From an uncultured Chthonomonadaceae bacterium (GTDB lineage: Bacteria > Armatimonadota > Chthonomonadetes > Chthonomonadales > Chthonomonadaceae), in contig CAWFQB010000001.1 in NCBI GenBank assembly GCA_963817895.1, positions 928,001 through 992,000 of the forward strand: a DNA stretch of 64,000 bases. Reading direction: 5' to 3'. Position numbers and translations under genes: made by a program. The stretch's first letter is position 1; every line of letters begins with the position of its first letter. The notes under the pieces are model-generated. The model was given only the letters and a program-made list of their open reading frames with translations. It was not told the DNA's origin and did not search any database. Below are positions 1 through 64,000 of this stretch, one piece after another.

Positions 1-408
1 AAACTTGGATTTCCTAGAACCTCTAAATACTCAATTTTAGAGAAGTTTACAATTGCTCTTGAACTTGCCGACAAACCTCCATTCGATAAAGTTACTTCGA
101 CTTACCAAAATGCTGATGTTTTGGTTAAACTGCGTAACGCCCTTGTTCACTACGAACCGGAGGCAGTTGACAAGGTCGTATCTGGCAATAGACAGTTCGC
201 TGATATTCAAAAGAAATTGAAGGGGAAGTTCGATCTCATACCGCACATGAAAGACACAGGTAATCCGTTTTTTCCCGATAAGTGTTTAAGTTACGGTTGC
301 GCAAGATGGGCCTCATTATCAGCCCTAAAATTTGGTGATGAGTTCTTCGCCAAACTTGGAATAACGTCACAGTATGACTTCATCAAAAGCCGTCTCAGCC
401 AGATATAA
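1..408 (+). CDS. HEPN-like protein, 5' end outside the window
   Basis: Frame is open from base 1 (KLGFPRTSKYSILEKF...) to TAA at 406-408; contains an RxxxxH motif (RNALVH); AT-rich. Confidence 0.6.
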   Translation, partial: KLGFPRTSKYSILEKFTIALELADKPPFDKVTSTYQNADVLVKLRNALVHYEPEAVDKVVSGNRQFADIQKKLKGKFDLIPHMKDTGNPFFPDKCLSYGCARWASLSALKFGDEFFAKLGITSQYDFIKSRLSQI

Positions 409-482
409 CATGAGCGTGAACAATGGCCTAGAAACCTTGTTCACGCTCTTTCATTTTGTCCTCGACTACTGCCGTTTTCGTA

Positions 483-640
483 TCAGGCGCTCAGTCTCAG
501 CCGCTCTCTTATATACTTCACAAGCCGCAAAAAGAGTTCTGGCCGATGGCTACTGACTCGAAATTTGCCGAATCGCTCTTTAAGTTCATCCAGCGGGCAA
601 TCATGAATCCCCGATGGTAAAAAGCCTTCCCAAAGTTCAT
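483..640 (-). pseudogene. N-terminal fragment of a DUF6932-like (nucleotidyltransferase-fold) protein
   Basis: GFLPSGIHDCPLDELKERFG..SSHRPELF resembles the DUF6932 N-terminus; the SD+ATG at 640-638 is out of frame with it and the ORF stops after ~50 aa. Confidence 0.5.
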
Positions 641-715
641 GCGCCCCTCCCCATCCCCTTGATGCTAAATTTAGAAAAAAGTAGAAAAATATCTGTGTAA
701 ATAGCAGAAACAAAC

Positions 716-742
716 GAACCTCTTCCGAATATATCTCGTCTA
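716..742 (+). promoter_or_regulatory. ECF-sigma-type promoter motif GAAC-N17-CGTCTA (element copy 1)
   Basis: Both boxes and the 17-nt spacing are conserved in all three copies while the spacer sequence varies. Confidence 0.55.
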
Positions 743-899
743 CATACTCATATACGTCTACTATATAGCGTCTATTAACCAGCGTGTACTAACTGGTCAG
801 GCGGCGGGACGTTACAAGCGCGGAGTTTATATCAACGATGAACTCTCCACTGGAGCTACGAACTCACAACAATCTAACCCGGAAGGGAGGTGCAAGAAG

Positions 900-929
900 A
901 TGCCTGTATATACTTCTCGTTCGCCCTGA
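900..929 (+). CDS. Putative 9-aa micro-peptide MPVYTSRSP
   Basis: GGAAGGGAGGT SD ending 8 nt before the ATG; start, length and stop position conserved in the other two copies. Confidence 0.55.
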   Translation: MPVYTSRSP

Positions 930-1232
930 TGCTTACGAGGTCACGACGCCTCCTTAGAAAAAATTTGACACAACGAGACACCGGGCTGGAAGCGCTGCAT
1001 TGCCACTATTTCGACGCTGTCTCTACATATTCCCTTTTTTCTGCCTACGGCCTTCCCGGTATTCACACCTTTATAGAAGCGTCCGCCCCGCATGATAAAC
1101 ACGCGGCATTGCGCTGCCAATATGAACCCGTTTGCAGGTGGCGACGTATGTACAATTGAACGCTTGCAAACGCCGACAACGCCGTCGCAGAGAACGCAAG
1201 CGCATACTACCGATTAAAAAGGATATGCCGCC

Positions 1233-2885
1233 ATGCCCACCAGTCCACTCGCCGGGAAACCCGCGCCCGCTGATATACTTGTTGATGTTGACCTGCTGCT
1301 TCGCCAGTATTACGATGTTCACCCCGACCCCGCCAACCCGCTGCAACAGGTGAGTTTCGGCACATCCGGGCATCGGGGAACGTCCGCGAAGGGTTCGTTC
1401 AACGAGGATCATATCCTCGCCATCACGCAGGCCATTGTGGAGTATCGGCACGAACAGAACATTACCGGGCCGCTGTACATGGGTATGGACAGCCACGCGC
1501 TTTCCGCCCCTGCCCAATCCACCGCGCTCGAAGTGCTGGCCGCGCATGGCATCGAAACGTTCATTGCCGAAAACAACGGATTTACGCCCACGCCCGTTAT
1601 CTCCCACGCCATTTTGACCTACAACAAAGGGCGTCTGCCTTCTGGAAACGGGCTTGCGGACGGCATTGTGATTACGCCCTCCCACAATCCGCCCGAAGAC
1701 GGCGGCTTCAAGTACAATCCTCCGAACGGCGGGCCTGCGGATACCAACATCACGGGCTGGGTGCAGAACCGCGCCAACGAACTGCTCCGCAACAAACTAA
1801 ACGGCGTTCGGCGCATAACCCATGAGCAGGCGTTGCGGGCGTCCACCACCCGCCATTACGATTACATTCATCCTTACGTCAATGATCTGGGCAGCGTGAT
1901 TGACATGGCAGCCATTGCGTCTTCCGGCCTGAAACTGGGCGCGGACCCGCTTGGCGGCGCGAGCATCGCGTACTGGGAACCCATTGCCGAAACGTACAAA
2001 CTGAACCTGACGGTTGTAGATAAAACCGTTGATCCGACGTTCCGCTTTATGCCCGTTGACCACGACGGCAAAATTCGTATGGACTGCTCCTCGCCCTACG
2101 CCATGAGCAATCTCATTAAACTGAAAGACCGATACGCCATCGCGTGGGGCAACGATACGGACGCCGACCGGCACGGCATTGTCGCGCCGGGTGTCGGCCT
2201 GCTCAACCCCAACCACTATCTTGCCGTCGCCATCCACTACCTGTTCACCAATCGCCCCGGCTGGAAACCCGACAGCGCAATCGGCAAAACAATTGTCAGC
2301 AGCAGCATGATTGACCGCGTGGCGCAGTCCATTGGGCGCAAACTGGTGGAAACGCCGGTCGGCTTCAAGTGGTTCGTGGATGGACTGGTAGACGGCTCGT
2401 TCGGCTTCGGCGGCGAGGAGAGCGCGGGCGCGTCGTATCTGCGCAAGGACGGAACCGCGTGGACAACCGACAAGGACGGCCCCATTATGGACTTGCTGGC
2501 AGCCGAAATCACCGCCCGAACCGGCAAAGACCCCGGCGTTCACTATCAGGAACTGACCGCAACATTAGGAAATCCGATTTACACGCGCATTGACGCGCCC
2601 GCCACGCCCGAACAAAAAGACAAGCTGAAAAAACTCTCGCCCGAAGCTGTCCGCGCGTCCACGCTTGCGGGCGAACCGATCACCGCCCGCCTGACCAAAG
2701 CCCCCGGCAACAATGCCGACATCGGCGGCCTGAAAGTGGTCACGACAAACGGATGGTTCGCCGCCCGTCCGTCCGGCACGGAAGACGTGTACAAAATCTA
2801 CGCCGAAAGTTTCCACGATCAGGCGCATCTCGACAAAATTCTCGAAGAGGCCCGCCACATCGTCAACGACGCGCTAGGCGTATAA
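1233..2885 (+). CDS. pgm: Phosphoglucomutase, alpha-D-glucose phosphate-specific
   Basis: FGTSGHRG, catalytic ITPSHNP, DTDADRH metal loop, GGEESAG, RPSGTE. Confidence 0.97.
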
Positions 2886-2912
2886 CGGAACACGTCCCAC
2901 GAGGAGAACACC

Positions 2913-4388
2913 ATGCCGATACTCCGTTCATGCGTTCTAAAGCAAATCACCTACGTTGGCCTGCTCCTGAGCGTCAGCGGATATTCACGCGCTGACGCGC
3001 AACAAACGTCTGCTCGAAACAGGGTTGCCGCCGTGAAACTGACGAAACTTGTTGACCAATCAACGCCCGTCCCCGCAGAACTGACGGCCAAAGTAAACGC
3101 ATTTATGCAGCCGCTCATTGATGGCGAAGTGGTTTTCAGTTTAGCTATCGGGCTGATAGATGGCGACAAAACGTACATTTTGGGATATGGAAGCGTTTCC
3201 GCGTCCCACCCCGGCAAGCCGGACGGCAACACGCTTTACGAAATCGGCTCCATTACCAAAGTGTTTACGGGGACTTTGCTTGCCGAAATGGTGGGACGCA
3301 AAGAAGCGGAATTAGCCGACCCAATCGCGAAGTACCTGCCTTCAACGGCAAAAACGCCGACATTTGAAAGAACGCCGATTACGCTTCTCGATCTCGCCAC
3401 GCAAAGTTCCGGCCTGCCGCGCATGCCGGATAATCTCGCGCCACAAAACCCGTCAAACCCGTATGCCGATTACACAGGCGACAAACTGCTGGCGTTCCTT
3501 TCCGGTTACAAACTCACGCGCAAACCCGGCGCGAAATACGAGTACAGCAATCTCGGCATGGGACTGCTCGGCTACGCGCTGGCAAATCACCTGCAAAAAC
3601 CGTATGAAGCCTTGATCAAGCAGCGCGTATGCGAACCGTTGGGCATGACAAGCACGGTCAACACGCTAAACGCGGAACAGCGTACCCGATTAGCGGCAGG
3701 GCATGATACGGACGGAAATGTGGTTTCGAACTGGGATTTGGCGGCTTTGGCGGGCGCGGGGGGATTGCGCTCCAATGTGGTTGATATGCTGCGCTTCCTG
3801 AAAGCCAATATCACGGCAAATGCGGAAGCCGCGCCGACGGCGATACAAACTGCGTTGCTGTTGGCGCAAAAGCCGGAGCGTCCCGTTGACGGCGGGGGTC
3901 AGATCGGCCTTGCGTGGCACATTCTGCCGGACGGCACAACGGTCTGGCACAACGGCAGCACGGGCGGCTACCGTTCCCTTGTAGCCTTCAATCGGGAGAA
4001 AAAACAGGGCGTTGTCGTGCTGTGTAATACGGCCGGTGACGTTGTGGATCAGGTGGGGTTCGGCCTGCTGCGAATGTTGGGCGGCGACGCATTGCCAACG
4101 CTGAAACTGCGCCTGCCCGCCAAAATCAATACGGGTGTTTACAGCCGCTATGTTGGCGAGTACGAATTGGCTCCGGGCGCGGTTATCACAATCACGCGGG
4201 AACAAAACAAGCTTTTGGCGCAACTGACCGGACAGGGCAAATACCGCCTTTATCCCGCTTCGGAAACCAGTTTTTTCTACCGGATTGTAGACGCGCAGGT
4301 TACGTTTGTCAAAGCCAGCAGCGGCAAAGTTGAAAAACTAATTCTGCATCAGAACGGACGCGACCTGCCCGCCAACAAAGTGAACTAA
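2913..4388 (+). CDS. Serine hydrolase, beta-lactamase/AmpH-like family, with C-terminal DUF3471-like domain
   Basis: SxxK (GSITK), YSN and HNG motifs; signal-peptide-like N-terminus. Confidence 0.9.
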   Translation: MPILRSCVLKQITYVGLLLSVSGYSRADAQQTSARNRVAAVKLTKLVDQSTPVPAELTAKVNAFMQPLIDGEVVFSLAIGLIDGDKTYILGYGSVSASHPGKPDGNTLYEIGSITKVFTGTLLAEMVGRKEAELADPIAKYLPSTAKTPTFERTPITLLDLATQSSGLPRMPDNLAPQNPSNPYADYTGDKLLAFLSGYKLTRKPGAKYEYSNLGMGLLGYALANHLQKPYEALIKQRVCEPLGMTSTVNTLNAEQRTRLAAGHDTDGNVVSNWDLAALAGAGGLRSNVVDMLRFLKANITANAEAAPTAIQTALLLAQKPERPVDGGGQIGLAWHILPDGTTVWHNGSTGGYRSLVAFNREKKQGVVVLCNTAGDVVDQVGFGLLRMLGGDALPTLKLRLPAKINTGVYSRYVGEYELAPGAVITITREQNKLLAQLTGQGKYRLYPASETSFFYRIVDAQVTFVKASSGKVEKLILHQNGRDLPANKVN

Positions 4389-4403
4389 TACCCGTTCCAC
4401 GAT

Positions 4404-4739
4404 TTACGCCGTATTACCTTTTACAAGTTGCGGACTGCTATCAAGTACATCTTGATGTTCCTGCACATTCTCCGACACAAGCGCGAAGTCAGCCAGCCAT
4501 GCGCTATAACCTGTAGCGCTCCAATCCGTTGCAATCGTTACTTGAACCATATCCCCTGCGCAAACTTGCGCTGTAAACCGTTCATACAGCGCGGCATCCG
4601 GTATAGGAACTATCAGTTGAGCGAATTTAATGCGCTTTCCCTGCTTGTACAGCCATTTGCCTGTCACAATGCGGGGTGGATTGCCGGGTAGTATTTCTAT
4701 AATCTGAGTGGTCGTAATCACATGCTCAACTTCAGTCAT
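4404..4739 (-). CDS. Hypothetical protein
   Basis: 111-aa ORF overlapping the stop of the upstream gene, with a GAGG SD. Confidence 0.6.
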   Translation of the reverse strand: MTEVEHVITTTQIIEILPGNPPRIVTGKWLYKQGKRIKFAQLIVPIPDAALYERFTAQVCAGDMVQVTIATDWSATGYSAWLADFALVSENVQEHQDVLDSSPQLVKGNTA

Positions 4740-5247
4740 TAGCGTTACCTCGTTGCCGTATCAAGGGCGGCAATCGTTGGAACTCCGGTGTACTTATGCT
4801 CACAGGCTTTCCGGTTCCTCCGATGAAAGCGACTTCTTTGTTGGCTAAATCATAGACTGCTATCTGATTATACTGACTTGCAAGCCGGAGAACCAGAGGT
4901 TTATCCGGCAGTGTAGCCACAATATCCAGATAAGTAGTGTCTTCTTCCTCATCGTACCATGTTCCGATACAAAGGCGCGGGTCTGCCAGTAAATCAATAT
5001 TGTCAGTGATGAACTTGTGCATCTGACGCGCGGATACCATTTTACCGGGTACGATGGATGTTCTTTCCAGAAACAAAGACACAGCGTAGAGGTTTTGACC
5101 GGCGACATTGCCGAAGTACAGGCTGAAGGTCGCGCCGCCGTGTTCGTTGTGGCTGGCAACAAGAGCCTGCGCTGCCGCTTCCACAGCAATCTGACGCGGC
5201 AGGCGAGTTCGACGGTTGGACAGGTACGTTTGCAGGTCTTTTGCCAT
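4732..5247 (-). CDS. Hypothetical protein with GTWxD..YLD / NQIAVYDL..GGTG motifs
   Basis: 171-aa ORF starting 15 nt after the thrC stop; protein-like composition. Confidence 0.7.
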   Translation of the reverse strand: MAKDLQTYLSNRRTRLPRQIAVEAAAQALVASHNEHGGATFSLYFGNVAGQNLYAVSLFLERTSIVPGKMVSARQMHKFITDNIDLLADPRLCIGTWYDEEEDTTYLDIVATLPDKPLVLRLASQYNQIAVYDLANKEVAFIGGTGKPVSISTPEFQRLPPLIRQRGNAND

Positions 5248-5262
5248 TGGCGATAAACAGAG

Positions 5263-6318
5263 TTAGTAGCCGATGGCATGGAGAACGGCGTCACGGGTGG
5301 CGGGAACGGCAATCAGGGACTCGCCGGACTGCTGCACGGCGCGTTCCGGGTCTTTGAGTCCGTGTCCCGTCAGCGTGGCGACAATCGTGACGGGCTTCGT
5401 GAAGAAACCTTGCGTGGCGAGTTTGCGCAAACCGGCAATGGACGCCGCGCTTGCCGGTTCGACGAACACGCCTTCCAACGCGGGCAGCAGTTTGTAGGCG
5501 TCCAGAATCTCTTCATCGGTCACGCTGGCAATAAGCCCGCCCGATTCATCCCGCGCCTGAATCGCGTTTTGCCAGCTTGCCGGGTTGCCGATGCGAATGG
5601 CGGTGGCAACGGTGTCAGGGTTGGAAATGGCCTTGCCCGTTACAAGTGGGGCCGCGCCATGCGCCTGAAAGCCGAGCATCGTGGGCAGACTAGCGCACTT
5701 GCCCGCCGCATAATACTCTGTATATCCCTTCCAGTAGGCCGTGATGTTGCCCGCGTTGCCGACCGGCAAAACGTGGTAGTCCGGCGCGTGTCCAAGCGCG
5801 TCCACCACCTCAAAGGCGGCGGTTTTCTGCCCCTCCAATCGGTACGGATTGACGGAATTTACGAGCGCAATCGGATGCTGTGAACAAATGTCGCGAACAA
5901 GACAGAGCGCGTCGTCGAAATTGCCGTTTATCGCCAGCACTTTCGCGCCGTAAATCAAGGCCTGCGACAATTTGCCCAGCGCGATGTTGCCGTCGGGAAC
6001 CAGCACGAAGCAGCCCATGCCCGCCCGCGCCGCATACGCCGCCGCCGCCGCGCTCGTATTGCCCGTACTGGCGCACATCACGGTTTGCTGTCCCTCTTCA
6101 TGCGCTTTGGTTACGGCCAGCGTCATACCCCGATCCTTAAACGATCCCGTCGGGTTCATGCCCTCGAATTTGCCGTACAGCGTCACGAACGGACTGATCG
6201 CCGCGCTCAGACGGGGAAGGGGAATGAGGGGCGTATTCCCCTCCATCAGCGATACGACCGACGTTGTCTCACTAACGGGCAGCCACTCCCGATAGCGTTC
6301 AATCACTCCACGATACAA
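5263..6318 (-). CDS. thrC: Threonine synthase
   Basis: NPTGSFKDRGM PLP lysine, CASTGNTS, PVGNAGNI, TGHGLKD. Confidence 0.96.
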   Translation of the reverse strand: MYRGVIERYREWLPVSETTSVVSLMEGNTPLIPLPRLSAAISPFVTLYGKFEGMNPTGSFKDRGMTLAVTKAHEEGQQTVMCASTGNTSAAAAAYAARAGMGCFVLVPDGNIALGKLSQALIYGAKVLAINGNFDDALCLVRDICSQHPIALVNSVNPYRLEGQKTAAFEVVDALGHAPDYHVLPVGNAGNITAYWKGYTEYYAAGKCASLPTMLGFQAHGAAPLVTGKAISNPDTVATAIRIGNPASWQNAIQARDESGGLIASVTDEEILDAYKLLPALEGVFVEPASAASIAGLRKLATQGFFTKPVTIVATLTGHGLKDPERAVQQSGESLIAVPATRDAVLHAIGY

Positions 6319-6336
6319 AGGAGTTCTCCTTACTTT

Positions 6337-7812
6337 TTATTCCGCATGGGATGCGCTCTCATTCGACATTGTCTGTTCCAATGCCTGCTCTATGTAGGGT
6401 TGAACACCCCAAAAGTCTCGAAAGGCGGCGTAAGTTTCCTGCGCGGCCTGTTGGCGGGCTGCGTTCGCGATCTTGTTTTCCCCGTCGCCGCGCCGAACGG
6501 CCCGGATCAGCAGGTTTTTGGGCGTGTGTTCCGCGTCCACAAATTCCAGCATTTGAACGTGATAGCCCTGCGCGGCGAGCAGTTCGGCGCGAAGGGTATC
6601 TGTAATCAGACTGGAAAGCCGTTCGCGTATAATGCCGTGCCGCAGCATGGGCTGAAGCGCGTCGTTGTGGATTTTGGAAAACAACTCGTGCTGACAACAC
6701 GGCGCGGCCAGAATCACCTGCGCGTTCCACGCCACCGCCTTTGCCAGCGCGTCATCGGTCGCGGTATCGCAGGCGTGGAGGGCGACAACCATGTCTATTT
6801 TCGATTTTCGATTTTCGATTTTCGATTGAAGCGCTTCTGTCTTCTCTTCTCTTCCTTCTTCAAGATTAAATTTTTGAATGTCGCTGACGATGAACGACAG
6901 GCTGGTGTAATTCAGTTCGGCGGCAAGAGTAGTCAGTTGTTCGAGAACGTCTTGTTTTAGGTCTACGCCGAGCAGGGAGATGTTCAGGCCACGCAGGTTG
7001 CGCAGGTAGTGGTACAGCGCGAACGTCAGGTAGCCTTTGCCGCAGCCGAAGTCTACGATTTGCAGCGGCTGTTCGGGGCGCAGGCGGGCGCGTTCCAGCA
7101 ACGGTTCGGCCACATCCGCAACCATTTCCAGAAAGCGGTTGATCTGCCGGAACTTGTCCCGTTTGGCGGCAACCACTTTGCCATCCGCGCTCATCACGCC
7201 CAATCCCACCAGAAACGGAACCGCTTCCCCCTCGGGCAGAATGTGCTTCTTCGGACGGTCGTGAGGAAAGGATGAAGGATGAAGGATGAGGGATGAGATC
7301 AGTTGAGAGTTGAGAGTTGAGAGTTGATAGGGCTGCCTCTCCTTCTCGTATCTCGTATCTCGTATCTCGTATCTTCTCCTTTTCTCCTTTTCTCCTCTTC
7401 TCCTTGTCTTCCCTCCTGACGGCAAGTTCGTTGCGCTTGTTGAGGGTGAGGTGAAAGCGCCGGTTTCAGTCTGAAATACGCCCTGTTTGAATTGGGTGGT
7501 CAGGAGGGTGGCGAGTTCGGCTTGAGCTTCCGCTTCATTGAGATTGCGGTGCGTCACTTTGCGTTGCTGATGATACGCGAACTGGTACTTGCGCTCGTTT
7601 TTCAGCAGAACGGGGTTGATCTCGACTTTGAGCGCGCTTTCGGGCAGGCGCGTTCGTGGCGCGTTTACAATGCCGCTTTGCAGCGCATTTCCGGCAAATA
7701 ACTCCGCGCTTAACGTTTGCAGGTCTTCCGGCTTTGCGGTTTGCTGTGGTTGTGTTTCCTGCGTCTCAGATTGCTGTGGTTCGGCTTCTTGTTGTAGGAC
7801 TGTATTTTGCAT
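6337..7812 (-). CDS. SAM-dependent methyltransferase (Methyltransf_32-like) with in-frame heptamer-repeat insertions
   Basis: VDFGCGKGYL, ALHACDTATD, PCCQHE, EHTPKN motifs. Confidence 0.88.
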   Translation of the reverse strand: MQNTVLQQEAEPQQSETQETQPQQTAKPEDLQTLSAELFAGNALQSGIVNAPRTRLPESALKVEINPVLLKNERKYQFAYHQQRKVTHRNLNEAEAQAELATLLTTQFKQGVFQTETGAFTSPSTSATNLPSGGKTRRRGEKEKRRRYEIRDTRYEKERQPYQLSTLNSQLISSLILHPSSFPHDRPKKHILPEGEAVPFLVGLGVMSADGKVVAAKRDKFRQINRFLEMVADVAEPLLERARLRPEQPLQIVDFGCGKGYLTFALYHYLRNLRGLNISLLGVDLKQDVLEQLTTLAAELNYTSLSFIVSDIQKFNLEEGREEKTEALQSKIENRKSKIDMVVALHACDTATDDALAKAVAWNAQVILAAPCCQHELFSKIHNDALQPMLRHGIIRERLSSLITDTLRAELLAAQGYHVQMLEFVDAEHTPKNLLIRAVRRGDGENKIANAARQQAAQETYAAFRDFWGVQPYIEQALEQTMSNESASHAE

Positions 7813-7875
7813 GTTTTATTGTAGCACGGCGCGCGGCTATCCTGCCATGTTCAGCGTGTGCTACAATGATTCGTT

Positions 7876-9090
7876 ATGCCTGAACAAACGTCTGCTTCAC
7901 AACTCTCTGCGGCGGCGACCAATGCCTCCTCTGCCGGTACGCCCTCCGCCGATTTAAATATTCCCGCCGATAAGCGCGTCCGCATTGCCGAAGATCTGCT
8001 GGCGTGGTACCGGGTTCACAAACGGGATTTACCCTGGCGCGGCGCGACGCCTTATGGCGTCTGGGTATCGGAAATCATGCTGCAACAAACGCAGGTGGCG
8101 ACCGTGATTCCATTTTACCATCGGTTTATGGAACGATTTCCCACAGTGGAAGCGTTGGCCGATGCGCCCATTGAGGACGCGCTGAAATACTGGGCGGGAC
8201 TGGGGTATTATGCCCGCGCCCGCAACCTGCACCGGGCCGCGCAAATGGTCGTCGCGCAGCACGGCGGCAGGGTTCCCGATACGCCGGAAACCATCGCCAC
8301 GCTTCCCGGCATCGGGCGGTATACGTCGGGCGCGATTTTATCTATTGCCTACAATCTGCCGCAACCCCTTGTGGACGCCAATGTGATTCGCGTTTTATGC
8401 CGCGTGTTCGGACTGCGCGGCGATCCCAAATCCACACGGAATCGGGCCGCGCTATGGTCACTTGCCGCACAGCTTGTGCCGCAGGATTTTCCGGGTGACT
8501 TCAATCAGGGTTTGATGGAATTGGGCGCGTTGATTTGCGAGCCTGCCGACCCGAAGTGCGAACAATGTCCCCTGCTGAATGATTGCATGGCGGGCAACAG
8601 TCCTGATCCGAGCGCGCTGCCGGAGTTTCCGCCCGGACGCGCTTCCATTGCCGTGACGCACAGTTCCGCCATTGTTCGCAATACGGCAGGGCATTTTTTA
8701 ATTGTGCAGCGTCCGCTGCATGGTTTGTGGGGCGGGTTGTGGGAGTTTCCGCGCGTGGTTTGCGCGTCAGGAGAAAGCCCGCAGGAGGGCGCGATACGCG
8801 CGGCAAAGGAGATTGCCGGGTTGGATGTTCAGACAGGCCCGCGCCTCGGCAAAGTGAAGCACGGCGTCACTCACCACCGTATCACGCTGTACGGGTTTGC
8901 CGCTTCGCTTGCCGTTCCTTCGCAGGTTCCGTTTCCGCTCGGCTGCGCTCAGGTTCGTTGGGAATCACTGGACGCGCTGGAAAACTACGCTTTTTCCTCG
9001 CCGCAGGCGTTACTGCGAGAAGCGCTGCTCGATTTTGACGCGCAGAAAAAAACTGGAAGCGTACAGCGCTCGCTTACTTTTGAGGAATGA
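7876..9090 (+). CDS. mutY: A/G-specific adenine glycosylase
   Basis: WVSEIMLQQTQV, GLGYYARARNLH, HhH LPGIGRYT, Fe-S cysteine cluster, C-terminal NUDIX-like domain. Confidence 0.96.
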   Translation: MPEQTSASQLSAAATNASSAGTPSADLNIPADKRVRIAEDLLAWYRVHKRDLPWRGATPYGVWVSEIMLQQTQVATVIPFYHRFMERFPTVEALADAPIEDALKYWAGLGYYARARNLHRAAQMVVAQHGGRVPDTPETIATLPGIGRYTSGAILSIAYNLPQPLVDANVIRVLCRVFGLRGDPKSTRNRAALWSLAAQLVPQDFPGDFNQGLMELGALICEPADPKCEQCPLLNDCMAGNSPDPSALPEFPPGRASIAVTHSSAIVRNTAGHFLIVQRPLHGLWGGLWEFPRVVCASGESPQEGAIRAAKEIAGLDVQTGPRLGKVKHGVTHHRITLYGFAASLAVPSQVPFPLGCAQVRWESLDALENYAFSSPQALLREALLDFDAQKKTGSVQRSLTFEE

Positions 9091-9095
9091 GATTC

Positions 9096-9246
9096 TCTTG
9101 AACCATGATTTTCAGGATTAGCCCCCTGAACTCCGTTTGCCGTAGAGCATGGAAACAGGTGGCTCCCCTTCTCCCAGGCTTTTTTGGGAGAAGGGGCGGG
9201 GGGTTGAGGGCTAATCATTCTAATCATGTGAAATTATGGTTCAAGA
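9096..9246. repeat. Palindromic intergenic element (TCTTGAACCATGATTTTCAGGATTAG...CTAATC..TGGTTCAAGA) with a nested GC-rich hairpin
   Basis: Terminal inverted repeats; the inner CCCCTTCTCCC...GGGAGAAGGGGCGGGGGGTTGAGG resembles 39436-39486 and 49776-49825. Confidence 0.75.
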
Positions 9247-9254
9247 CAAAGCAG

Positions 9255-10376
9255 CTACCGTTGTGAGCGGCAGCGGCGCAGCAACCCCGCGCCCGTTGTC
9301 AGGCACAGCGCGGCGGCAAACGCGATGGTACCCGGTTCCGGCACGGCCTGAATGCTTCCGAAAAGCCCGTGCGACTCTCCGTTGGGACCGGCGGTAAAGA
9401 ACAGCGTGTTCGCGCTGCCCCCCGATGCGTTATTGCCTGGAGTCAGCGCCCACAGACCGTCAATCGCCAGTGGATTTCCCGTTTCGTCCAGCAACTGTCC
9501 GGCGAAGGTATCAGAGGCAAGATTGAAAGCGTTGATAGTTCCATCCCCGAAGTTGCCTACCAGCAGATCGCCGGCGAAACTTCCAAAAGAACTCGGCGCA
9601 ATCGCAAGTCCCCAGGGCGCGTCCAGCGTCCCGCCGCTCCCGACATGGCCCAGCAGGTTGCCGTTCAAATCGAAAACGTCCACGAAGCCATTCCCCGTCC
9701 CGTCTACTTCATCGTGCTTCATCCCATCCTGAAGCGCATACGTGACGTACAGTTTGCCGTCCAGATTTTGAATGTTGAACGGCGCGTACCCGGCAGGCAA
9801 CGTCGGGTCTTTGAAGGCGCTGGTAAATACAGGATTGCCGGCGCTATCCTGGAAGGCGTCAATGGTTCCCGCGCGGAAATTAGCGGCATAGAAGTTGGTA
9901 TTCCCGCCCGTCTGCGCAATGGCCGAGCCTTTATAAACGTTGTTAGCGGAGGCGGCCACAAAAGTTTCCGCCGCCGTACCCAACGCGCCGCGCCAGCCGG
10001 AAATCGTGCCGTCCTCGCTGACAAACAGGAAATTGTCGCCGTTGAAATGCGCGGCGGCGTTATTATTCACCTGTCCGGTCACGCTGCCATCGCCCGGAAC
10101 GGTGACAACCAGGCCAAGACGAGTCGGCACATTCGCGGCATTGACGCTGTATAAAGTGGAGGTTCCGGTGGCGTTGTTGGAAATCCAGAAAGGGCCGGTC
10201 GCGCCGTAGGAAATTCCCCATCCATTCTTCAAATTCGGGTCAGTGATTGTCGCCGGATTGGCGGATTGATCGTCGGTAACGAGATTGGTCGGGCGGAACA
10301 CCTGCGCCCGAAGCGCGGAGGGCAAAAGGCCAAGCGCGAGCATTGCAACGGCTGCCTGCTTCATCAATCGAGACAT
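9255..10376 (-). CDS. TIGR03118-family PEP-CTERM protein
   Basis: TNLVTD..DPNLKNGWG, YAPFNIQ, LLVGNFGDG, IDGLWAL; C-terminal VPEP + TM segment + basic tail. Confidence 0.9.
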   Translation of the reverse strand: MSRLMKQAAVAMLALGLLPSALRAQVFRPTNLVTDDQSANPATITDPNLKNGWGISYGATGPFWISNNATGTSTLYSVNAANVPTRLGLVVTVPGDGSVTGQVNNNAAAHFNGDNFLFVSEDGTISGWRGALGTAAETFVAASANNVYKGSAIAQTGGNTNFYAANFRAGTIDAFQDSAGNPVFTSAFKDPTLPAGYAPFNIQNLDGKLYVTYALQDGMKHDEVDGTGNGFVDVFDLNGNLLGHVGSGGTLDAPWGLAIAPSSFGSFAGDLLVGNFGDGTINAFNLASDTFAGQLLDETGNPLAIDGLWALTPGNNASGGSANTLFFTAGPNGESHGLFGSIQAVPEPGTIAFAAALCLTTGAGLLRRCRSQR

Positions 10377-10451
10377 AGTATTGTCCTTTCTCTCACGAGG
10401 GAGAGATACAAACAGAAGAGATATTATAAGGGCGTCACTGTCGCTCCGGCG

Positions 10452-10856
10452 TCAGCGACAGTGATCGTTGGGAAGGTACGGCGAACAGCCGTCCGGGGAT
10501 TTGGGCGCAGCCGGTGTCGCCCTGTTCGCGCAGGAGGCCCTGGGATTGGAAAACGCCACGTAGAGGATTGTCGCGGCCAGAATAATCAGCAGCGCGGAAA
10601 ATACCGCCAGCATCCGCGCGCCTAACGTTGCCCCGCGCGTTCCTGTCGGCTTCCAATTCCATACCGGCGCCCAGGGTCTTTGCGCCGGAGGGGCAAGAGC
10701 CGCCGACAGCGCCGAAGATACCTGCGCCATACGTTCGTAGCGTTCGCGGCAGGCCGCGCACTGCCGCAGATGCGCCTGGACGACAAGGCGACGCGGCAGG
10801 GAAAGCGCGCCATGCGCCAGTAACAACAGTTCCTGATCGCGCTCGTCACATGTCAT
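10452..10856 (-). CDS. Zinc-finger (zf-HC2) anti-sigma factor
   Basis: HxxxCxxC (HLRQCAACR) followed by a TM helix; ATG overlaps the sigma-gene TGA (ATGA). Confidence 0.8.
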   Translation of the reverse strand: MTCDERDQELLLLAHGALSLPRRLVVQAHLRQCAACRERYERMAQVSSALSAALAPPAQRPWAPVWNWKPTGTRGATLGARMLAVFSALLIILAATILYVAFSNPRASCANRATPAAPKSPDGCSPYLPNDHCR

Positions 10857-11499
10857 CGCGGATTGACCACCTTTCTGCTCCCATTCTGCTCTGCCGCGCT
10901 CGCTTCCCGCGCCAGTTCCTGTTCCATCAGCGCGTGGCCCCGGTAAAATTGGTACTTGACGGTGTTGAGATTGCGCTCCAACCCGGCGGCAATCTTCCGG
11001 CAGCGTGAGTTCGGCATAATAGTAGAGTTCGATCACTTCCCGCTGCTCTTCGGGCAGCAGCAGTCAGCAGGTCGCGAACGGTCTGTTTCCACTCCGCCGC
11101 AGAGTACCAGTCTTGGCGCGTGTCCGCGACAAATTCGGCCTGTTCTAAGGGCGCTTCCACGACGGAACGGCTGCGCGTCCGGTGAAAATCGGCGCATTTG
11201 CGCAGCGCGATGGCGAACAGCCAGGCTTTGAAACGCGCCCGACGCGAGTATCCGGGCAGCCCCGTCCATCCGGCTATCAGCGTCTCCTGTAAAACATCCT
11301 CTACCGCCACCGCCCCGACGCGACGCAACACAAAGCCCCGCAACAGCGGCGAATAGGTTTGCGCCAGGGCATCGAACGCGCTGCGATCCCCCTTTTGCGC
11401 CGCTTTCACCAGCCGATTCTCGGCATCGGCGGCGTTTGCGGGTTGATTAGCGTCAGCGGCGCGGATTGTGAAGAGCCGGAAACCATTCACGGCAAACAA
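10853..11499 (-). CDS. ECF RNA polymerase sigma factor (two apparent +1 frameshifts near 11058 and 10996)
   Basis: Region 2 (EDVLQET..FKAWLFAIA); region 4 pieces EQREVIELYYY and IAAGLERNLNTVKYQFYRG lie in shifted frames. Confidence 0.82.
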
Positions 11500-11676
11500 A
11501 CCTTTCGCGCAAGGGTCAGGTGTTGAACAAGGATGAAGGATGAAGGATGAAGGATGAATACATCTTTACTTTCTCCTCTTGCCATCTTTCACTGCAAGAA
11601 TGTTGCCTGTGATGTAAGCAGAGTCGTGGGAAGAGGGCGAAAAGTTGGGGCGAAAGGAAAAACTGAAGAAAAAACT

Positions 11677-12567
11677 TTAGTGGATGCTGAAGGTGGCGCG
11701 GATGCTGTCGGAACGGCTGCCCGTACCGGCGGCGTGGAACGCGCCCTCACACCCCGAGAGGGAAGGAGTGTTGTCCTGGAAACAGGTTTCCGCAGAAGCG
11801 TTCAGGCCCGAAGACACGGCCGCGCCGCGCAGCCAATGCGCGTGTCCGTCGCACAGCAGAAAATTGGAACCGCCCGCATGACGGCCCTCCGAAGCGGGGA
11901 ATTGCGTTGACTGTAAATTGAAAGGGAGCCGCCCGCCCAGGTAGCCCGTCGCGTACTTATTGTCAACACTGGTGAACCACTCCTTCTGGGCGTACAGGCG
12001 GTTATCCAAACCATTGGAGGACGCGGAGAAGTTTGTTCCGGCATTGCCGCCGACAACACTGCCCTCATCCCCCTCCCGCAGATTGACGGCGACATTGGAC
12101 ACTTCAAACAGCAGCACGGAACGGGAGGAAGCGGTCAGTTCCGATACCTGCGCGCCGGACGGGAACGGGTCGTCGAGAAACGCAAGCCCAACCAGATTGA
12201 TGTTATAAGCGTAGGAAACAACAGAATCGAGGGTTTTTGATGGCGTGGTCAGGTCGGTGGGACAGCGGTACAGAGCGGCATTGCGCGTATAGGAGGCGCA
12301 TTGACCGGCCCAGCCTTCACCGGGCCAGATGCGCGTAGCGCCGCTCACGTTAAGCCCGTTAGGAAAAGTTTCGTCATAGTCCTGCGCGTACTGCAACACC
12401 GCCAGGCCAAGCTGCCGCTGATTGGACAGGCACGACGCCTGCCGCGTTTTCTCGCGCGCCTGCGCAAAAACGGGAAAAAGGATGGCGGCCAGAAGCGCTA
12501 TGATGCAGATGACTATAAGCAATTCAATCAGGGTAAACCCACGCGATAAAGGGCTGGAAGCAGACAT
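11677..12567 (-). CDS. Prepilin-type N-terminal cleavage/methylation, DUF1559-like and H-X9-DG domain protein
   Basis: [40 protein letters not shown]. Confidence 0.92.
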   Translation of the reverse strand: MSASSPLSRGFTLIELLIVICIIALLAAILFPVFAQAREKTRQASCLSNQRQLGLAVLQYAQDYDETFPNGLNVSGATRIWPGEGWAGQCASYTRNAALYRCPTDLTTPSKTLDSVVSYAYNINLVGLAFLDDPFPSGAQVSELTASSRSVLLFEVSNVAVNLREGDEGSVVGGNAGTNFSASSNGLDNRLYAQKEWFTSVDNKYATGYLGGRLPFNLQSTQFPASEGRHAGGSNFLLCDGHAHWLRGAAVSSGLNASAETCFQDNTPSLSGCEGAFHAAGTGSRSDSIRATFSIH

Positions 12568-12688
12568 TACGGCACTGCCTTTCCAAAAACAAGGCTGTGT
12601 GAAATTGGGAAACGGGCGGTTCTATTATAAACCAATTCTACTACGAATGGAAGAATATTTCTCTCAATTCCCGGCTCACAAGAATTTT

Positions 12689-13843
12689 TCAAGCAAAATG
12701 ATCGGCGTGATCCCACGCGCTGCGCTGCCAGTTGTCGCCCTTACCGTCATCAGGCGGCAGCCAGGTGGGAAGCGCAAGCAGCAAACGTTCGGCAAGCGCG
12801 TACACAAACGGCTCGTATTCACTCCGCATTTTCCGCAGTCGCGCGTCTTCATCCCCGGACGCGCACAGGGTAATGTTATATTTGCGCAGCATGGCCTCGA
12901 TTTTGTTCAGGTCTTCCTGTGGCAGGCGATCATCCGGACAGAAAATTTGGGCGAACACTTCATAATCAGCGCAATGTCTACTATAGCGTGACGCGCCATC
13001 GCGAACGTGAGTTGCGCCTGCCACATCAGCGGCTTGTGCCAGTCGGCCTCTTTGTTGTCCGCGCTGTCCAGACAGACGCGAATCAGAGCGCATGTATCCA
13101 GCATGGTGATTAAACTCGACAGCCATGATTCACGGTCGTGCTGTGAGCGGTAAAAGGCCAGAACGGGATAGGACAGGGTGCTTTCCATCATATCCGCCGC
13201 CCAGTTTTCCCACTCGTGCAGTTGGTCAACGAGCATTGCCATGCAGCCCGCTTCCGCGTGTCGGCGCAGCATTTCAGACGGGGTTGGCGGCGAACCGGCG
13301 CGGGCATCCATGAGGGAAATACCCGCTTCGCGCCGTGAAAACGACTGGTAAATAATCGGCAAATATCCGATAACAACGGCGAGAAAGCCGAACCCTATAC
13401 CCGCCTCAAAAACGGCTATCGCGCGGCCAAAACTGCCGTCAGGAACCACATCGCCATACCCCAATGTGAAGAACGTGACGCCGCTGACGTACAAATCCGT
13501 TGTAAAGCCGGGTTTGGCGGAGGCCGAGATGATGTGCGATCCCATTCCCCACTGTATCAGCGCAAAAGCGAGTATCAGACACAACGCCCACACGACCAGC
13601 AGCAGCAGCAGCGACAGCGGCCCGAACGCGCTGAGAAGCCCCTCCCGTCGGCCACTGGCGCGAATCCGGTTAATCAGCAGTTGCCACACACTCCAGAAGC
13701 TGCGGAAAAACATTGTCGTAATGCGCCACTTGCGCGTTACCGTGCGCGGCAGCACAATCGTCTCGAACGTATCCCACAAAATCAGCACGAGCAACGCCAC
13801 GCCGAGCAGAACAGCGACCATACCCACCCCCATACACAAATAC
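12689..13843 (-). CDS. Potassium channel family protein (frameshift near 12940)
   Basis: TFFTLGYGD selectivity filter and TM helices; C-terminus (LRKMRSEYEPFV) continues in another frame; start uncertain. Confidence 0.82.
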
Positions 13844-13846
13844 ATC

Positions 13847-14001
13847 TTCACCACAGAGGCACAGAGACACAGAGGTTTCACAGAGAAATACGAGAATGAG
13901 GAGAGAGGAACCGTGCAAAATACAACTCAAACAAAAAATCAAACCTGTCTCTTATTCTTCTCTATTCCCTCTCTGTGACCCCTCTGTGTCTCTGTGGTGA
14001 A
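13847..14001. repeat. Miniature palindromic element with CACAGAGA/G octamer arms
   Basis: TTCACCACAGAGGCACAGAG...CTCTGTGTCTCTGTGGTGAA; sibling at 30314-30497. Confidence 0.85.
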
Positions 14002-14011
14002 AGTTCTGGAA

Positions 14012-15469
14012 TTAGCCTTGTCGTAACCGCCACCAGTTTTGCAGCAGAAGCCGCGCGGCCTCTTTGTCGCCCTCCGCCAATCGGCCTTCGATGACTTCAT
14101 CGGTCAGAAACGCTTTGGCGTCGCGCAAATGCGGGCCGGGCGGCAGGCCAAGCGTCTGCATGATTTCGTTGCCATCGAGCGGGCTGTCTATCAGAAGTAC
14201 GTTCGACACGGCGTTGAGTGCGTCAATGCGGGCTTGAAGGGCGTTCAGGTCAACGGCTTTGTCGGCGGGAATGTTGACGGCGGACTGGTCGCAGCGGGTG
14301 AGAATGAACAGGTCGTTCAGGTACAGGCCACAATCGCGTATCAGGCGTTTGACATCGGCGTCTGTCCAGTCAGGGCGGTAGATCCCTAGGCGCGTCTGTT
14401 TGGTAATCAGGGTTGTCACATCACGGATTTCGTCACTGGAAAATTTGAGGTGGTTCATCAGTTGACGGGCAAGGTCGGCTCCGATTTGCGGATATCTGGG
14501 AAAGTGAATACCTTTGGCTTCGTTTGTTTTGGTTTGAGTTTGCGGCTTGCCCAGATCGTGCCAGAGCAGGCCGAGTCGCGTTTCCAGACGGGCGGTATCA
14601 GGCAGATGTTCCAGCGCGGTCAGGGTATGCGTCCACACGTCATGCGGATGCCAATCCCCCTGTTTGCAGCCGATCATGGGCAGCATGGGGGCGAGAAACT
14701 TTTCCAGCAGGCCGGACGTTTGCAGCAGTTCCATGCCGCGCCGAAATTTTGTTCCGGGCAGCTTGGCGATTTTTACGAACTCTTCGCGGATGCGCTCATG
14801 GGCAATCTGCGGCGGGCGCAGGCGTTCGGATTCCTCGCAAATGGCCTGCCACGTTTCGGCTTCAATCTCAAAATCGAAGCGGGCGGCGAAACGGACGGCG
14901 CGTAACATTCGCAACGGATCATCGAAAAACGTGACGCGGGGTTCGAGGGGAGTGCGCAGTACGCCCGCCTGTAAATCCTGCATGGCGCGTCCGGTCAGGT
15001 CGAGCGTTTCGCCCGTGTGCAGGTTTTGCAGCAGGGTATTGATGGTGAAATCGCGGCGGAATACGTCATCGCGCAAAGTTCCCTGCCGCACGTCGGGCTT
15101 GCGCGAGTCGAACTGATAGCTTTCCGCCCGGGCGGACACCAGTTCTACAGCGGTTTCGGGCGCGTCCGGGCGGCTGTTGGCGGCAACAGAGATCATGGCC
15201 GTGCCGAAACGGGGATAGGTGACGGGGAAATGCCGGGAGAGTTTTTTGTCGTGCAGAAAACGGGCAAGGGCAATCGCGTCCCCCTCCAAAACCAGATCAA
15301 GATCGTTGGCAAGCGGCAGCCCAAGCGCGCGATCCCGCAGCAGTCCGCCCACAAGGTACAGTTTGCCTTCATAGACGCTGTGGCGCGTCGCGTCGCGCAA
15401 GCGTTCCAGCGTTTGCCGCGCCGTATTTTCGGCCTCGTATTCAGGTTCGGGAAGCGGGTTATCAGCCAT
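14012..15469 (-). CDS. cca: CCA-adding tRNA nucleotidyltransferase with HD domain
   Basis: LVGGLLRD, DLDLV, RRDFTIN, DDPLRMLRAVRF, WHDLGKP. Confidence 0.9.
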   Translation of the reverse strand: MADNPLPEPEYEAENTARQTLERLRDATRHSVYEGKLYLVGGLLRDRALGLPLANDLDLVLEGDAIALARFLHDKKLSRHFPVTYPRFGTAMISVAANSRPDAPETAVELVSARAESYQFDSRKPDVRQGTLRDDVFRRDFTINTLLQNLHTGETLDLTGRAMQDLQAGVLRTPLEPRVTFFDDPLRMLRAVRFAARFDFEIEAETWQAICEESERLRPPQIAHERIREEFVKIAKLPGTKFRRGMELLQTSGLLEKFLAPMLPMIGCKQGDWHPHDVWTHTLTALEHLPDTARLETRLGLLWHDLGKPQTQTKTNEAKGIHFPRYPQIGADLARQLMNHLKFSSDEIRDVTTLITKQTRLGIYRPDWTDADVKRLIRDCGLYLNDLFILTRCDQSAVNIPADKAVDLNALQARIDALNAVSNVLLIDSPLDGNEIMQTLGLPPGPHLRDAKAFLTDEVIEGRLAEGDKEAARLLLQNWWRLRQG

Positions 15470-15578
15470 GCCGTCAGTATACGGCACAAAGGCATTTAGT
15501 TCAAGACAGCGCGAAACATTTTCACCGCCCGCGCGTAACACAAACATCAACACGATTGCATCCGGGGAGGCACACATT

Positions 15579-16568
15579 ATGCCGATTTCGCGACGCCGAT
15601 TTCTGGAACAGACCGCTGCGGCAACGGGTGGATTGTCGCTCATAAACAATATGGCTTCCGCCGATGAGAAGCCAAAAATCGGTTCGGACGTTGCGCCGGG
15701 CACGTTGCCCACGCGCATATTGGGCCGGACAAAAGAAAAAGTGTCGCTGCTCGGCATTGGAGTCGCGCCGCTTGGGGACGCTTCCACCACATTCGCGCAG
15801 GCCGAGGGCGTTGTTCATGCCGCGCTGGATATGGGCATAAACTATGTGGACGTGTCGCCAGATTACGGCAACGCGGAAGACAAATTGAAAAATGTGCTGC
15901 AAACCCGGCGCGATAAGCTGTTTCTGGTAACAAAGGTGAACCCGCAGAAGCAGGACAGGCAGGGCGTACAGGAGCAGATTGAGGCCAGCCTGAAGCGTAT
16001 GGGAACCGACCATATAGACGCGGTTCATATTCACAATCTCGGCGAATTCGATATGGAAAAACTGTTCATGCCGGACGGGGCCATTGCCGGATTGAAAGCG
16101 GCGCGGGACAGGGGGTTGATCCGATTTTTGGGAACCAGCGGACACATGCGCCCGCCCCGCTTTGTGCAGGCGATTGAAACGGGCGATATTGACCTGACGA
16201 TGAACGCGCTCAACTTCGCGGATCGGCACACATACGATTTCGAGGGACTGGTGCTGTCCGCCGCGCAGAAAGCCGGCACGGCGGTTGTAGCGATGAAGGT
16301 ATTGGGCGGCGCAATCGGCTGGAAGTACGACGCCAAAACCCCCGCCACCCTTGCCGCATATCACGAGCAGGCCATTCGTTATGCGCTGGGCTTGAAGGGC
16401 GTGTGCTGCGCCGTGATCGGTTTCAGCAATACCGATGAGGTGCGGCAGGCCGTAGAAGTGGCCCGCCACTACAAGCCGCTGACGAATACAGAGCGCGTCG
16501 CCCTGCTGGACAAAGGTAAAGAACTGGCGCAGGCGCGCGGCCTGTACTACGGCCCGCTTACAGGGTAG
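15579..16568 (+). CDS. Aldo/keto reductase with Tat-like signal
   Basis: SRRRFL twin-arginine motif; GINYVDVSPDYG, FLVTK, AMKVLGG; GGAGG SD. Confidence 0.88.
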   Translation: MPISRRRFLEQTAAATGGLSLINNMASADEKPKIGSDVAPGTLPTRILGRTKEKVSLLGIGVAPLGDASTTFAQAEGVVHAALDMGINYVDVSPDYGNAEDKLKNVLQTRRDKLFLVTKVNPQKQDRQGVQEQIEASLKRMGTDHIDAVHIHNLGEFDMEKLFMPDGAIAGLKAARDRGLIRFLGTSGHMRPPRFVQAIETGDIDLTMNALNFADRHTYDFEGLVLSAAQKAGTAVVAMKVLGGAIGWKYDAKTPATLAAYHEQAIRYALGLKGVCCAVIGFSNTDEVRQAVEVARHYKPLTNTERVALLDKGKELAQARGLYYGPLTG

Positions 16569-16645
16569 TTTACAACTCTGCCGTCACTGCGCGAGTAAGA
16601 AAGCCTAAAGCAGACTGTAGCGAAGGTTTCCGTCATGGTTCTGCA

Positions 16646-17068
16646 TTAAACCGACCAATCTTCTACTTTCAGGCCAGGTACTTTGTTGAAATCTGACAGG
16701 TTGCGCGAAAGAAGCGTAGCGTCGTTGGCAAGGGCAATCGCGGCAATTTTCAAGTCCATTGTGCCGATACGAACTTTGGCTTGTTTGAGACGCTCGAACT
16801 CAGCGGCGGCTTTCTCATCGTACTGCACAACAGTAACGCGGCAGTAGATGTCAAGGTGACGCTTCAGAAAAGTGTAAGCGCGTACTCGCTCCGCTTCGGT
16901 CTGCAGCCGCGCAATATAGGCGAACCAGCCGCGAGTTTGTTCCTCATGACTGATGATGGTTGTGCCAAGATCGTCCAGAGGAATTCTCGCCAGCCGCGCT
17001 TTCAGAACTTTCGTGTCCGGCCCTTCGCGCTCCAGAACCGTCATCGGTTCCGTGTCAAGCAGAACCAT
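16646..17068 (-). CDS. vapC: VapC-family PIN toxin
   Basis: LLDT.., EE, MDLKIAAIAL, SRNLSDF, GLKVEDW. Confidence 0.88.
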   Translation of the reverse strand: MVLLDTEPMTVLEREGPDTKVLKARLARIPLDDLGTTIISHEEQTRGWFAYIARLQTEAERVRAYTFLKRHLDIYCRVTVVQYDEKAAAEFERLKQAKVRIGTMDLKIAAIALANDATLLSRNLSDFNKVPGLKVEDWSV

Positions 17069-17300
17069 GCGCTTCCTCCGATGTTGCAGCCTCGTCTGTG
17101 TCGTAGTCCATACGCTGCGATTCGCGCCATTCCCGGCCCAAGCGCACAGCCTCCTCAAACTCCGGGCTGTCCTTAAACACACCGGAAATTTGTTCCCACC
17201 AGGGTTGCTGAACAGGCGTAATATCGGCGCGTTCCCGCTTCAACGCTTCCACTTCCGCTTCCAGCCGTGCCAGTCGTTCTTCTACCTCAAATGTTGTCAA
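17055..17300 (-). CDS. Putative antitoxin upstream of vapC
   Basis: EERLARLEAEVEALK..PWWEQISGVFKDSPEFEEAVRLGREWR; overlaps the vapC start. Confidence 0.75.
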   Translation of the reverse strand: MTTFEVEERLARLEAEVEALKRERADITPVQQPWWEQISGVFKDSPEFEEAVRLGREWRESQRMDYDTDEAATSEEAHGSA

Positions 17301-17384
17301 GGCTTTTCTCCTCTCCTGTTCAAGCTTATTTTACCACGCGCCTGCCTGTAACACTCCAATTGTAACCAGGCAGTCAGGACTGGC

Positions 17385-17740
17385 GCATCTAAACGGAAAA
17401 AGAAGGAGAATATGTAGAGACAGCGTCGAAATAGTGGCAATGCAGCGCTTCCAGCCCAGTGTCTCGTTGTGTCAAGTTTTTCAGAAGAGGCATCGTGACC
17501 TCGTAAGTGTTAGGGCGAACGAGAAGTATGTACAGGCATCTTCTTGCACCTCCCTTCCAGGTTAGATTGTTGAGAGGAATTTTGAACTTTCAACTTCCCG
17601 CCGCCTGGCTAGTTAGCAGAATCTATAAAGTAGACGTGCGTTGCATATAGAGACGAGGTTAGTTCAGAAAGAGTTCATCCGTTTTGCTATTTAACTAGAT
17701 TTTTTTCTACATTTCTTGTTCATTGGAGGTACATCCTTAT
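17385..17740 (-). repeat. Dispersed non-coding element, copy 2
   Basis: Core at 17411-17475, ORF at 17510-17539, promoter motif at 17650-17676. Confidence 0.9.
17510..17539 (-). CDS. Putative 9-aa micro-peptide MPVHTSRSP
   Basis: Same SD and frame as copy 1; stop is TAA instead of TGA. Confidence 0.55.
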   Translation of the reverse strand: MPVHTSRSP

Positions 17741-17909
17741 AGCGCATCTTGTCGGCAAGTACAGCGACGAGCCACAATGAGACAACATTTGCAGGCCATA
17801 GAGGAGGTGCGCCGCCAGATGAACGCGCAGGAAGAAACGACGGAATAGGCTGGAAGACGTTAGAGAACACAATGCGCCGCCGAGTCCTATTCAGGTTCTC
17901 GGCGGCGCA

Positions 17910-17961
17910 TAAGGAACTGGCGCAGGCGCGCAGACTGTGCTATGGCCCTCTAAAAGGTTAA
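17910..17961 (+). repeat. Diverged duplicate of the last 52 nt of the aldo/keto reductase gene (att-like)
   Basis: 42/52 identity to 16517-16568, with an identical 18-nt core GAACTGGCGCAGGCGCGC; encodes KELAQARRLCYGPLKG versus KELAQARGLYYGPLTG. Confidence 0.8.
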
Positions 17962-20900
17962 AAGTGTACAGTTACTATCATTTTGGTTTAAGTGTTTTTA
18001 TGCCCTATCGTTGTAGCTGTCATCAGGATAAGGTACATAGTCGCACCGTTGAGGTGATAGATTAGGTATTATGCGCCAATTTTTTCTTCATAACAGCAAT
18101 CAGGCTAAGGCTGCAATATGGTAGTCTCGGTGTCTTGGATAGTCTTACTCACATTGAGTTTTGAAGTTTAAATCTACATAGATGTAGATTTAAGCCAACT
18201 ATCTAAAACTTCTGCACTAGTGACGGGCGCTGCCGAAAATTCTCGCCACTCAGTTAGCAACTGATCCAAAATATTTCTACTACTATAATTTGACCTGAAA
18301 ATATCCAATATATCATTTGTGATATTTTTAACAACAGTGTCTTTCAACGATGTAACGGCCCGAACTACTAACACATAACATTCTAAAAGCCAAGAGCCTT
18401 CTGACAATCGGCAACCTTCTACTATGACATCTTGCCATGGCCTAAAGTCAGAATTTCCGCTTGGATGCACAATAAACATCAAAGCAGCCGTGGCTCGCAC
18501 ATAAAGTGGCAGAGCAGCATTTTCAGCGATTTCCCTTATAGCATTCGCATTTTCTACATATAAATCGATAATTTTACCTATTTTATGCAATGGCGTATCA
18601 GAAATGATCTGAGAACTTATTGTGGATATACCCTGCTGTATGTCATGTCGTCCTAGTATAGAAACTATGATAGATGGAAGAAGCATTGCTTCTTCGGGCA
18701 AACGTAATCGAAACGTTAGCTCTTGGTCATTCCAAGAAATATAGTATTTTTGCTGAGTAGAAGCCGTCGTTAAAAATGCACAGCGCAATTCTTCTTCTCG
18801 ATGTGGAACTTTGCAGATGAGTGTTATCCAAACTTGTGACTGGGCTTCAAGGATATTAGGACGATCTAATATCGCAGAAGCGACCCTATCAAACATTATC
18901 TGAATATCGCTATCCGAAAGGTGAGAAGTGAATGTATCCAGTATTGTATTAGTACATAATTCAAGAGCAAACGAAGGTAAGAACGAAAAAGTTTTCAGAA
19001 CATCATCTACAGTAAACTTGCTATGAAGAGCGAAGTGTATACATGGTCTAATTTTTGTTGTGCAGCTCTCAGCCAAGAATTCGTGGATACCATTATCATC
19101 TAGGTTTAAACACCGGTTAAATTCACCTTCGACATTGAACTCGCCAGTACCTGAGAAAGGAAAGTAAGCTCGAATATGTATAGGTAAGGCATATAGATAA
19201 TTTATTCCGTTTTCGCGTAGTATTGACATGACATTACGCATATTTTTCGGGGTGGGATCATACGCAAAACGTATAACGTTTAACGCCAGTTGCATTAAGC
19301 CAGTCATAGAATCTGTATCAGCTAACGCCGGAACCCAATTGTCAAATGTACCTGTTGTCCAATCATGCTCAAAGACTTTACCAGTAACCATACCATAATT
19401 TTCATGATTATTAGTTTCAATATCATTTGAACGCAATAAGAAATATTCTAGAAATATTAATTTCTGATCTGTATATCCCTTATGTCTGGCAACATCAATT
19501 GTTTCTTTTATGGACTTTTGTAGCAAACTAGTTACTAATCCGTAGAAGTTGCTATCGAAATTGGAAATAGCTGGTTCAGAGAGAAGATCAAGAAGAACTT
19601 CAACAAGCCATTTTTGTAAAGGTTTAGCCAAGACAGAATATTCACTATCATATCCATCTTCTTGCGATCTTCTATTTATAATAGTAGATAAATAGTGAGG
19701 AGGGGAGGAAAGCAAGTAATCGCGTATTTCTGCGACGCGCTGATGGTTGTCTGGCAAAATATAGGTAAGAACAATAGCCGCGCCTATGTTTTCGCTGTAG
19801 TGCACTTCTTTGAGGGCTTCAGACAGTACATTGCATAGCCAAATCAGGGAATTGGCGTGAGATACATCTATCAAATCAGACAAGGCTGCAATATCCGTAA
19901 AGGAGTATAGAGGCTCTAAACAGGTGCGAAACTGCCCACGTATACGTTTATCCTGCTCAAGCACTCCTTCATTAAGCAGTCGGGCAACCAGTAATGCACC
20001 TCTTCCAAGACGACGATAAAGTAATCTTAAATCCGGTTCGTTCTCGCTTTGATCTAGTTGAAGCAATACTTGAATAGCTACTGATAACTCCGTCCCTCTA
20101 TCATTCTCGATTAGTGCGCTTAATAAAAAGTGCATCACTTCACGCCAATGTGAGTCCCCAGCAATAACTTCCAGTCGCAAGCGCAATCCATCAGCATCTA
20201 CAGATTTATAAAGAAATTCTGCTGCGAAGAACTCCTGAAGTTGTCTTACATCAAATCGCACATGTTCTCCTGTTTCTGGAGTATTGACAAGAACCAAACG
20301 ATCTGTAGCACTACTCATTAAGGCATCAACGTAATCCTCTGGCCCTTCCTCCAGCATTTGCGAAGCGGCTTCTTTAGCTAATTCATAAAACTCACTACGA
20401 GCCAAGTTTGTTTGCGCACCTTTGCTGGTTTCACCACGTGAATGTAAAACAAAGCCCAAGCGATTGTGCAAAGTTTTAAGAAGTGAGTCCTCTCTCAACA
20501 GTTTGGAAATAGCCGGGTCTGGAAGGTTTCGGTTAGCCTCACGCTTTTTGATGACTTGATAAAAATTTTGGAAGAGCTGCCAGCGACGTTCAGGGGGAGG
20601 ACCCCCATCGCGCACAACAACAGCCATAATGTGAGATTGAAGAGGAGTAGTCATGAGTTCGCGTACGGACTCTGATTTAATGGCTGCTGTCAAAGCGGCC
20701 ATATACTGCTGAGATTCGCTGTGAGTTCGATCCTGTTGGAGGACTGGCGCAGCACATAGTAGAGCTTGATCTGGGGTGAGTTCCACTAACTGTATAGTAG
20801 AATTATCTAAAGCGGAAAATTGACCTGAGTAACCTTGAGGCCTGGAAGTACAAATGGTTAATAAATCTGCCTGACACTCTGTTTGTATATTATGAACAAA

Positions 20901-21227
20901 AGCACAGACTTCAGTAGCAACAGCATCCTTAACGTTATGAGGAACCTCATCCAAACCATCGAAGACAACAAGCCAACTTTGACTGGCAAAAGCGCGTTTT
21001 AAGGTGCCTGAGTAGACGGTTTCTTCAACCCCAAACTCAATTTTTCTGGTGAGGTAAGTCAAAATACCACATGGTTCGTCAATACCTCTTTTGCCGAACC
21101 ATTGCGCATAGTCTTTTAACTCAATTTGGATTGGAATGCGTGGCACTTTAGGATAGCGCCCCGTTTTGTTGGCCGATTGAGCAATTTCCTCAGCTAAAGT
21201 TCTCTGCTTCGGCAAAATGTGAGGGGC

Positions 21228-22852
21228 CCTGTGTGCCACAATAGGTTGAGACAAAATCCCGTACACGAAATAGTGTAGATCGCCAGGGCGGAGAATGGAT
21301 TTCTCAGATGAATACGCCGTTGACAGACAGCCCAACCACTCGCCTCACCAACAATGGACACCACAGCGCGCCCTCCCCCGCGCTGCGCCCGGAGGCGCAG
21401 GTGCAAACGCGCCCCACGCGCCGCCGCTTTACCGCTGCGTACAAGCTGCGCATCCTTAAAGAAGCCGACGCCTGCGTCAAGCCGGGAGAGTTGGGGGCGC
21501 TGCTTCGCCGCGAAGGGCTGTACTCCTCCACGCTTGCCAACTTCCGCAAACTGCGCGAGGCGGGTCAGTTGGGCGAGAAGAACTCTGCCCAGGCGCAGAA
21601 GCAGCGCAAAGACAAAGAAGCCGCCCGCCAACGCGATGCCCGCAGGATGGCCGCTCTGGAAACCGAGAACCAGAAACTGCGCGTTCTGCTGGAACTCCAA
21701 AAAAAAGTAGCGGCCTTGCTCGACCTGACACTGGAAGAAACGCCGCCCGAATAAGCCTGGTTGCCGAAGCGGGCGCAACGACCGGGATTGGCCGCGCCTG
21801 TGATGCGGTGCAACTGAGCCGCGCCCGCTTCTACCGGGAGCAACACGCTGGTACGGGCACAATCCAAGAAGGCGTCCTTGTTCCCAAAGCACAACGGGGT
21901 TCTCCTCGCCGCTTGTCGGAAGAGGAACGCGCCCTGTTGCTCAATCTACTCTTGTCGGAACGCTTTGTAGACGCTTCGCCCCGGCAGGTGTATGCGCAAT
22001 TGCTGCAAGAAGGCGTGTATCACGCTTCCTATCGCACGATGTATCGCCTGCTGCACGAACACCAAGCCATCTGTGAGCGTCGGCGGGTTCGCAGGCATCC
22101 GGCGTATAGCAAACCTGAACTTAAGGCAACCGGCCCTAATCAGGTGTGGACATGGGACATCACCTACTTGAAGACGCCCATTCGGGGTCGCTTCTATTAC
22201 TTATATGTGGTTATGGACATCTACAGTCGTTATGTGGTCGGCTGGATGCTCGCAGACCGGGAGTGTCAATACCTGGCGCACAAGCTGCTGCAAGAAACCT
22301 GTCGTAAATACAACATCGCGCCTAACCAACTCACCCTCCATGCGGATCGCGGCGGGCCGATGAAAAGCCAGTCGGTAGCGCAGCTCTTACTTTCGTTGCA
22401 GGTGACCCGTTCGCACAGCCGCCCGCGTGTCAGCAACGACAACCCGTACTCGGAAGCCGGGTTCAAAACGATGAAGTACAGCGCCTACTTCCCGGAGCGC
22501 TTTAGCAGCCAGGAAGACGCGCAGACGTTCTGCCAGGACTACTTTGTCGGGTACAATACGTGCCACCACCATACCGGCTTGGTGTTGCTTACGCCCGAAC
22601 AGGTGCATTTCGGCGAAGCAACGCAGGTATTGGCGCAGCGGCAAGTCACGTTAGATAACGCCTATGCCGCGCATCCGCAACGCTTTCGAGAGCGTCCGCA
22701 GGCGGGGCAGTTACCCGACGTCGTCTGGATCAATGCGCCTGCGTTGCCCGTTGGCGAAGGCACAGCACCGGTTGCCGGTTGAGTGGCGAGGAATGACTGC
22801 TCGCTACATAAAAATACTTTCGCTTTTTGTCTCAAAATCCTTGACACATTCC
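21228..22852 (+). mobile_element. IS3-family insertion sequence
   Basis: Imperfect IRs TGTGCCACAATAGGTTGAGACA (from 21232) and TGTCTCAAAATCCTTGACACA (to 22848); GGGGC repeated at 21223-21227 and 22853-22857; GC-rich within an AT-rich gene. Confidence 0.92.
21308..22782 (+). CDS. IS3 transposase OrfA (21308-21754) / OrfB fused by a -1 frameshift
   Basis: OrfA RRRFTAAYKLRIL HTH; OrfB WTWDIT, HADRG, NDNPYSE DDE motifs; A8G slippery site at 21699-21707 with the -1 frame open into OrfB. Confidence 0.9.
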
Positions 22853-23905
22853 GGGGCGTCCTTGCTCAGTAACAAGGCTGCTCTTTGCACCTGGCAAAAG
22901 TATTGCCCGATAGTGGATTTGCCTTGTCCTGGTCCCCCTTTTACGAACCAGATAGCCGACCGAGATGGGTGTTTATACCACTTTCGCCACTCTTTTGTGT
23001 CTGGCCGATGTGTATCAATGGTATGTGGACGGGCAGACGTGGCAACAAGATACTCCGTTACCATGCCATCGAGTTTGAAATCGTTAGAACGAAATGGCAA
23101 GTCAATAAAGAGTTTATCAATTCCAGGGCGGCTATCTGCCGTGGACCCTGCTTGTTCCAATTTCGTATATTGCTGTTCCTCAAATTGTGAAACCAGCAAG
23201 AAACGTAAAATAGTATTAAGTGTCGCCCGCGAGTCTATGCAGTTGCGCGTGGAGTTCTGTAAGAACATGTCCAGGGGTGAGGAAATGCCCATAGTAGTTG
23301 GCTATGTCTGGAAAATCACTCAGCATATCCAGAATCTTCTTGCCACCCCAAATATGAAAACGAGTTGTTAAACTTGGAAGTTGATCTTTGACCAACTTTT
23401 GGGTGCTATCAAAAGCCCCTGTCTCTGGAACTCCTGACGGGTCTATATTTGTGGCAAAAATCCAGTTGTCCGGAACCACTCTTTTTGACTGAGGTTTCTT
23501 AAATTCTTTGATTTCTTCAGCAACTTGCTCAACAAGCCATTTGTGCTGATCCGTTGAAAGGTTTGGCGCATGGAACTTTGACTGAATGTACCAACGTCCT
23601 GACCACTTATCTGTTAGGCTGGGATAGGGCGCTTCTCCTTCAAAATATCCATCTCGCCCGCCATCGCTCCCAGGCCCAAAACTGGTGTGTCCTGGGCCAA
23701 GAACTTTGAGCGCCAGTGAATTCACCAGATGCTCAAATGTTTGAGGAGTCAATTTTGTTAAGTCGTAACTGTCAGGCATAGAAGTAAAATCTTAAAGTTA
23801 ATCCATACTCATTCATAAGTAAAATCTTGATACACTCAGTATACCTGTTTATCAGATCATTAGTGTTCCGATTAGACTACAATCGCGAAGAGAGTTCCTA
23901 AGCCT

Positions 23906-25683
23906 CTATATCGTAGCCTTTTTGTACCGCTCTGTCCGCTGCAAAAACCATGCCGCGCCCCAGAGAACGGCGTAGTATACGCAAATCTGCCATTCGGGTG
24001 GGGAGGGCATGGAAAAAGAGGCATACGGGGCGTGGGAACAGGCGCGGACAATCGTGATTACCCATGTCAGCAAGCCATCCAGAATTTTGTCCAGCGGCAA
24101 GGCGAGTACGGGATGAATGGAGGCCAGCAACGCCGCGCCGAAACCAAGCGCGATAATCAGGGCGATGAGCGGCACGATCAGCGTATTGGCGACGAGGCCA
24201 ATCAGGGAAACGGAGTTGTAATAATACGCGGCGAGGGGCGCGGCTCCCACCTGTGAGGCAAGGGCGAGGAAGAAGCAGGCCGCGAGGGTTTGCAGAAATT
24301 GCCGCAGTTTCGACGCTCCCGGCCAATAGGAAGGAATGTTTTTGCCGAGGTTCGCGATAAACGGTTTGGCAAGCGGCATCAGCAGCACAATCGTTATCAC
24401 GGTTGCAAAAGAAAACTGGAACCCCGGTTCAAACAGGTTTTGCGGGTTGACAATCAGCAGAACCCATGCGGCTAAAGCAAGCGTGTTGGGCAAATCCGGC
24501 TCCCGTTCCAGCAACAGGCCGAACAACACCACGCTTGCCATCAGCACGGCGCGAACAACCGAGGGACGCCCGCCCGCCATCAGCGCGTATACCACCAGCA
24601 TCGCCATTGCCAGCAGCAGTCCGGGGCGGTGCGCGATTCGGCAAAAACGGAGTCCGCCGAGCAGCAATACAACGACCATGCCGACATGCAGCCCCGCTGT
24701 GGCAAGGACGTGCGACGTGCCGGTACGCTCGAAATCTTCATTCAGCGCGCCCGGTAAATCGCCCCGGTCGCCCAACAGTATGCCGTTCAGAACGCCCGCT
24801 CGTTCCCGGCTGTGCGCCCGCCGCCCGTGTTCCAGCACCCGTTCCCGCAAACGCAAGGCCAGCGACATGACAAGGTTTTGGGGCGAATGCCGTTCCTGTT
24901 CTTCGGCAATGCGCTTCCAGTCCGCATAGCGTCGCGCTGTTATCGTGGCATGGATACCGCGCCGACTCAAGTACGCGGCGTAATCGAAATCCCCCGGATT
25001 GCGGGCGGAAACCGGCTGTTCCAATCGCCCGCGCAGCAGAATCGAATCGCCGTAATGCGGCACATCCGGTTCGGGATTCGACTTGTTTCCGCCGAAGTTT
25101 CTGCTGTGTTCTCCCCGGATTGAAGCGACGCGGAAGATGGCTGATTCGCGTTGTGCCGCCCGCCCCGCGTGGGAGTTCTGCGAACCAAAGACACCGCTGC
25201 AAGGGGAACCCGCGCTTCCACCTGTCCCGAAACCGCTACAACCCGCGCCCCTGTCTGTGGAGAAACACCCTCCCCACTTGTCGCAACTCCCCTGCCGGTA
25301 TCTTCATGAACATCATCCTGAATCACGATGCCGCGCGTATTCAGCGTGAAACGCCCGCTTGCCGGATCGTCGGGCCGCTGTCCGGGCGTAACGCGGGTAT
25401 CCGAACCCACCGTACCCACCACAGTCACATACGCGGGCGCGCGGCGCGACACATCGCTTGCGAAAACCTGCGTGGAAAGCAGATAGCAGGCCGCGCCGAA
25501 CAGGGCAAAAAGCGAGACCAGGAGAAGGGACAGCCAGAAGGAACGGCGCGTGATGCCGAAACACGCCGAAAGCAGGAAAACACAGCCGACAATCACGAAG
25601 ACAAACAGGGATGATTGCGCGGCGATCCAGATACCGGACGCGAATGCCAGTGCCACAGCAACCAGAGGACGAGAGGAACGCAT
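23906..25683 (-). CDS. comEC: ComEC/Rec2 competence protein (frameshift near 25070)
   Basis: RNPGDFDYAAYL, SHVLATAGLHV, PSVVRAVLM, GFQFSF; N-terminal part lies in another frame. Confidence 0.88.
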
Positions 25684-25707
25684 CGAAATTCCTGAATTTT
25701 GTAACTA

Positions 25708-25830
25708 TTCACCACCAAGACGCCAAGGACACCAAGAAAAGCAAATAAAAACTCATTGATAAGATTGACTGGGGGCTTTTTTTCTTCTCTTCTTTTCTCT
25801 ACTTGGTGTTCTTGGCGTCTTGGTGGTGAA
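25708..25830. repeat. Miniature palindromic element with CACCAAG arms
   Basis: TTCACCACCAAGACGCCAAG...CTTGGCGTCTTGGTGGTGAA; same TTCACCAC termini as the CACAGAG family. Confidence 0.82.
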
Positions 25831-25848
25831 AAAGAGTGAACCAGCCAC

Positions 25849-26592
25849 CTACGAATTCAGGCGGCAATGAGGGCAAATGTCAAAGTCGGTTTTGTGCGCC
25901 GAAGAGCAGTTGGGACACAAATGCCAGCCGTTTTCCAATCGCCAGTGCCGCAATTTGGCTTCCGCTACCAGCCGGTTGGCAATGGCGTCACGGATACGGT
26001 CATCTTCAATGGTGTAGAGTTTTTCCAGCCGAGCGCGCAGTTCCGCCCGCTCGTCCGGCTCCAGAACGATGTTCGCCAGCTCTTCTCCCGCCGGCGGCTG
26101 CGGTTCCTCTACCTTCTCCTGCCGCGTCAATCCCTGCGCTTTGTAAACAATTTCCGTAATCACTTTGCCGCCCATCATGCGGTTGAGATTTTGCAGCAGG
26201 CGGGCCTTGTGCAGCGTCAGTTCGTGCGACCAGACGGAACTTTTGGTACGCACGAACAAAACGCCGTCGCGCACCGAAGCGGCTTCCGTTGCCGCCGCGG
26301 CCTGCGCGCCGACCGCTTTTGCCCAGTACGCGAGGGCAAGACTTTCGTGTATCTGCCCCGAAGCGTCCATGCCGCCGATCACGTTTTGCAGCAGGCCGGT
26401 CATGGGGTGGCTGCCGCGCATGGTCGGCGGCATATAGCCCGAAGGAATCTCATCCTGCCGGGATCGGCTCCTCACCCGGTTGCGGGGCTGGATTTTCGGC
26501 GGATTGTCGCTCCGGTTCGCTGTTGGCGACGGGTTCGGGTTCGCTAACGGCGATTGGTTCGCGTTCTCTGGTTTTACCGGGTAACTTGACAT
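25849..26592 (-). CDS. DUF721/DciA-like protein with C-terminal Zn ribbon (start uncertain)
   Basis: WAKAVG..GVLFVRTKSSVWSHEL; CPNC..CPHC; position downstream of recF. Confidence 0.8.
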   Translation of the reverse strand: MSSYPVKPENANQSPLANPNPSPTANRSDNPPKIQPRNRVRSRSRQDEIPSGYMPPTMRGSHPMTGLLQNVIGGMDASGQIHESLALAYWAKAVGAQAAAATEAASVRDGVLFVRTKSSVWSHELTLHKARLLQNLNRMMGGKVITEIVYKAQGLTRQEKVEEPQPPAGEELANIVLEPDERAELRARLEKLYTIEDDRIRDAIANRLVAEAKLRHWRLENGWHLCPNCSSAHKTDFDICPHCRLNS

Positions 26593-27952
26593 CGGAGATT
26601 ATGGTTCCTGCCGCCACTTGAAAGGTCGCGGCCTCCTGTAAAATATCTTTGGGAAACGCCCGCAGGCTGGTGCAGGTGATGAACGTTTGTCCACGCCCCC
26701 GTATCCACTTCAGCAAATGTCTGCGACGGGCGTCGTCCAGATCGCTCATTACATCATCAAGCAGCAGCACGGGCGGTTCGCCGACGTACTCTTCAATCAG
26801 ACGAAATTCCGCCAGTTTCAGGGAAAGGGCGACGGTGCGCTGTTGTCCCTGCGAACCGTAAATGCGGGCATCCGCGCCGTTGATGAAAAAAGACAGGTCA
26901 TCGCGCTGCGGTCCAATCAGCGTCGTTCCCCTGCGGGCCTCTTCATACCCCACAACGGCTAATTGGGCGTGAAACGCCTTTGCCACGCGCTCTGTGGCGC
27001 TGAGAGCCGATTCCGGGGCATTGCCGCTGTCAGTTCTGCTTCCAGATTCGGCGGGGGGTATGGCTGTCACCGAAGCCGCTTTGTCCGCTTCCGTTTGCGC
27101 GTCCTGCTGCGCTTCGGCAATGTAGCGATCTTCCGCATTAGATTCCCGAACGCCGGGTGTAGTTCCTGCTTCATTTTCAGCCACCTGTTCCGTTGTGACG
27201 AGGGGCTTGAACGGCGTATTTTGAACGGCAGTGTCAAGCGCGGAATCCGGCAGCTTGAAACTGGGCAGGTAGCGAATTTCCAGCGTCTCCTTGCCGTCCG
27301 TGAGTTCCCGATGTATTTGCGCGGCAAGGGGAGTTAAACGCTCGATGTAAAAGCGGCGGGTTTCCAGCAGGGGCGCGCCATACCGGACAAGTTGTTCCGT
27401 CCACGCATCCAGTCCGAGTTCGGCAGGCGGACGGGGCCGGTCGCGCAGGTCGCGCAATAATCGGTTCCGTTGCTGCAAAACCCGCTTGTAGTGGCCGAGA
27501 TTGACCACGTAGCGCGGGCTTATCTGCGAAATCTCCACATTGAGATAGTGCCGCCGGTCCGTCGGTTCGCCGGTCACGATATGCAAATCCAACGCGCCGA
27601 AGAAAACCGCGTTGAACTGGCCGAGCAGATCAATCACGCGGTCGCGCTTCATGCTGTTGACGCGCACGGCCTTTTTATCGCCCTGAAACACGCTGACCTG
27701 AAGCTCTACGTCGCCTTCGCGTTCGCGATCCACTTCCGCCGTGACGTGCGCAATCTCCTCATCCCGCAAAATCAGTTCCGATTCGCGGCTTGCCCGCAGG
27801 GAACGAGTTGTCGCTAAGAGCCACAAGGCTTCCAGCACATTGCTTTTACCCTGCGCATTGGCCCCATAAAGAATATTTAATCCCCCTACAGGCCGCAAAT
27901 CCAACTCCCGATAATTGCGGAAGTGGGTCAATTTCAACTGGCAAACGCGCAT
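26450..27952 (-). CDS. recF: DNA replication and repair protein RecF
   Basis: FRNY, GANAQGKSN, GPQRDDL, GSQGQQRT, LLLDDVMSDLD. Confidence 0.96.
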   Translation of the reverse strand: MRVCQLKLTHFRNYRELDLRPVGGLNILYGANAQGKSNVLEALWLLATTRSLRASRESELILRDEEIAHVTAEVDREREGDVELQVSVFQGDKKAVRVNSMKRDRVIDLLGQFNAVFFGALDLHIVTGEPTDRRHYLNVEISQISPRYVVNLGHYKRVLQQRNRLLRDLRDRPRPPAELGLDAWTEQLVRYGAPLLETRRFYIERLTPLAAQIHRELTDGKETLEIRYLPSFKLPDSALDTAVQNTPFKPLVTTEQVAENEAGTTPGVRESNAEDRYIAEAQQDAQTEADKAASVTAIPPAESGSRTDSGNAPESALSATERVAKAFHAQLAVVGYEEARRGTTLIGPQRDDLSFFINGADARIYGSQGQQRTVALSLKLAEFRLIEEYVGEPPVLLLDDVMSDLDDARRRHLLKWIRGRGQTFITCTSLRAFPKDILQEAATFQVAAGTIISDVKLPGKTREREPIAVSEPEPVANSEPERQSAENPAPQPGEEPIPAG

Positions 27953-28039
27953 ACGCAGGAAATCTCCGATTCAAGTGGTCGCTTTGGGAACGGGTACACA
28001 CTATTGTACTCTTTCCGCGCAGGGATTGTACTCTTCCTC

Positions 28040-28870
28040 TGCGACAATCCACAACAGAAGCCGAAAGTTTCCAACACTATCAACAGAGTTTTCAACTGTT
28101 TCAACATTGCCAACCTTACCAATGTTCTTCGCGCCAACATTCTGCACAAACGTATTCCCGATACTGAATCAACACCAACTCTTTTCTCCGAAGAACTCCT
28201 CTCCTCTTTCACAGAACCGACTCGCTCTATAGAGAATCAAATACTATAAGAGTCTATATAAAGAATCCATTATGCTTATTATTAGGGGAGCGCGATTGTT
28301 GAAAACTATCCCCATAGTAGTTAGCGCGAGTCCTGTACAGACTTTGGCATTGAATCAAATGGAATCAACATAGACTCAAACTCTGATAGTTATCCACAAC
28401 GCACACGAGTCTACAACTCTCTCCAAAACTATGCCCATAGTTTTCAACAATTGTTGAAAACTATGGGCATAGTTTTCAACAATCTTTCAACTTTGGGACT
28501 GATTCTCTGTTGAAAACTCGGCAGTTTTCAACAATGGGAGTGTTGTCAGATTCGTTGATTCCGAGTTTTGAGTCCTATTGTTGAAAACTATGCCCATAGT
28601 TTTCAACAATTGTTGAAAACTATGGGCATAGTAGTTAAACACCCTCTGAATTGTACAAGTTTGGCTAATAAAACCTGTACTACTTTTGTAGTGGTAGCTA
28701 AGGAGTCTAAAGAGTTGCATGTTGAAAACTATGGGCATAGTAGTTAAAAAGGCGTAAAAACCCTTGAATCCGCGATTTTCTCATCTGCTCGAAATCTAAC
28801 GCTTTTGCTGACTTTCAACCCCCATTTTGTTGAAACTGTTGAAAGTGTTGAAAACTTTGTTGAAAGTTTT
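28040..28870. other. Probable chromosomal replication origin (oriC)
   Basis: AT-rich non-coding region; 11 exact TTTTCAACA/TGTTGAAAA boxes, one TTATCCACA (28390-28398); box + GC clamp + TAA-trio + AT-rich segment at ~28235-28305; directly upstream of recF. Confidence 0.65.
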
Positions 28871-29012
28871 TGGGAGTTGAGCGACACATATTTGTACAGG
28901 TTTCAGCAGGAATTGCAGGCTTGCAGAGCGAAATACGTCAGCGTTAGTTCATGGACATGGCCCCCGGCTGCTCAAAGATTACAGAGATCCTGTTATAAAA
29001 CCTGTTGGAGGT

Positions 29013-29384
29013 ATGCTATTGCCGCTTTTCCTCATAACCTCAGTCTGCAAAGATGGCGTAGATGCAAGCAGTTTCCGTGTGGTGGAAGCTGCCGCCGAAC
29101 TCGACATTGCGCAGGCGATGCTGGACGATCCGTATGCGTGGGAATCCCTGCTCAACAACACGGAAATGTGGTGGGATTTAACTCGCTACGAGTACAAATA
29201 TAACGAGCCGTTGAATTGGTCGGCGGCGGATATGCTGGACAAAATTGAAGCGACATGGATGGATGGGGACAGCAGCAATCAGATGCGAATACATGAGATT
29301 GGGGATATAGAACGTATTCCCGTCTCCATGTTGACGGAATCCGCGCAACCCCCTGACCCCACAGATCAGGCAAACCGCATTTGA
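29013..29384 (+). CDS. Hypothetical protein
   Basis: GGAGG directly upstream of the ATG; 123-aa acidic ORF. Confidence 0.5.
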   Translation: MLLPLFLITSVCKDGVDASSFRVVEAAAELDIAQAMLDDPYAWESLLNNTEMWWDLTRYEYKYNEPLNWSAADMLDKIEATWMDGDSSNQMRIHEIGDIERIPVSMLTESAQPPDPTDQANRI

Positions 29385-29546
29385 AGAGTGACCGAATAGT
29401 TCGAGACGTCCAATATAGCGCGGGAAGACTTGAGAGATATAGGCGCCAAATTTGTGAAGCCGTCCATATTTCAATTATCGCGCAGGTAATCGCGCATTGA
29501 AGAGGGAAATAGCAGTCGCGGGAAAGAACACGACAAGGAGTTATCT

Positions 29547-30306
29547 ATGGCACAGCTACCCATTGGGCTGCAACTGTATTCCGTGCGCGAAGACGCGCAA
29601 AAAGATTTATCGCGCGTCCTCAAAGAAGTGGCGCGTATCGGCTACGCGGGCGTGGAGTTCGCGGGCTACTACGGCCACAGCGCGACCGACATTCGCGCCA
29701 TGCTCAACGACCTGAACCTGAAATGCTGCGGCACGCACACGGGACTGAACACGCTGACAGGCGACGAACTGCAAAAGACCATTGAGTTCAACCAGACTAT
29801 CGGCAACACCTATCTGATCGTCCCCGGTTTGCCGAAAGAGCGCACCGAGTTCGAAAGCCGCGTGGCTGGAAACCGCCCGCATTATGAACGAAATCAGCGA
29901 CAAGGTGACGCCGCTTGGCATGAAGACCGGCTACCACAACCACCACACCGAATTTCACGACATGGACGGCGAACTGCCCTGGGACATTTTCTTCGGCAAC
30001 ACCAAACCGGAAGTTGTCATGCAGTTCGACACGGGCAACGCCATGCACGGCGGCGCGGAAGCCGGCCCGTTTTTGCGCCGCTATCCCCACCGCGCCCTGA
30101 CCGTCCACCTCAAAGAATACTCTGCCACCGATGACAAAGCCCTGATCGGCGAGGGCGATGTGAAGTGGGACGAGATATTCAATCTGTGCGAAACCACAGG
30201 GGGTACGCAGTGGTACATCGTGGAGCAGGAGAGCTACGCCTATCCGCCCCTCGAATGTGCCGAAAAATGCCTGCAAAACCTGCGCAACATGGGCAAAATA
30301 GGATAA
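29547..30306 (+). CDS. Sugar phosphate isomerase/epimerase (xylose isomerase-like TIM barrel), +1 frameshift near 29848
   Basis: IGLQLYSVRE, GVEFAG; GYHNH, FDTGN, VHLKE, WYIVEQE lie in the second frame. Confidence 0.85.
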
Positions 30307-30313
30307 GAACCCT

Positions 30314-30497
30314 TTCACCACAGAGACACAGAGACACAGAGGCTTCACAGAGGTAAGACGATGAGGAGAGAGGAATAGCGAGACAAAGTGGTGTTGCTTT
30401 TCCGTATGATTTGTGTCTTTCACGATTCCTTATCTCCTGCTTTTCTTCTCTATTCCCTCTCTGTGAAGCCTCTGTGTCTCTGTGTCTCTGTGGTGAA
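30314..30497. repeat. Miniature palindromic element with CACAGAGA octamer arms
   Basis: Long near-perfect inverted arms; sibling of 13847-14001. Confidence 0.85.
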
Positions 30498-30520
30498 GGC
30501 GCATTTAAGGAGTTCCGCGC

Positions 30521-31267
30521 ATGGGCCGGTTTGTTGGAGCCGCCGATATTCATTCGCACCCCCTGCCGGGGATAGACGATGGGGCCGAAACGCTGCGAGA
30601 CAGCGTGGCGATGGCCTGCCTTGCCGCCCGGTATGGCACGAACCTGATGGTCGCCACTCCACACCGTTGGTTCAGTGGGCGCGAAAACACGCCCGAACTG
30701 TTGCTGCGCCTGACGCATGAGGTGAATCAGGCGCTACAGACTATCCCCTGCGGACGGTTTATTCAGATTATCGCCGGACAGGAAGTTCCCCTGCGCCCCG
30801 AAACAGCGGAAGAACTCCAACACCGCCGCCTGCTCACGTTTGGGGATGAGGGTAAGTACGTCCTTGTAGAGCCGCCGTTCGACCATCTGCCGGGTTGGAC
30901 GGTTCAGGCTCTTGCGGACATTGTGAAAATTGGGATTACGCCGGTTTTCGCCCACCCCGAACGCAACGCCGATGTGCAGCGCGATCCCTCGATTCTGCGC
31001 GAAGTCGCTTCCGTGGGCGCTTGTATTCAACTGACGGCGATGAGCGTGGAGGGCGTCAACGGCGAACGCGCCCAACGCGCCGCTTTCTGGGCATTGGACA
31101 ACGATGTGGCAACCGTGATCGCGTCCGACTGCCATTCCCCCACTCGCTGGCGTCCTCCCACCATGCGGGGCGCGTACCACCTTCTTTGCCGCAAATACGG
31201 CGAACCCCTCGCCCGCAAACTCTGCATCACCAACCCCACCGCTATTGCCCTTAGTCAGACGCTTTAG
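30521..31267 (+). CDS. PHP-family tyrosine-protein phosphatase (CpsB/CapC/YwqE-like)
   Basis: DIHSHPLPGIDDGA, ATPH, GQE, AHPERN, ASDCH. Confidence 0.9.
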   Translation: MGRFVGAADIHSHPLPGIDDGAETLRDSVAMACLAARYGTNLMVATPHRWFSGRENTPELLLRLTHEVNQALQTIPCGRFIQIIAGQEVPLRPETAEELQHRRLLTFGDEGKYVLVEPPFDHLPGWTVQALADIVKIGITPVFAHPERNADVQRDPSILREVASVGACIQLTAMSVEGVNGERAQRAAFWALDNDVATVIASDCHSPTRWRPPTMRGAYHLLCRKYGEPLARKLCITNPTAIALSQTL

Positions 31268-31408
31268 AGTTGTTAGTTGTTAGGTTGTTAAGTCTTCAGG
31301 TTGTTTGTCTATCACCCCTGTACGCAGGCATCCCTTACGCTTATCTCTCCTCAACCTAACAACCTAACAACCTAACAACTAACAACTAACAACTAACAAC
31401 TAACAACC
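31268..31408. repeat. Inverted GTTGTTA / CTAACAA heptamer arms
   Basis: Tandem repeats on both sides of a ~50-nt core. Confidence 0.8.
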
Positions 31409-31426
31409 TTCCCCCACAAATATGCC

Positions 31427-31454
31427 TGAGACTCCCTCCTCCATCTGCCGACAA
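31427..31454 (+). promoter_or_regulatory. Possible sigma-28 promoter for flgB
   Basis: GCCGACAA -10-like box at 31447-31454; -35 match is weak. Confidence 0.3.
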
Positions 31455-31579
31455 TTGGAAAGGAAGCCGTTGTTAGCAACAAACTCCCTTCCAGTCAGGC
31501 AAAGGCAGACTCTTCTGTCTTAACTCTCCAGCGCTTTGTCCCTGACACCCGATACCTGACACCTCTTTGGGAGCCAGCC

Positions 31580-31966
31580 ATGTTCGACAAACTTTTCGGC
31601 GGCGATACGCTCGTCGCCAGCACCCGCGCCCTCGACGCTTACGCCCTGCGTCACCAGACGATTGCAAACAATCTCGCCAACGCCAACACGCCCGGTTACA
31701 AACGGCAGGAGGTGCGTTTCGAAGATCAACTTGCCAGCGCGCTTCAAGCAAGTAATAATCCGGCGGCAAGCGGGCTGCATACGGTTTCACAGGTGACGCC
31801 CACCGTTGCCACAGTCGGCAACACGTCCGCCCGCGCTGACGGCAACAATGTGGATTTAGAATCCGAAAACATTGATCTCGCCGTCAACACCCTGCGCTTC
31901 GAAGCCCTGTCGCAGCAGGTCGGCGGCTACTTCACCGGTTTGAAAGCCGTGATTAATTCTAAGTAG
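31580..31966 (+). CDS. flgB: Flagellar basal-body rod protein FlgB
   Basis: IANNLANANTPGYK, RADGNNVDLE. Confidence 0.95.
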   Translation: MFDKLFGGDTLVASTRALDAYALRHQTIANNLANANTPGYKRQEVRFEDQLASALQASNNPAASGLHTVSQVTPTVATVGNTSARADGNNVDLESENIDLAVNTLRFEALSQQVGGYFTGLKAVINSK

Positions 31967-32089
31967 ATAGGTAGATGGGTAGATGGTAGATAGGTAGAGA
32001 TTGGCTCTTGTAGGCTGCTCTTGTCATGCAAATTGTGAGTAGACGGGCATTTTTACCTATCTACCATCTACCCATCTACCTATCTACCT
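31962..32089. repeat. GTAGATAG / CTATCTAC inverted-arm element between flgB and flgC
   Basis: Tandem 7-8-mers in inverted arms; core similar to the 34779-34913 core. Confidence 0.85.
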
Positions 32090-32102
32090 TCTGGAGTTTC
32101 TT

Positions 32103-32546
32103 ATGCCCCTCGGTTCTTCCATGCAAATCAGCGCGTCGGGTCTGACGGCGGAACGCCTGCGCCTGGACGTTATCAGCAACAACATCGCCAACGTCAACAC
32201 GCCCAATTTCCGGCGTCAGGAAGTGATTTTCACGTCACGCGGCGCTGGAAGCAGTTTCGCGTCACAACTGGCATCGGCGCAGAAGGGCGGACTGTCCGAC
32301 AATGCGGGGGGAACCGGCGTACAGGTATCGGCCATTCGCCCCGATACCGCCACCGGCTTCAAAGTGATTCACGATCCCTCCAACCCGGCAGCCGATCCCT
32401 TAACCGGTAACGTCAACATGCCCAACGTCGAACCTATCATTGAAATGGTGGACATGATGGCGGCCACGCGCGCTTACGAAGGCGGACTTACCGCTATCAA
32501 CGCCGCCAAGCAGATGCAGCAGCGCGCACTCGACATCGGACGCTAA
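32103..32546 (+). CDS. flgC: Flagellar basal-body rod protein FlgC
   Basis: ISASGLTAERLRLDVISNNIAN, DPSNPAAD, MPNV..EMVDMM. Confidence 0.95.
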   Translation: MPLGSSMQISASGLTAERLRLDVISNNIANVNTPNFRRQEVIFTSRGAGSSFASQLASAQKGGLSDNAGGTGVQVSAIRPDTATGFKVIHDPSNPAADPLTGNVNMPNVEPIIEMVDMMAATRAYEGGLTAINAAKQMQQRALDIGR

Positions 32547-32551
32547 AAACT

Positions 32552-32905
32552 ATGAGTATCAACGCTATCAACTCCATTTCCGACATTACCACGCCGGACC
32601 GTAATTTGAAATCCGGGCTGATGCCCGAAGCGATTGCGTCTGCGCCCATGATGACGCCCGTTGCGGAACCGGGCAGCGAACCAACCAAATCCTTCGGAAA
32701 AATGCTGTCGGATGCCATTGCCGAAGTGAATCAGGCGCAGGTACACGCCGGGGACATGACCGCGCGTTTCGCGGCAGGCGAACCGATGGACGTGCATCAG
32801 GTGATGATCGCGTCGCAGGAAGCGAGCGTCGCGCTCAATCTCGCCATGCAAGTCCGCAACAAACTCGTGGATGCGTATTCCGAAATCATGCATGTGAATG
32901 TTTAA
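32552..32905 (+). CDS. fliE: Flagellar hook-basal body complex protein FliE
   Basis: DVHQVMIA..QVRNKLVDAYSEIM. Confidence 0.95.
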   Translation: MSINAINSISDITTPDRNLKSGLMPEAIASAPMMTPVAEPGSEPTKSFGKMLSDAIAEVNQAQVHAGDMTARFAAGEPMDVHQVMIASQEASVALNLAMQVRNKLVDAYSEIMHVNV

Positions 32906-33041
32906 GAGGGTAGACAGGTAGGTGGGTAGGTGGGTAGGTGGGTAGATAGGTAGTAAAGCCGTTGTCTTTACAAATTATACGCAAGAAGCAAAAAGGTATT
33001 TCCTACCCATCTACCCATCTACCCACCTACCTGTCTACCTC
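32906..33041. repeat. GTAGGTGG/GTAGATAG inverted-arm element between fliE and fliF
   Basis: Inverted tandem arms ending just before CCGAAGGAG (SD). Confidence 0.85.
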
Positions 33042-33053
33042 CTCCGAAGGAGT

Positions 33054-34778
33054 TTGCCCGTGTTAGACCGCGCGCGAGAATGGTGGGGACGCCTGGGGCG
33101 CACCAATCAAATCACTCTGGGATTGACCACGCTGGGCGTACTCATCGCGCTCATCGGCTTTGTCACTTGGGCCGGGACGCCGGATTACGTGCCGCTGTTT
33201 TCCAATCTGTCGGCGCAGGATGCCAACGCCATCACGGAAAAATTGCGCGAAGGCAACGTGCCTACCAGGCTGGCGCAGGGCGGCGCGGCCATTGAAGTGC
33301 CGGCGCAATACGTGGATGAGTGGCATGTGAAGATCGTGTCGGCGGGCCTTCCCGCCGCCTCCGCTTCCGCCACGATGGGACTTGACGACGTTCTCAGCGG
33401 CGCGCACATGGGCGACACTTCCGATATGGAGCAACTGCGGATGCGCCGGTCGCTGGAGGGCCGTATCAGCAAAAGCCTGATGATGATGGACCCGATTGCC
33501 AATGCGGTCGTGCATTTCGCCGCCTCGGACAGCAGCCCGCTTCTGATGAGCAATCACGACGCCTCGGCGTCCATCCTTGTCACCACCAAACCCGGACGTT
33601 CGCTTTCCGATGAGAATGTGCGCGCCATTGTGCGCCTGACGGAAATGGCGTATACCGGCCTTCAAGAAAAGAGCATCAGCGTCACCGATTCGCAGGGAGA
33701 TGTACTTTTTGACAGCAGCCACGCGGGCGGAGCCGGGGGCGCGGACATTGACAAAGTGCGCCACAAGATGGAGTCCGAAAAACGCGCGGAACTGCAAAAC
33801 GCGCTGAACATCGTATGCGGCCCGCGGAGCAGTATCGTCACGGTCAGCGCGGAATTCAACACGGACACCAAAACGGAGATCAAAACCGATTCCACACCCG
33901 GTGTTCCCACAATGAAATCTACGCGGGAAACCAAACTGGATGGCAAGGGCAGCATCAACAATCCGGCTTCCCCCGGCGCGAACGCCAATGTCAACGGCCT
34001 GCCGACTGCGGGCGCAGCCGGGGGAGCCGCGACGCCAACCTATAACTCGCCTGCCAGTGTTTCCAATGGAACCTATCTCGAAACGGAGAGTGTCAACAAC
34101 TATGCGCCGGGTACGGATCAGGTCAAGACGGAGAGCGGACCGGGCAAGCTGGAAAAGATGAGCGTCAGCGTCCTTGTGGACAGCAACAAGTACAAAGATG
34201 CTGCAGCGCTTGCAAGCGTTGTCGCCAAAATCAAGGAGACCATCGCCACCTACATCATGGCGGTTCCCGGCGAGGCTGCGAACGCGCGCATGGTATCCGT
34301 TGTGGACATGCCGTTCGACCACTCGCAGGAGATGCAGGATCAGCTTGCGGGCGATCAGCAGCGCCGCGCCGACATGTTCAAACAGCTTGCCGGCCTGCTG
34401 GTTCCCTTCCTGATTATGGGCGTGGCGCTGTTCCTGCTGGCGCGGGCCTTGCGCAAATCCAACCCGGTTTCGTTTGCCAGAACGCCCCTTCTGGCGGGGG
34501 CAGGCGCGGGAATGGGAATGGGAGCCTTGCCGCCCGGTTCGTCCCTCCTGCTGGATGGCGACGGCGTTCCGATGCCCGGCCAGATGGTCGGCAGCGCGGA
34601 CATGATAGATGGCGAAGACGGCCCGCTCGCGCTTTCCAATGGCAGCAATCTGCCCAAGAGTTTTGAAGTGATTGAAGAGACATTCGATGCCGACCTGGAA
34701 AGCATCCTGCACCTGACCCGCGCCAAGCCGGACATGGTTGCCATGCTGTTGAAGAGTTGGCTGAGTGAGGAGCAGTAG
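33054..34778 (+). CDS. fliF: Flagellar M-ring protein FliF
   Basis: Two TM segments, YVPLFSNLSAQDA, RSLEGRI, C-terminal AMLLKSWL; TTG start after AAGGAG. Confidence 0.9.
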   Translation: MPVLDRAREWWGRLGRTNQITLGLTTLGVLIALIGFVTWAGTPDYVPLFSNLSAQDANAITEKLREGNVPTRLAQGGAAIEVPAQYVDEWHVKIVSAGLPAASASATMGLDDVLSGAHMGDTSDMEQLRMRRSLEGRISKSLMMMDPIANAVVHFAASDSSPLLMSNHDASASILVTTKPGRSLSDENVRAIVRLTEMAYTGLQEKSISVTDSQGDVLFDSSHAGGAGGADIDKVRHKMESEKRAELQNALNIVCGPRSSIVTVSAEFNTDTKTEIKTDSTPGVPTMKSTRETKLDGKGSINNPASPGANANVNGLPTAGAAGGAATPTYNSPASVSNGTYLETESVNNYAPGTDQVKTESGPGKLEKMSVSVLVDSNKYKDAAALASVVAKIKETIATYIMAVPGEAANARMVSVVDMPFDHSQEMQDQLAGDQQRRADMFKQLAGLLVPFLIMGVALFLLARALRKSNPVSFARTPLLAGAGAGMGMGALPPGSSLLLDGDGVPMPGQMVGSADMIDGEDGPLALSNGSNLPKSFEVIEETFDADLESILHLTRAKPDMVAMLLKSWLSEEQ

Positions 34779-34913
34779 GAGGGTAGATAGGTAGATGGGT
34801 AGGTAGGTAGACAGTAGAAATCCGTTCCTGTAAGCTGCTGCTACAGCATGAAGTTCTGAGTAGAAGGGCATTTCTACCTATCTACCTATCTACCTATCTA
34901 CCTATCTACCTCT
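34779..34913. repeat. GTAGATAG / CTATCTAC inverted-arm element between fliF and fliG
   Basis: Same architecture and similar core as 31962-32089. Confidence 0.85.
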
Positions 34914-34927
34914 CCGAAGGAGACCCC

Positions 34928-35953
34928 GTGAGACCTACCCAAGCCCCGCAATTGAGCAGTCGGCAAAAAGCGGCCATTCTGATGGTGGCGCTCGGCGCGG
35001 AAGCGTCGGCCAAAATATTCAAGCACCTGCGCGAAGATGAGATTGAGAATATGACGCTGGAAGTGGCGCGAATGGGCAAAATCGCCCCGGAAGCGCGGCG
35101 TCAGGTGGTGCATGATTTTCATGAGATGTGCATCGCGCAGAACGTGATTTCCGAGGGCGGCATCGAACAAGCGCGCAACGCGCTGATCGCCGCGTTCGGG
35201 ACCGAAAAAGCCAACGAAGTCGTCAACCGCGTCACGCAGGCGTTGCAGGTGCTGCCCTTCGACTTCATCAAGAAGACCGATCCCACGCAGCTGTTGTCCT
35301 TTATTCAGGACGAACACCCGCAAACGATTGCGCTGATTCTGGCGCATCTGGATTCCAAACAGGCGGCTGCGGTCGTATCCGGGTTGCCGCAGGAACTCCG
35401 GGCGGAAGTGGCGCGGCGTATCGCCATTATGGATCGCACGCCTCCTGAAGTGGTGCGTGAAATCGAGCGCGTTCTGGAGCGCAAGCTGTCGGGCGCGGTC
35501 GTAACGCAGGCATTCACCGCGGCGGGCGGCGTGAAATCGCTGGTCGAAATGCTGAACTACGTAGACCGCACGACGGAAAAAACCATTCTGGAAAACCTCT
35601 CGGAAACCAGCCCGGAACTGGCCGACGAGGTGAAGAAACTGATGTTCGTGTTCGAGGACATTACGCTTCTGGACGACGGCTCGATCCAAAAGGTGCTGCG
35701 GGAAGTGGATGGCAAAGAACTCGGCCTCGCGCTCAAGGGCGTGGGCGAGGAGGTGCAGTCGCGCATCTTCAAGAACATGAGCGAACGCGCGGCAACCATG
35801 CTCAAAGAGGACATGGAGTTCATGGGGCCGGTTCGCCTGCGCAACGTCGAAGAGGCGCAGCAGCGCATTGTGGGCGTGATACGCCGTCTGGAAGAGAGCG
35901 GCGAAATCGTCGTGGCGCGCGGCGGTGGCGGCGGCGACGAGATCATTATATAG
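34928..35953 (+). CDS. fliG: Flagellar motor switch protein FliG
   Basis: QKAAILM, EHPQTIA, MFVFEDI, NMSERA. Confidence 0.97.
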   Translation: MRPTQAPQLSSRQKAAILMVALGAEASAKIFKHLREDEIENMTLEVARMGKIAPEARRQVVHDFHEMCIAQNVISEGGIEQARNALIAAFGTEKANEVVNRVTQALQVLPFDFIKKTDPTQLLSFIQDEHPQTIALILAHLDSKQAAAVVSGLPQELRAEVARRIAIMDRTPPEVVREIERVLERKLSGAVVTQAFTAAGGVKSLVEMLNYVDRTTEKTILENLSETSPELADEVKKLMFVFEDITLLDDGSIQKVLREVDGKELGLALKGVGEEVQSRIFKNMSERAATMLKEDMEFMGPVRLRNVEEAQQRIVGVIRRLEESGEIVVARGGGGGDEIII

Positions 35954-36038
35954 TGAGAGTGGAGAGTGGAGAGGAGAGTATACATTCCTTACTCTCACTC
36001 TCACTCTCCACTCTCACTTCCTCCTCCTCTCACTCTCA
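35953..36038. repeat. GAGAGTG / CACTCTC inverted-arm element
   Basis: Sibling at 49222-49286. Confidence 0.75.
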
Positions 36039-36053
36039 CCTGTACCAACACCT

Positions 36054-36929
36054 ATGAACCAAATCAAAAAAAATCCTTTTGTACCTTTGACCGAGTTGGG
36101 ATTGCCGCGCATCGGGCAGGAGAACGCGAAGAACGCGGAGCCGGTAAGCTGGTTTCAAACCCTTGCGCCCGAACTGTCCGCCCTGCCTGCCGCGCCCTCC
36201 GTTGCCATGCCCTTCCCGATTCAGCGCAACGGCGCGGTTCCCGCGTTTGCCGCGTTTCGGGATGTGGGCGAGATCGAACGCGAGGGGCGCGAACGGCGCA
36301 TGATGGGCCTGCCGGAACCGCCGGAAATCCTCGCCATGCGCTATCAGGCGGAACAAACCGCGCAGGAACTGGTCGGGCAGGCGTACATTCAGGCGCAGTC
36401 CGTTGAGGACGAGGCGCGGCGGCAGGGCTACGCGGTTGGTTACGCGGAGGGCATGGCGGCGGGACGGGCGGAAGCGGAGCGGATTGTCGGGTTGCAGGCG
36501 GAAGCGGACAAAGCAGGCTGGCAGACAGACATTGCCGCGTTTATCGCGCATGTCGAAACCGAGCGCGAATCCGCCTGGAACGCGATGGAGCCGCAAATCA
36601 TCAGCATGGTTTTTGAACTGGCGAAGCACGTCATCAAGCAGGAGGTGGAAGTAAGCCGGGATGTGGCCCTGTCGGTCACGCGCAACGCCCTGCGCCGGGT
36701 CGTGGAGGGCGGCACGCTACGTATCCGTGTCAACGCCGAAGACCTGCCCACTGTGCGCGGCAACCGCGAAGAACTGCTCACACTGGTAGACAACATTCGT
36801 CACGTCGAAATCATCGAAGACCGGCGCGTGGGCGCGGGCGGCTGCATCGTGGAAACCGATGCCGGCAGCATAGACGCCCGCCTTGAAACCCAACTCGCCG
36901 AAGCCGCAAACCTCCTCGAACTGAATTAA
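36054..36929 (+). CDS. fliH: Flagellar assembly protein FliH
   Basis: GxxxG repeats (GYAVGYAEG), IRVNAEDL, GGCIVET..GSIDA. Confidence 0.9.
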   Translation: MNQIKKNPFVPLTELGLPRIGQENAKNAEPVSWFQTLAPELSALPAAPSVAMPFPIQRNGAVPAFAAFRDVGEIEREGRERRMMGLPEPPEILAMRYQAEQTAQELVGQAYIQAQSVEDEARRQGYAVGYAEGMAAGRAEAERIVGLQAEADKAGWQTDIAAFIAHVETERESAWNAMEPQIISMVFELAKHVIKQEVEVSRDVALSVTRNALRRVVEGGTLRIRVNAEDLPTVRGNREELLTLVDNIRHVEIIEDRRVGAGGCIVETDAGSIDARLETQLAEAANLLELN

Positions 36930-37034
36930 CAAAGCCTGAATACTTCACCCAACTCTTCTGGGTCGCGTCTGCTGCTTTTGAAAGCCGACGCTTCTCATCC
37001 TCTCGCTGCATAAATTGCGGCGTTTACTGTTAAA

Positions 37035-37066
37035 AAGTCCAGCAGAAAATCTCTGCTGGATTTCTT
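37035..37066 (+). terminator. Hairpin, likely terminator after fliH
   Basis: TCCAGCAGA-aaatc-TCTGCTGGA followed by TTTCTT. Confidence 0.6.
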
Positions 37067-37093
37067 GACAATGTTTCTCCTCGCCTTCATAAT
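37065..37093 (+). promoter_or_regulatory. Sigma-70-type promoter
   Basis: TTGACA-N17-CATAAT. Confidence 0.65.
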
Positions 37094-37187
37094 GTGATTG
37101 TAAACAATGCGCTGGTCCTTTACTCTGCTGAGTACGGGTTCTTTACACACTTGCTTACTTTTTCAATACAGAGTGAAGGAGTTTGTT

Positions 37188-37517
37188 ATGGCAGGCCGTC
37201 CTGATTTTTTGAGTTTAGTCTCTAACAACACGCCCCCGCGCGTAAAAACCAACCCTTCTGCTGTGAAAGAATTGACGACTTTATTAACCGATGAGGAAGT
37301 AAAAAGAATAGGCAAAGAGAAGTACGAGCAACGCTTTGCGCCTACTTTGGACACAGAGGAGAATCGCGGCAAATTCTTCGTTTTAGATGTGATAACGGAT
37401 GCTCATGAGGTAGGCGACAATTTGTTGGCGTTACTGAAAAACGCCACGAACCGGAATTCTGATGATAATATCTATGTGTGCAGAATCGGAAGTGAATCGG
37501 TTTTCAGCCTCCATTAA
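37188..37517 (+). CDS. Hypothetical protein (DUF5678-like partner of the clan AA protease)
   Basis: GKFFVLDVIT...YVCRIG; AAGGAG SD; AT-rich. Confidence 0.6.
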   Translation: MAGRPDFLSLVSNNTPPRVKTNPSAVKELTTLLTDEEVKRIGKEKYEQRFAPTLDTEENRGKFFVLDVITDAHEVGDNLLALLKNATNRNSDDNIYVCRIGSESVFSLH

Positions 37518-37521
37518 CCCC

Positions 37522-37884
37522 ATGATAATTGGCACTGTCAGCGACGATTTTAAGGCTGTTATCAGCCTTGATTTTTATAATCAATTTGATAAGCCCATCA
37601 CGTTTCACAAGAACTATATCGACACCGGGTTTAACCACGATGTTTGTATGCCCGCCGCTGAAATCAGGCTGCTCGGATTGGAACTTGCTACGAACAGGCC
37701 GATGAGTATGGAACTTGCCGATGGCAACAAAATTGATGTACCCGTGTACATCGGTAAACTCAAATGGCTGGACGTTGTACAAGAAGTTTTGGTTGTCGCT
37801 ATGGGCAATGATGTGCTGCTTGGCATGGGGCTTTTAGCGACGTGTAAAACAACAATTGACCATAGAGTTATCACTATGGAGTGA
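37522..37884 (+). CDS. Clan AA aspartic protease (AF_0612-like)
   Basis: IDTGF, LADG, LLGMGLL. Confidence 0.8.
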   Translation: MIIGTVSDDFKAVISLDFYNQFDKPITFHKNYIDTGFNHDVCMPAAEIRLLGLELATNRPMSMELADGNKIDVPVYIGKLKWLDVVQEVLVVAMGNDVLLGMGLLATCKTTIDHRVITME

Positions 37885-37905
37885 CCTTGCCGCCGATGTT
37901 CGCGG

Positions 37906-39360
37906 TTAGACAATAACAGCTTTGACGACACTGGCCGGTTCTACGCCGGTTAGTTTGGCGTCCAATCCCTGAAATTTAATTGTGAATAGTTCGTGGTCTA
38001 TGCCGCACAGGCGCAGCATGGTGGCGTGTAGGTCGTGCATGGTCACGATGTTTTCCACCGACTTGTAGCCTAATTCGTCTGTTGCGCCATACGTGACGCC
38101 GCCTTTGATGCCGCCGCCCGCCATGAACAGCGAAAACGCGTTGATATGGTGGTCGCGTCCTGTTCCCTGTCCCATCGGCGTCCGTCCGAACTCCCCGCCC
38201 CACAAAACCAGCGTGTCTTCCAGCATCCCGCGCTGTTTCAAATCCCGAATCAGGGCCGCGCTTGCCCGGTCAGTCTCCTGCGCGGCAATCGGCATGGCCT
38301 GTTCGATGTTGCCGTGATGATCCCAGGCGCGATGATACAGTTGGATGAAGCGGACGCCCCGTTCCGCCAGTCGCCGCGCCAGCAGGCAATTGGACGCGAA
38401 ACTTCCATCCCCGGGCTGCTTGACGCCGTACATATCTAATGTGGACGGCGGCTCTTGTGACATATCGGTGAGTTCCGGCACGCTCGACTGCATTTTGAAG
38501 GCGAGTTCGTACTGCGCGATTCGGGTTTGGATTTCCGGGTCAACCCGCTCTTCAGCCAGCATCCCGTTCAAGCGTTGTATCTCTTCCACGACAAGCCGTT
38601 GCGTGGATTGGCACACGCCTTCGGGGTTGCCGACATAATGCACGGCATTGCCCTTCGTTTGAAACTGTACGCCCTGACATTTTCCCGGCAGAAATCCGCT
38701 CGACCACTGCCGCGCCGAAACGGGCTGCGCGCCGCCCGCTTTGCCGACCGATACCAGAACCACGAATCCGGGCAGACTGGCCGTTTCGCTTCCCAACCCG
38801 TACAGCAGCCACGACCCCATGCTAGGACGGCCCTTCAGAATCGAGCCGGAGTTCATAAACGCCTGCGCCGGGTCGTGGTTGATCTGTTCCGTCACCATGG
38901 AGCGGATGATGCAGATGTCATCCGCCAGTCCGCCGATATGCGGGAACAGTTCCGAAATCTCCTGCCCCGACTGCCCCCACCGCTTGAAGCCGACAAACGA
39001 ACCCCGCGCTTTCAACACCGCGCCCTGCAACTGCGCGAGTTGCTGGCCTTTCGTCAGCGATTCGGGAAACGGCTGGCCGTTGAGTTTGTTCAATTCCGGC
39101 TTGTTGTAAAAGGTTTCAAATTGCGACGGCCCGCCCGCCATGCACAGGTGAATGATGCGTTTGGCGCGAACGGGAAACTGCGGCGTCGGCAAAACCCCCG
39201 CCGACCTGCCGCCTCCCGCTGTCGGTTGTTGATCCGCCCACGCCATGTTGGGCAGAAGCGAACTCAGCGCAAGCCCGCCCAATCCATACGCGGACTGCTG
39301 CAAAAACGCGCGCCGGTTAATACTTCGCGCAAAGTTTTCATTGTCGAAAGGGTTGTTCAT
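37906..39360 (-). CDS. DUF1501 (sulfatase-like) protein with Tat signal
   Basis: RRAFL, MAGGPSQFE, ARRLAERGVRF, WGGEFGRTP. Confidence 0.92.
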   Translation of the reverse strand: MNNPFDNENFARSINRRAFLQQSAYGLGGLALSSLLPNMAWADQQPTAGGGRSAGVLPTPQFPVRAKRIIHLCMAGGPSQFETFYNKPELNKLNGQPFPESLTKGQQLAQLQGAVLKARGSFVGFKRWGQSGQEISELFPHIGGLADDICIIRSMVTEQINHDPAQAFMNSGSILKGRPSMGSWLLYGLGSETASLPGFVVLVSVGKAGGAQPVSARQWSSGFLPGKCQGVQFQTKGNAVHYVGNPEGVCQSTQRLVVEEIQRLNGMLAEERVDPEIQTRIAQYELAFKMQSSVPELTDMSQEPPSTLDMYGVKQPGDGSFASNCLLARRLAERGVRFIQLYHRAWDHHGNIEQAMPIAAQETDRASAALIRDLKQRGMLEDTLVLWGGEFGRTPMGQGTGRDHHINAFSLFMAGGGIKGGVTYGATDELGYKSVENIVTMHDLHATMLRLCGIDHELFTIKFQGLDAKLTGVEPASVVKAVIV

Positions 39361-39435
39361 AAGTTTTACTTCCTGTTCTCCTCTCCCAACTTTGGAGAAT
39401 ATTCTATGAACTTCGTTCCATCTATCATAAAATGG

Positions 39436-39486
39436 CCTCCCCTCTCCTGGCGCGTTGCGCGGCCAGGAGAGGGGCCGGGGGTGAGG
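39436..39486. repeat. GC-rich REP-like hairpin CCCCTCTCC..GGAGAGGGGCCGGGGGTGAGG
   Basis: Near-identical copy at 49776-49825. Confidence 0.8.
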
Positions 39487-39508
39487 TAGTTCCAGATAAG
39501 GTTGAGGG

Positions 39509-42500
39509 CTAATACCTTGTAATCGTCTCGTTCAGGTTCAGAATTATGCGGCAAACGTTTGTCCAGGCGGCGAGTTCAATCCTATCCGCGTTTTGCGGGA
39601 GGGGAGTCAGTCCGGTTGTCAGCAGTTTTCGGGCGTCGTCGGGCTGTTCCTGATAGGCTTTGCGTATCGTCGTCAGGAAGGTAAGCAGAGATTGCTTCTC
39701 CTTCGGTTTGGGTGAACGGGCAAGGGCGCGTTGAAACGCGGCTTCCAATCGCGCGCTATCTTCGCCCGCTTTTGCGCCGTTTCCGCCCGCCCTGACGTTG
39801 AGCAGTTGAGCGGCGAACACGCGGGCGGCTTCCACAAACGTCGGATCGTTGAGCAGTGTCAACGCCTGCTGCGGCGTGTTGGCAACGATGCGCGAAGCGA
39901 TACAATCCTCGCGGGAGGGCGCGTCGAAGTTGGCGAGCATGGGGTGCAAAAACGTCCGCTGCCGGTGCATGTACACGCCCCGGCGATACTGCCCATCATC
40001 GGGCGTCGCCACATAATCGCGGTCAGGAAACTGAATGTTGGCGTAATACCCGGCGGGCTGATACGGCTTGCATGGCGGCCCGCCAATTTCCGGGTTCAGC
40101 AATCCCGCCACCGCCAGCGCGTTGTCGCGAACGAACTCGGCTTCCAACCGGCGCGGATTCTGACTGGCAAGCAGGCGATTGTTCGGGTCGCTGTCACGCA
40201 GTTCCGGGCGCAGACTTGAGGACTGCCGGTAAGTGGACGATGTGACTATCAGGCGAACGAGACGCTTAACATTCCAGGAGGAGTTGAGAGTTGAGAGTTG
40301 AGAGTTTATAAGAACAGGGTCTTTCTCCTTTTTCCTTTCTCCTTTTTCCTCCGCAACGAAGTTGCAGGCCAGCCAGTCCAGCAGTTCGGGATGCGTGGGC
40401 CATTCGCCCTGCGCGCCCAGATCTTCCACCTGCGCGCTCAGGCCATTGCCGAAAAACTGTTTCCAGAGCCGGTTGACGAACACGCGGGCGGTGAGCGGAT
40501 TTTCGGGGGATACGATCCAGCGGGCAAGGTCGAGACGGGTCAGGGTCTGTGACGAAAAGCCGGATTTGGCTTGAAGCGCGGGTAGAAAATGCGGCGTGGC
40601 GGGCTGTACGATTTCGCCGCTCTCGTCCTGCCAGTTGCCGCGCGGCAGAACGCGCATGGTCATGGGTTTGGTGGCTTCCGTGACAAGAACGGGGGTGATA
40701 CCGCTCCGGCAGTTGAAAATGTCGTTTTGCAGCGACTTTGCCTGCGCGTAAGCGTCAGCCTGTTGGCCCGCGCCGAGCAAATACTGTGTCGCCAGCAATC
40801 CGCGGTCCAACGGCATTTTACTCCCCTCTAACGCGCCGCGCAATTGAGCCAAATATCGCGTTGAGAAGACGGGCGCGTTCGGCTGTTCGGGAATGAAGGG
40901 GGAACTCGCAAGGCGAATACAGCCTTCGCCCGCGTTCGGAACCGTGACCACAAGCGTATCGTCGAACGCGAGAGAAATGGGCTTATCCAGCAGCCATGAG
41001 GAAACATGCGCCCGTGACGCATGTTCCGCTGACAATTTCCAGCCTTTTTGTATGCCCACGACTTCAAAACCGCTGTTGTAGCGCGGTTCGGCATCGTTGG
41101 CGTCGGCGTAGCGGAAGAGGACAGGTTCTCGCTTACCATCCGCGCGCAAGACGCTTGCCGCCAGCGTTAAAGTTGCGGCCTGTACGCCCTTGCGGAAGAT
41201 AGAATTGCCATTGGCGGCATGAGGCAAAACTTCCAGCCGCAGACACGCCAGCCATGCGGAAGACGGATGCAGCGTCAGTTCGATACTGCCCCCGGCCTTG
41301 TCCGTCAGCAGAATACTGCCGTCCAATTCGGGGCGCAGTTCGGATGCTTCCGTTGCATCGGCAACCGCTTTCAGGACAGGTTTGTCCGCCGATTTTGCCT
41401 GCGACGCTTTTTCAACAGGCGTTGATACTGCCACTGTCACTGCCGCCTTTTTCAACGGGGGCTTGGGCTTCATTGCGGGCGCGTTTGTGGCGCGGATTTC
41501 GGACGCGGCAGCGATTTCCCAGCCGTCGGGATGGTTGGTCAGGAACGCTGAAGCAGATTTTTGCCAGCCGTTCAGGGCGGCTTGCGCGGCAGGATTGGTT
41601 TGGGTGGCTTCGAGGGCGCTCAGAGCAATATTCCCAATTTGCGCCTGCTCCTGCGCGATTCGCGTTTTCAGATAGCGGCTTTCCACCTTGATTTCGGGCG
41701 GGAAGGGATAATCGTTGTTGTAGCCGCGCAGGTCGGGGTTGGGCGTATACCCGTAATCCGCGTACACGCCCCACTGCTTCATGTCGGCGAAGAACGCGCC
41801 CAGGGCATAAAAGTCTTTTTGCGAAATGGGATCGTACTTGTGGTCGTGGCACTCCGCGCAGCCGAAAGTGGAGCCTAACCACGTCATGCTGACCGTCCGA
41901 ACGCGATCCGCCGCGTATTTGGCAAGGTACTCTTTGGCCTGCGCCCCGCCCTCCCGCGTCATCATGTTCAGGCGGTTGAAGCACGTTGCCGCGCGGGTTT
42001 CGGGCGTGGCATTTGGCAGCAAATCGCCCGCAATCTGCTCAATCGTAAATTGGTCGAACGGCTTGTTGCGATTGAACGAGTCAATCACGTAATCGCGGTA
42101 CGCCCATACGTTCTGATTCTGGTCGCCATGAAAGCCAACTGTATCCGCGTAACGCGCTAAATCCAGCCATGGAACCGCCATACGTTCGCCGTAATGCGGG
42201 GAAGCAAGCAGCCGATCCACCACTTTTTCATAAGTATTCGGAGATTTATCAGCCACAAACGCGGCCACTTCGGCGGGCGTGGGCGGAATACCAATCAAGT
42301 CCAGCGAGACGCGGCGGATCAGCGTCCGTTTGTCGGCTTCGGGCGAGGGCGCGATTCGCTTTGTGTTCAGTTTGTCCAGAATGAAAGCGTCAATCGGATT
42401 GCGAACAGGAAAATTTGTAAGTGGGTGAACGACAGGAACAGCAGGGCGAACGGGCGGAAGATAGGCCCAGTGCGCCTGATACTCGCCCCCTTCGGCAATC

Positions 42501-42901
42501 CAGCGCGTGAGCAGATTCTGCTGTTGCGGCGTGAGCGATTTATGCGAGGATACGGGCGGCATCACGCTTGCGTCTGTGGCGTAGATGCGAGTCAGCAACG
42601 CGCTTTGCTTCGGCTTGCCGGGAACAATCGCGCGTTTATCCAGCGCGGATTGCGCGACATCCAGGCGTAAACCGGCCTGCCGATTGTTCTTGTCCGGCCC
42701 GTGACATTGGAAGCAGTTTTCCGAAAGGATGGGGCGAATATCGCGGTTGTATTGCAGTTTTCGCCCGGAATCCGCCTGCGCATGGGACAGGGTTAGCATG
42801 GGCATCAGCAGGACTGCAAGGGCTACGCCCCGCGCCGCTTGAAGCAAAGCGCTTTTAGCTAAAAGAGGACGCTGTTTGGAGGACAATCCCATAATCCGCA
42901 A
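39509..42901 (-). CDS. PSD1 / planctomycete cytochrome c domain protein (DUF1549 + DUF1553)
   Basis: CFQCHG, WLDLARYADT, CAECHDHKYDP, PTHPELLDWLA, NTPQQALTLLN. Confidence 0.92.
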   Translation of the reverse strand: MRIMGLSSKQRPLLAKSALLQAARGVALAVLLMPMLTLSHAQADSGRKLQYNRDIRPILSENCFQCHGPDKNNRQAGLRLDVAQSALDKRAIVPGKPKQSALLTRIYATDASVMPPVSSHKSLTPQQQNLLTRWIAEGGEYQAHWAYLPPVRPAVPVVHPLTNFPVRNPIDAFILDKLNTKRIAPSPEADKRTLIRRVSLDLIGIPPTPAEVAAFVADKSPNTYEKVVDRLLASPHYGERMAVPWLDLARYADTVGFHGDQNQNVWAYRDYVIDSFNRNKPFDQFTIEQIAGDLLPNATPETRAATCFNRLNMMTREGGAQAKEYLAKYAADRVRTVSMTWLGSTFGCAECHDHKYDPISQKDFYALGAFFADMKQWGVYADYGYTPNPDLRGYNNDYPFPPEIKVESRYLKTRIAQEQAQIGNIALSALEATQTNPAAQAALNGWQKSASAFLTNHPDGWEIAAASEIRATNAPAMKPKPPLKKAAVTVAVSTPVEKASQAKSADKPVLKAVADATEASELRPELDGSILLTDKAGGSIELTLHPSSAWLACLRLEVLPHAANGNSIFRKGVQAATLTLAASVLRADGKREPVLFRYADANDAEPRYNSGFEVVGIQKGWKLSAEHASRAHVSSWLLDKPISLAFDDTLVVTVPNAGEGCIRLASSPFIPEQPNAPVFSTRYLAQLRGALEGSKMPLDRGLLATQYLLGAGQQADAYAQAKSLQNDIFNCRSGITPVLVTEATKPMTMRVLPRGNWQDESGEIVQPATPHFLPALQAKSGFSSQTLTRLDLARWIVSPENPLTARVFVNRLWKQFFGNGLSAQVEDLGAQGEWPTHPELLDWLACNFVAEEKGERKKEKDPVLINSQLSTLNSSWNVKRLVRLIVTSSTYRQSSSLRPELRDSDPNNRLLASQNPRRLEAEFVRDNALAVAGLLNPEIGGPPCKPYQPAGYYANIQFPDRDYVATPDDGQYRRGVYMHRQRTFLHPMLANFDAPSREDCIASRIVANTPQQALTLLNDPTFVEAARVFAAQLLNVRAGGNGAKAGEDSARLEAAFQRALARSPKPKEKQSLLTFLTTIRKAYQEQPDDARKLLTTGLTPLPQNADRIELAAWTNVCRIILNLNETITRY

Positions 42902-42923
42902 TTCCTTTATAGCGCAGGGGCTG

Positions 42924-43301
42924 TTAAAGCGCGCGTATATCGTTGAGAAGTGTTATAGCTGACTCTTCAGCATCCTCCCAATTCTGTTCCCAATCCGTGT
43001 ATGCTGGACTATCAGGAGGAAATTGATAATCCGCCACTTCACGTAAAGTTTTAAGACTGTCGTATACGGCGGCCAGAACAGAATCCCGCACATCAATTTG
43101 TTGCTTCACCAGAGTATGTACACCCTGTTTTGCCGTGATGCCAAACTTGTCCCGTCCGGCCAGGAAAGCGGCGTAGTAGGCGCGGTTTACTGCCGCGCGC
43201 CACATAACCTCTTTATCTGTCGCGTTCTCTAAAGCCTTCGCCTGTTCCGCCAATTTCTGCGCCAGCGAAAGCAAACGTCGAGGGCTAATGGGCAACGCCA
43301 T
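42924..43301 (-). CDS. HEPN-domain protein (toxin-like)
   Basis: RAAVNRAYYAAF and LREVADY motifs. Confidence 0.78.
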   Translation of the reverse strand: MALPISPRRLLSLAQKLAEQAKALENATDKEVMWRAAVNRAYYAAFLAGRDKFGITAKQGVHTLVKQQIDVRDSVLAAVYDSLKTLREVADYQFPPDSPAYTDWEQNWEDAEESAITLLNDIRAL

Positions 43302-43710
43302 TGGACCTCCAACGGATAGTCGGAATAATACTGTTCCGAATTGCATTCTGGTGAGCAACAGGCAGGACGCTGAACCAAGGATTGTACGCTTTGTAAAACT
43401 GGCGGCGATAAGCAAGCGCATCAGCAACAGGAAGGTCAACAATCTGCGTTATGACAATGTGTTCCGAACCGTCTTCCGGGCTGGTATGTCCATAGAGATT
43501 TACGCTGCATACGGAAACATCGTGGCGACGGGCTTCCGAATGGAGGAACTCCAGCGCGGCATTAACCGCCGGCAGCAGGGCGGGCGTCAGCATGGCGCGG
43601 GCGTTGTCCAGCACATCGAGGTCGTTCTCCGGCGAAAACAAACCGTCTTCGTTAAACGAAACCAGAGAGTTTGTCGGCAAAGCAAGTTTCGACTCATTTT
43701 CCAATAACAT
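43285..43710 (-). CDS. Putative MNT-like antitoxin partner of the HEPN gene
   Basis: Overlaps the HEPN start; VNLYG..PEDG motif; AGGAG SD. Confidence 0.5.
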   Translation of the reverse strand: MLLENESKLALPTNSLVSFNEDGLFSPENDLDVLDNARAMLTPALLPAVNAALEFLHSEARRHDVSVCSVNLYGHTSPEDGSEHIVITQIVDLPVADALAYRRQFYKAYNPWFSVLPVAHQNAIRNSIIPTIRWRSNGVAH

Positions 43711-43905
43711 CGCTTTTCTCCTGCATCCCACCTGTCGGCAAGGCTTGTGCCGGATGCCATGCGCAACCGATCACGCCATTGCCGTAATGTCTTTTATTAT
43801 CGGCGGCAACACATTCGCGGCAAATATTCAGACACTCTAACATTGTATCACACCAGCCGGGATTTGAGAAAAGCTCACCATAAATGCCTGAACCGTCCCC
43901 GGCTT

Positions 43906-44841
43906 TCACACATCCCCGGCAATGGCGGCAGGGAACGCCTGTTTTGCGCGGAGGGCGCAGGCGACGCCGAACAACAACAGCGCGGCTCCCGCCATTTGCC
44001 CGATTGTTACGGCCTCTTTCAGCAGCAGCCACGCCAGTACGCCCGCGAAAACGGGTTCCAGCAGGGTGGCGGTGGATACCTGTCCGGCGGAAAAGTGGCG
44101 TAGCGAACGGTTCAGAGCGGTGTGTCCGAGCAGTTGCGGAACCAGCGCCATGCCGATTACGGAAAACCACACGCGCCCGGTCAGGGGCAAGCGCAAACTC
44201 CCCTGTATCAGAACGATCAGCCACAGGCACAGGGCGGCGGAACTGTACGCCCAGGTGACGGCGCGCAGTGTGCCGAACGTGTTTTGGGCGCGCTGAACCA
44301 GCAGCAGATACGGCACAATCAGCAGCCCGCCCGTCATTGCCAGCGCGTCGCCCTGCCACGCCGCGCCACCCGCAGGCAGAGACAATTGAGAATGAGCTAC
44401 GCCCTGCGTGGTGACGAGGAAAATGCCCGGAGCGGCAATCAGCAGGCCGAGCCAGAAACCGCGCCCCACCCGCAGGCCGGGAATCCACAGCCCCAACACT
44501 CCCGCCCACAGGGGCGAAGTCGTGACCAGCAGGGTCGAACGCGCGATAGGCACATAGTTGAGGGATGCAAACCACGTCACGAAATGCAGGGCCAGACACG
44601 CGCCCGCAACCATGAGCCGCGCCTGCTCGACATGCGGCAGGGCAGGTTCCGGCGCAATGGATTTAGGCGTATGCCGCAGTGTCCGCATGACGCGCCACGC
44701 CAGCAGCGCCCCCGAAGCGATTGTCAGCCGCCACAATGCCAGCAGTAACGCGCTCATGCCGCCATCCAGTCCCAAACGTGCCAGCAATCCCGACGCCCCG
44801 ACCGCGAGAATACCGCCCATCAGCAGAAGATAATGCCGCAT
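43906..44841 (-). CDS. DMT/EamA family transporter
   Basis: About ten hydrophobic segments; ALHFVTWFASL, GHTALN, LLEPVFA. Confidence 0.9.
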   Translation of the reverse strand: MRHYLLLMGGILAVGASGLLARLGLDGGMSALLLALWRLTIASGALLAWRVMRTLRHTPKSIAPEPALPHVEQARLMVAGACLALHFVTWFASLNYVPIARSTLLVTTSPLWAGVLGLWIPGLRVGRGFWLGLLIAAPGIFLVTTQGVAHSQLSLPAGGAAWQGDALAMTGGLLIVPYLLLVQRAQNTFGTLRAVTWAYSSAALCLWLIVLIQGSLRLPLTGRVWFSVIGMALVPQLLGHTALNRSLRHFSAGQVSTATLLEPVFAGVLAWLLLKEAVTIGQMAGAALLLFGVACALRAKQAFPAAIAGDV

Positions 44842-44933
44842 TGTTAATCGTCCGGTCCTGAAACATACCTATATCGCGGCCCTCTATGCCGATACCTCTC
44901 GTCTACTCCGATGGATCCCACCGTATCATCCGC

Positions 44934-45326
44934 TCACAGGCGCTTCATCATCAGTTCGCGAATCTCGCCATCAGAAAACATGCCATCTGTGCGTAGCGCG
45001 TACGCGCAGCGCATTTCCAGAACGCCCGGATTGAAATCAATAGACATTTCAGACTTGGTCTTGACGTTCTTCAGCCGAATCAACTGCAAGCTCTCCTGTA
45101 CCGCTTCCTTGCCCAGTTCATCGGCGCAGATGACTCGAAAGGCCATATTGGTACGGTGGCAGGAGAGATTGTCCAGAAAGTTCAAGGCTTCCAGGTCGTC
45201 GGCAAAACTGTCCCAATCCACTTCGTAGCGGATTGCGCCACCGCAAATTTCCGCCAGTTCCGCCTCGCGCTCCGGGAAGGTGATTTCCTGAAGTTCTTTC
45301 ATCTTGCGTTTTTCGTTCAATCCCAT
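44934..45326 (-). CDS. Hypothetical protein
   Basis: 130-aa ORF with host-like codon use and AAAGGAG SD. Confidence 0.75.
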   Translation of the reverse strand: MGLNEKRKMKELQEITFPEREAELAEICGGAIRYEVDWDSFADDLEALNFLDNLSCHRTNMAFRVICADELGKEAVQESLQLIRLKNVKTKSEMSIDFNPGVLEMRCAYALRTDGMFSDGEIRELMMKRL

Positions 45327-45555
45327 AGGAGTTCTCCTTTGATCGTTGCTGCCGGTTGCCGCCTGCGCCTATTTCGAGTAAAAGCCGTCTGTGCCTGTTT
45401 TATTCGCCATCAGCCGTGCCATTGCCTGCATTTATACAATTTGCGGCAATATTTGTGGAAAGAATCAGGAATAGCAGGCAGGCGTCTATAATATACCTGG
45501 CAGGCGAAAAGGGTAACGAATAGTCAATATCCAACATCTTAACCTGCAGGAGAAA

Positions 45556-46347
45556 ATGCTTATGTCTGCGTTGTTGTCGCTGTCTTTGCGTTCCCGTAAA
45601 CAGATTGGAAAAGATAGCGAAGCCGTTGAAGCGATAGAAACGCCTGTGGAATGGAAGGCAACCGAAACTGCTGTTATCGTGTGCGATATGTGGGACAAGC
45701 ACTGGTGCGCAGGCGCGTCGCGCCGGGTGGACGACATGGCTCCGCGCATGAACCTTGCGCTGCACAACCTTCGGAACCGGGGCGCGCTGATACTCCACGC
45801 GCCGAGCGATACCATAGAGTTTTACGCGGATACGCCACAACGGCAGCGGGCGCAAAATGCCCCAATCGCGCCCGCCCCGGAAGACATTCATGCGTGGCAC
45901 AAACTCGATCCCGCCCGCGAACCTCCCTTGCCCATAGACGACTCGGACAACGGCTGCGACGACCTGCCCGCCTGCCCGCCGTACAAAGCGTGGACGCGCC
46001 AGCATCCCGCGCTGGAAATCGCGCCACAGGACGCCATCAGCGACAACGGGGCCGAAGTTTACAATCTGCTGCAGCAGCATGGCATCCAGAACGTGATTGT
46101 GATGGGGGTTCATACCAATATGTGCGTGTTGGGCCGCTCGTTCGGCATACGGCGGCTGGTGAAAGCCGGCTTTAACGTTGCCCTGATGCGCGACATGACC
46201 GACGCCCTGTACAATCCCCGCTCCTTCCCCTACGTCAGCCACGAACGCGGCACGGAACTGGTCATCGAACACATCGAGCGGTACTGGTGTGGCAGCATTG
46301 GAAGATACGAGATAGGAGATACGAGATACGAGTCAACACTGATTTGA
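45556..46347 (+). CDS. Isochorismatase-family cysteine hydrolase
   Basis: VCDMWDKHWC, GVHTNMCVLGR, RDMTDA. Confidence 0.85.
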   Translation: MLMSALLSLSLRSRKQIGKDSEAVEAIETPVEWKATETAVIVCDMWDKHWCAGASRRVDDMAPRMNLALHNLRNRGALILHAPSDTIEFYADTPQRQRAQNAPIAPAPEDIHAWHKLDPAREPPLPIDDSDNGCDDLPACPPYKAWTRQHPALEIAPQDAISDNGAEVYNLLQQHGIQNVIVMGVHTNMCVLGRSFGIRRLVKAGFNVALMRDMTDALYNPRSFPYVSHERGTELVIEHIERYWCGSIGRYEIGDTRYESTLI

Positions 46348-46421
46348 ACAATTCTCTCTACAAGGATGAACAGACTGGAGAGTAGTTCTTACTCGTATCT
46401 CCTATCTCGTATCTCGTATCT
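46303..46421. repeat. GATACGA / TCGTATC inverted-arm element overlapping the isochorismatase 3' end
   Basis: Heptamer arms; the left arm is translated as RYEIGDTRYE. Confidence 0.8.
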
Positions 46422-46435
46422 TCAAGGAGTTCTCA

Positions 46436-47416
46436 ATGTCCAACAAAATCCGCGTAGCCTTCGTAGGCGCGGGCAGCATGGCGAATAGCGCGCATTATCC
46501 CTCACTAGCGTCGCTGGAAGATGTGGAAATCGCCGCGATTTGCGAACTTGACGAGGCGCGGCTGAACGCGACTGCGGACAAGTTCGGCGTTAAGGGGCGA
46601 TACGCGGCGCGAAACTTCGACGATTATCAGCGCATGGTGGCGGACATCAACCCGGACGCCGTGTATGTCATCGGGCAGCCCAACATCATGTACCCGATCT
46701 GGAAATGGTTTCTGGAGCAGGGACGCAATCTGTACATCGAAAAGCCGCTCGGCCTGTCGCTGCATCAGGCGCGTTCCCTCGCGTATCTTGCCCACAAACA
46801 CGGCTGTATCACGCAGGTCAGTTTTCAGCGGCGTTCGTGTCCTCTCGTTGTGCAATTGCGCGACGAGTGTTTGAAGCGCGGGCCGATGGTTCATGCCGTG
46901 TGCGAGTTTTACAAATACGCGCCCACTCCGTTTCTGGATGCGCGCGACCATATGATGGACGATGGCGTTCACGCGATTGATACTCTGCGCTGGATGTGCG
47001 GGGGCGAAGTCGTGGAGATTCTGCCCGTTACGCGCAGTGTCGGCGTTCCCGACCTGAACTTTTTCGCCGTTCTGCTGCGCTTCGACAACGGCGCGACGGG
47101 CATAATGCTCAACAGTTGGACGAGTGGGCGGCGCGTTTTCCGCGTACAGATGCATGCTCCGGGTATTTGCGCCGAAGCCGAACACGAGGGCAAAGGCGTG
47201 TTGTACGCGGACGGCGACACGGCAGGAATCTGGTATGACACCCGTGAAGTGGCGGGCAGTGACGAATTGTACCAGTATGGCGGCTTCCGCGCCAAACACC
47301 GCGAATTCATAGACTGCGTGAAAACCAAACAGCAGCCCTCTTCCTGTTTCGCCGACGCCCTGAAAACAATGGAAGTCGCAGAAAAGATTTTGGCGATGGG
47401 GTTGTTGCAGGGTTGA
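46436..47416 (+). CDS. Gfo/Idh/MocA oxidoreductase
   Basis: VGAGSMA, IEKP, DDGVHAID. Confidence 0.92.
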   Translation: MSNKIRVAFVGAGSMANSAHYPSLASLEDVEIAAICELDEARLNATADKFGVKGRYAARNFDDYQRMVADINPDAVYVIGQPNIMYPIWKWFLEQGRNLYIEKPLGLSLHQARSLAYLAHKHGCITQVSFQRRSCPLVVQLRDECLKRGPMVHAVCEFYKYAPTPFLDARDHMMDDGVHAIDTLRWMCGGEVVEILPVTRSVGVPDLNFFAVLLRFDNGATGIMLNSWTSGRRVFRVQMHAPGICAEAEHEGKGVLYADGDTAGIWYDTREVAGSDELYQYGGFRAKHREFIDCVKTKQQPSSCFADALKTMEVAEKILAMGLLQG

Positions 47417-47553
47417 GGGAGTCGCATTATTACAGCATTGGCGCAAAATTAACTACGAAGTCTGTCCGCGCAGGCGGACATTTGGCGGAACGCCCCATAG
47501 CAAAGAAATTCATTTCGTTGCTACCGTATGATAACAGCAGGCAGGAGAAAAAC

Positions 47554-48348
47554 TTGAGCAACATTACGTTTACCGTGTTTACCAAGCCGTGGAAACTGGA
47601 ATTGGAAGCGTTGGCGCTTCATGTGAAGCAGTTAGGCTTTGACGGCGTAGAACTTCCTGTGCGGCCCGGTTATTCGGTCACGCCGGAAAATGTCACAACC
47701 AAACTGTCCCGCGCCGTGAAGGTATTAGGCGAACAGGGCTTGAAGATCGCCAGCATTGCCGGGCCGACGGACGAGAAAACCTTTGCCGCGTGTCAGGAAG
47801 CGGGCGTGCCTGTTGTTCGTATATGCGTGGGGATGCGCGAGGGCGAGGGGTATATGGCGGGCGAAGCGCGATTGCAGCGCGAATACGAGCAGATGCTCCC
47901 CCTGCTGGAAAAATACGGCGTCACGCTCGGCCTTCAAAACCACTCCGGCAACCGGGACGTGTGCAACGCGATGGGCCTGCGCCACCTGATGGAGCGGTTC
48001 AATCCCAAACAGATCGGCGCGGTATGGGACGCGGGCCACAATGGACTGGAGGGCGAAGCGCCCGAAAGCGCGATAGATATTATCTGGCCGCACCTGTGCA
48101 TGGTGAACCTCAAAAGCGCGTACTGGCGCGTCCAAAACAGTGCGGACGCGCCCCACCCGACGTGGAAACCGTACTGGACGCTGGGCGAAGTCGGACGCGC
48201 CAACTGGCCCCGCGTCGTGGCGGAATTGCAAAAGCGCGAGTACAGCGGCGTGGTTTGCCTGACCGCCGAGTATACGGACGAGGATCAGGTAGACCGCAAC
48301 ATTGCCCACGACATCGCTTATGCCCGTTCGCTGTTTGCGCAACCGTAG
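47554..48348 (+). CDS. Sugar phosphate isomerase/epimerase
   Basis: GFDGVEL, LQNHSG, WDAGH, VNLK; TTG start after AGGAG. Confidence 0.85.
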   Translation: MSNITFTVFTKPWKLELEALALHVKQLGFDGVELPVRPGYSVTPENVTTKLSRAVKVLGEQGLKIASIAGPTDEKTFAACQEAGVPVVRICVGMREGEGYMAGEARLQREYEQMLPLLEKYGVTLGLQNHSGNRDVCNAMGLRHLMERFNPKQIGAVWDAGHNGLEGEAPESAIDIIWPHLCMVNLKSAYWRVQNSADAPHPTWKPYWTLGEVGRANWPRVVAELQKREYSGVVCLTAEYTDEDQVDRNIAHDIAYARSLFAQP

Positions 48349-48444
48349 TTTCACGCGCCTTATATCTGCGAGCGATGTAAAGTATGGAAACATCAGGCGC
48401 AAGCAAAGAGGGTTGAAGGCAGTTACCCTCAACCCTCACTCTTT

Positions 48445-48777
48445 TCACGCTACCGGCTGCGCGCTGACGCCATCGGGAGCGGCTTCCACCACCATCGGAA
48501 CTTCACCCGTTGCAGGTTCGGCGACTACCGGCGTGTACACGCTGACGCGCCGCCGGGTTGTCGGTCCCTCATACGTCACCACGCCGTCAATCAGCGCGAA
48601 CAGGGTATAATCCCGGCCCATACCGACGTTCTTGCCCGGATGCAGCTTGGTCCCGCACTGGCGCACCAAAATATACCCCGCGCGCACAATTTCGCCGCCA
48701 TACTTCTTCACGCCCCGGTACTGGGGGTTGCTGTCGCGCCCGTTGCGCGAACTTCCCACGCCTTTTTTGTGTGCCAT
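48445..48777 (-). CDS. rpmA: 50S ribosomal protein L27
   Basis: [16 protein letters not shown]. Confidence 0.98.
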
Positions 48778-48794
48778 TGTGAGTCTCCTGAGAA

Positions 48795-48883
48795 GGGAGT
48801 AGGGAGTAGGTTGTAGGGAGTAGGAAAAGCCGTGTTTGACTTGTGCAGTGTTCCCACTCCCTACTCCCTACAACCTACTCCCT
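48795..48883. repeat. GGGAGTA / TACTCCC inverted-arm element between rplU and rpmA
   Basis: Heptamer arms flanking a ~30-nt core. Confidence 0.8.
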
Positions 48884-48885
48884 TC

Positions 48886-49197
48886 CTACGCCTGTATGCT
48901 TTCGATGCGCAGCCGGGTCAACTGCTGGCGATGCCCGTAGCGCTTGCGAATGTTCTTTTTGGCCTTGAACGTGATCGCGTTGATCTTCTTGCCGAGTTCG
49001 TGATCCAGAATTTTGGCGACCACTTTCGCGCCGGAAACCATCGGAGCGCCGACTTGCAGGCCGCTGTCGCCCTGCACCATCAGCACCTGCGTAAGTTCCA
49101 CCATCGCGTTGAGTTCGCCTTCGATCTTTTCTACCTGAATGGTGCTGCCTTCGCGCACCGTGTATTGCTTGCCGCCCGTTTTGACAATCGCGTACAT
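48886..49197 (-). CDS. rplU: 50S ribosomal protein L21
   Basis: MYAIVKTGGKQY, GHRQ. Confidence 0.98.
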   Translation of the reverse strand: MYAIVKTGGKQYTVREGSTIQVEKIEGELNAMVELTQVLMVQGDSGLQVGAPMVSGAKVVAKILDHELGKKINAITFKAKKNIRKRYGHRQQLTRLRIESIQA

Positions 49198-49221
49198 TGT
49201 TTGCTCCTGCGCAATCTAAAA

Positions 49222-49286
49222 GGTGAGAGTGGAGAGTGAGAGTGAGAGTAAATGTGTATCTACCCTCACTCTCCACTCTCACTCTC
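49222..49286. repeat. GAGAGT / ACTCTC inverted-arm element upstream of rplU
   Basis: Sibling of 35953-36038. Confidence 0.75.
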
Positions 49287-49775
49287 GCTTCCCCTGCTAT
49301 TTGCTTGCCTGGCAGCGACATTCGATTGTCCCATTTCAATACCAACTTGGTTCGATTAAAATTACCATAACCGAATTGCCCCTGGCAGGCGTGACAAATG
49401 CCCTGAATTTGAAGTCAGCGTTGAAATATACCACACGCGCCGCGCCAAAGTCAACCGCAGTCTTATATTTTGGTTGATCGGCGGATGCAGGTCAGGAGGG
49501 CGCGTTTCAAAATCAAGGCGCGTCCAAAAATTTTAATTCTCTTTCAGGATTATGGCGGAAACATGGCGGCAACATTCGCCGGATATACTGCTAGTGTACG
49601 ATGAACGTACACCACGCGGCGGGGTCGCCGCGCATCCTGTTTCACACGCAATCCTTCGCGTGTCCCGCTTTGTCTGCACCGCTGCTTTCTCCGGCAATGT
49701 CGCCTCCCGATAACGTCATCTTTCCCTGACCGCACATTTCAATTGCGTACTTATTCGCCTCATTCCATAAAGCGT

Positions 49776-49825
49776 CTCCCCTCTCCTAGCGCGTTGCGCG
49801 GCAAGGAGAGGGGCCGGGGGTGAGG
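49776..49825. repeat. GC-rich REP-like hairpin
   Basis: Near-identical to 39436-39486. Confidence 0.8.
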
Positions 49826-49912
49826 TAGAAACGCTCGTTTTCAACAGATTTTTCCGACTGTTCCGCGCCGAAATTCCGGCTGCGCGGCGGTCGTTTCGGA
49901 GGCACAACACTC

Positions 49913-52360
49913 ATGGCAGACAAGCAGCGATTGGTCGTCATCGGCAACGGCATGGCAGGGGCGCGGGCGGTGGAAGAGATTCTGACGCGGGGCGGCGGGG
50001 AACAGTTCGACATCACCATGTTTGGCGACGAACCGTATGGCAACTACAACCGTATTCTGCTGTCCAACGTCCTCAACGGCTCGCAGGAGGCGCGAGACAT
50101 TTTCCTCAACCCTCTCGACTGGTATCAGGACAACCACATTCGGCTTCACGCGGGCGTTCGCGTGACCGGCATTGACCGGCAGGCGAAACAGGCGCGGGGC
50201 GCGGACGGAACCACGACACCCTACGACAAACTGCTGATCGCAACCGGCAGCCGCCCGTTCGTGCCACCCATCGTCGGCCTGAAGCGCGCCGATGCAAGCC
50301 CTAAACCGGGCGTATTCGTGTTTCGCACTCTGGACGATTGTACGCATATCGCCGGGTACGCCAACAAATGCCGTCGGGCAGTGGTTATCGGCGGCGGACT
50401 GCTCGGACTGGAAGCGGCGCGGGGCCTGCTCAACTACGGCGTGGAAGTGCATGTCGTCCATTTAGGCGGATGGCTGATGAATCAGCAGGTGGACGCGCAG
50501 GCGGGCGCGATCCTGAAAACCACGATGGAAAAGATGGGCATTCACGTCCATTTGGGCAAGAACACCACTCTCATTGTGGGCGAAGACATGGTGGAGGGCG
50601 TTGTGTTCGCGGATGGCGAGTCCCTGAATTGTGATATGGTAGTGATTTCCGCAGGCATTACGCCCAATGTGGAGCTGGCGCGAGAAGCGGGCCTTTCCAC
50701 GCAGCGGGCCATTATTGTTGACGACCAGATGCGCAGCGTGGATGATGCGGATATTTATGTTGTGGGCGAGTGCGCCCAGCATCGGGGCGTGTTCTACGGG
50801 CTTGTCGCGCCGCTCTGGGAACAGGGGCAGGTTCTAGCTGATCATTTGACGGGCCGCAATCCCAACGCCGCGTATCACGGCTCGAAAGTGGCGACCAAAC
50901 TCAAGGTCATGGGCGTGGAACTGGCCTCGATGGGCATTACGGAACCGACTGAACCGGGCGACGAGGTTGTTCAGTTTTCCGAACCCAAACGGGGCATTTA
51001 CAAGAAACTGATTATTCGCAACGACACGCTGATGGGCGCGATTCTGCTTGGCGACGTGAGCAAAGCCGCGTATCTGATGCAGGCGTTCGACCGGGCGACT
51101 CCGTTGCCGGAAGAGCGCACAACCCTGCTGTTTGACATTGGCGGGCCGAGCAAGCAAATTACGATGCTGGAAATGCCCGACGACGCGCAGGTTTGCAACT
51201 GCAACGGCGTGAGCAAGGGCGTACTTCGGCAATGCGTCCTGAAGGGCAAGCGGAGCGTGAAGGGCGTAATGGAGACCACGCGGGCGGGCATGGGCTGCGG
51301 CTCGTGCAAAGCCCTTGTGAAAGAGATTGTCGAATGGGCCTGCGAGGGGCAGGTGGAAGAAGACCCGTCCGTACACTACTACGTGCCGGGAATTGCCCTG
51401 CGCAAGCCGGAACTGGTTCGCGCCATTCACGAACAGCAGTTGAAATCCGTATCCGCCGTGTTTGCCGCGCTTGCCGATGGCGTGGAGGAGGCGGGCAGCA
51501 AGCCGGGACTGTCTTCCCTGCTGAAAACGCTGTGGGGCGCGGAATACGAGGATGAGCGGGACGCCCGTTTCATCAATGACCGGGTTCACGCCAACATTCA
51601 GAAAGACAGAACGTTCTCCGTCGTGCCGCGCATTTACGGCGGCGTCACGTCCGCCGCGCAGCTAAAGCGAATCGCGGAAGTGGCCGAAAAGTACAACGTG
51701 CCGATGGTGAAAATTACGGGCGGGCAGCGCATAGACCTGCTCGGTATCCCCAAAGAGGATTTACCCGGCGTGTGGCGCGATCTGGATATGCCGTCCGGCC
51801 ATGCGTACGCGAAATCGTTCCGAACGTGCAAAACCTGTGTGGGTACGGAGTTTTGCAGGTACGGCGTGGGCGACAGCACGGGACTTGGCATCAAAATCGA
51901 GCGGCGGTTTCAGGGATTGGAGAGTCCGGCCAAATTGAAACTCGCCACGGCAGGCTGCCCGCGCAACTGTTCCGAGGCGCTGGTGAAAGATGTGGGCGCG
52001 GTTGCCGTCGAGGGCGGCAAATGGGAAATCTACGTGGGCGGCGCGGCGGGGGCGCACGTTCGCAAGGGCGACCTGCTGTGCGTCGTGGACACGCACGAAG
52101 ATGTTCTGCTGCTGATTGGCCGCTTCATGCAGTATTACCGCGAAAACGCCCGCTATCTGGAACGGACGTATGGCTTTGTGGAACGATTGGGAATTGATAA
52201 AATTCGCGCTATCGTGGTTGAAGACAGCGAAGGCATCGCGGCCCGACTGGACGCTTCCATTCAGGAATCGGTAGAAGCTTACGTAGACCCGTGGAAGGAA
52301 GCCGACGCTCCCGCCACTCCCAACCAGTTCATATCCCTGCTCCCGATGGTGGCCGCCTGA
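49913..52360 (+). CDS. nirB: NAD(P)H nitrite reductase large subunit
   Basis: IGNGMAG, GGGLLGLE, CNCNGV..GCGSC, CKTCVG..C, GCPRNC siroheme motif. Confidence 0.96.
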   Translation: MADKQRLVVIGNGMAGARAVEEILTRGGGEQFDITMFGDEPYGNYNRILLSNVLNGSQEARDIFLNPLDWYQDNHIRLHAGVRVTGIDRQAKQARGADGTTTPYDKLLIATGSRPFVPPIVGLKRADASPKPGVFVFRTLDDCTHIAGYANKCRRAVVIGGGLLGLEAARGLLNYGVEVHVVHLGGWLMNQQVDAQAGAILKTTMEKMGIHVHLGKNTTLIVGEDMVEGVVFADGESLNCDMVVISAGITPNVELAREAGLSTQRAIIVDDQMRSVDDADIYVVGECAQHRGVFYGLVAPLWEQGQVLADHLTGRNPNAAYHGSKVATKLKVMGVELASMGITEPTEPGDEVVQFSEPKRGIYKKLIIRNDTLMGAILLGDVSKAAYLMQAFDRATPLPEERTTLLFDIGGPSKQITMLEMPDDAQVCNCNGVSKGVLRQCVLKGKRSVKGVMETTRAGMGCGSCKALVKEIVEWACEGQVEEDPSVHYYVPGIALRKPELVRAIHEQQLKSVSAVFAALADGVEEAGSKPGLSSLLKTLWGAEYEDERDARFINDRVHANIQKDRTFSVVPRIYGGVTSAAQLKRIAEVAEKYNVPMVKITGGQRIDLLGIPKEDLPGVWRDLDMPSGHAYAKSFRTCKTCVGTEFCRYGVGDSTGLGIKIERRFQGLESPAKLKLATAGCPRNCSEALVKDVGAVAVEGGKWEIYVGGAAGAHVRKGDLLCVVDTHEDVLLLIGRFMQYYRENARYLERTYGFVERLGIDKIRAIVVEDSEGIAARLDASIQESVEAYVDPWKEADAPATPNQFISLLPMVAA

Positions 52361-52773
52361 TGACAACAACACTGCAAACACCAGTGGCGGGGCTGGATTT
52401 CGCGCCCGCCAACGCGCTTCCCGACAAGGTCAGTATGTCCGAACACCCAACACCCAATACCGAACACCCAAACGAGTTCCGGCTTGGCCCACTTGCCGCT
52501 ATTCCGCCGGGGGAGGGTCGACAGTTTCAGGTGGAAGGCCGTGACATTGCCGTGTTCCACGCCCGTAACGGCAGCGTCTATGCGACACAGGCGTTTTGCC
52601 CGCATCAGGCGGGGCCGCTTGCGGACGGACTGCTTGGCGGGTCCATCATCGTTTGCCCATTCCACGCATGGAAATTCGATTTGGCGACCGGGCAGCCGCT
52701 GCTGGGAACGTGCAGTATACAAACTTATTCGGTTCGCCTCGCGGAGGATGGCGTGATTGTGCTTTCGCTGTGA
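52360..52773 (+). CDS. nirD: Nitrite reductase small subunit (Rieske)
   Basis: CPH..CPFH Rieske motifs; ATG overlaps the nirB TGA. Confidence 0.88.
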   Translation: MTTTLQTPVAGLDFAPANALPDKVSMSEHPTPNTEHPNEFRLGPLAAIPPGEGRQFQVEGRDIAVFHARNGSVYATQAFCPHQAGPLADGLLGGSIIVCPFHAWKFDLATGQPLLGTCSIQTYSVRLAEDGVIVLSL

Positions 52774-52910
52774 AGCGTATCATTGCTTTATGTTGCCTGA
52801 AGTTAATGTTGGCCTCCCTCAATTCTGGAGGGAGGCTGATGTTAAATAAGATATGCGAATGGCTGTTCCCGTACAAAAACGGAAATTTTTATGATTTTTT
52901 TGACATAGCC

Positions 52911-52939
52911 TTGACAAACGGGCGTGTATTCAGGATACT
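52911..52939 (+). promoter_or_regulatory. Sigma-70-type promoter of the prepilin gene leader
   Basis: TTGACA-N17-GATACT. Confidence 0.55.
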
Positions 52940-52966
52940 AGACGCATAAGACAGTTAAACATACCA

Positions 52967-53035
52967 GGCAATGCCGCCACGCGACGAGAAACCCACACCT
53001 TCGAGTGTTCTCATTCCGCGTGGCGTTTTCGTTTT
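52967..53035 (+). terminator. Leader terminator/attenuator with an overlapping ANTAR-like hairpin
   Basis: CGCCACGCG...CGCGTGGCG followed by TTTTCGTTTT; GGC-AATGCC-GCC overlaps the 5' stem. Confidence 0.5.
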
Positions 53036-53238
53036 CGCGTTTGAAATGTTTGTTGACCTGTCTGAATGTCGAAAGAGGGTGATGTATCGTTTGTAGAGAA
53101 TTGGCGTTGCGCACTCACGGACTTCTTTTTTTCCTATCTTATTCGCCAATGTCGTCGTGTCCTGAAGTTTGTTCCTGCTCAGGAAGCGTTTACTTTCCGG
53201 TTTGTCCTGTCAAACCATTTCTCTAATGGAGAGAACTC

Positions 53239-54099
53239 ATGAAGCGAAATCTTAAATCAGGTTTTACCCTGATCGAGCTGCTTGTGGTGATTGCTATTAT
53301 CGCAATCCTTGCAGCGATCCTGTTCCCGGTCTTTGCCCAGGCGCGTCAGGCCGCGCGCGGCACGTCCTCGCAAAGCAACCTGCGCCAGCAGTCGCTCGGC
53401 ATCATAATGTACGCGCAGGATTATGACGAGACATTCCCCCTTGACCATAACTGGGGCGCCAACGGCCCGATTTCCATCGGTGGCAGTGTGCTGACCATGT
53501 GGGCCTGGGACATTCTGCCGTATGAAAAGAACGTGCAAATCTATGGCGATCCGCTGTCTAAGGCGATTGCCGCCAATTTCTCGCCCGCCAGTATCTGGTG
53601 GCCGTATCTCACGCAGTACGGGTACAACTACTCGGCTTTCTCCCCCGTAACGAGTACCTCAACAACTCCCTGGACGCGCACTCCGTCCACGATGGCGACG
53701 TTGGCTCGTCCGTCCACGCTGATTATGCTTGCGGGCAAGGCGGGGTATGCCGATTTCAACAACAGCCTGTGGTGGTATGGCCCCGGCACGCTGACCACGC
53801 TGGGGACTGTGGACCCGCCCAAGTGCAGCGCCGGCCCTTCCATCATCTGCTTCGACAGTTGGGGCACGGGCGGCTTTTGGGATGCGACCTCCGGGCTGCC
53901 CGATTATGAGACCGGCCGCTATACGGGCGGCGTGACGGTTCGCAAAGCGGGCAACACAAACTGCGCGTTCGCGGACGGGCATGTCAAGTTTATTCAGCCC
54001 GGCCAGGCCGCTGTGGGAACCAACTGGAGCAAAACCACCGCTGCCTCTTCTCTCACCGTCACCGACAAGACCATTTACATGTGGGCGCCAGGACCATAA
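53239..54099 (+). CDS. Prepilin-type N-terminal cleavage/methylation, DUF1559-like and H-X9-DG-like protein
   Basis: [39 protein letters not shown]. Confidence 0.92.
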
Positions 54100-54101
54100 C
54101 T

Positions 54102-54341
54102 ATGAAAACACGCTGCATTGCATTGCTTCTTTGTGGGATCGCCAGCGTCGCGCTGATTGGGTGCGGCGGCAAATCGGACACGGACGCGTCTGCGCCCCCT
54201 CCAGTGGCAACGGCCCCCGCTACTTCGGCTCCCGCTGCTAAGGCAGATGGGACCGCAGCCCCGTCAGGCGCCGCAAACGTCGGATTAAACCCCAACTACA
54301 AGGGTTCTGCCGATGGAGGCATAGGAGGCAAGGCCAAATAG
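54102..54341 (+). CDS. Small lipoprotein
   Basis: Lipobox LIGC followed by a Pro/Ala-rich tail. Confidence 0.75.
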   Translation: MKTRCIALLLCGIASVALIGCGGKSDTDASAPPPVATAPATSAPAAKADGTAAPSGAANVGLNPNYKGSADGGIGGKAK

Positions 54342-54371
54342 TTTACGGCCCTGATTCCGCCTATTCTGAAA

Positions 54372-54413
54372 ATGCCGCGTCGTGAAGTCCATCTTCACGA
54401 CGCGGCATCTTTT
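54372..54413 (+). terminator. Intrinsic terminator
   Basis: 16-bp perfect stem ATGCCGCGTCGTGAAG/CTTCACGACGCGGCAT followed by CTTTT. Confidence 0.8.
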
Positions 54414-54556
54414 GCTCTCTTTCCATGCTTCACGGCTTGACGCGATAAAGCGCGTGTGTCATAATCCGGTTTCTGCGGCCAAGCCGATAGTTCTTTTTGT
54501 TCTACGTCCGCAAAGTCGCGGTCGGTTGTTTCTCAAGAAAGCGCCGACCTGCCGTT

Positions 54557-55294
54557 ATGCGTCACCTTTTGCTGTGCGTTCCGAATGTTTCGGGCGACAC
54601 GCTGCAACAGAATACCCTGCTGTCACGCCTGGCCTGCGATTTGCGCGCGTCCGGCAATGATGTGGCCTGCGTCAGTCTGGACAGTCCCGCCAATGCGCTT
54701 CTGGACGCGCTACAGCAGGCGTTTGGCGGGCGTCCGCCCGATGTGATGCTTGTGGATGTGTCCCGCGCGCCCGGCTGCCTGCCCCTGCGTTATGCGCGGC
54801 GGCAGTATCAGCACGTCTGGGGGCCGGACGCCCGCTATCCTCTCAGCCTCGCTCTCTTATCTCCTGCCCATCTCGAACAGCGCGAATGGCTGCCGTATGC
54901 CGACGATTTCCTGCTTCCCACCCACACGCCGCAGGAAGCTCTGGCCCGCATCACCCAACTCGCGTTTCGGCATCGGCAAATACCCTCCGACAACCTGTTG
55001 AATTTCGCCGATCTGACGCTGGATATAGACGGCAAACGCGCGCTCGATTTGCAATCCCTGCCCCTGCCGCTCAAGCCCCGCGAGTACGAACTGCTGGAAT
55101 TTCTGGTTGTGCATCGGGGCAAATTCTTTTCGCGCGACCGCCTGCTGGATTTTGTGTGGGGCATAGAATTCGAGGGCTATGAGCGCACGGTAGATATTCA
55201 CGTCAGCCGCCTGCGTTCCAAACTGCCGCCGGAAGCCGCATCCCGCCTCGAAACGCGCCGGGGTACCGGCTACGGCTTTGCCAATGTCTTCTAA
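54557..55294 (+). CDS. OmpR/PhoB-type winged-helix regulator with degenerate receiver domain (GlnR-like)
   Basis: LKPREYELL, ERTVDIHVSRLRSKL, TRRGTGY; no adjacent kinase; TTGACG-N17-CATAAT upstream. Confidence 0.82.
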   Translation: MRHLLLCVPNVSGDTLQQNTLLSRLACDLRASGNDVACVSLDSPANALLDALQQAFGGRPPDVMLVDVSRAPGCLPLRYARRQYQHVWGPDARYPLSLALLSPAHLEQREWLPYADDFLLPTHTPQEALARITQLAFRHRQIPSDNLLNFADLTLDIDGKRALDLQSLPLPLKPREYELLEFLVVHRGKFFSRDRLLDFVWGIEFEGYERTVDIHVSRLRSKLPPEAASRLETRRGTGYGFANVF

Positions 55295-55343
55295 ACAAAC
55301 GACTGTTGGCACCGCCAGGGATTGAAAATCTCCGTCTGAAAAA

Positions 55344-55401
55344 GCAAGCGTCCTGCGGACGCAACCCTGTATCCAGATTCCCGCGTCCGCAGGACGCTTG
55401 C
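55344..55401. repeat. 19-bp inverted repeat (REP-like) between convergent genes
   Basis: GCAAGCGTCCTGCGGACGC ... GCGTCCGCAGGACGCTTGC. Confidence 0.7.
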
Positions 55402-55454
55402 ACTTTCCTGCCGGGTGTTTTCAACACCGGCCTATTTGGATAGACTCTTAAGAA

Positions 55455-56366
55455 TTATTGACTTCCCACGCCCTTCACGCGCATTTTCATGCCGTAGATA
55501 CTTTTGCTGGCCGTGATGAACAGCGTGTGCATATCTTTGCCGCCGAAGCACACGTTTCCCGTCCAGTCCTCCGCAATGGGGATATGCTCGATCTGCTTGC
55601 CGGTTTTGTCGAAGACAGTCACGCCCTGTCCGGTGAGGTACACATTGCCCTCATTGTCAATGGTCATGCCATCAGAGCCGAGTTCGCAAAACAGATGTTT
55701 ATTCTTGAGTTCGCCATTTTTCTGAATGTCATAGGCGTAGGTTTTTTTGGCGTCTATGTCCGCCACATACAGCGTTTTGCCGTCGGGAGTGCCGATGATG
55801 CCGTTGGGCTGTGTCAGGTCGCTGACGACGCGCGTCAGTTTCTTGTGGTCGGGCGGGAGGTAGTAGACGCCGTGAACGTCCTGCTCAATCGGCCCGCGCT
55901 TCCAGTAGTCGCGCTTGTAGAACGGGTCGGAGAAATACAGGCCGCCATCCGGGCGCAGCCACACGTCGTTCGGCCCGTTGAGCAGTTTCTGGTTGTAATC
56001 CTTGATGACAACCGTTTTTTTGCCGTCCGGCGAAATGCGCCACATCTCGTTCTTTTCGTCCGCGCAGGCCCACAGGTCGCCATGCTTATCGAAGCACAGA
56101 CCATTCGAGCGTCCGCACGGCTCCATAAACTTCGTCAATTTACCGTCCGTGTCCCACTTCCAGATGCGGTCATTGGGCTGGTCGGTGAAGTATACGTTGC
56201 CATGCGCGTCCGACGCCGGCCCCTCCGTGAAGAGGAACCCGTCCCCCAACTTTTCCAGTTTGGCTCCCGATGCGATAATGCCCTGCTGACCCGCCCCGGC
56301 GATACTCGCCACAACGCCTAACGCCGCAAAACACGCCAGCGCCCCCATCCATTTCAAATGTAGCAT
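55455..56366 (-). CDS. SMP-30/gluconolactonase/LRE family protein
   Basis: FTEGP, SNGL, NGPND, PNGI, DGMTID, NVCFGG. Confidence 0.92.
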   Translation of the reverse strand: MLHLKWMGALACFAALGVVASIAGAGQQGIIASGAKLEKLGDGFLFTEGPASDAHGNVYFTDQPNDRIWKWDTDGKLTKFMEPCGRSNGLCFDKHGDLWACADEKNEMWRISPDGKKTVVIKDYNQKLLNGPNDVWLRPDGGLYFSDPFYKRDYWKRGPIEQDVHGVYYLPPDHKKLTRVVSDLTQPNGIIGTPDGKTLYVADIDAKKTYAYDIQKNGELKNKHLFCELGSDGMTIDNEGNVYLTGQGVTVFDKTGKQIEHIPIAEDWTGNVCFGGKDMHTLFITASKSIYGMKMRVKGVGSQ

Positions 56367-56545
56367 TTCGTGTAAACTCCGTTCACTGGTGATTGGTGGC
56401 TGGTGGTTGGCTGCCGCGCCAACGAAATACGCCTTCCAATCCGCATGATATTCTCTGCAAGGTAGATACGACACAAGGGTCGCAATGCCCTGCACAGTAA
56501 GGAAAGATATGGTAAGATGCTGAAAAAGATGCGAGGAGACATACA

Positions 56546-57763
56546 TTGAAGTACGGGAGACAGGTTAGAAAATTGGCGATACCGGCGGCAGGGGTGTTGT
56601 GCCTTCTGATTTTGCGAAGCGGGCAGGCGCGACAGAAACCGTCCCTGCCCGCGCAAAACACGACTGCGAAATGGACGCATGGACTGCCCGCCCGTCCCGA
56701 CTATTTTCCCATTGCCGTGTGGCTGCAAAGTCCCGCCAATGCGGCGAAGTACAAAGCGGCGGGTATTAACCTCTATGTCGCGCTGTGGCAGGGGCCGACG
56801 GAAGAGCAGCTTGCCGCGCTCAAAGCCGCCGGTATGCCGGTGATTTGCGAACAAAACGCGGTCGGATTGGCGCACAAAGACGACGCTACGATTGTCGGCT
56901 GGATGCACGGCGACGAACCGGACAACGCGCAGGCGATACTCGATCCCAAAACCGGCAAGACGACGTATGGCCCCTGCATCCCGCCTGCTCGCATCGTTGC
57001 GGATTACGAGAAGTTGCGAGCGCAGGACCCCACGCGCCCCATTATGCTGAACCTGGGGCAGGGCGTGGCGAATGATAGTTGGATGGGACGCGGCGCGGGC
57101 GCATCCCTGAAGGATTATGAAACGTATGTCAACGGCAGCGATATCGTCTCCTTCGACGTGTACCCAATCGCGGGCATGGACAAGACCGACGGGGAGAATT
57201 ATCTGTGGGTTGTGCCAAAGGGCGTGGATCGGCTTCAACAATGGACAGGCGGACGCAAAACCGTGTGGAACTGTATTGAGTGTACGCGCATCGGCAGCGG
57301 CAAGAAGCCCACACCCGAACAGGCCCGCGCCGAAACATGGATGGCGCTGATTCACGGTTCGCGCGGCCTGATCTACTTTGTTCATGAGTTCGCGCCGAAG
57401 TTCAACGAACACGCCCTGCTCGACGACCCGGAAATGCTGACAGGCGTGACCGCGACCAACCGGCAAATTCAGACGCTCGCGCCGGTTCTGAACAGTCCCA
57501 CTCTGCCGTCCGAGGCGGCTGTCCAATCCTCTTCCACGCAAATGCCCATTGATATCATGGTAAAGCGGCAGGGCAAGGCGACCTATGTTTTTGCAGTCGG
57601 GATGCGCAACGGCAACGCGCAGGGAACTTTCACGCTTCACAATCCGCCCCCGACTGCGCATGTCGAAGTGTTAGGCGAATCGCGAACGCTTCCTATTATA
57701 AAGGGAGGGTTCACGGATGCTTTCAAACCCTATGCCGTACATTTATACCGCATTGCGCCCTGA
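56546..57763 (+). CDS. Secreted glycoside hydrolase-like protein
   Basis: WMHGDEPDN, DIVSFDVYP, WMALIHGSRGLIYF. Confidence 0.7.
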   Translation: MKYGRQVRKLAIPAAGVLCLLILRSGQARQKPSLPAQNTTAKWTHGLPARPDYFPIAVWLQSPANAAKYKAAGINLYVALWQGPTEEQLAALKAAGMPVICEQNAVGLAHKDDATIVGWMHGDEPDNAQAILDPKTGKTTYGPCIPPARIVADYEKLRAQDPTRPIMLNLGQGVANDSWMGRGAGASLKDYETYVNGSDIVSFDVYPIAGMDKTDGENYLWVVPKGVDRLQQWTGGRKTVWNCIECTRIGSGKKPTPEQARAETWMALIHGSRGLIYFVHEFAPKFNEHALLDDPEMLTGVTATNRQIQTLAPVLNSPTLPSEAAVQSSSTQMPIDIMVKRQGKATYVFAVGMRNGNAQGTFTLHNPPPTAHVEVLGESRTLPIIKGGFTDAFKPYAVHLYRIAP

Positions 57764-57779
57764 CCAGCCCACCGTCAAG

Positions 57780-57837
57780 GTAGGGGCGCTGCTTGCTGCG
57801 CCTTTTGGGAGGAGGGTTCAGCAAGCAGAACCCCTAC
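57780..57837. repeat. GTAG-family REP doublet (REPIN-like)
   Basis: GTAGGGGCGCTGCTTGCTGCGCC ... GGGTTCAGCAAGCAGAACCCCTAC. Confidence 0.7.
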
Positions 57838-57876
57838 AAATTACCCTCACGTTCACCCTTGACAGACTACTCGCCA

Positions 57877-59028
57877 CTAGCCACTCTGATTGCGCCCTTT
57901 CCATTGCCCGCCCTGCCCCCGATGATGCCGCCATGCGGAGAGCAGCGTTGCCCACAAATACAGGCAGGCCGTGAGCGGTAGCGCGAAGGCCCACAGGGGA
58001 GAACGGCGATAAAAGCGCAGCATGGGAAGGTAGGTCGCGCTCATCAGCAGCCATGTTACGGCGCCCAAAACGGCAGCCCATCCACCGGCAAGCAGCAGCA
58101 GGGGCGGCAATAGAAACGTCAGAAACAGGCCGAACACGCAGCCGAACAGACGCAGGGGCGAGTAGTTCAACTGCGTGTACGCGGTACGGGCGATGACATG
58201 AACGATTTCGGACAGGCTGCCGTAACGGCGCGTGCTTGTGGACGTGTCGCTCAGGCCGAGCCAGATGTTATGCCCGCCCGACTTGACCGCCCGCGCCAGA
58301 GCGCAGTCGTCAATCAGTTCGTTTTGGATCGTCGTCAGCCCGCCGATGCGTTCCAGAGCGGTTCGGCGCAGCAGCATCGCGCCGCCCGCCGCGCCCGCGA
58401 GGGGATTGCGCCTGTCGTTGACGCGCCGGAACGGGTACAGCATCTTGAAGAAAAACACGAACGCGGGGATCATCAGTTTTTCCGCCCGCGATTGGCATTG
58501 CAGGCGCACCATGAAGGAGACGAGATCGCAGTTCCCGGCGTGGGCGCGACTGACCATTTCCCGTACCGCTCCCGCTCCGCGCGTAATGTCGGCGTCGCTG
58601 AACAAAACATATTCTGCCCCATCCCCGCCGTCCAATCCCCGTGTCATGCCCTGCTGCATCGCCCACACTTTGCCCGTCCAACCCGGCGGCAGGGGTTGCG
58701 CGGCCACAATTCGCAAATCCGCGTCCCGCCCCAAATCGCGCGCCGTTTGTCGCGCGATTTCCGCCGTGCCGTCGTCGCTGTGATCGTCCACAACCACAAC
58801 GCGCAGAACAGTGGGGTAGTCCTGCGCCCACAGCGAGCGCAGGGTGTCGCCGATGCATTCCGCCTCATTGCGGGCGGGAATGAGGACGGTCACGCGGGGC
58901 CATTCGGGAGGCGCGGGCGGAACCAATTCCCGGTCTACGCGCCAGAAACCGCCCTGCGCGAAGGCCAGCGCAAGCCAGATAGTCGCCACAAGCGCGGCAA
59001 GCAGCAGCCAAAGAGTGTTCAAAGACAT
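57877..59028 (-). CDS. hpnB: Hopanoid-associated GT2 glycosyltransferase (HpnB-like)
   Basis: IPARNEA, VDDHSDDGT, PPGWTGKVWA, DADI, LIDDCALA, IARTAYTQL, GGQWKGR. Confidence 0.85.
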   Translation of the reverse strand: MSLNTLWLLLAALVATIWLALAFAQGGFWRVDRELVPPAPPEWPRVTVLIPARNEAECIGDTLRSLWAQDYPTVLRVVVVDDHSDDGTAEIARQTARDLGRDADLRIVAAQPLPPGWTGKVWAMQQGMTRGLDGGDGAEYVLFSDADITRGAGAVREMVSRAHAGNCDLVSFMVRLQCQSRAEKLMIPAFVFFFKMLYPFRRVNDRRNPLAGAAGGAMLLRRTALERIGGLTTIQNELIDDCALARAVKSGGHNIWLGLSDTSTSTRRYGSLSEIVHVIARTAYTQLNYSPLRLFGCVFGLFLTFLLPPLLLLAGGWAAVLGAVTWLLMSATYLPMLRFYRRSPLWAFALPLTACLYLWATLLSAWRHHRGQGGQWKGRNQSG

Positions 59029-59086
59029 GCCACAGCATAGCCCAAAAACCTGACAGTCCGCAAGTTCCGGCGGGCATAAGGCAGGG

Positions 59087-59470
59087 ACGCATCAAATGGG
59101 AAAAGAAAAAGAGTATGTAGAGACAGCGTCGAAATATTGGCAATGCAGCGCTTCCAGCCCGGTGTCTCGTTGTGTCAAGTTTTTATGTAGAGGCGTCGTG
59201 ACCTCAAGCGCGTCAAGGCGAACGGGGAGAGTGACCAGGCATCTTCCAGCACCTCCCTTCCAGGTTAGATTGTCGAGAGTTCATCGTTGCCAGGAACTCC
59301 GAACTTTCAACATCCCGCCGCCTGGCTAGTTAATACACGCCATTAGTAGACGTGAGTATGCGTTTAGACGAGGCGAGCGCAGAAAATGTTCATTGTTTCC
59401 GCTATTTACGCCGAAACTTTTCTACATTTCTGCGCATCTTTTCTGAAATGAGCAACAAGGAGGAGGGCGC
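59087..59470 (-). repeat. Dispersed non-coding element, copy 3
   Basis: Core at 59114-59178, ORF at 59213-59242, promoter motif at 59365-59391. Confidence 0.9.
59213..59242 (-). CDS. Putative 9-aa micro-peptide MPGHSPRSP
   Basis: Same SD, length and RSP-stop ending as copies 1 and 2. Confidence 0.55.
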   Translation of the reverse strand: MPGHSPRSP

Positions 59471-59511
59471 AGGCGCAGCACAGTGACGAATGACCCGCGA
59501 CGGGAGAGAGG

Positions 59512-61068
59512 TTGAGTATTTTGGCGCGCCAGCCCGCTTCCTCCTTGTCTCCCCCTCTCCCCCTCTCCTTGTCTGTTATTGTTCCTTTACATGGCGGGCG
59601 GGCGGACTTGCGGCGGTGTCTGAACAGTTTGGAGGCGTGTCGGGAGTGGGTGTCTGAGGTCGTGATTGTGGACAATGCTTCGCCGGATGATGCGCTGGAA
59701 GAAGCGGCGGGGCGCGCGTGGGTGAAGGTCGTTCGCAATGAGGAGAACCGGGGATTTGCCGCTGCGTGTAATCAGGGCGCGGCGGCGAGTACGGGGGAAA
59801 TCCTCCTGTTCCTCAACAGCGACGTGGCGGTTCCTCCGGCGGGATTGGCGCGGCTGCTCGAAAGCCTGCGGGTTTCCGGTTCCATTGCCGCTGCCGGTCC
59901 GTATACCAACCGGGCGGGGCATGGGCAGCAGATCGCGCCCACTTACACCACGCTGGACACGCTGGATTTGTTCGCGCAGGACTTTGCCGGTCGGCAGGCA
60001 GTGGATGAAGATTGCGACATGCTGGTGGGCCTGTGTCTGGCGGTTCGGCGCAGCGCGTTTGTGGAAGTGGGCGGATGGGACGAGCGGTTCGGGTTGGGGC
60101 TGTTTGAAGACAACGACCTGTGTTACCGATTGCGGCGGGCGGGCTATAGGTTGGCGCGCTCCGGGCGCAGTTTCGTACATCACGGCGGTTCGCAGACTTT
60201 CCAACGCCTGAACCTGGACGTGGCCGCCCTCCTGCGCCACAACGAGCGCCTGTACCGGCAAAAGTGGCAGGAGGATATTGAATGTGGCTATGCTTCCCAC
60301 CTGTCCGGCTTATCCCCGGAACCTGTCCGCTTCGACCCGGCCCACCATCCCGCCATTCGCGCCCGCCGGATACGGGAACTGGCCCGCCGCGCCGACATAT
60401 CGCTGTGCATGATCGTCAAAGATGAGGAGCGCGTGTTGGGCGAGTGTCTGGCAAGCGCCCGCCCCTTCTTCCGCGAGATGATTGTTGTGGACACGGGTTC
60501 CACGGACAGAACGCAGGAGATCGCGCGGGAACACGGCGCAACGGTCTACGAGTTTCCCTGGACGGACAGTTTCAGCGAAGCCCGCAACGAGAGCCTGAAA
60601 TACGCGAAGGGCAAGTGGCTGTTCTGGATGGACGCCGACGACACCCTGCCGCCCGCCTCCGGCGAAGCCCTCCTTCATGCCGCCCTCCACGCCCCTGCCC
60701 ACATTGCCGGGTTCGTCGTGCCGGTGCAGTTCGTGGACGAGGGGCCAAGCAGGGACGGCGGCGCATCGGGAGCGGGCGGAACGCGGGTAGACCACGTCAA
60801 ACTCTTTCGCAATCTGTCCGGCCTGAAGTTCGAGGGGCGCATCCATGAGTAGATACTCGCGTCTTTGCGTCCGCATGGCGACATTGCCCGCTGTGCCGCC
60901 TTCGTGCTGCACTCCGGCTACGACACTTCGCCGGAAGGTCAGGCCAAAAAGCGACTTCGGGACGCCAAACTGCTGCAATTGGACTTGCAGGAACGCCCCG
61001 GCCATCCGTTCGTTTTGTTCAATTTAGGTACAATTTCTGCAAACACCGCATTTATTTCACTTATATAA
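59512..61068 (+). pseudogene. Tandem GT2-GT2(-TPR) glycosyltransferase fragment with an in-frame TAG at 60850-60852
   Basis: NRGFAAACNQG, FLNSD, FEDND, SLCMIVKDEE, MDADD; RIHE-TAG-IL where HEQI is expected; homology ends at FNLG (TPR start). Confidence 0.8.
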
Positions 61069-61069
61069 C

Positions 61070-62029
61070 CTATTTTGTCACTCGCGGTTTTTGCGAAAGC
61101 GGCGCGTTCCTGACGATTTTTTTGGCGGCTATGTCATAACGACAGGTGGTTCTGCTGTTCCAGATCGCGTCGAAATGGTTTTGGTCTGCCTGATACAACG
61201 CGGGAGCCGAGTCCCGCGTGTACAGGATGTGCGGCAGGCTCGATCCCTTGTGGTCCCGCCGATGGCAGCCCTGACAGACGTACCCGTCCATGATGAGCAG
61301 CGTCATGGACGGCGTTGAGTCGTAAACACCCACCTCAAAATGCGCGCCGTTTTGTCGGCGGGAGGCCCGGTGAGAGATGTTATTCAATGAGTTCATGATA
61401 TTCTCATGAACGCTTTTCCGGGCTTCTTTCATTGCCGCTTTGATCTCGTCAGGGTCCTCCATTGCGGCCAACAGGCTGCTGTTCAGGTCTATTCCGCGAA
61501 GGGCCACATGGGGCGAAGCGGGATCGAGAAGGAGTATCCGCGTTTCGACCGAATACCCAATCGCTCTATCCACGAGCGGCTGAAGCAGGCTGTCGCTGAG
61601 GACGAGCCAGGTGCTTAAAAAACAGACCTGCTTCGCCTGCGCGATTCTTGCCATGCACTCCTCCATAGGAAAGAAGGGGCTGTATGTCAACATATTGGTT
61701 GTCACAGGCGGTGTGGGCGGAGGACGGTCTGATTCCCCGTTGTTATTTTGCTCCGCGTCTTTGCTGTCACAATACTCGCTGATAAGAGCCTCCACCCGCA
61801 GTCGAATATTCTCCGCCGATGGTTCCCCGCGCTCTTTCAGCGCCACCGCCAATGGCGTAAACAATCCCCTCAAATTAGAAGCAGCGCGAAACCACTGGCC
61901 TTTCAACATCCGTTGCAGGCTCGGCAGAGGAATTTTTGTTTCTGTGGCGATACTCGACGCGCCATACATCCCACACTTCTTGAACTCGCTCTTAAGTTCC
62001 TCGAGCTTGTCCGGCTTGATTCTCCACAT
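61070..62029 (-). CDS. Putative regulator: N-terminal HTH plus C-terminal DUF5919/PLD-like domain
   Basis: SSIATETKIPLPSLQRML HTH-like segment; TRILLLDPAS and HFDAIWN motifs. Confidence 0.6.
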   Translation of the reverse strand: MWRIKPDKLEELKSEFKKCGMYGASSIATETKIPLPSLQRMLKGQWFRAASNLRGLFTPLAVALKERGEPSAENIRLRVEALISEYCDSKDAEQNNNGESDRPPPTPPVTTNMLTYSPFFPMEECMARIAQAKQVCFLSTWLVLSDSLLQPLVDRAIGYSVETRILLLDPASPHVALRGIDLNSSLLAAMEDPDEIKAAMKEARKSVHENIMNSLNNISHRASRRQNGAHFEVGVYDSTPSMTLLIMDGYVCQGCHRRDHKGSSLPHILYTRDSAPALYQADQNHFDAIWNSRTTCRYDIAAKKIVRNAPLSQKPRVTK

Positions 62030-62291
62030 TACAAAACTTCCTTCCTCCACAATAAACAAGCCCCAATCGCCTCAATTATACCCATTCCGCTGTCCGCGTT
62101 GCTCACTCGCTGCCAGAGACTACCAGAGATTACAGGTGGCAGTGGTCTTGCCGGAACCCGGCGAAAAAGGCAGTAAAAAGCCGGAATCTGGTGTAATCTG
62201 TACTTGTCTCTCAGGACGCGTCCGGCGTACTCAGAGATTACGAAATTCTCTTCCTGCTCCAAACTCGCGGGCAATCAAGATGGGGGACGGC

Positions 62292-63395
62292 ATGAACATC
62301 AGCATACAGCGTTTCCGCGTTACCAAGCGTTATCCTCTCACCATTGCTCGCGGAACCAGCGCGGGATCGGAAAACCTGTTGGTGACGGTGGAACACGAGG
62401 GCATCACGGGTATGGGGGAAATGGCTCCCACGTCGGGCGGGCCGATACCGGAAACCTCAGACACGGCGCAGGCCGCTCTGGAACGCTGGCGTCCTGCCCT
62501 GCGCGACGTATCGCCCTGGAATATGGGCCGCGTGGAAACGCTGCTCAACGCGCAAGAGGGGGAACGGGCGGCCTTTTGCGCGCTGGACTGCGCCCTGCAC
62601 GACTGGCAGGCCAAAAGCGTCCCTCTGCCCGTCTGGAAACTGCTCGGCCTGAATCTTGATGGTATGCCGCCGACTTCGCTCACGGTGGGCATCAATCCGC
62701 CCCATGTGATTCGCGCTCGCGTTCCCCAAATCCTGATGCGTACCGGGGCCAGATTTCTGAAAGTGAAACTGGGCAATCCGGCGGGAGTGGAAGCGGACAA
62801 GGCCGCTTTCACCGCCGCGCAGACAGCCGCAGGGGAATACGCGCTTTTATGCGAAAGCGGGCCTGTCGGCTGGCGGGTGGACGCGAACGGCGGCTGGACA
62901 GTTGAGGACGCCAAACACATGCTTGGCTGGCTTGCCGAGCGGGGCGTCGAGTTTGTGGAGCAGCCCCTTCCGCGCGGACAGGAAGCGGATTTAGCCATTC
63001 TGCGCAAGAACGCGCCCCTTCCTGTCTACGTGGATGAGAGCGTTCGAACCGCCCGCGATATTCCCCCTCTTGCAAAGAACGTAGATGGCGTGAACCTCAA
63101 ACTGATGAAATGTGGCGGACTGCGCGAAGGATTGCGCATTATCCACACTGCCCGCGCGCATGGCCTGAAGGTAATGATCGGCTGCTTCTCAGAATCCAGT
63201 CTGGGAATAACCGCAGCAGCGCAATTGGGTTCGCTTGTAGACGCTCTTGATCTAGACAGCCATCTCAACCTGAATCCCGACCCGTTCGTTGGCGCGATCT
63301 ATGCCAACGGAATCGTCAGGCCAACCCACGCGCCCGGATTTGGCGTACAACCCGCGCTGCAAGCGCCCTGTAGTAAACCCGTATTGGAGGCGTAA
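62292..63395 (+). CDS. Dipeptide epimerase (enolase superfamily, L-Ala-D/L-Glu type)
   Basis: LTIARG, KVKLG, VDANGGW, EQP, DES, NLKLMKCGG, DLD. Confidence 0.9.
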   Translation: MNISIQRFRVTKRYPLTIARGTSAGSENLLVTVEHEGITGMGEMAPTSGGPIPETSDTAQAALERWRPALRDVSPWNMGRVETLLNAQEGERAAFCALDCALHDWQAKSVPLPVWKLLGLNLDGMPPTSLTVGINPPHVIRARVPQILMRTGARFLKVKLGNPAGVEADKAAFTAAQTAAGEYALLCESGPVGWRVDANGGWTVEDAKHMLGWLAERGVEFVEQPLPRGQEADLAILRKNAPLPVYVDESVRTARDIPPLAKNVDGVNLKLMKCGGLREGLRIIHTARAHGLKVMIGCFSESSLGITAAAQLGSLVDALDLDSHLNLNPDPFVGAIYANGIVRPTHAPGFGVQPALQAPCSKPVLEA

Positions 63396-63474
63396 GCCAC
63401 CCGTCTTCCTTTTCTTTGTGATACGGTAACAATCTCCACCTGTACGACAGGCAGGCATAAGGAACACAATTATA

Positions 63475-64000
63475 ATGAACGATCCAACATCCAACACGCA
63501 ACTCGCTAACCTCAACTCGTGCCGCCTCGCCCTGCTGATGCACGACAACACCACCGGTAAGTTTGGCAAAATGGGGTTGGGATTGCTGCGCTACAGCGAA
63601 GCCGCCATTCCCGCGATTATTGACCGCCAGCACGCGGGGAAGAGTGTGCGCGACGTGACCAACATTCCCCGCTCCGTCCCCATTGTGGCAACGGTGGAAG
63701 AGGCCATCGCGTTGGGCGCGGACACGCTTGTTCCGGGTATCGCCCCGGCGGGCGGCGTCTTGCCGCCGGAATGGCGGCAGGAAATCAAAACCGGGTTGGG
63801 CGAAGGCCTGAACCTCGTCAATGGCCTGCACCAGCGCATGGAAACCGATCCCGAACTGCTGGCCCTGCTGCGGCCCGGACGCTGGATATGGGACGTTCGG
63901 GTGGAACCGCAGAACCTGCCCAATGGCAGCGGCGCGGCCCGAACCCTGCCCTGCAAGCGCGTTTTGACCGTAGGCACGGACATGGCGATAGGCAAAATGA
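63475..64000 (+). CDS. DUF1611 domain protein, 3' end outside the window
   Basis: Manual translation: GKMGLGLLRYS, GIAPAGG, LVNGLH, VLTVGTDMAIGKM; usual partner of dipeptide epimerases. Confidence 0.88.
   Translation, partial: MNDPTSNTQLANLNSCRLALLMHDNTTGKFGKMGLGLLRYSEAAIPAIIDRQHAGKSVRDVTNIPRSVPIVATVEEAIALGADTLVPGIAPAGGVLPPEWRQEIKTGLGEGLNLVNGLHQRMETDPELLALLRPGRWIWDVRVEPQNLPNGSGAARTLPCKRVLTVGTDMAIGKM

Follow-up and report, generated by a model that had tools for sequence, protein, structure and literature searches.

The window (the whole 64-kb stretch of DNA analysed here) contains, in three of its intergenic regions, copies of a repeat that a preliminary description could match to no known family, raising the question of what the repeat encodes and what has dispersed it. 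That description offered an sRNA or micro-peptide module driven by a stress sigma factor, or else the conserved end of an undescribed integrative element. All of the blocks that it named were found at all three places in the same order, and the repeat is real rather than a chance resemblance, with 47 copies in the genome that holds the window (G000) against none for a reversed-pattern control. As judged from its sequence, it looks like an uncatalogued small RNA gene family with scattered copies in one genus, referred to below as Pro-stop RNA.

Copies were counted with a 20-nt core pattern allowing at most one mismatch, which has 47 matches in G000 and 161 in G002, a relative of the same genus, and none when reversed. 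In G001, a second relative of that genus, the pattern finds 7 copies, one of them with a mismatch, and a covariance model finds 13, of which 7 form a divergent subfamily. The preliminary description had proposed counting copies by BLASTN, and BLAST with the core against G000 gave 48 loci. Pro-stop RNA was not found in 65 other genomes of the order searched with covariance model R2, nor in 37 other genomes of the family searched with the broader model R3, only the best 53 or 89 candidates being scored in each search, and viral contigs gave no match to the core pattern. Two metagenome matches and at least five foreign-genome matches, among the matches listed, were dismissed for missing flanking blocks, as was a one-mismatch core match in one of 398 other genomes of the phylum; sequencing runs sharing a small fraction of Pro-stop RNA words were dismissed as habitat evidence. 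The window has no match in Rfam 15 at the gathering threshold, and the window copies together with five further copies gave chance-level matches alone at E values up to 10, in agreement with the earlier failure to recognise an RNA family. No description of the family was found in the literature, most subscription journals lying outside the scope of that search. Two partial cores were seen in G000, one a half core forming a hairpin with its own inverted copy (C9:78480-78560) and the other a truncated core behind a REP (C14:637830-637938).

Each copy is a self-contained unit that runs from a promoter through a strong Shine-Dalgarno sequence (SD), an ORF of 8-16 codons and a hairpin to a stem-loop in which AGCGCUGYAUUGCCA does not vary (Table 1). 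This anatomy was tabulated in 134 copies (47 from G000, 74 of the 161 from G002 and 13 from G001), or 133 once a copy without the hairpin was dropped; since the copies are related, the counts below do not represent independent events.

Table 1. Features of the three Pro-stop RNA copies in the window (positions in the window; promoters and 3' end are predicted).
Feature	Position	Strand	Remark
Copy 1, ECF-type promoter GAAC-N17-CGTCT	716..741	+	motif also precedes two ECF sigma genes; putative promoter use
Copy 1, leader block of subfamily A	798..809	+	
Copy 1, strong Shine-Dalgarno	881..892	+	-14.9 kcal/mol duplex with the 16S 3' end of this genome
Copy 1, mini-ORF MPVYTSRSP*	900..929	+	
Copy 1, 5-bp hairpin, 7 nt past stop	937..952	+	
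Copy 1, 3' irregular stem-loop	975..1023	+	invariant 31-nt core 985-1015; family-wide 15-mer 991-1005
Copy 1, conserved CATA and pyrimidine tail	1024..1045	+	possible 3' end
Copy 2, ECF-type promoter	17651..17676	-	
Copy 2, SD and mini-ORF MPVHTSRSP*	17510..17558	-	
Copy 2, post-stop hairpin	17487..17502	-	
Copy 2, invariant core	17425..17455	-	
Copy 2, right ISAs1-type terminal inverted repeat	17375..17393	-	2 mismatches in 19
Copy 3, left ISAs1-type end	59511..59538	-	decayed; edges approximate
Copy 3, ECF-type promoter	59366..59391	-	
Copy 3, SD and mini-ORF MPGHSPRSP*	59213..59261	-	
Copy 3, post-stop hairpin	59190..59205	-	
Copy 3, invariant core	59128..59158	-	
Copy 3, right ISAs1-type end	59082..59096	-	internally deleted

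The mini-ORF is most constrained at its end. The codon before the stop encodes Pro in 131 of the 133 copies (CCC 88, CCT 23, CCG 14, CCA 6), compared to a baseline of 7.6% among 2997 long ORFs of G000, and is preceded by Ser (90/133) or Pro (34/133) at position -2 and by Arg (121/133) at position -3. The stop is TGA in 97 copies, TAA in 35 and TAG in one, and is separated from the hairpin by 7 nt in 130 copies and by 8 nt in the other three. Among the 129 copies in which an SD and a start were recognised, 124 have their first start in frame. The ORFs span 8, 9, 11 or 15 codons, with one more G001 copy at 16, and indels therefore come in threes. In the G000 mini-ORFs, variation is 37-65% at third codon positions but 0-5% at positions one and two of the codons for Arg and Pro. 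This codon-periodic pattern is the signature, as read from the aligned copies, of selection on a translated ORF whose sole fixed feature is its end. The clear coding signature would also fit a very improbable alternative, in which the 8-16-residue peptide is itself the product, serving as a signal or as a ligand of the ribosome tunnel, with RNA structures that merely stabilise the message; against this, the copies encode 67 different peptides that have only their final residues in common, and the strongest constraint in the unit falls on the non-coding loop. By general ribosome geometry, the 7-nt spacer would set the hairpin at the mRNA entrance with the stop codon in the A site. A switch in which the hairpin region sequesters the SD was rejected (median SD/anti-SD pairing probability 0.01).

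The 5' half of Pro-stop RNA is built like the CreT RNA toxins of Pseudomonas aeruginosa (bioRxiv 10.64898/2026.06.02.729485) and haloarchaea (PMC8501985), which in the accessible descriptions also combine an SD, a mini-ORF and a downstream hairpin. In the proline-codon CreT of P. aeruginosa, the SD, the Pro-Pro-stop mini-ORF and the hairpin are each reported in the accessible text to be needed to block translation; this mini-ORF, like that of Pro-stop RNA, ends in Pro before the stop, and the CreT RNA acts through translation. The same partial accounts describe CreT as a single gene within a cas locus, repressed by a CreA guide, whereas Pro-stop RNA occurs in 13-161 dispersed copies. They further describe a need for two prolines or rare codons, whereas Pro-stop RNA mostly ends in R-S-P-stop, has Pro-Pro in the 34 copies mentioned above and uses all of the synonymous codons, and a tolerance for a 15-nt spacer insertion that leaves the hairpin spacing free, whereas the spacing in Pro-stop RNA is fixed at 7 nt. 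Unlike CreT as described there, Pro-stop RNA also has an invariant 3' domain and ECF-type promoters. A cas1 search of G000 (assembly 81% complete) found none, and none of the 26 spacers of one G002 CRISPR array matches Pro-stop RNA. As a separate observation, an RT gene and a Cas1-like ORF lie beside a 27-repeat CRISPR array in G002 (L219:3430-8030, contig C49), with a Pro-stop RNA copy about 1.5 kb beyond.

The 3' domain comprises an outer helix, an inner helix and an apical region, and its core is the most conserved part of the unit: over 29 defined positions the G000 copies show one mismatch in 1363, against 30-60% variation in the spacers. A profile search with the SD, ORF and hairpin gave 46 matches, every one of which adjoins a core, so decayed copies are not hiding. 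Among 39 close copies, changes in three helices are wobble-compatible only, and covariation falls short of significance, with 79 of 500 shuffles scoring as high. When the divergent G001 copies are added, two-sided changes appear at 5 pairs (25 cells; none of 500 shuffles, relatedness being ignored), and these compensatory changes fall mostly in one lineage. In that subfamily the helices are 91% paired, versus 39-58% when slid, and with its inclusion the 15-mer given above is the sole invariant stretch. In the G000 copies, base pairs of the outer helix have a median probability of 0.73; RNAalifold picks a different fold for the 3' domain, and the folding energy of the sense strand is no better than that of shuffles (z -0.59 to 0.67). 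A search for complementarity between the 15-mer and rRNA or tmRNA gave nothing better than shuffles and yielded no partner or target for the loop. Visual inspection led to the rejection of protein coding across the core, in both strands, with four-fold sites invariant and a 1-nt indel in the G001 subfamily, and an IS605-like right end was rejected for lack of conserved TCAA-like bases. Selection on the SD, the Pro-stop end, the spacer, the helices and the loop is apparent from these alignments.

Upstream of the unit, 97 of the 134 copies have a motif of the GAAC/GAAAC-N16-17-GTCT type, 17 have another of the CTTCTAAA..TTAATA type, and 20 were left unassigned. When the first motif is defined more strictly, 15 matches in G000 lie away from the copies. 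Two of these precede ECF sigma genes (C1, about 1.5715 Mb; C7, about 0.1609 Mb), and ECF sigmas commonly drive their own genes; the second motif also precedes 4 other loci. The ECF-type motif is accordingly read as the putative promoter of Pro-stop RNA, in line with the stress-sigma promoter proposed earlier. It can be argued that interchangeable promoters on a single downstream unit mean that the transcript matters. As weak evidence of expression, each of three metatranscriptomes contains a single contig, at low depth, from a copy in a relative, and these contigs may be DNA. The earlier reading as an sRNA/micro-ORF module is supported.

The genes downstream of the copies bear on whether the RNA is a leader. 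At the three window copies the downstream gene is co-oriented, as described previously, and Pfam confirmed pgm, a PIN-domain gene and two GT2 genes among the flanking genes; the NACHT label given to the 1053-aa ORF at 18174-21335 (AT-rich stretch) is unconfirmed, since that ORF has no Pfam match. Genome-wide the co-orientation does not hold: tabulated over all 47 G000 copies by mechanical ORF calls, the downstream genes are co-oriented in 26 cases and convergent in 21, and are mutually unrelated, which removes the proposed general link to the downstream gene. Because this orientation is unbiased, Pro-stop RNA is not a leader. Short Pro-stop ORFs followed by RNA structure are also found in the PheL and TnaC leaders (PMC3082878), which in the accessible part of that source control a downstream operon in cis, whereas Pro-stop RNA has no orientation or functional link to its neighbours. 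The leader-like anatomy, with two alternative folds, a pyrimidine tail and an ORF ending, like pheL and tnaC as described there, in Pro, would suit a cis attenuator or terminator in which a Pro-rich leader peptide toggles the 3' folds and controls read-through into the neighbour, but the 21 convergent genes, the unrelatedness of the neighbours and the absence of any copy upstream of the orthologous pgm and hpnB-like genes of G002 make this improbable. Pro-stop RNA is independent of its neighbour genes.

What disperses the copies is partly a transposon of a known kind. The extent of about 350-400 bp given previously captures the repeat but falls short of the full unit, which is about 460 bp long and bounded by ISAs1-type inverted repeats that had been missed. 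These ends of subfamily A, CAGGGCCGGCGCATCT, recur without change at full-length ISAs1-family elements in G000, and the shared 16-19-bp end bounds PF13808/PF01609 elements at C4:225500-226770 and C9:136907-138149; copy 1 of the window has lost both ends. In G002 the left ISAs1 end is present in 17 of 88 distinct copies, in units of 419-539 bp. Eight of these 17 are flanked by a 10-bp target duplication with no more than one mismatch, whereas 272 crossed pairs gave none, and a G000 copy on C4 has an exact 11-bp duplication, the usual ISAs1 target duplication being about 8-10 bp; none was seen at the full-length ISAs1 copies themselves. Two G002 copies (L131 and L098) have clean empty orthologous sites in G000 with a single target. 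Subfamily A is a non-autonomous ISAs1-family element, transposed with target duplication, and this mobile form replaces the integrative-element end proposed earlier. As far as was checked, no recombinase, RT or Y1 gene shared between copies adjoined any of the 47, and no Y1 transposase gene adjoins a G000 copy.

The ISAs1 ends do not bound the whole family, being found in only those 17 of 88 G002 copies and with no PF13808 match in G001. An ISAzo13-type right end lies downstream of 20 of 73 G002 copies (a count with no null distribution), and both ISAzo13-type ends enclose one G000 copy (C7:84750-85256), whose flanks differ at one of three bases; the ISAzo13 target duplication is 3 bp, and a full ISAzo13 element is present at G000 C5:258774-260136. 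ISAzo13 ends are a probable second vehicle of Pro-stop RNA. The junctions of the remaining copies are crowded with palindromic and heptamer repeats. Since G001 has few copies and no match to either ISAs1 or ISAzo13, the Pro-stop RNA gene is probably older than its IS vehicles.

The ends and the cargo have fared differently. In the 17 ISAs1-ended G002 copies, 91 of 646 end positions depart from consensus, compared with 0 of 493 core positions. An exact core pattern had served to choose most G002 loci, but the 18 chosen by BLAST also show no core change (0/522). The codon-periodic ORF, the invariant core and the persistence of that core while the IS ends decay bear out the earlier suggestion of selection on separate blocks. 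The terminal inverted repeats, target duplications and empty sites could have been explained by a neutral MITE family conserved merely through recent copying and conversion, a scarcely credible reading that is already largely refuted by the codon-periodic and pairing-preserving variation, by the decay of ends around intact cores and by core conservation in G001, where neither IS family is matched. Mobile insertion cassettes (MIC231) and MITEs, in the accessible account (PMC6199540), similarly use transposase-less IS inverted repeats, are moved in trans and duplicate their targets; unlike those described there, Pro-stop RNA elements have as passenger a strongly selected small RNA gene, ISAs1 ends bound just a minority of them, and the end of a second IS family also flanks them. 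The Bacillus cereus bcr1-18 repeats (PMC6542083) likewise are, by the available description, lineage-restricted dispersed repeats of 100-400 bp with up to 130 copies and mobile features; that description ties their mobility to a TTTAT motif, and a promoter-SD-mini-ORF unit goes unmentioned in the part available. The Pro-stop RNA family is real, selected and genus-restricted, and part of its copies are MIC-like passengers: the vehicle is of a known kind, and the cargo belongs to no catalogued family.

The copies turn over quickly. Flanks of 105 G002 and G001 loci gave 121 matches, of which 8 lie near a G000 copy and 4 are same-position pairs. The four G002 copies in these pairs have a similarity of 0.71-0.78 to their partners, against medians of 0.79-0.83 to their own paralogs (partner ranks 58-90 of 132), and this closeness to own paralogs points to homogenisation by gene conversion. 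The selection 'rather than' recent copying of the preliminary description is thus a false alternative, because both occur: selection stands, and copying is recent as well.

The near-zero decay despite redundancy is directly explained by a selfish element, in which transcription, translation and the loop are needed in cis for copying or overwriting (for example by a host reverse transcriptase) and the host gains nothing, and this makes it a serious rival, although we consider it unlikely. Its case is strengthened by the fast turnover, by the resemblance of same-position copies to their own-genome paralogs, by the 71 of 88 distinct G002 copies without ISAs1 ends and by a type XIII-like retron RT in all three genomes. 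However, the copies retain the promoter, which lies ahead of the putative start and would be lost in RNA-mediated copying. IS-end transposition with duplication of the target accounts for some of the spread, inspection by eye revealed no a1/a2 repeats, and the RT is also present in 4 genomes of two genera where the covariance models found no Pro-stop RNA. A role as msr-msd of the retron, which would place the ncRNA directly beside the RT gene, failed on comparison with the type XIII description in the accessible text of PMC7736814, the nearest Pro-stop RNA copy lying about 8 kb from the G000 RT.

The reading that we prefer, at a little short of an even chance, is a stand-alone RNA gene that is stress-induced, translated and ribosome-pausing, and works in trans, either on the ribosome or through it. 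As the motifs suggest, transcription of each copy would depend on an ECF stress sigma or on the second host promoter. A ribosome would load at the strong SD and may pause where the P site holds Pro and the A site the stop codon, a geometry that the sequence shows. Pro before the stop slows termination, and tagging and frameshifting occur there, according to the accessible portions of PMC3082878 and PMC13410324. The paused ribosome, with the hairpin lying 7 nt downstream at its mRNA entrance, would protect the RNA and expose the 3' stem-loop, whose invariant loop may bind a protein or RNA partner. With 13-161 copies, such RNAs could throttle translation under stress, like CreT RNAs. The copies spread as passengers between IS ends, those of ISAs1 and probably those of ISAzo13, and would be homogenised by gene conversion. 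A more far-reaching version, which we regard as doubtful, would make Pro-stop RNA a new mobile stress-inducible 'ribosome-parking' class, with dozens to hundreds of short Pro-stop messages that each have a docking loop for a protein or the ribosome, amplified via the ends of several IS families and serving as a dosage-tuned translation brake (dormancy) or as a CRISPR-independent family of addictive RNA toxins. A structured RNA family with a translated mini-ORF has stayed intact in up to 161 copies while transposon ends rot. If ribosomes do pause on it, CreT-type RNA action would extend beyond CRISPR loci, and small-RNA gene dosage would be seen to build up by hitch-hiking on IS ends. A functional test would be cheap, because 130 natural variants already mark which bases matter.

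Several further features of these genomes were recorded. The type XIII-like retron RT of G000 lies behind a SWIM/BRCT protein and a long helical-repeat-like protein (L216:3236-6758, G000 C6:132735-136257); only 113 bp lie upstream of the RT, and the arrangement is conserved in 7 of 42 family genomes. Miniature elements with ISAzo13- or ISAs1-type ends but no RNA core occur in G000 at C1:1229952-1230031, C1:60017-60120, C9:64631-64764 and C8:16906-17508. Intergenic tandem heptamers of the TATCAAC and TCATCCT types (e.g. C1:1448112-1448148, C6:73023-73078) and several REP-like palindrome families are abundant in G000, and invade the leader and tail of Pro-stop RNA. At G000 C4:223181-230044, ARAGORN finds 17 same-strand tRNA genes, with the ISAs1 element at 225500-226770 between the first and the other 16.
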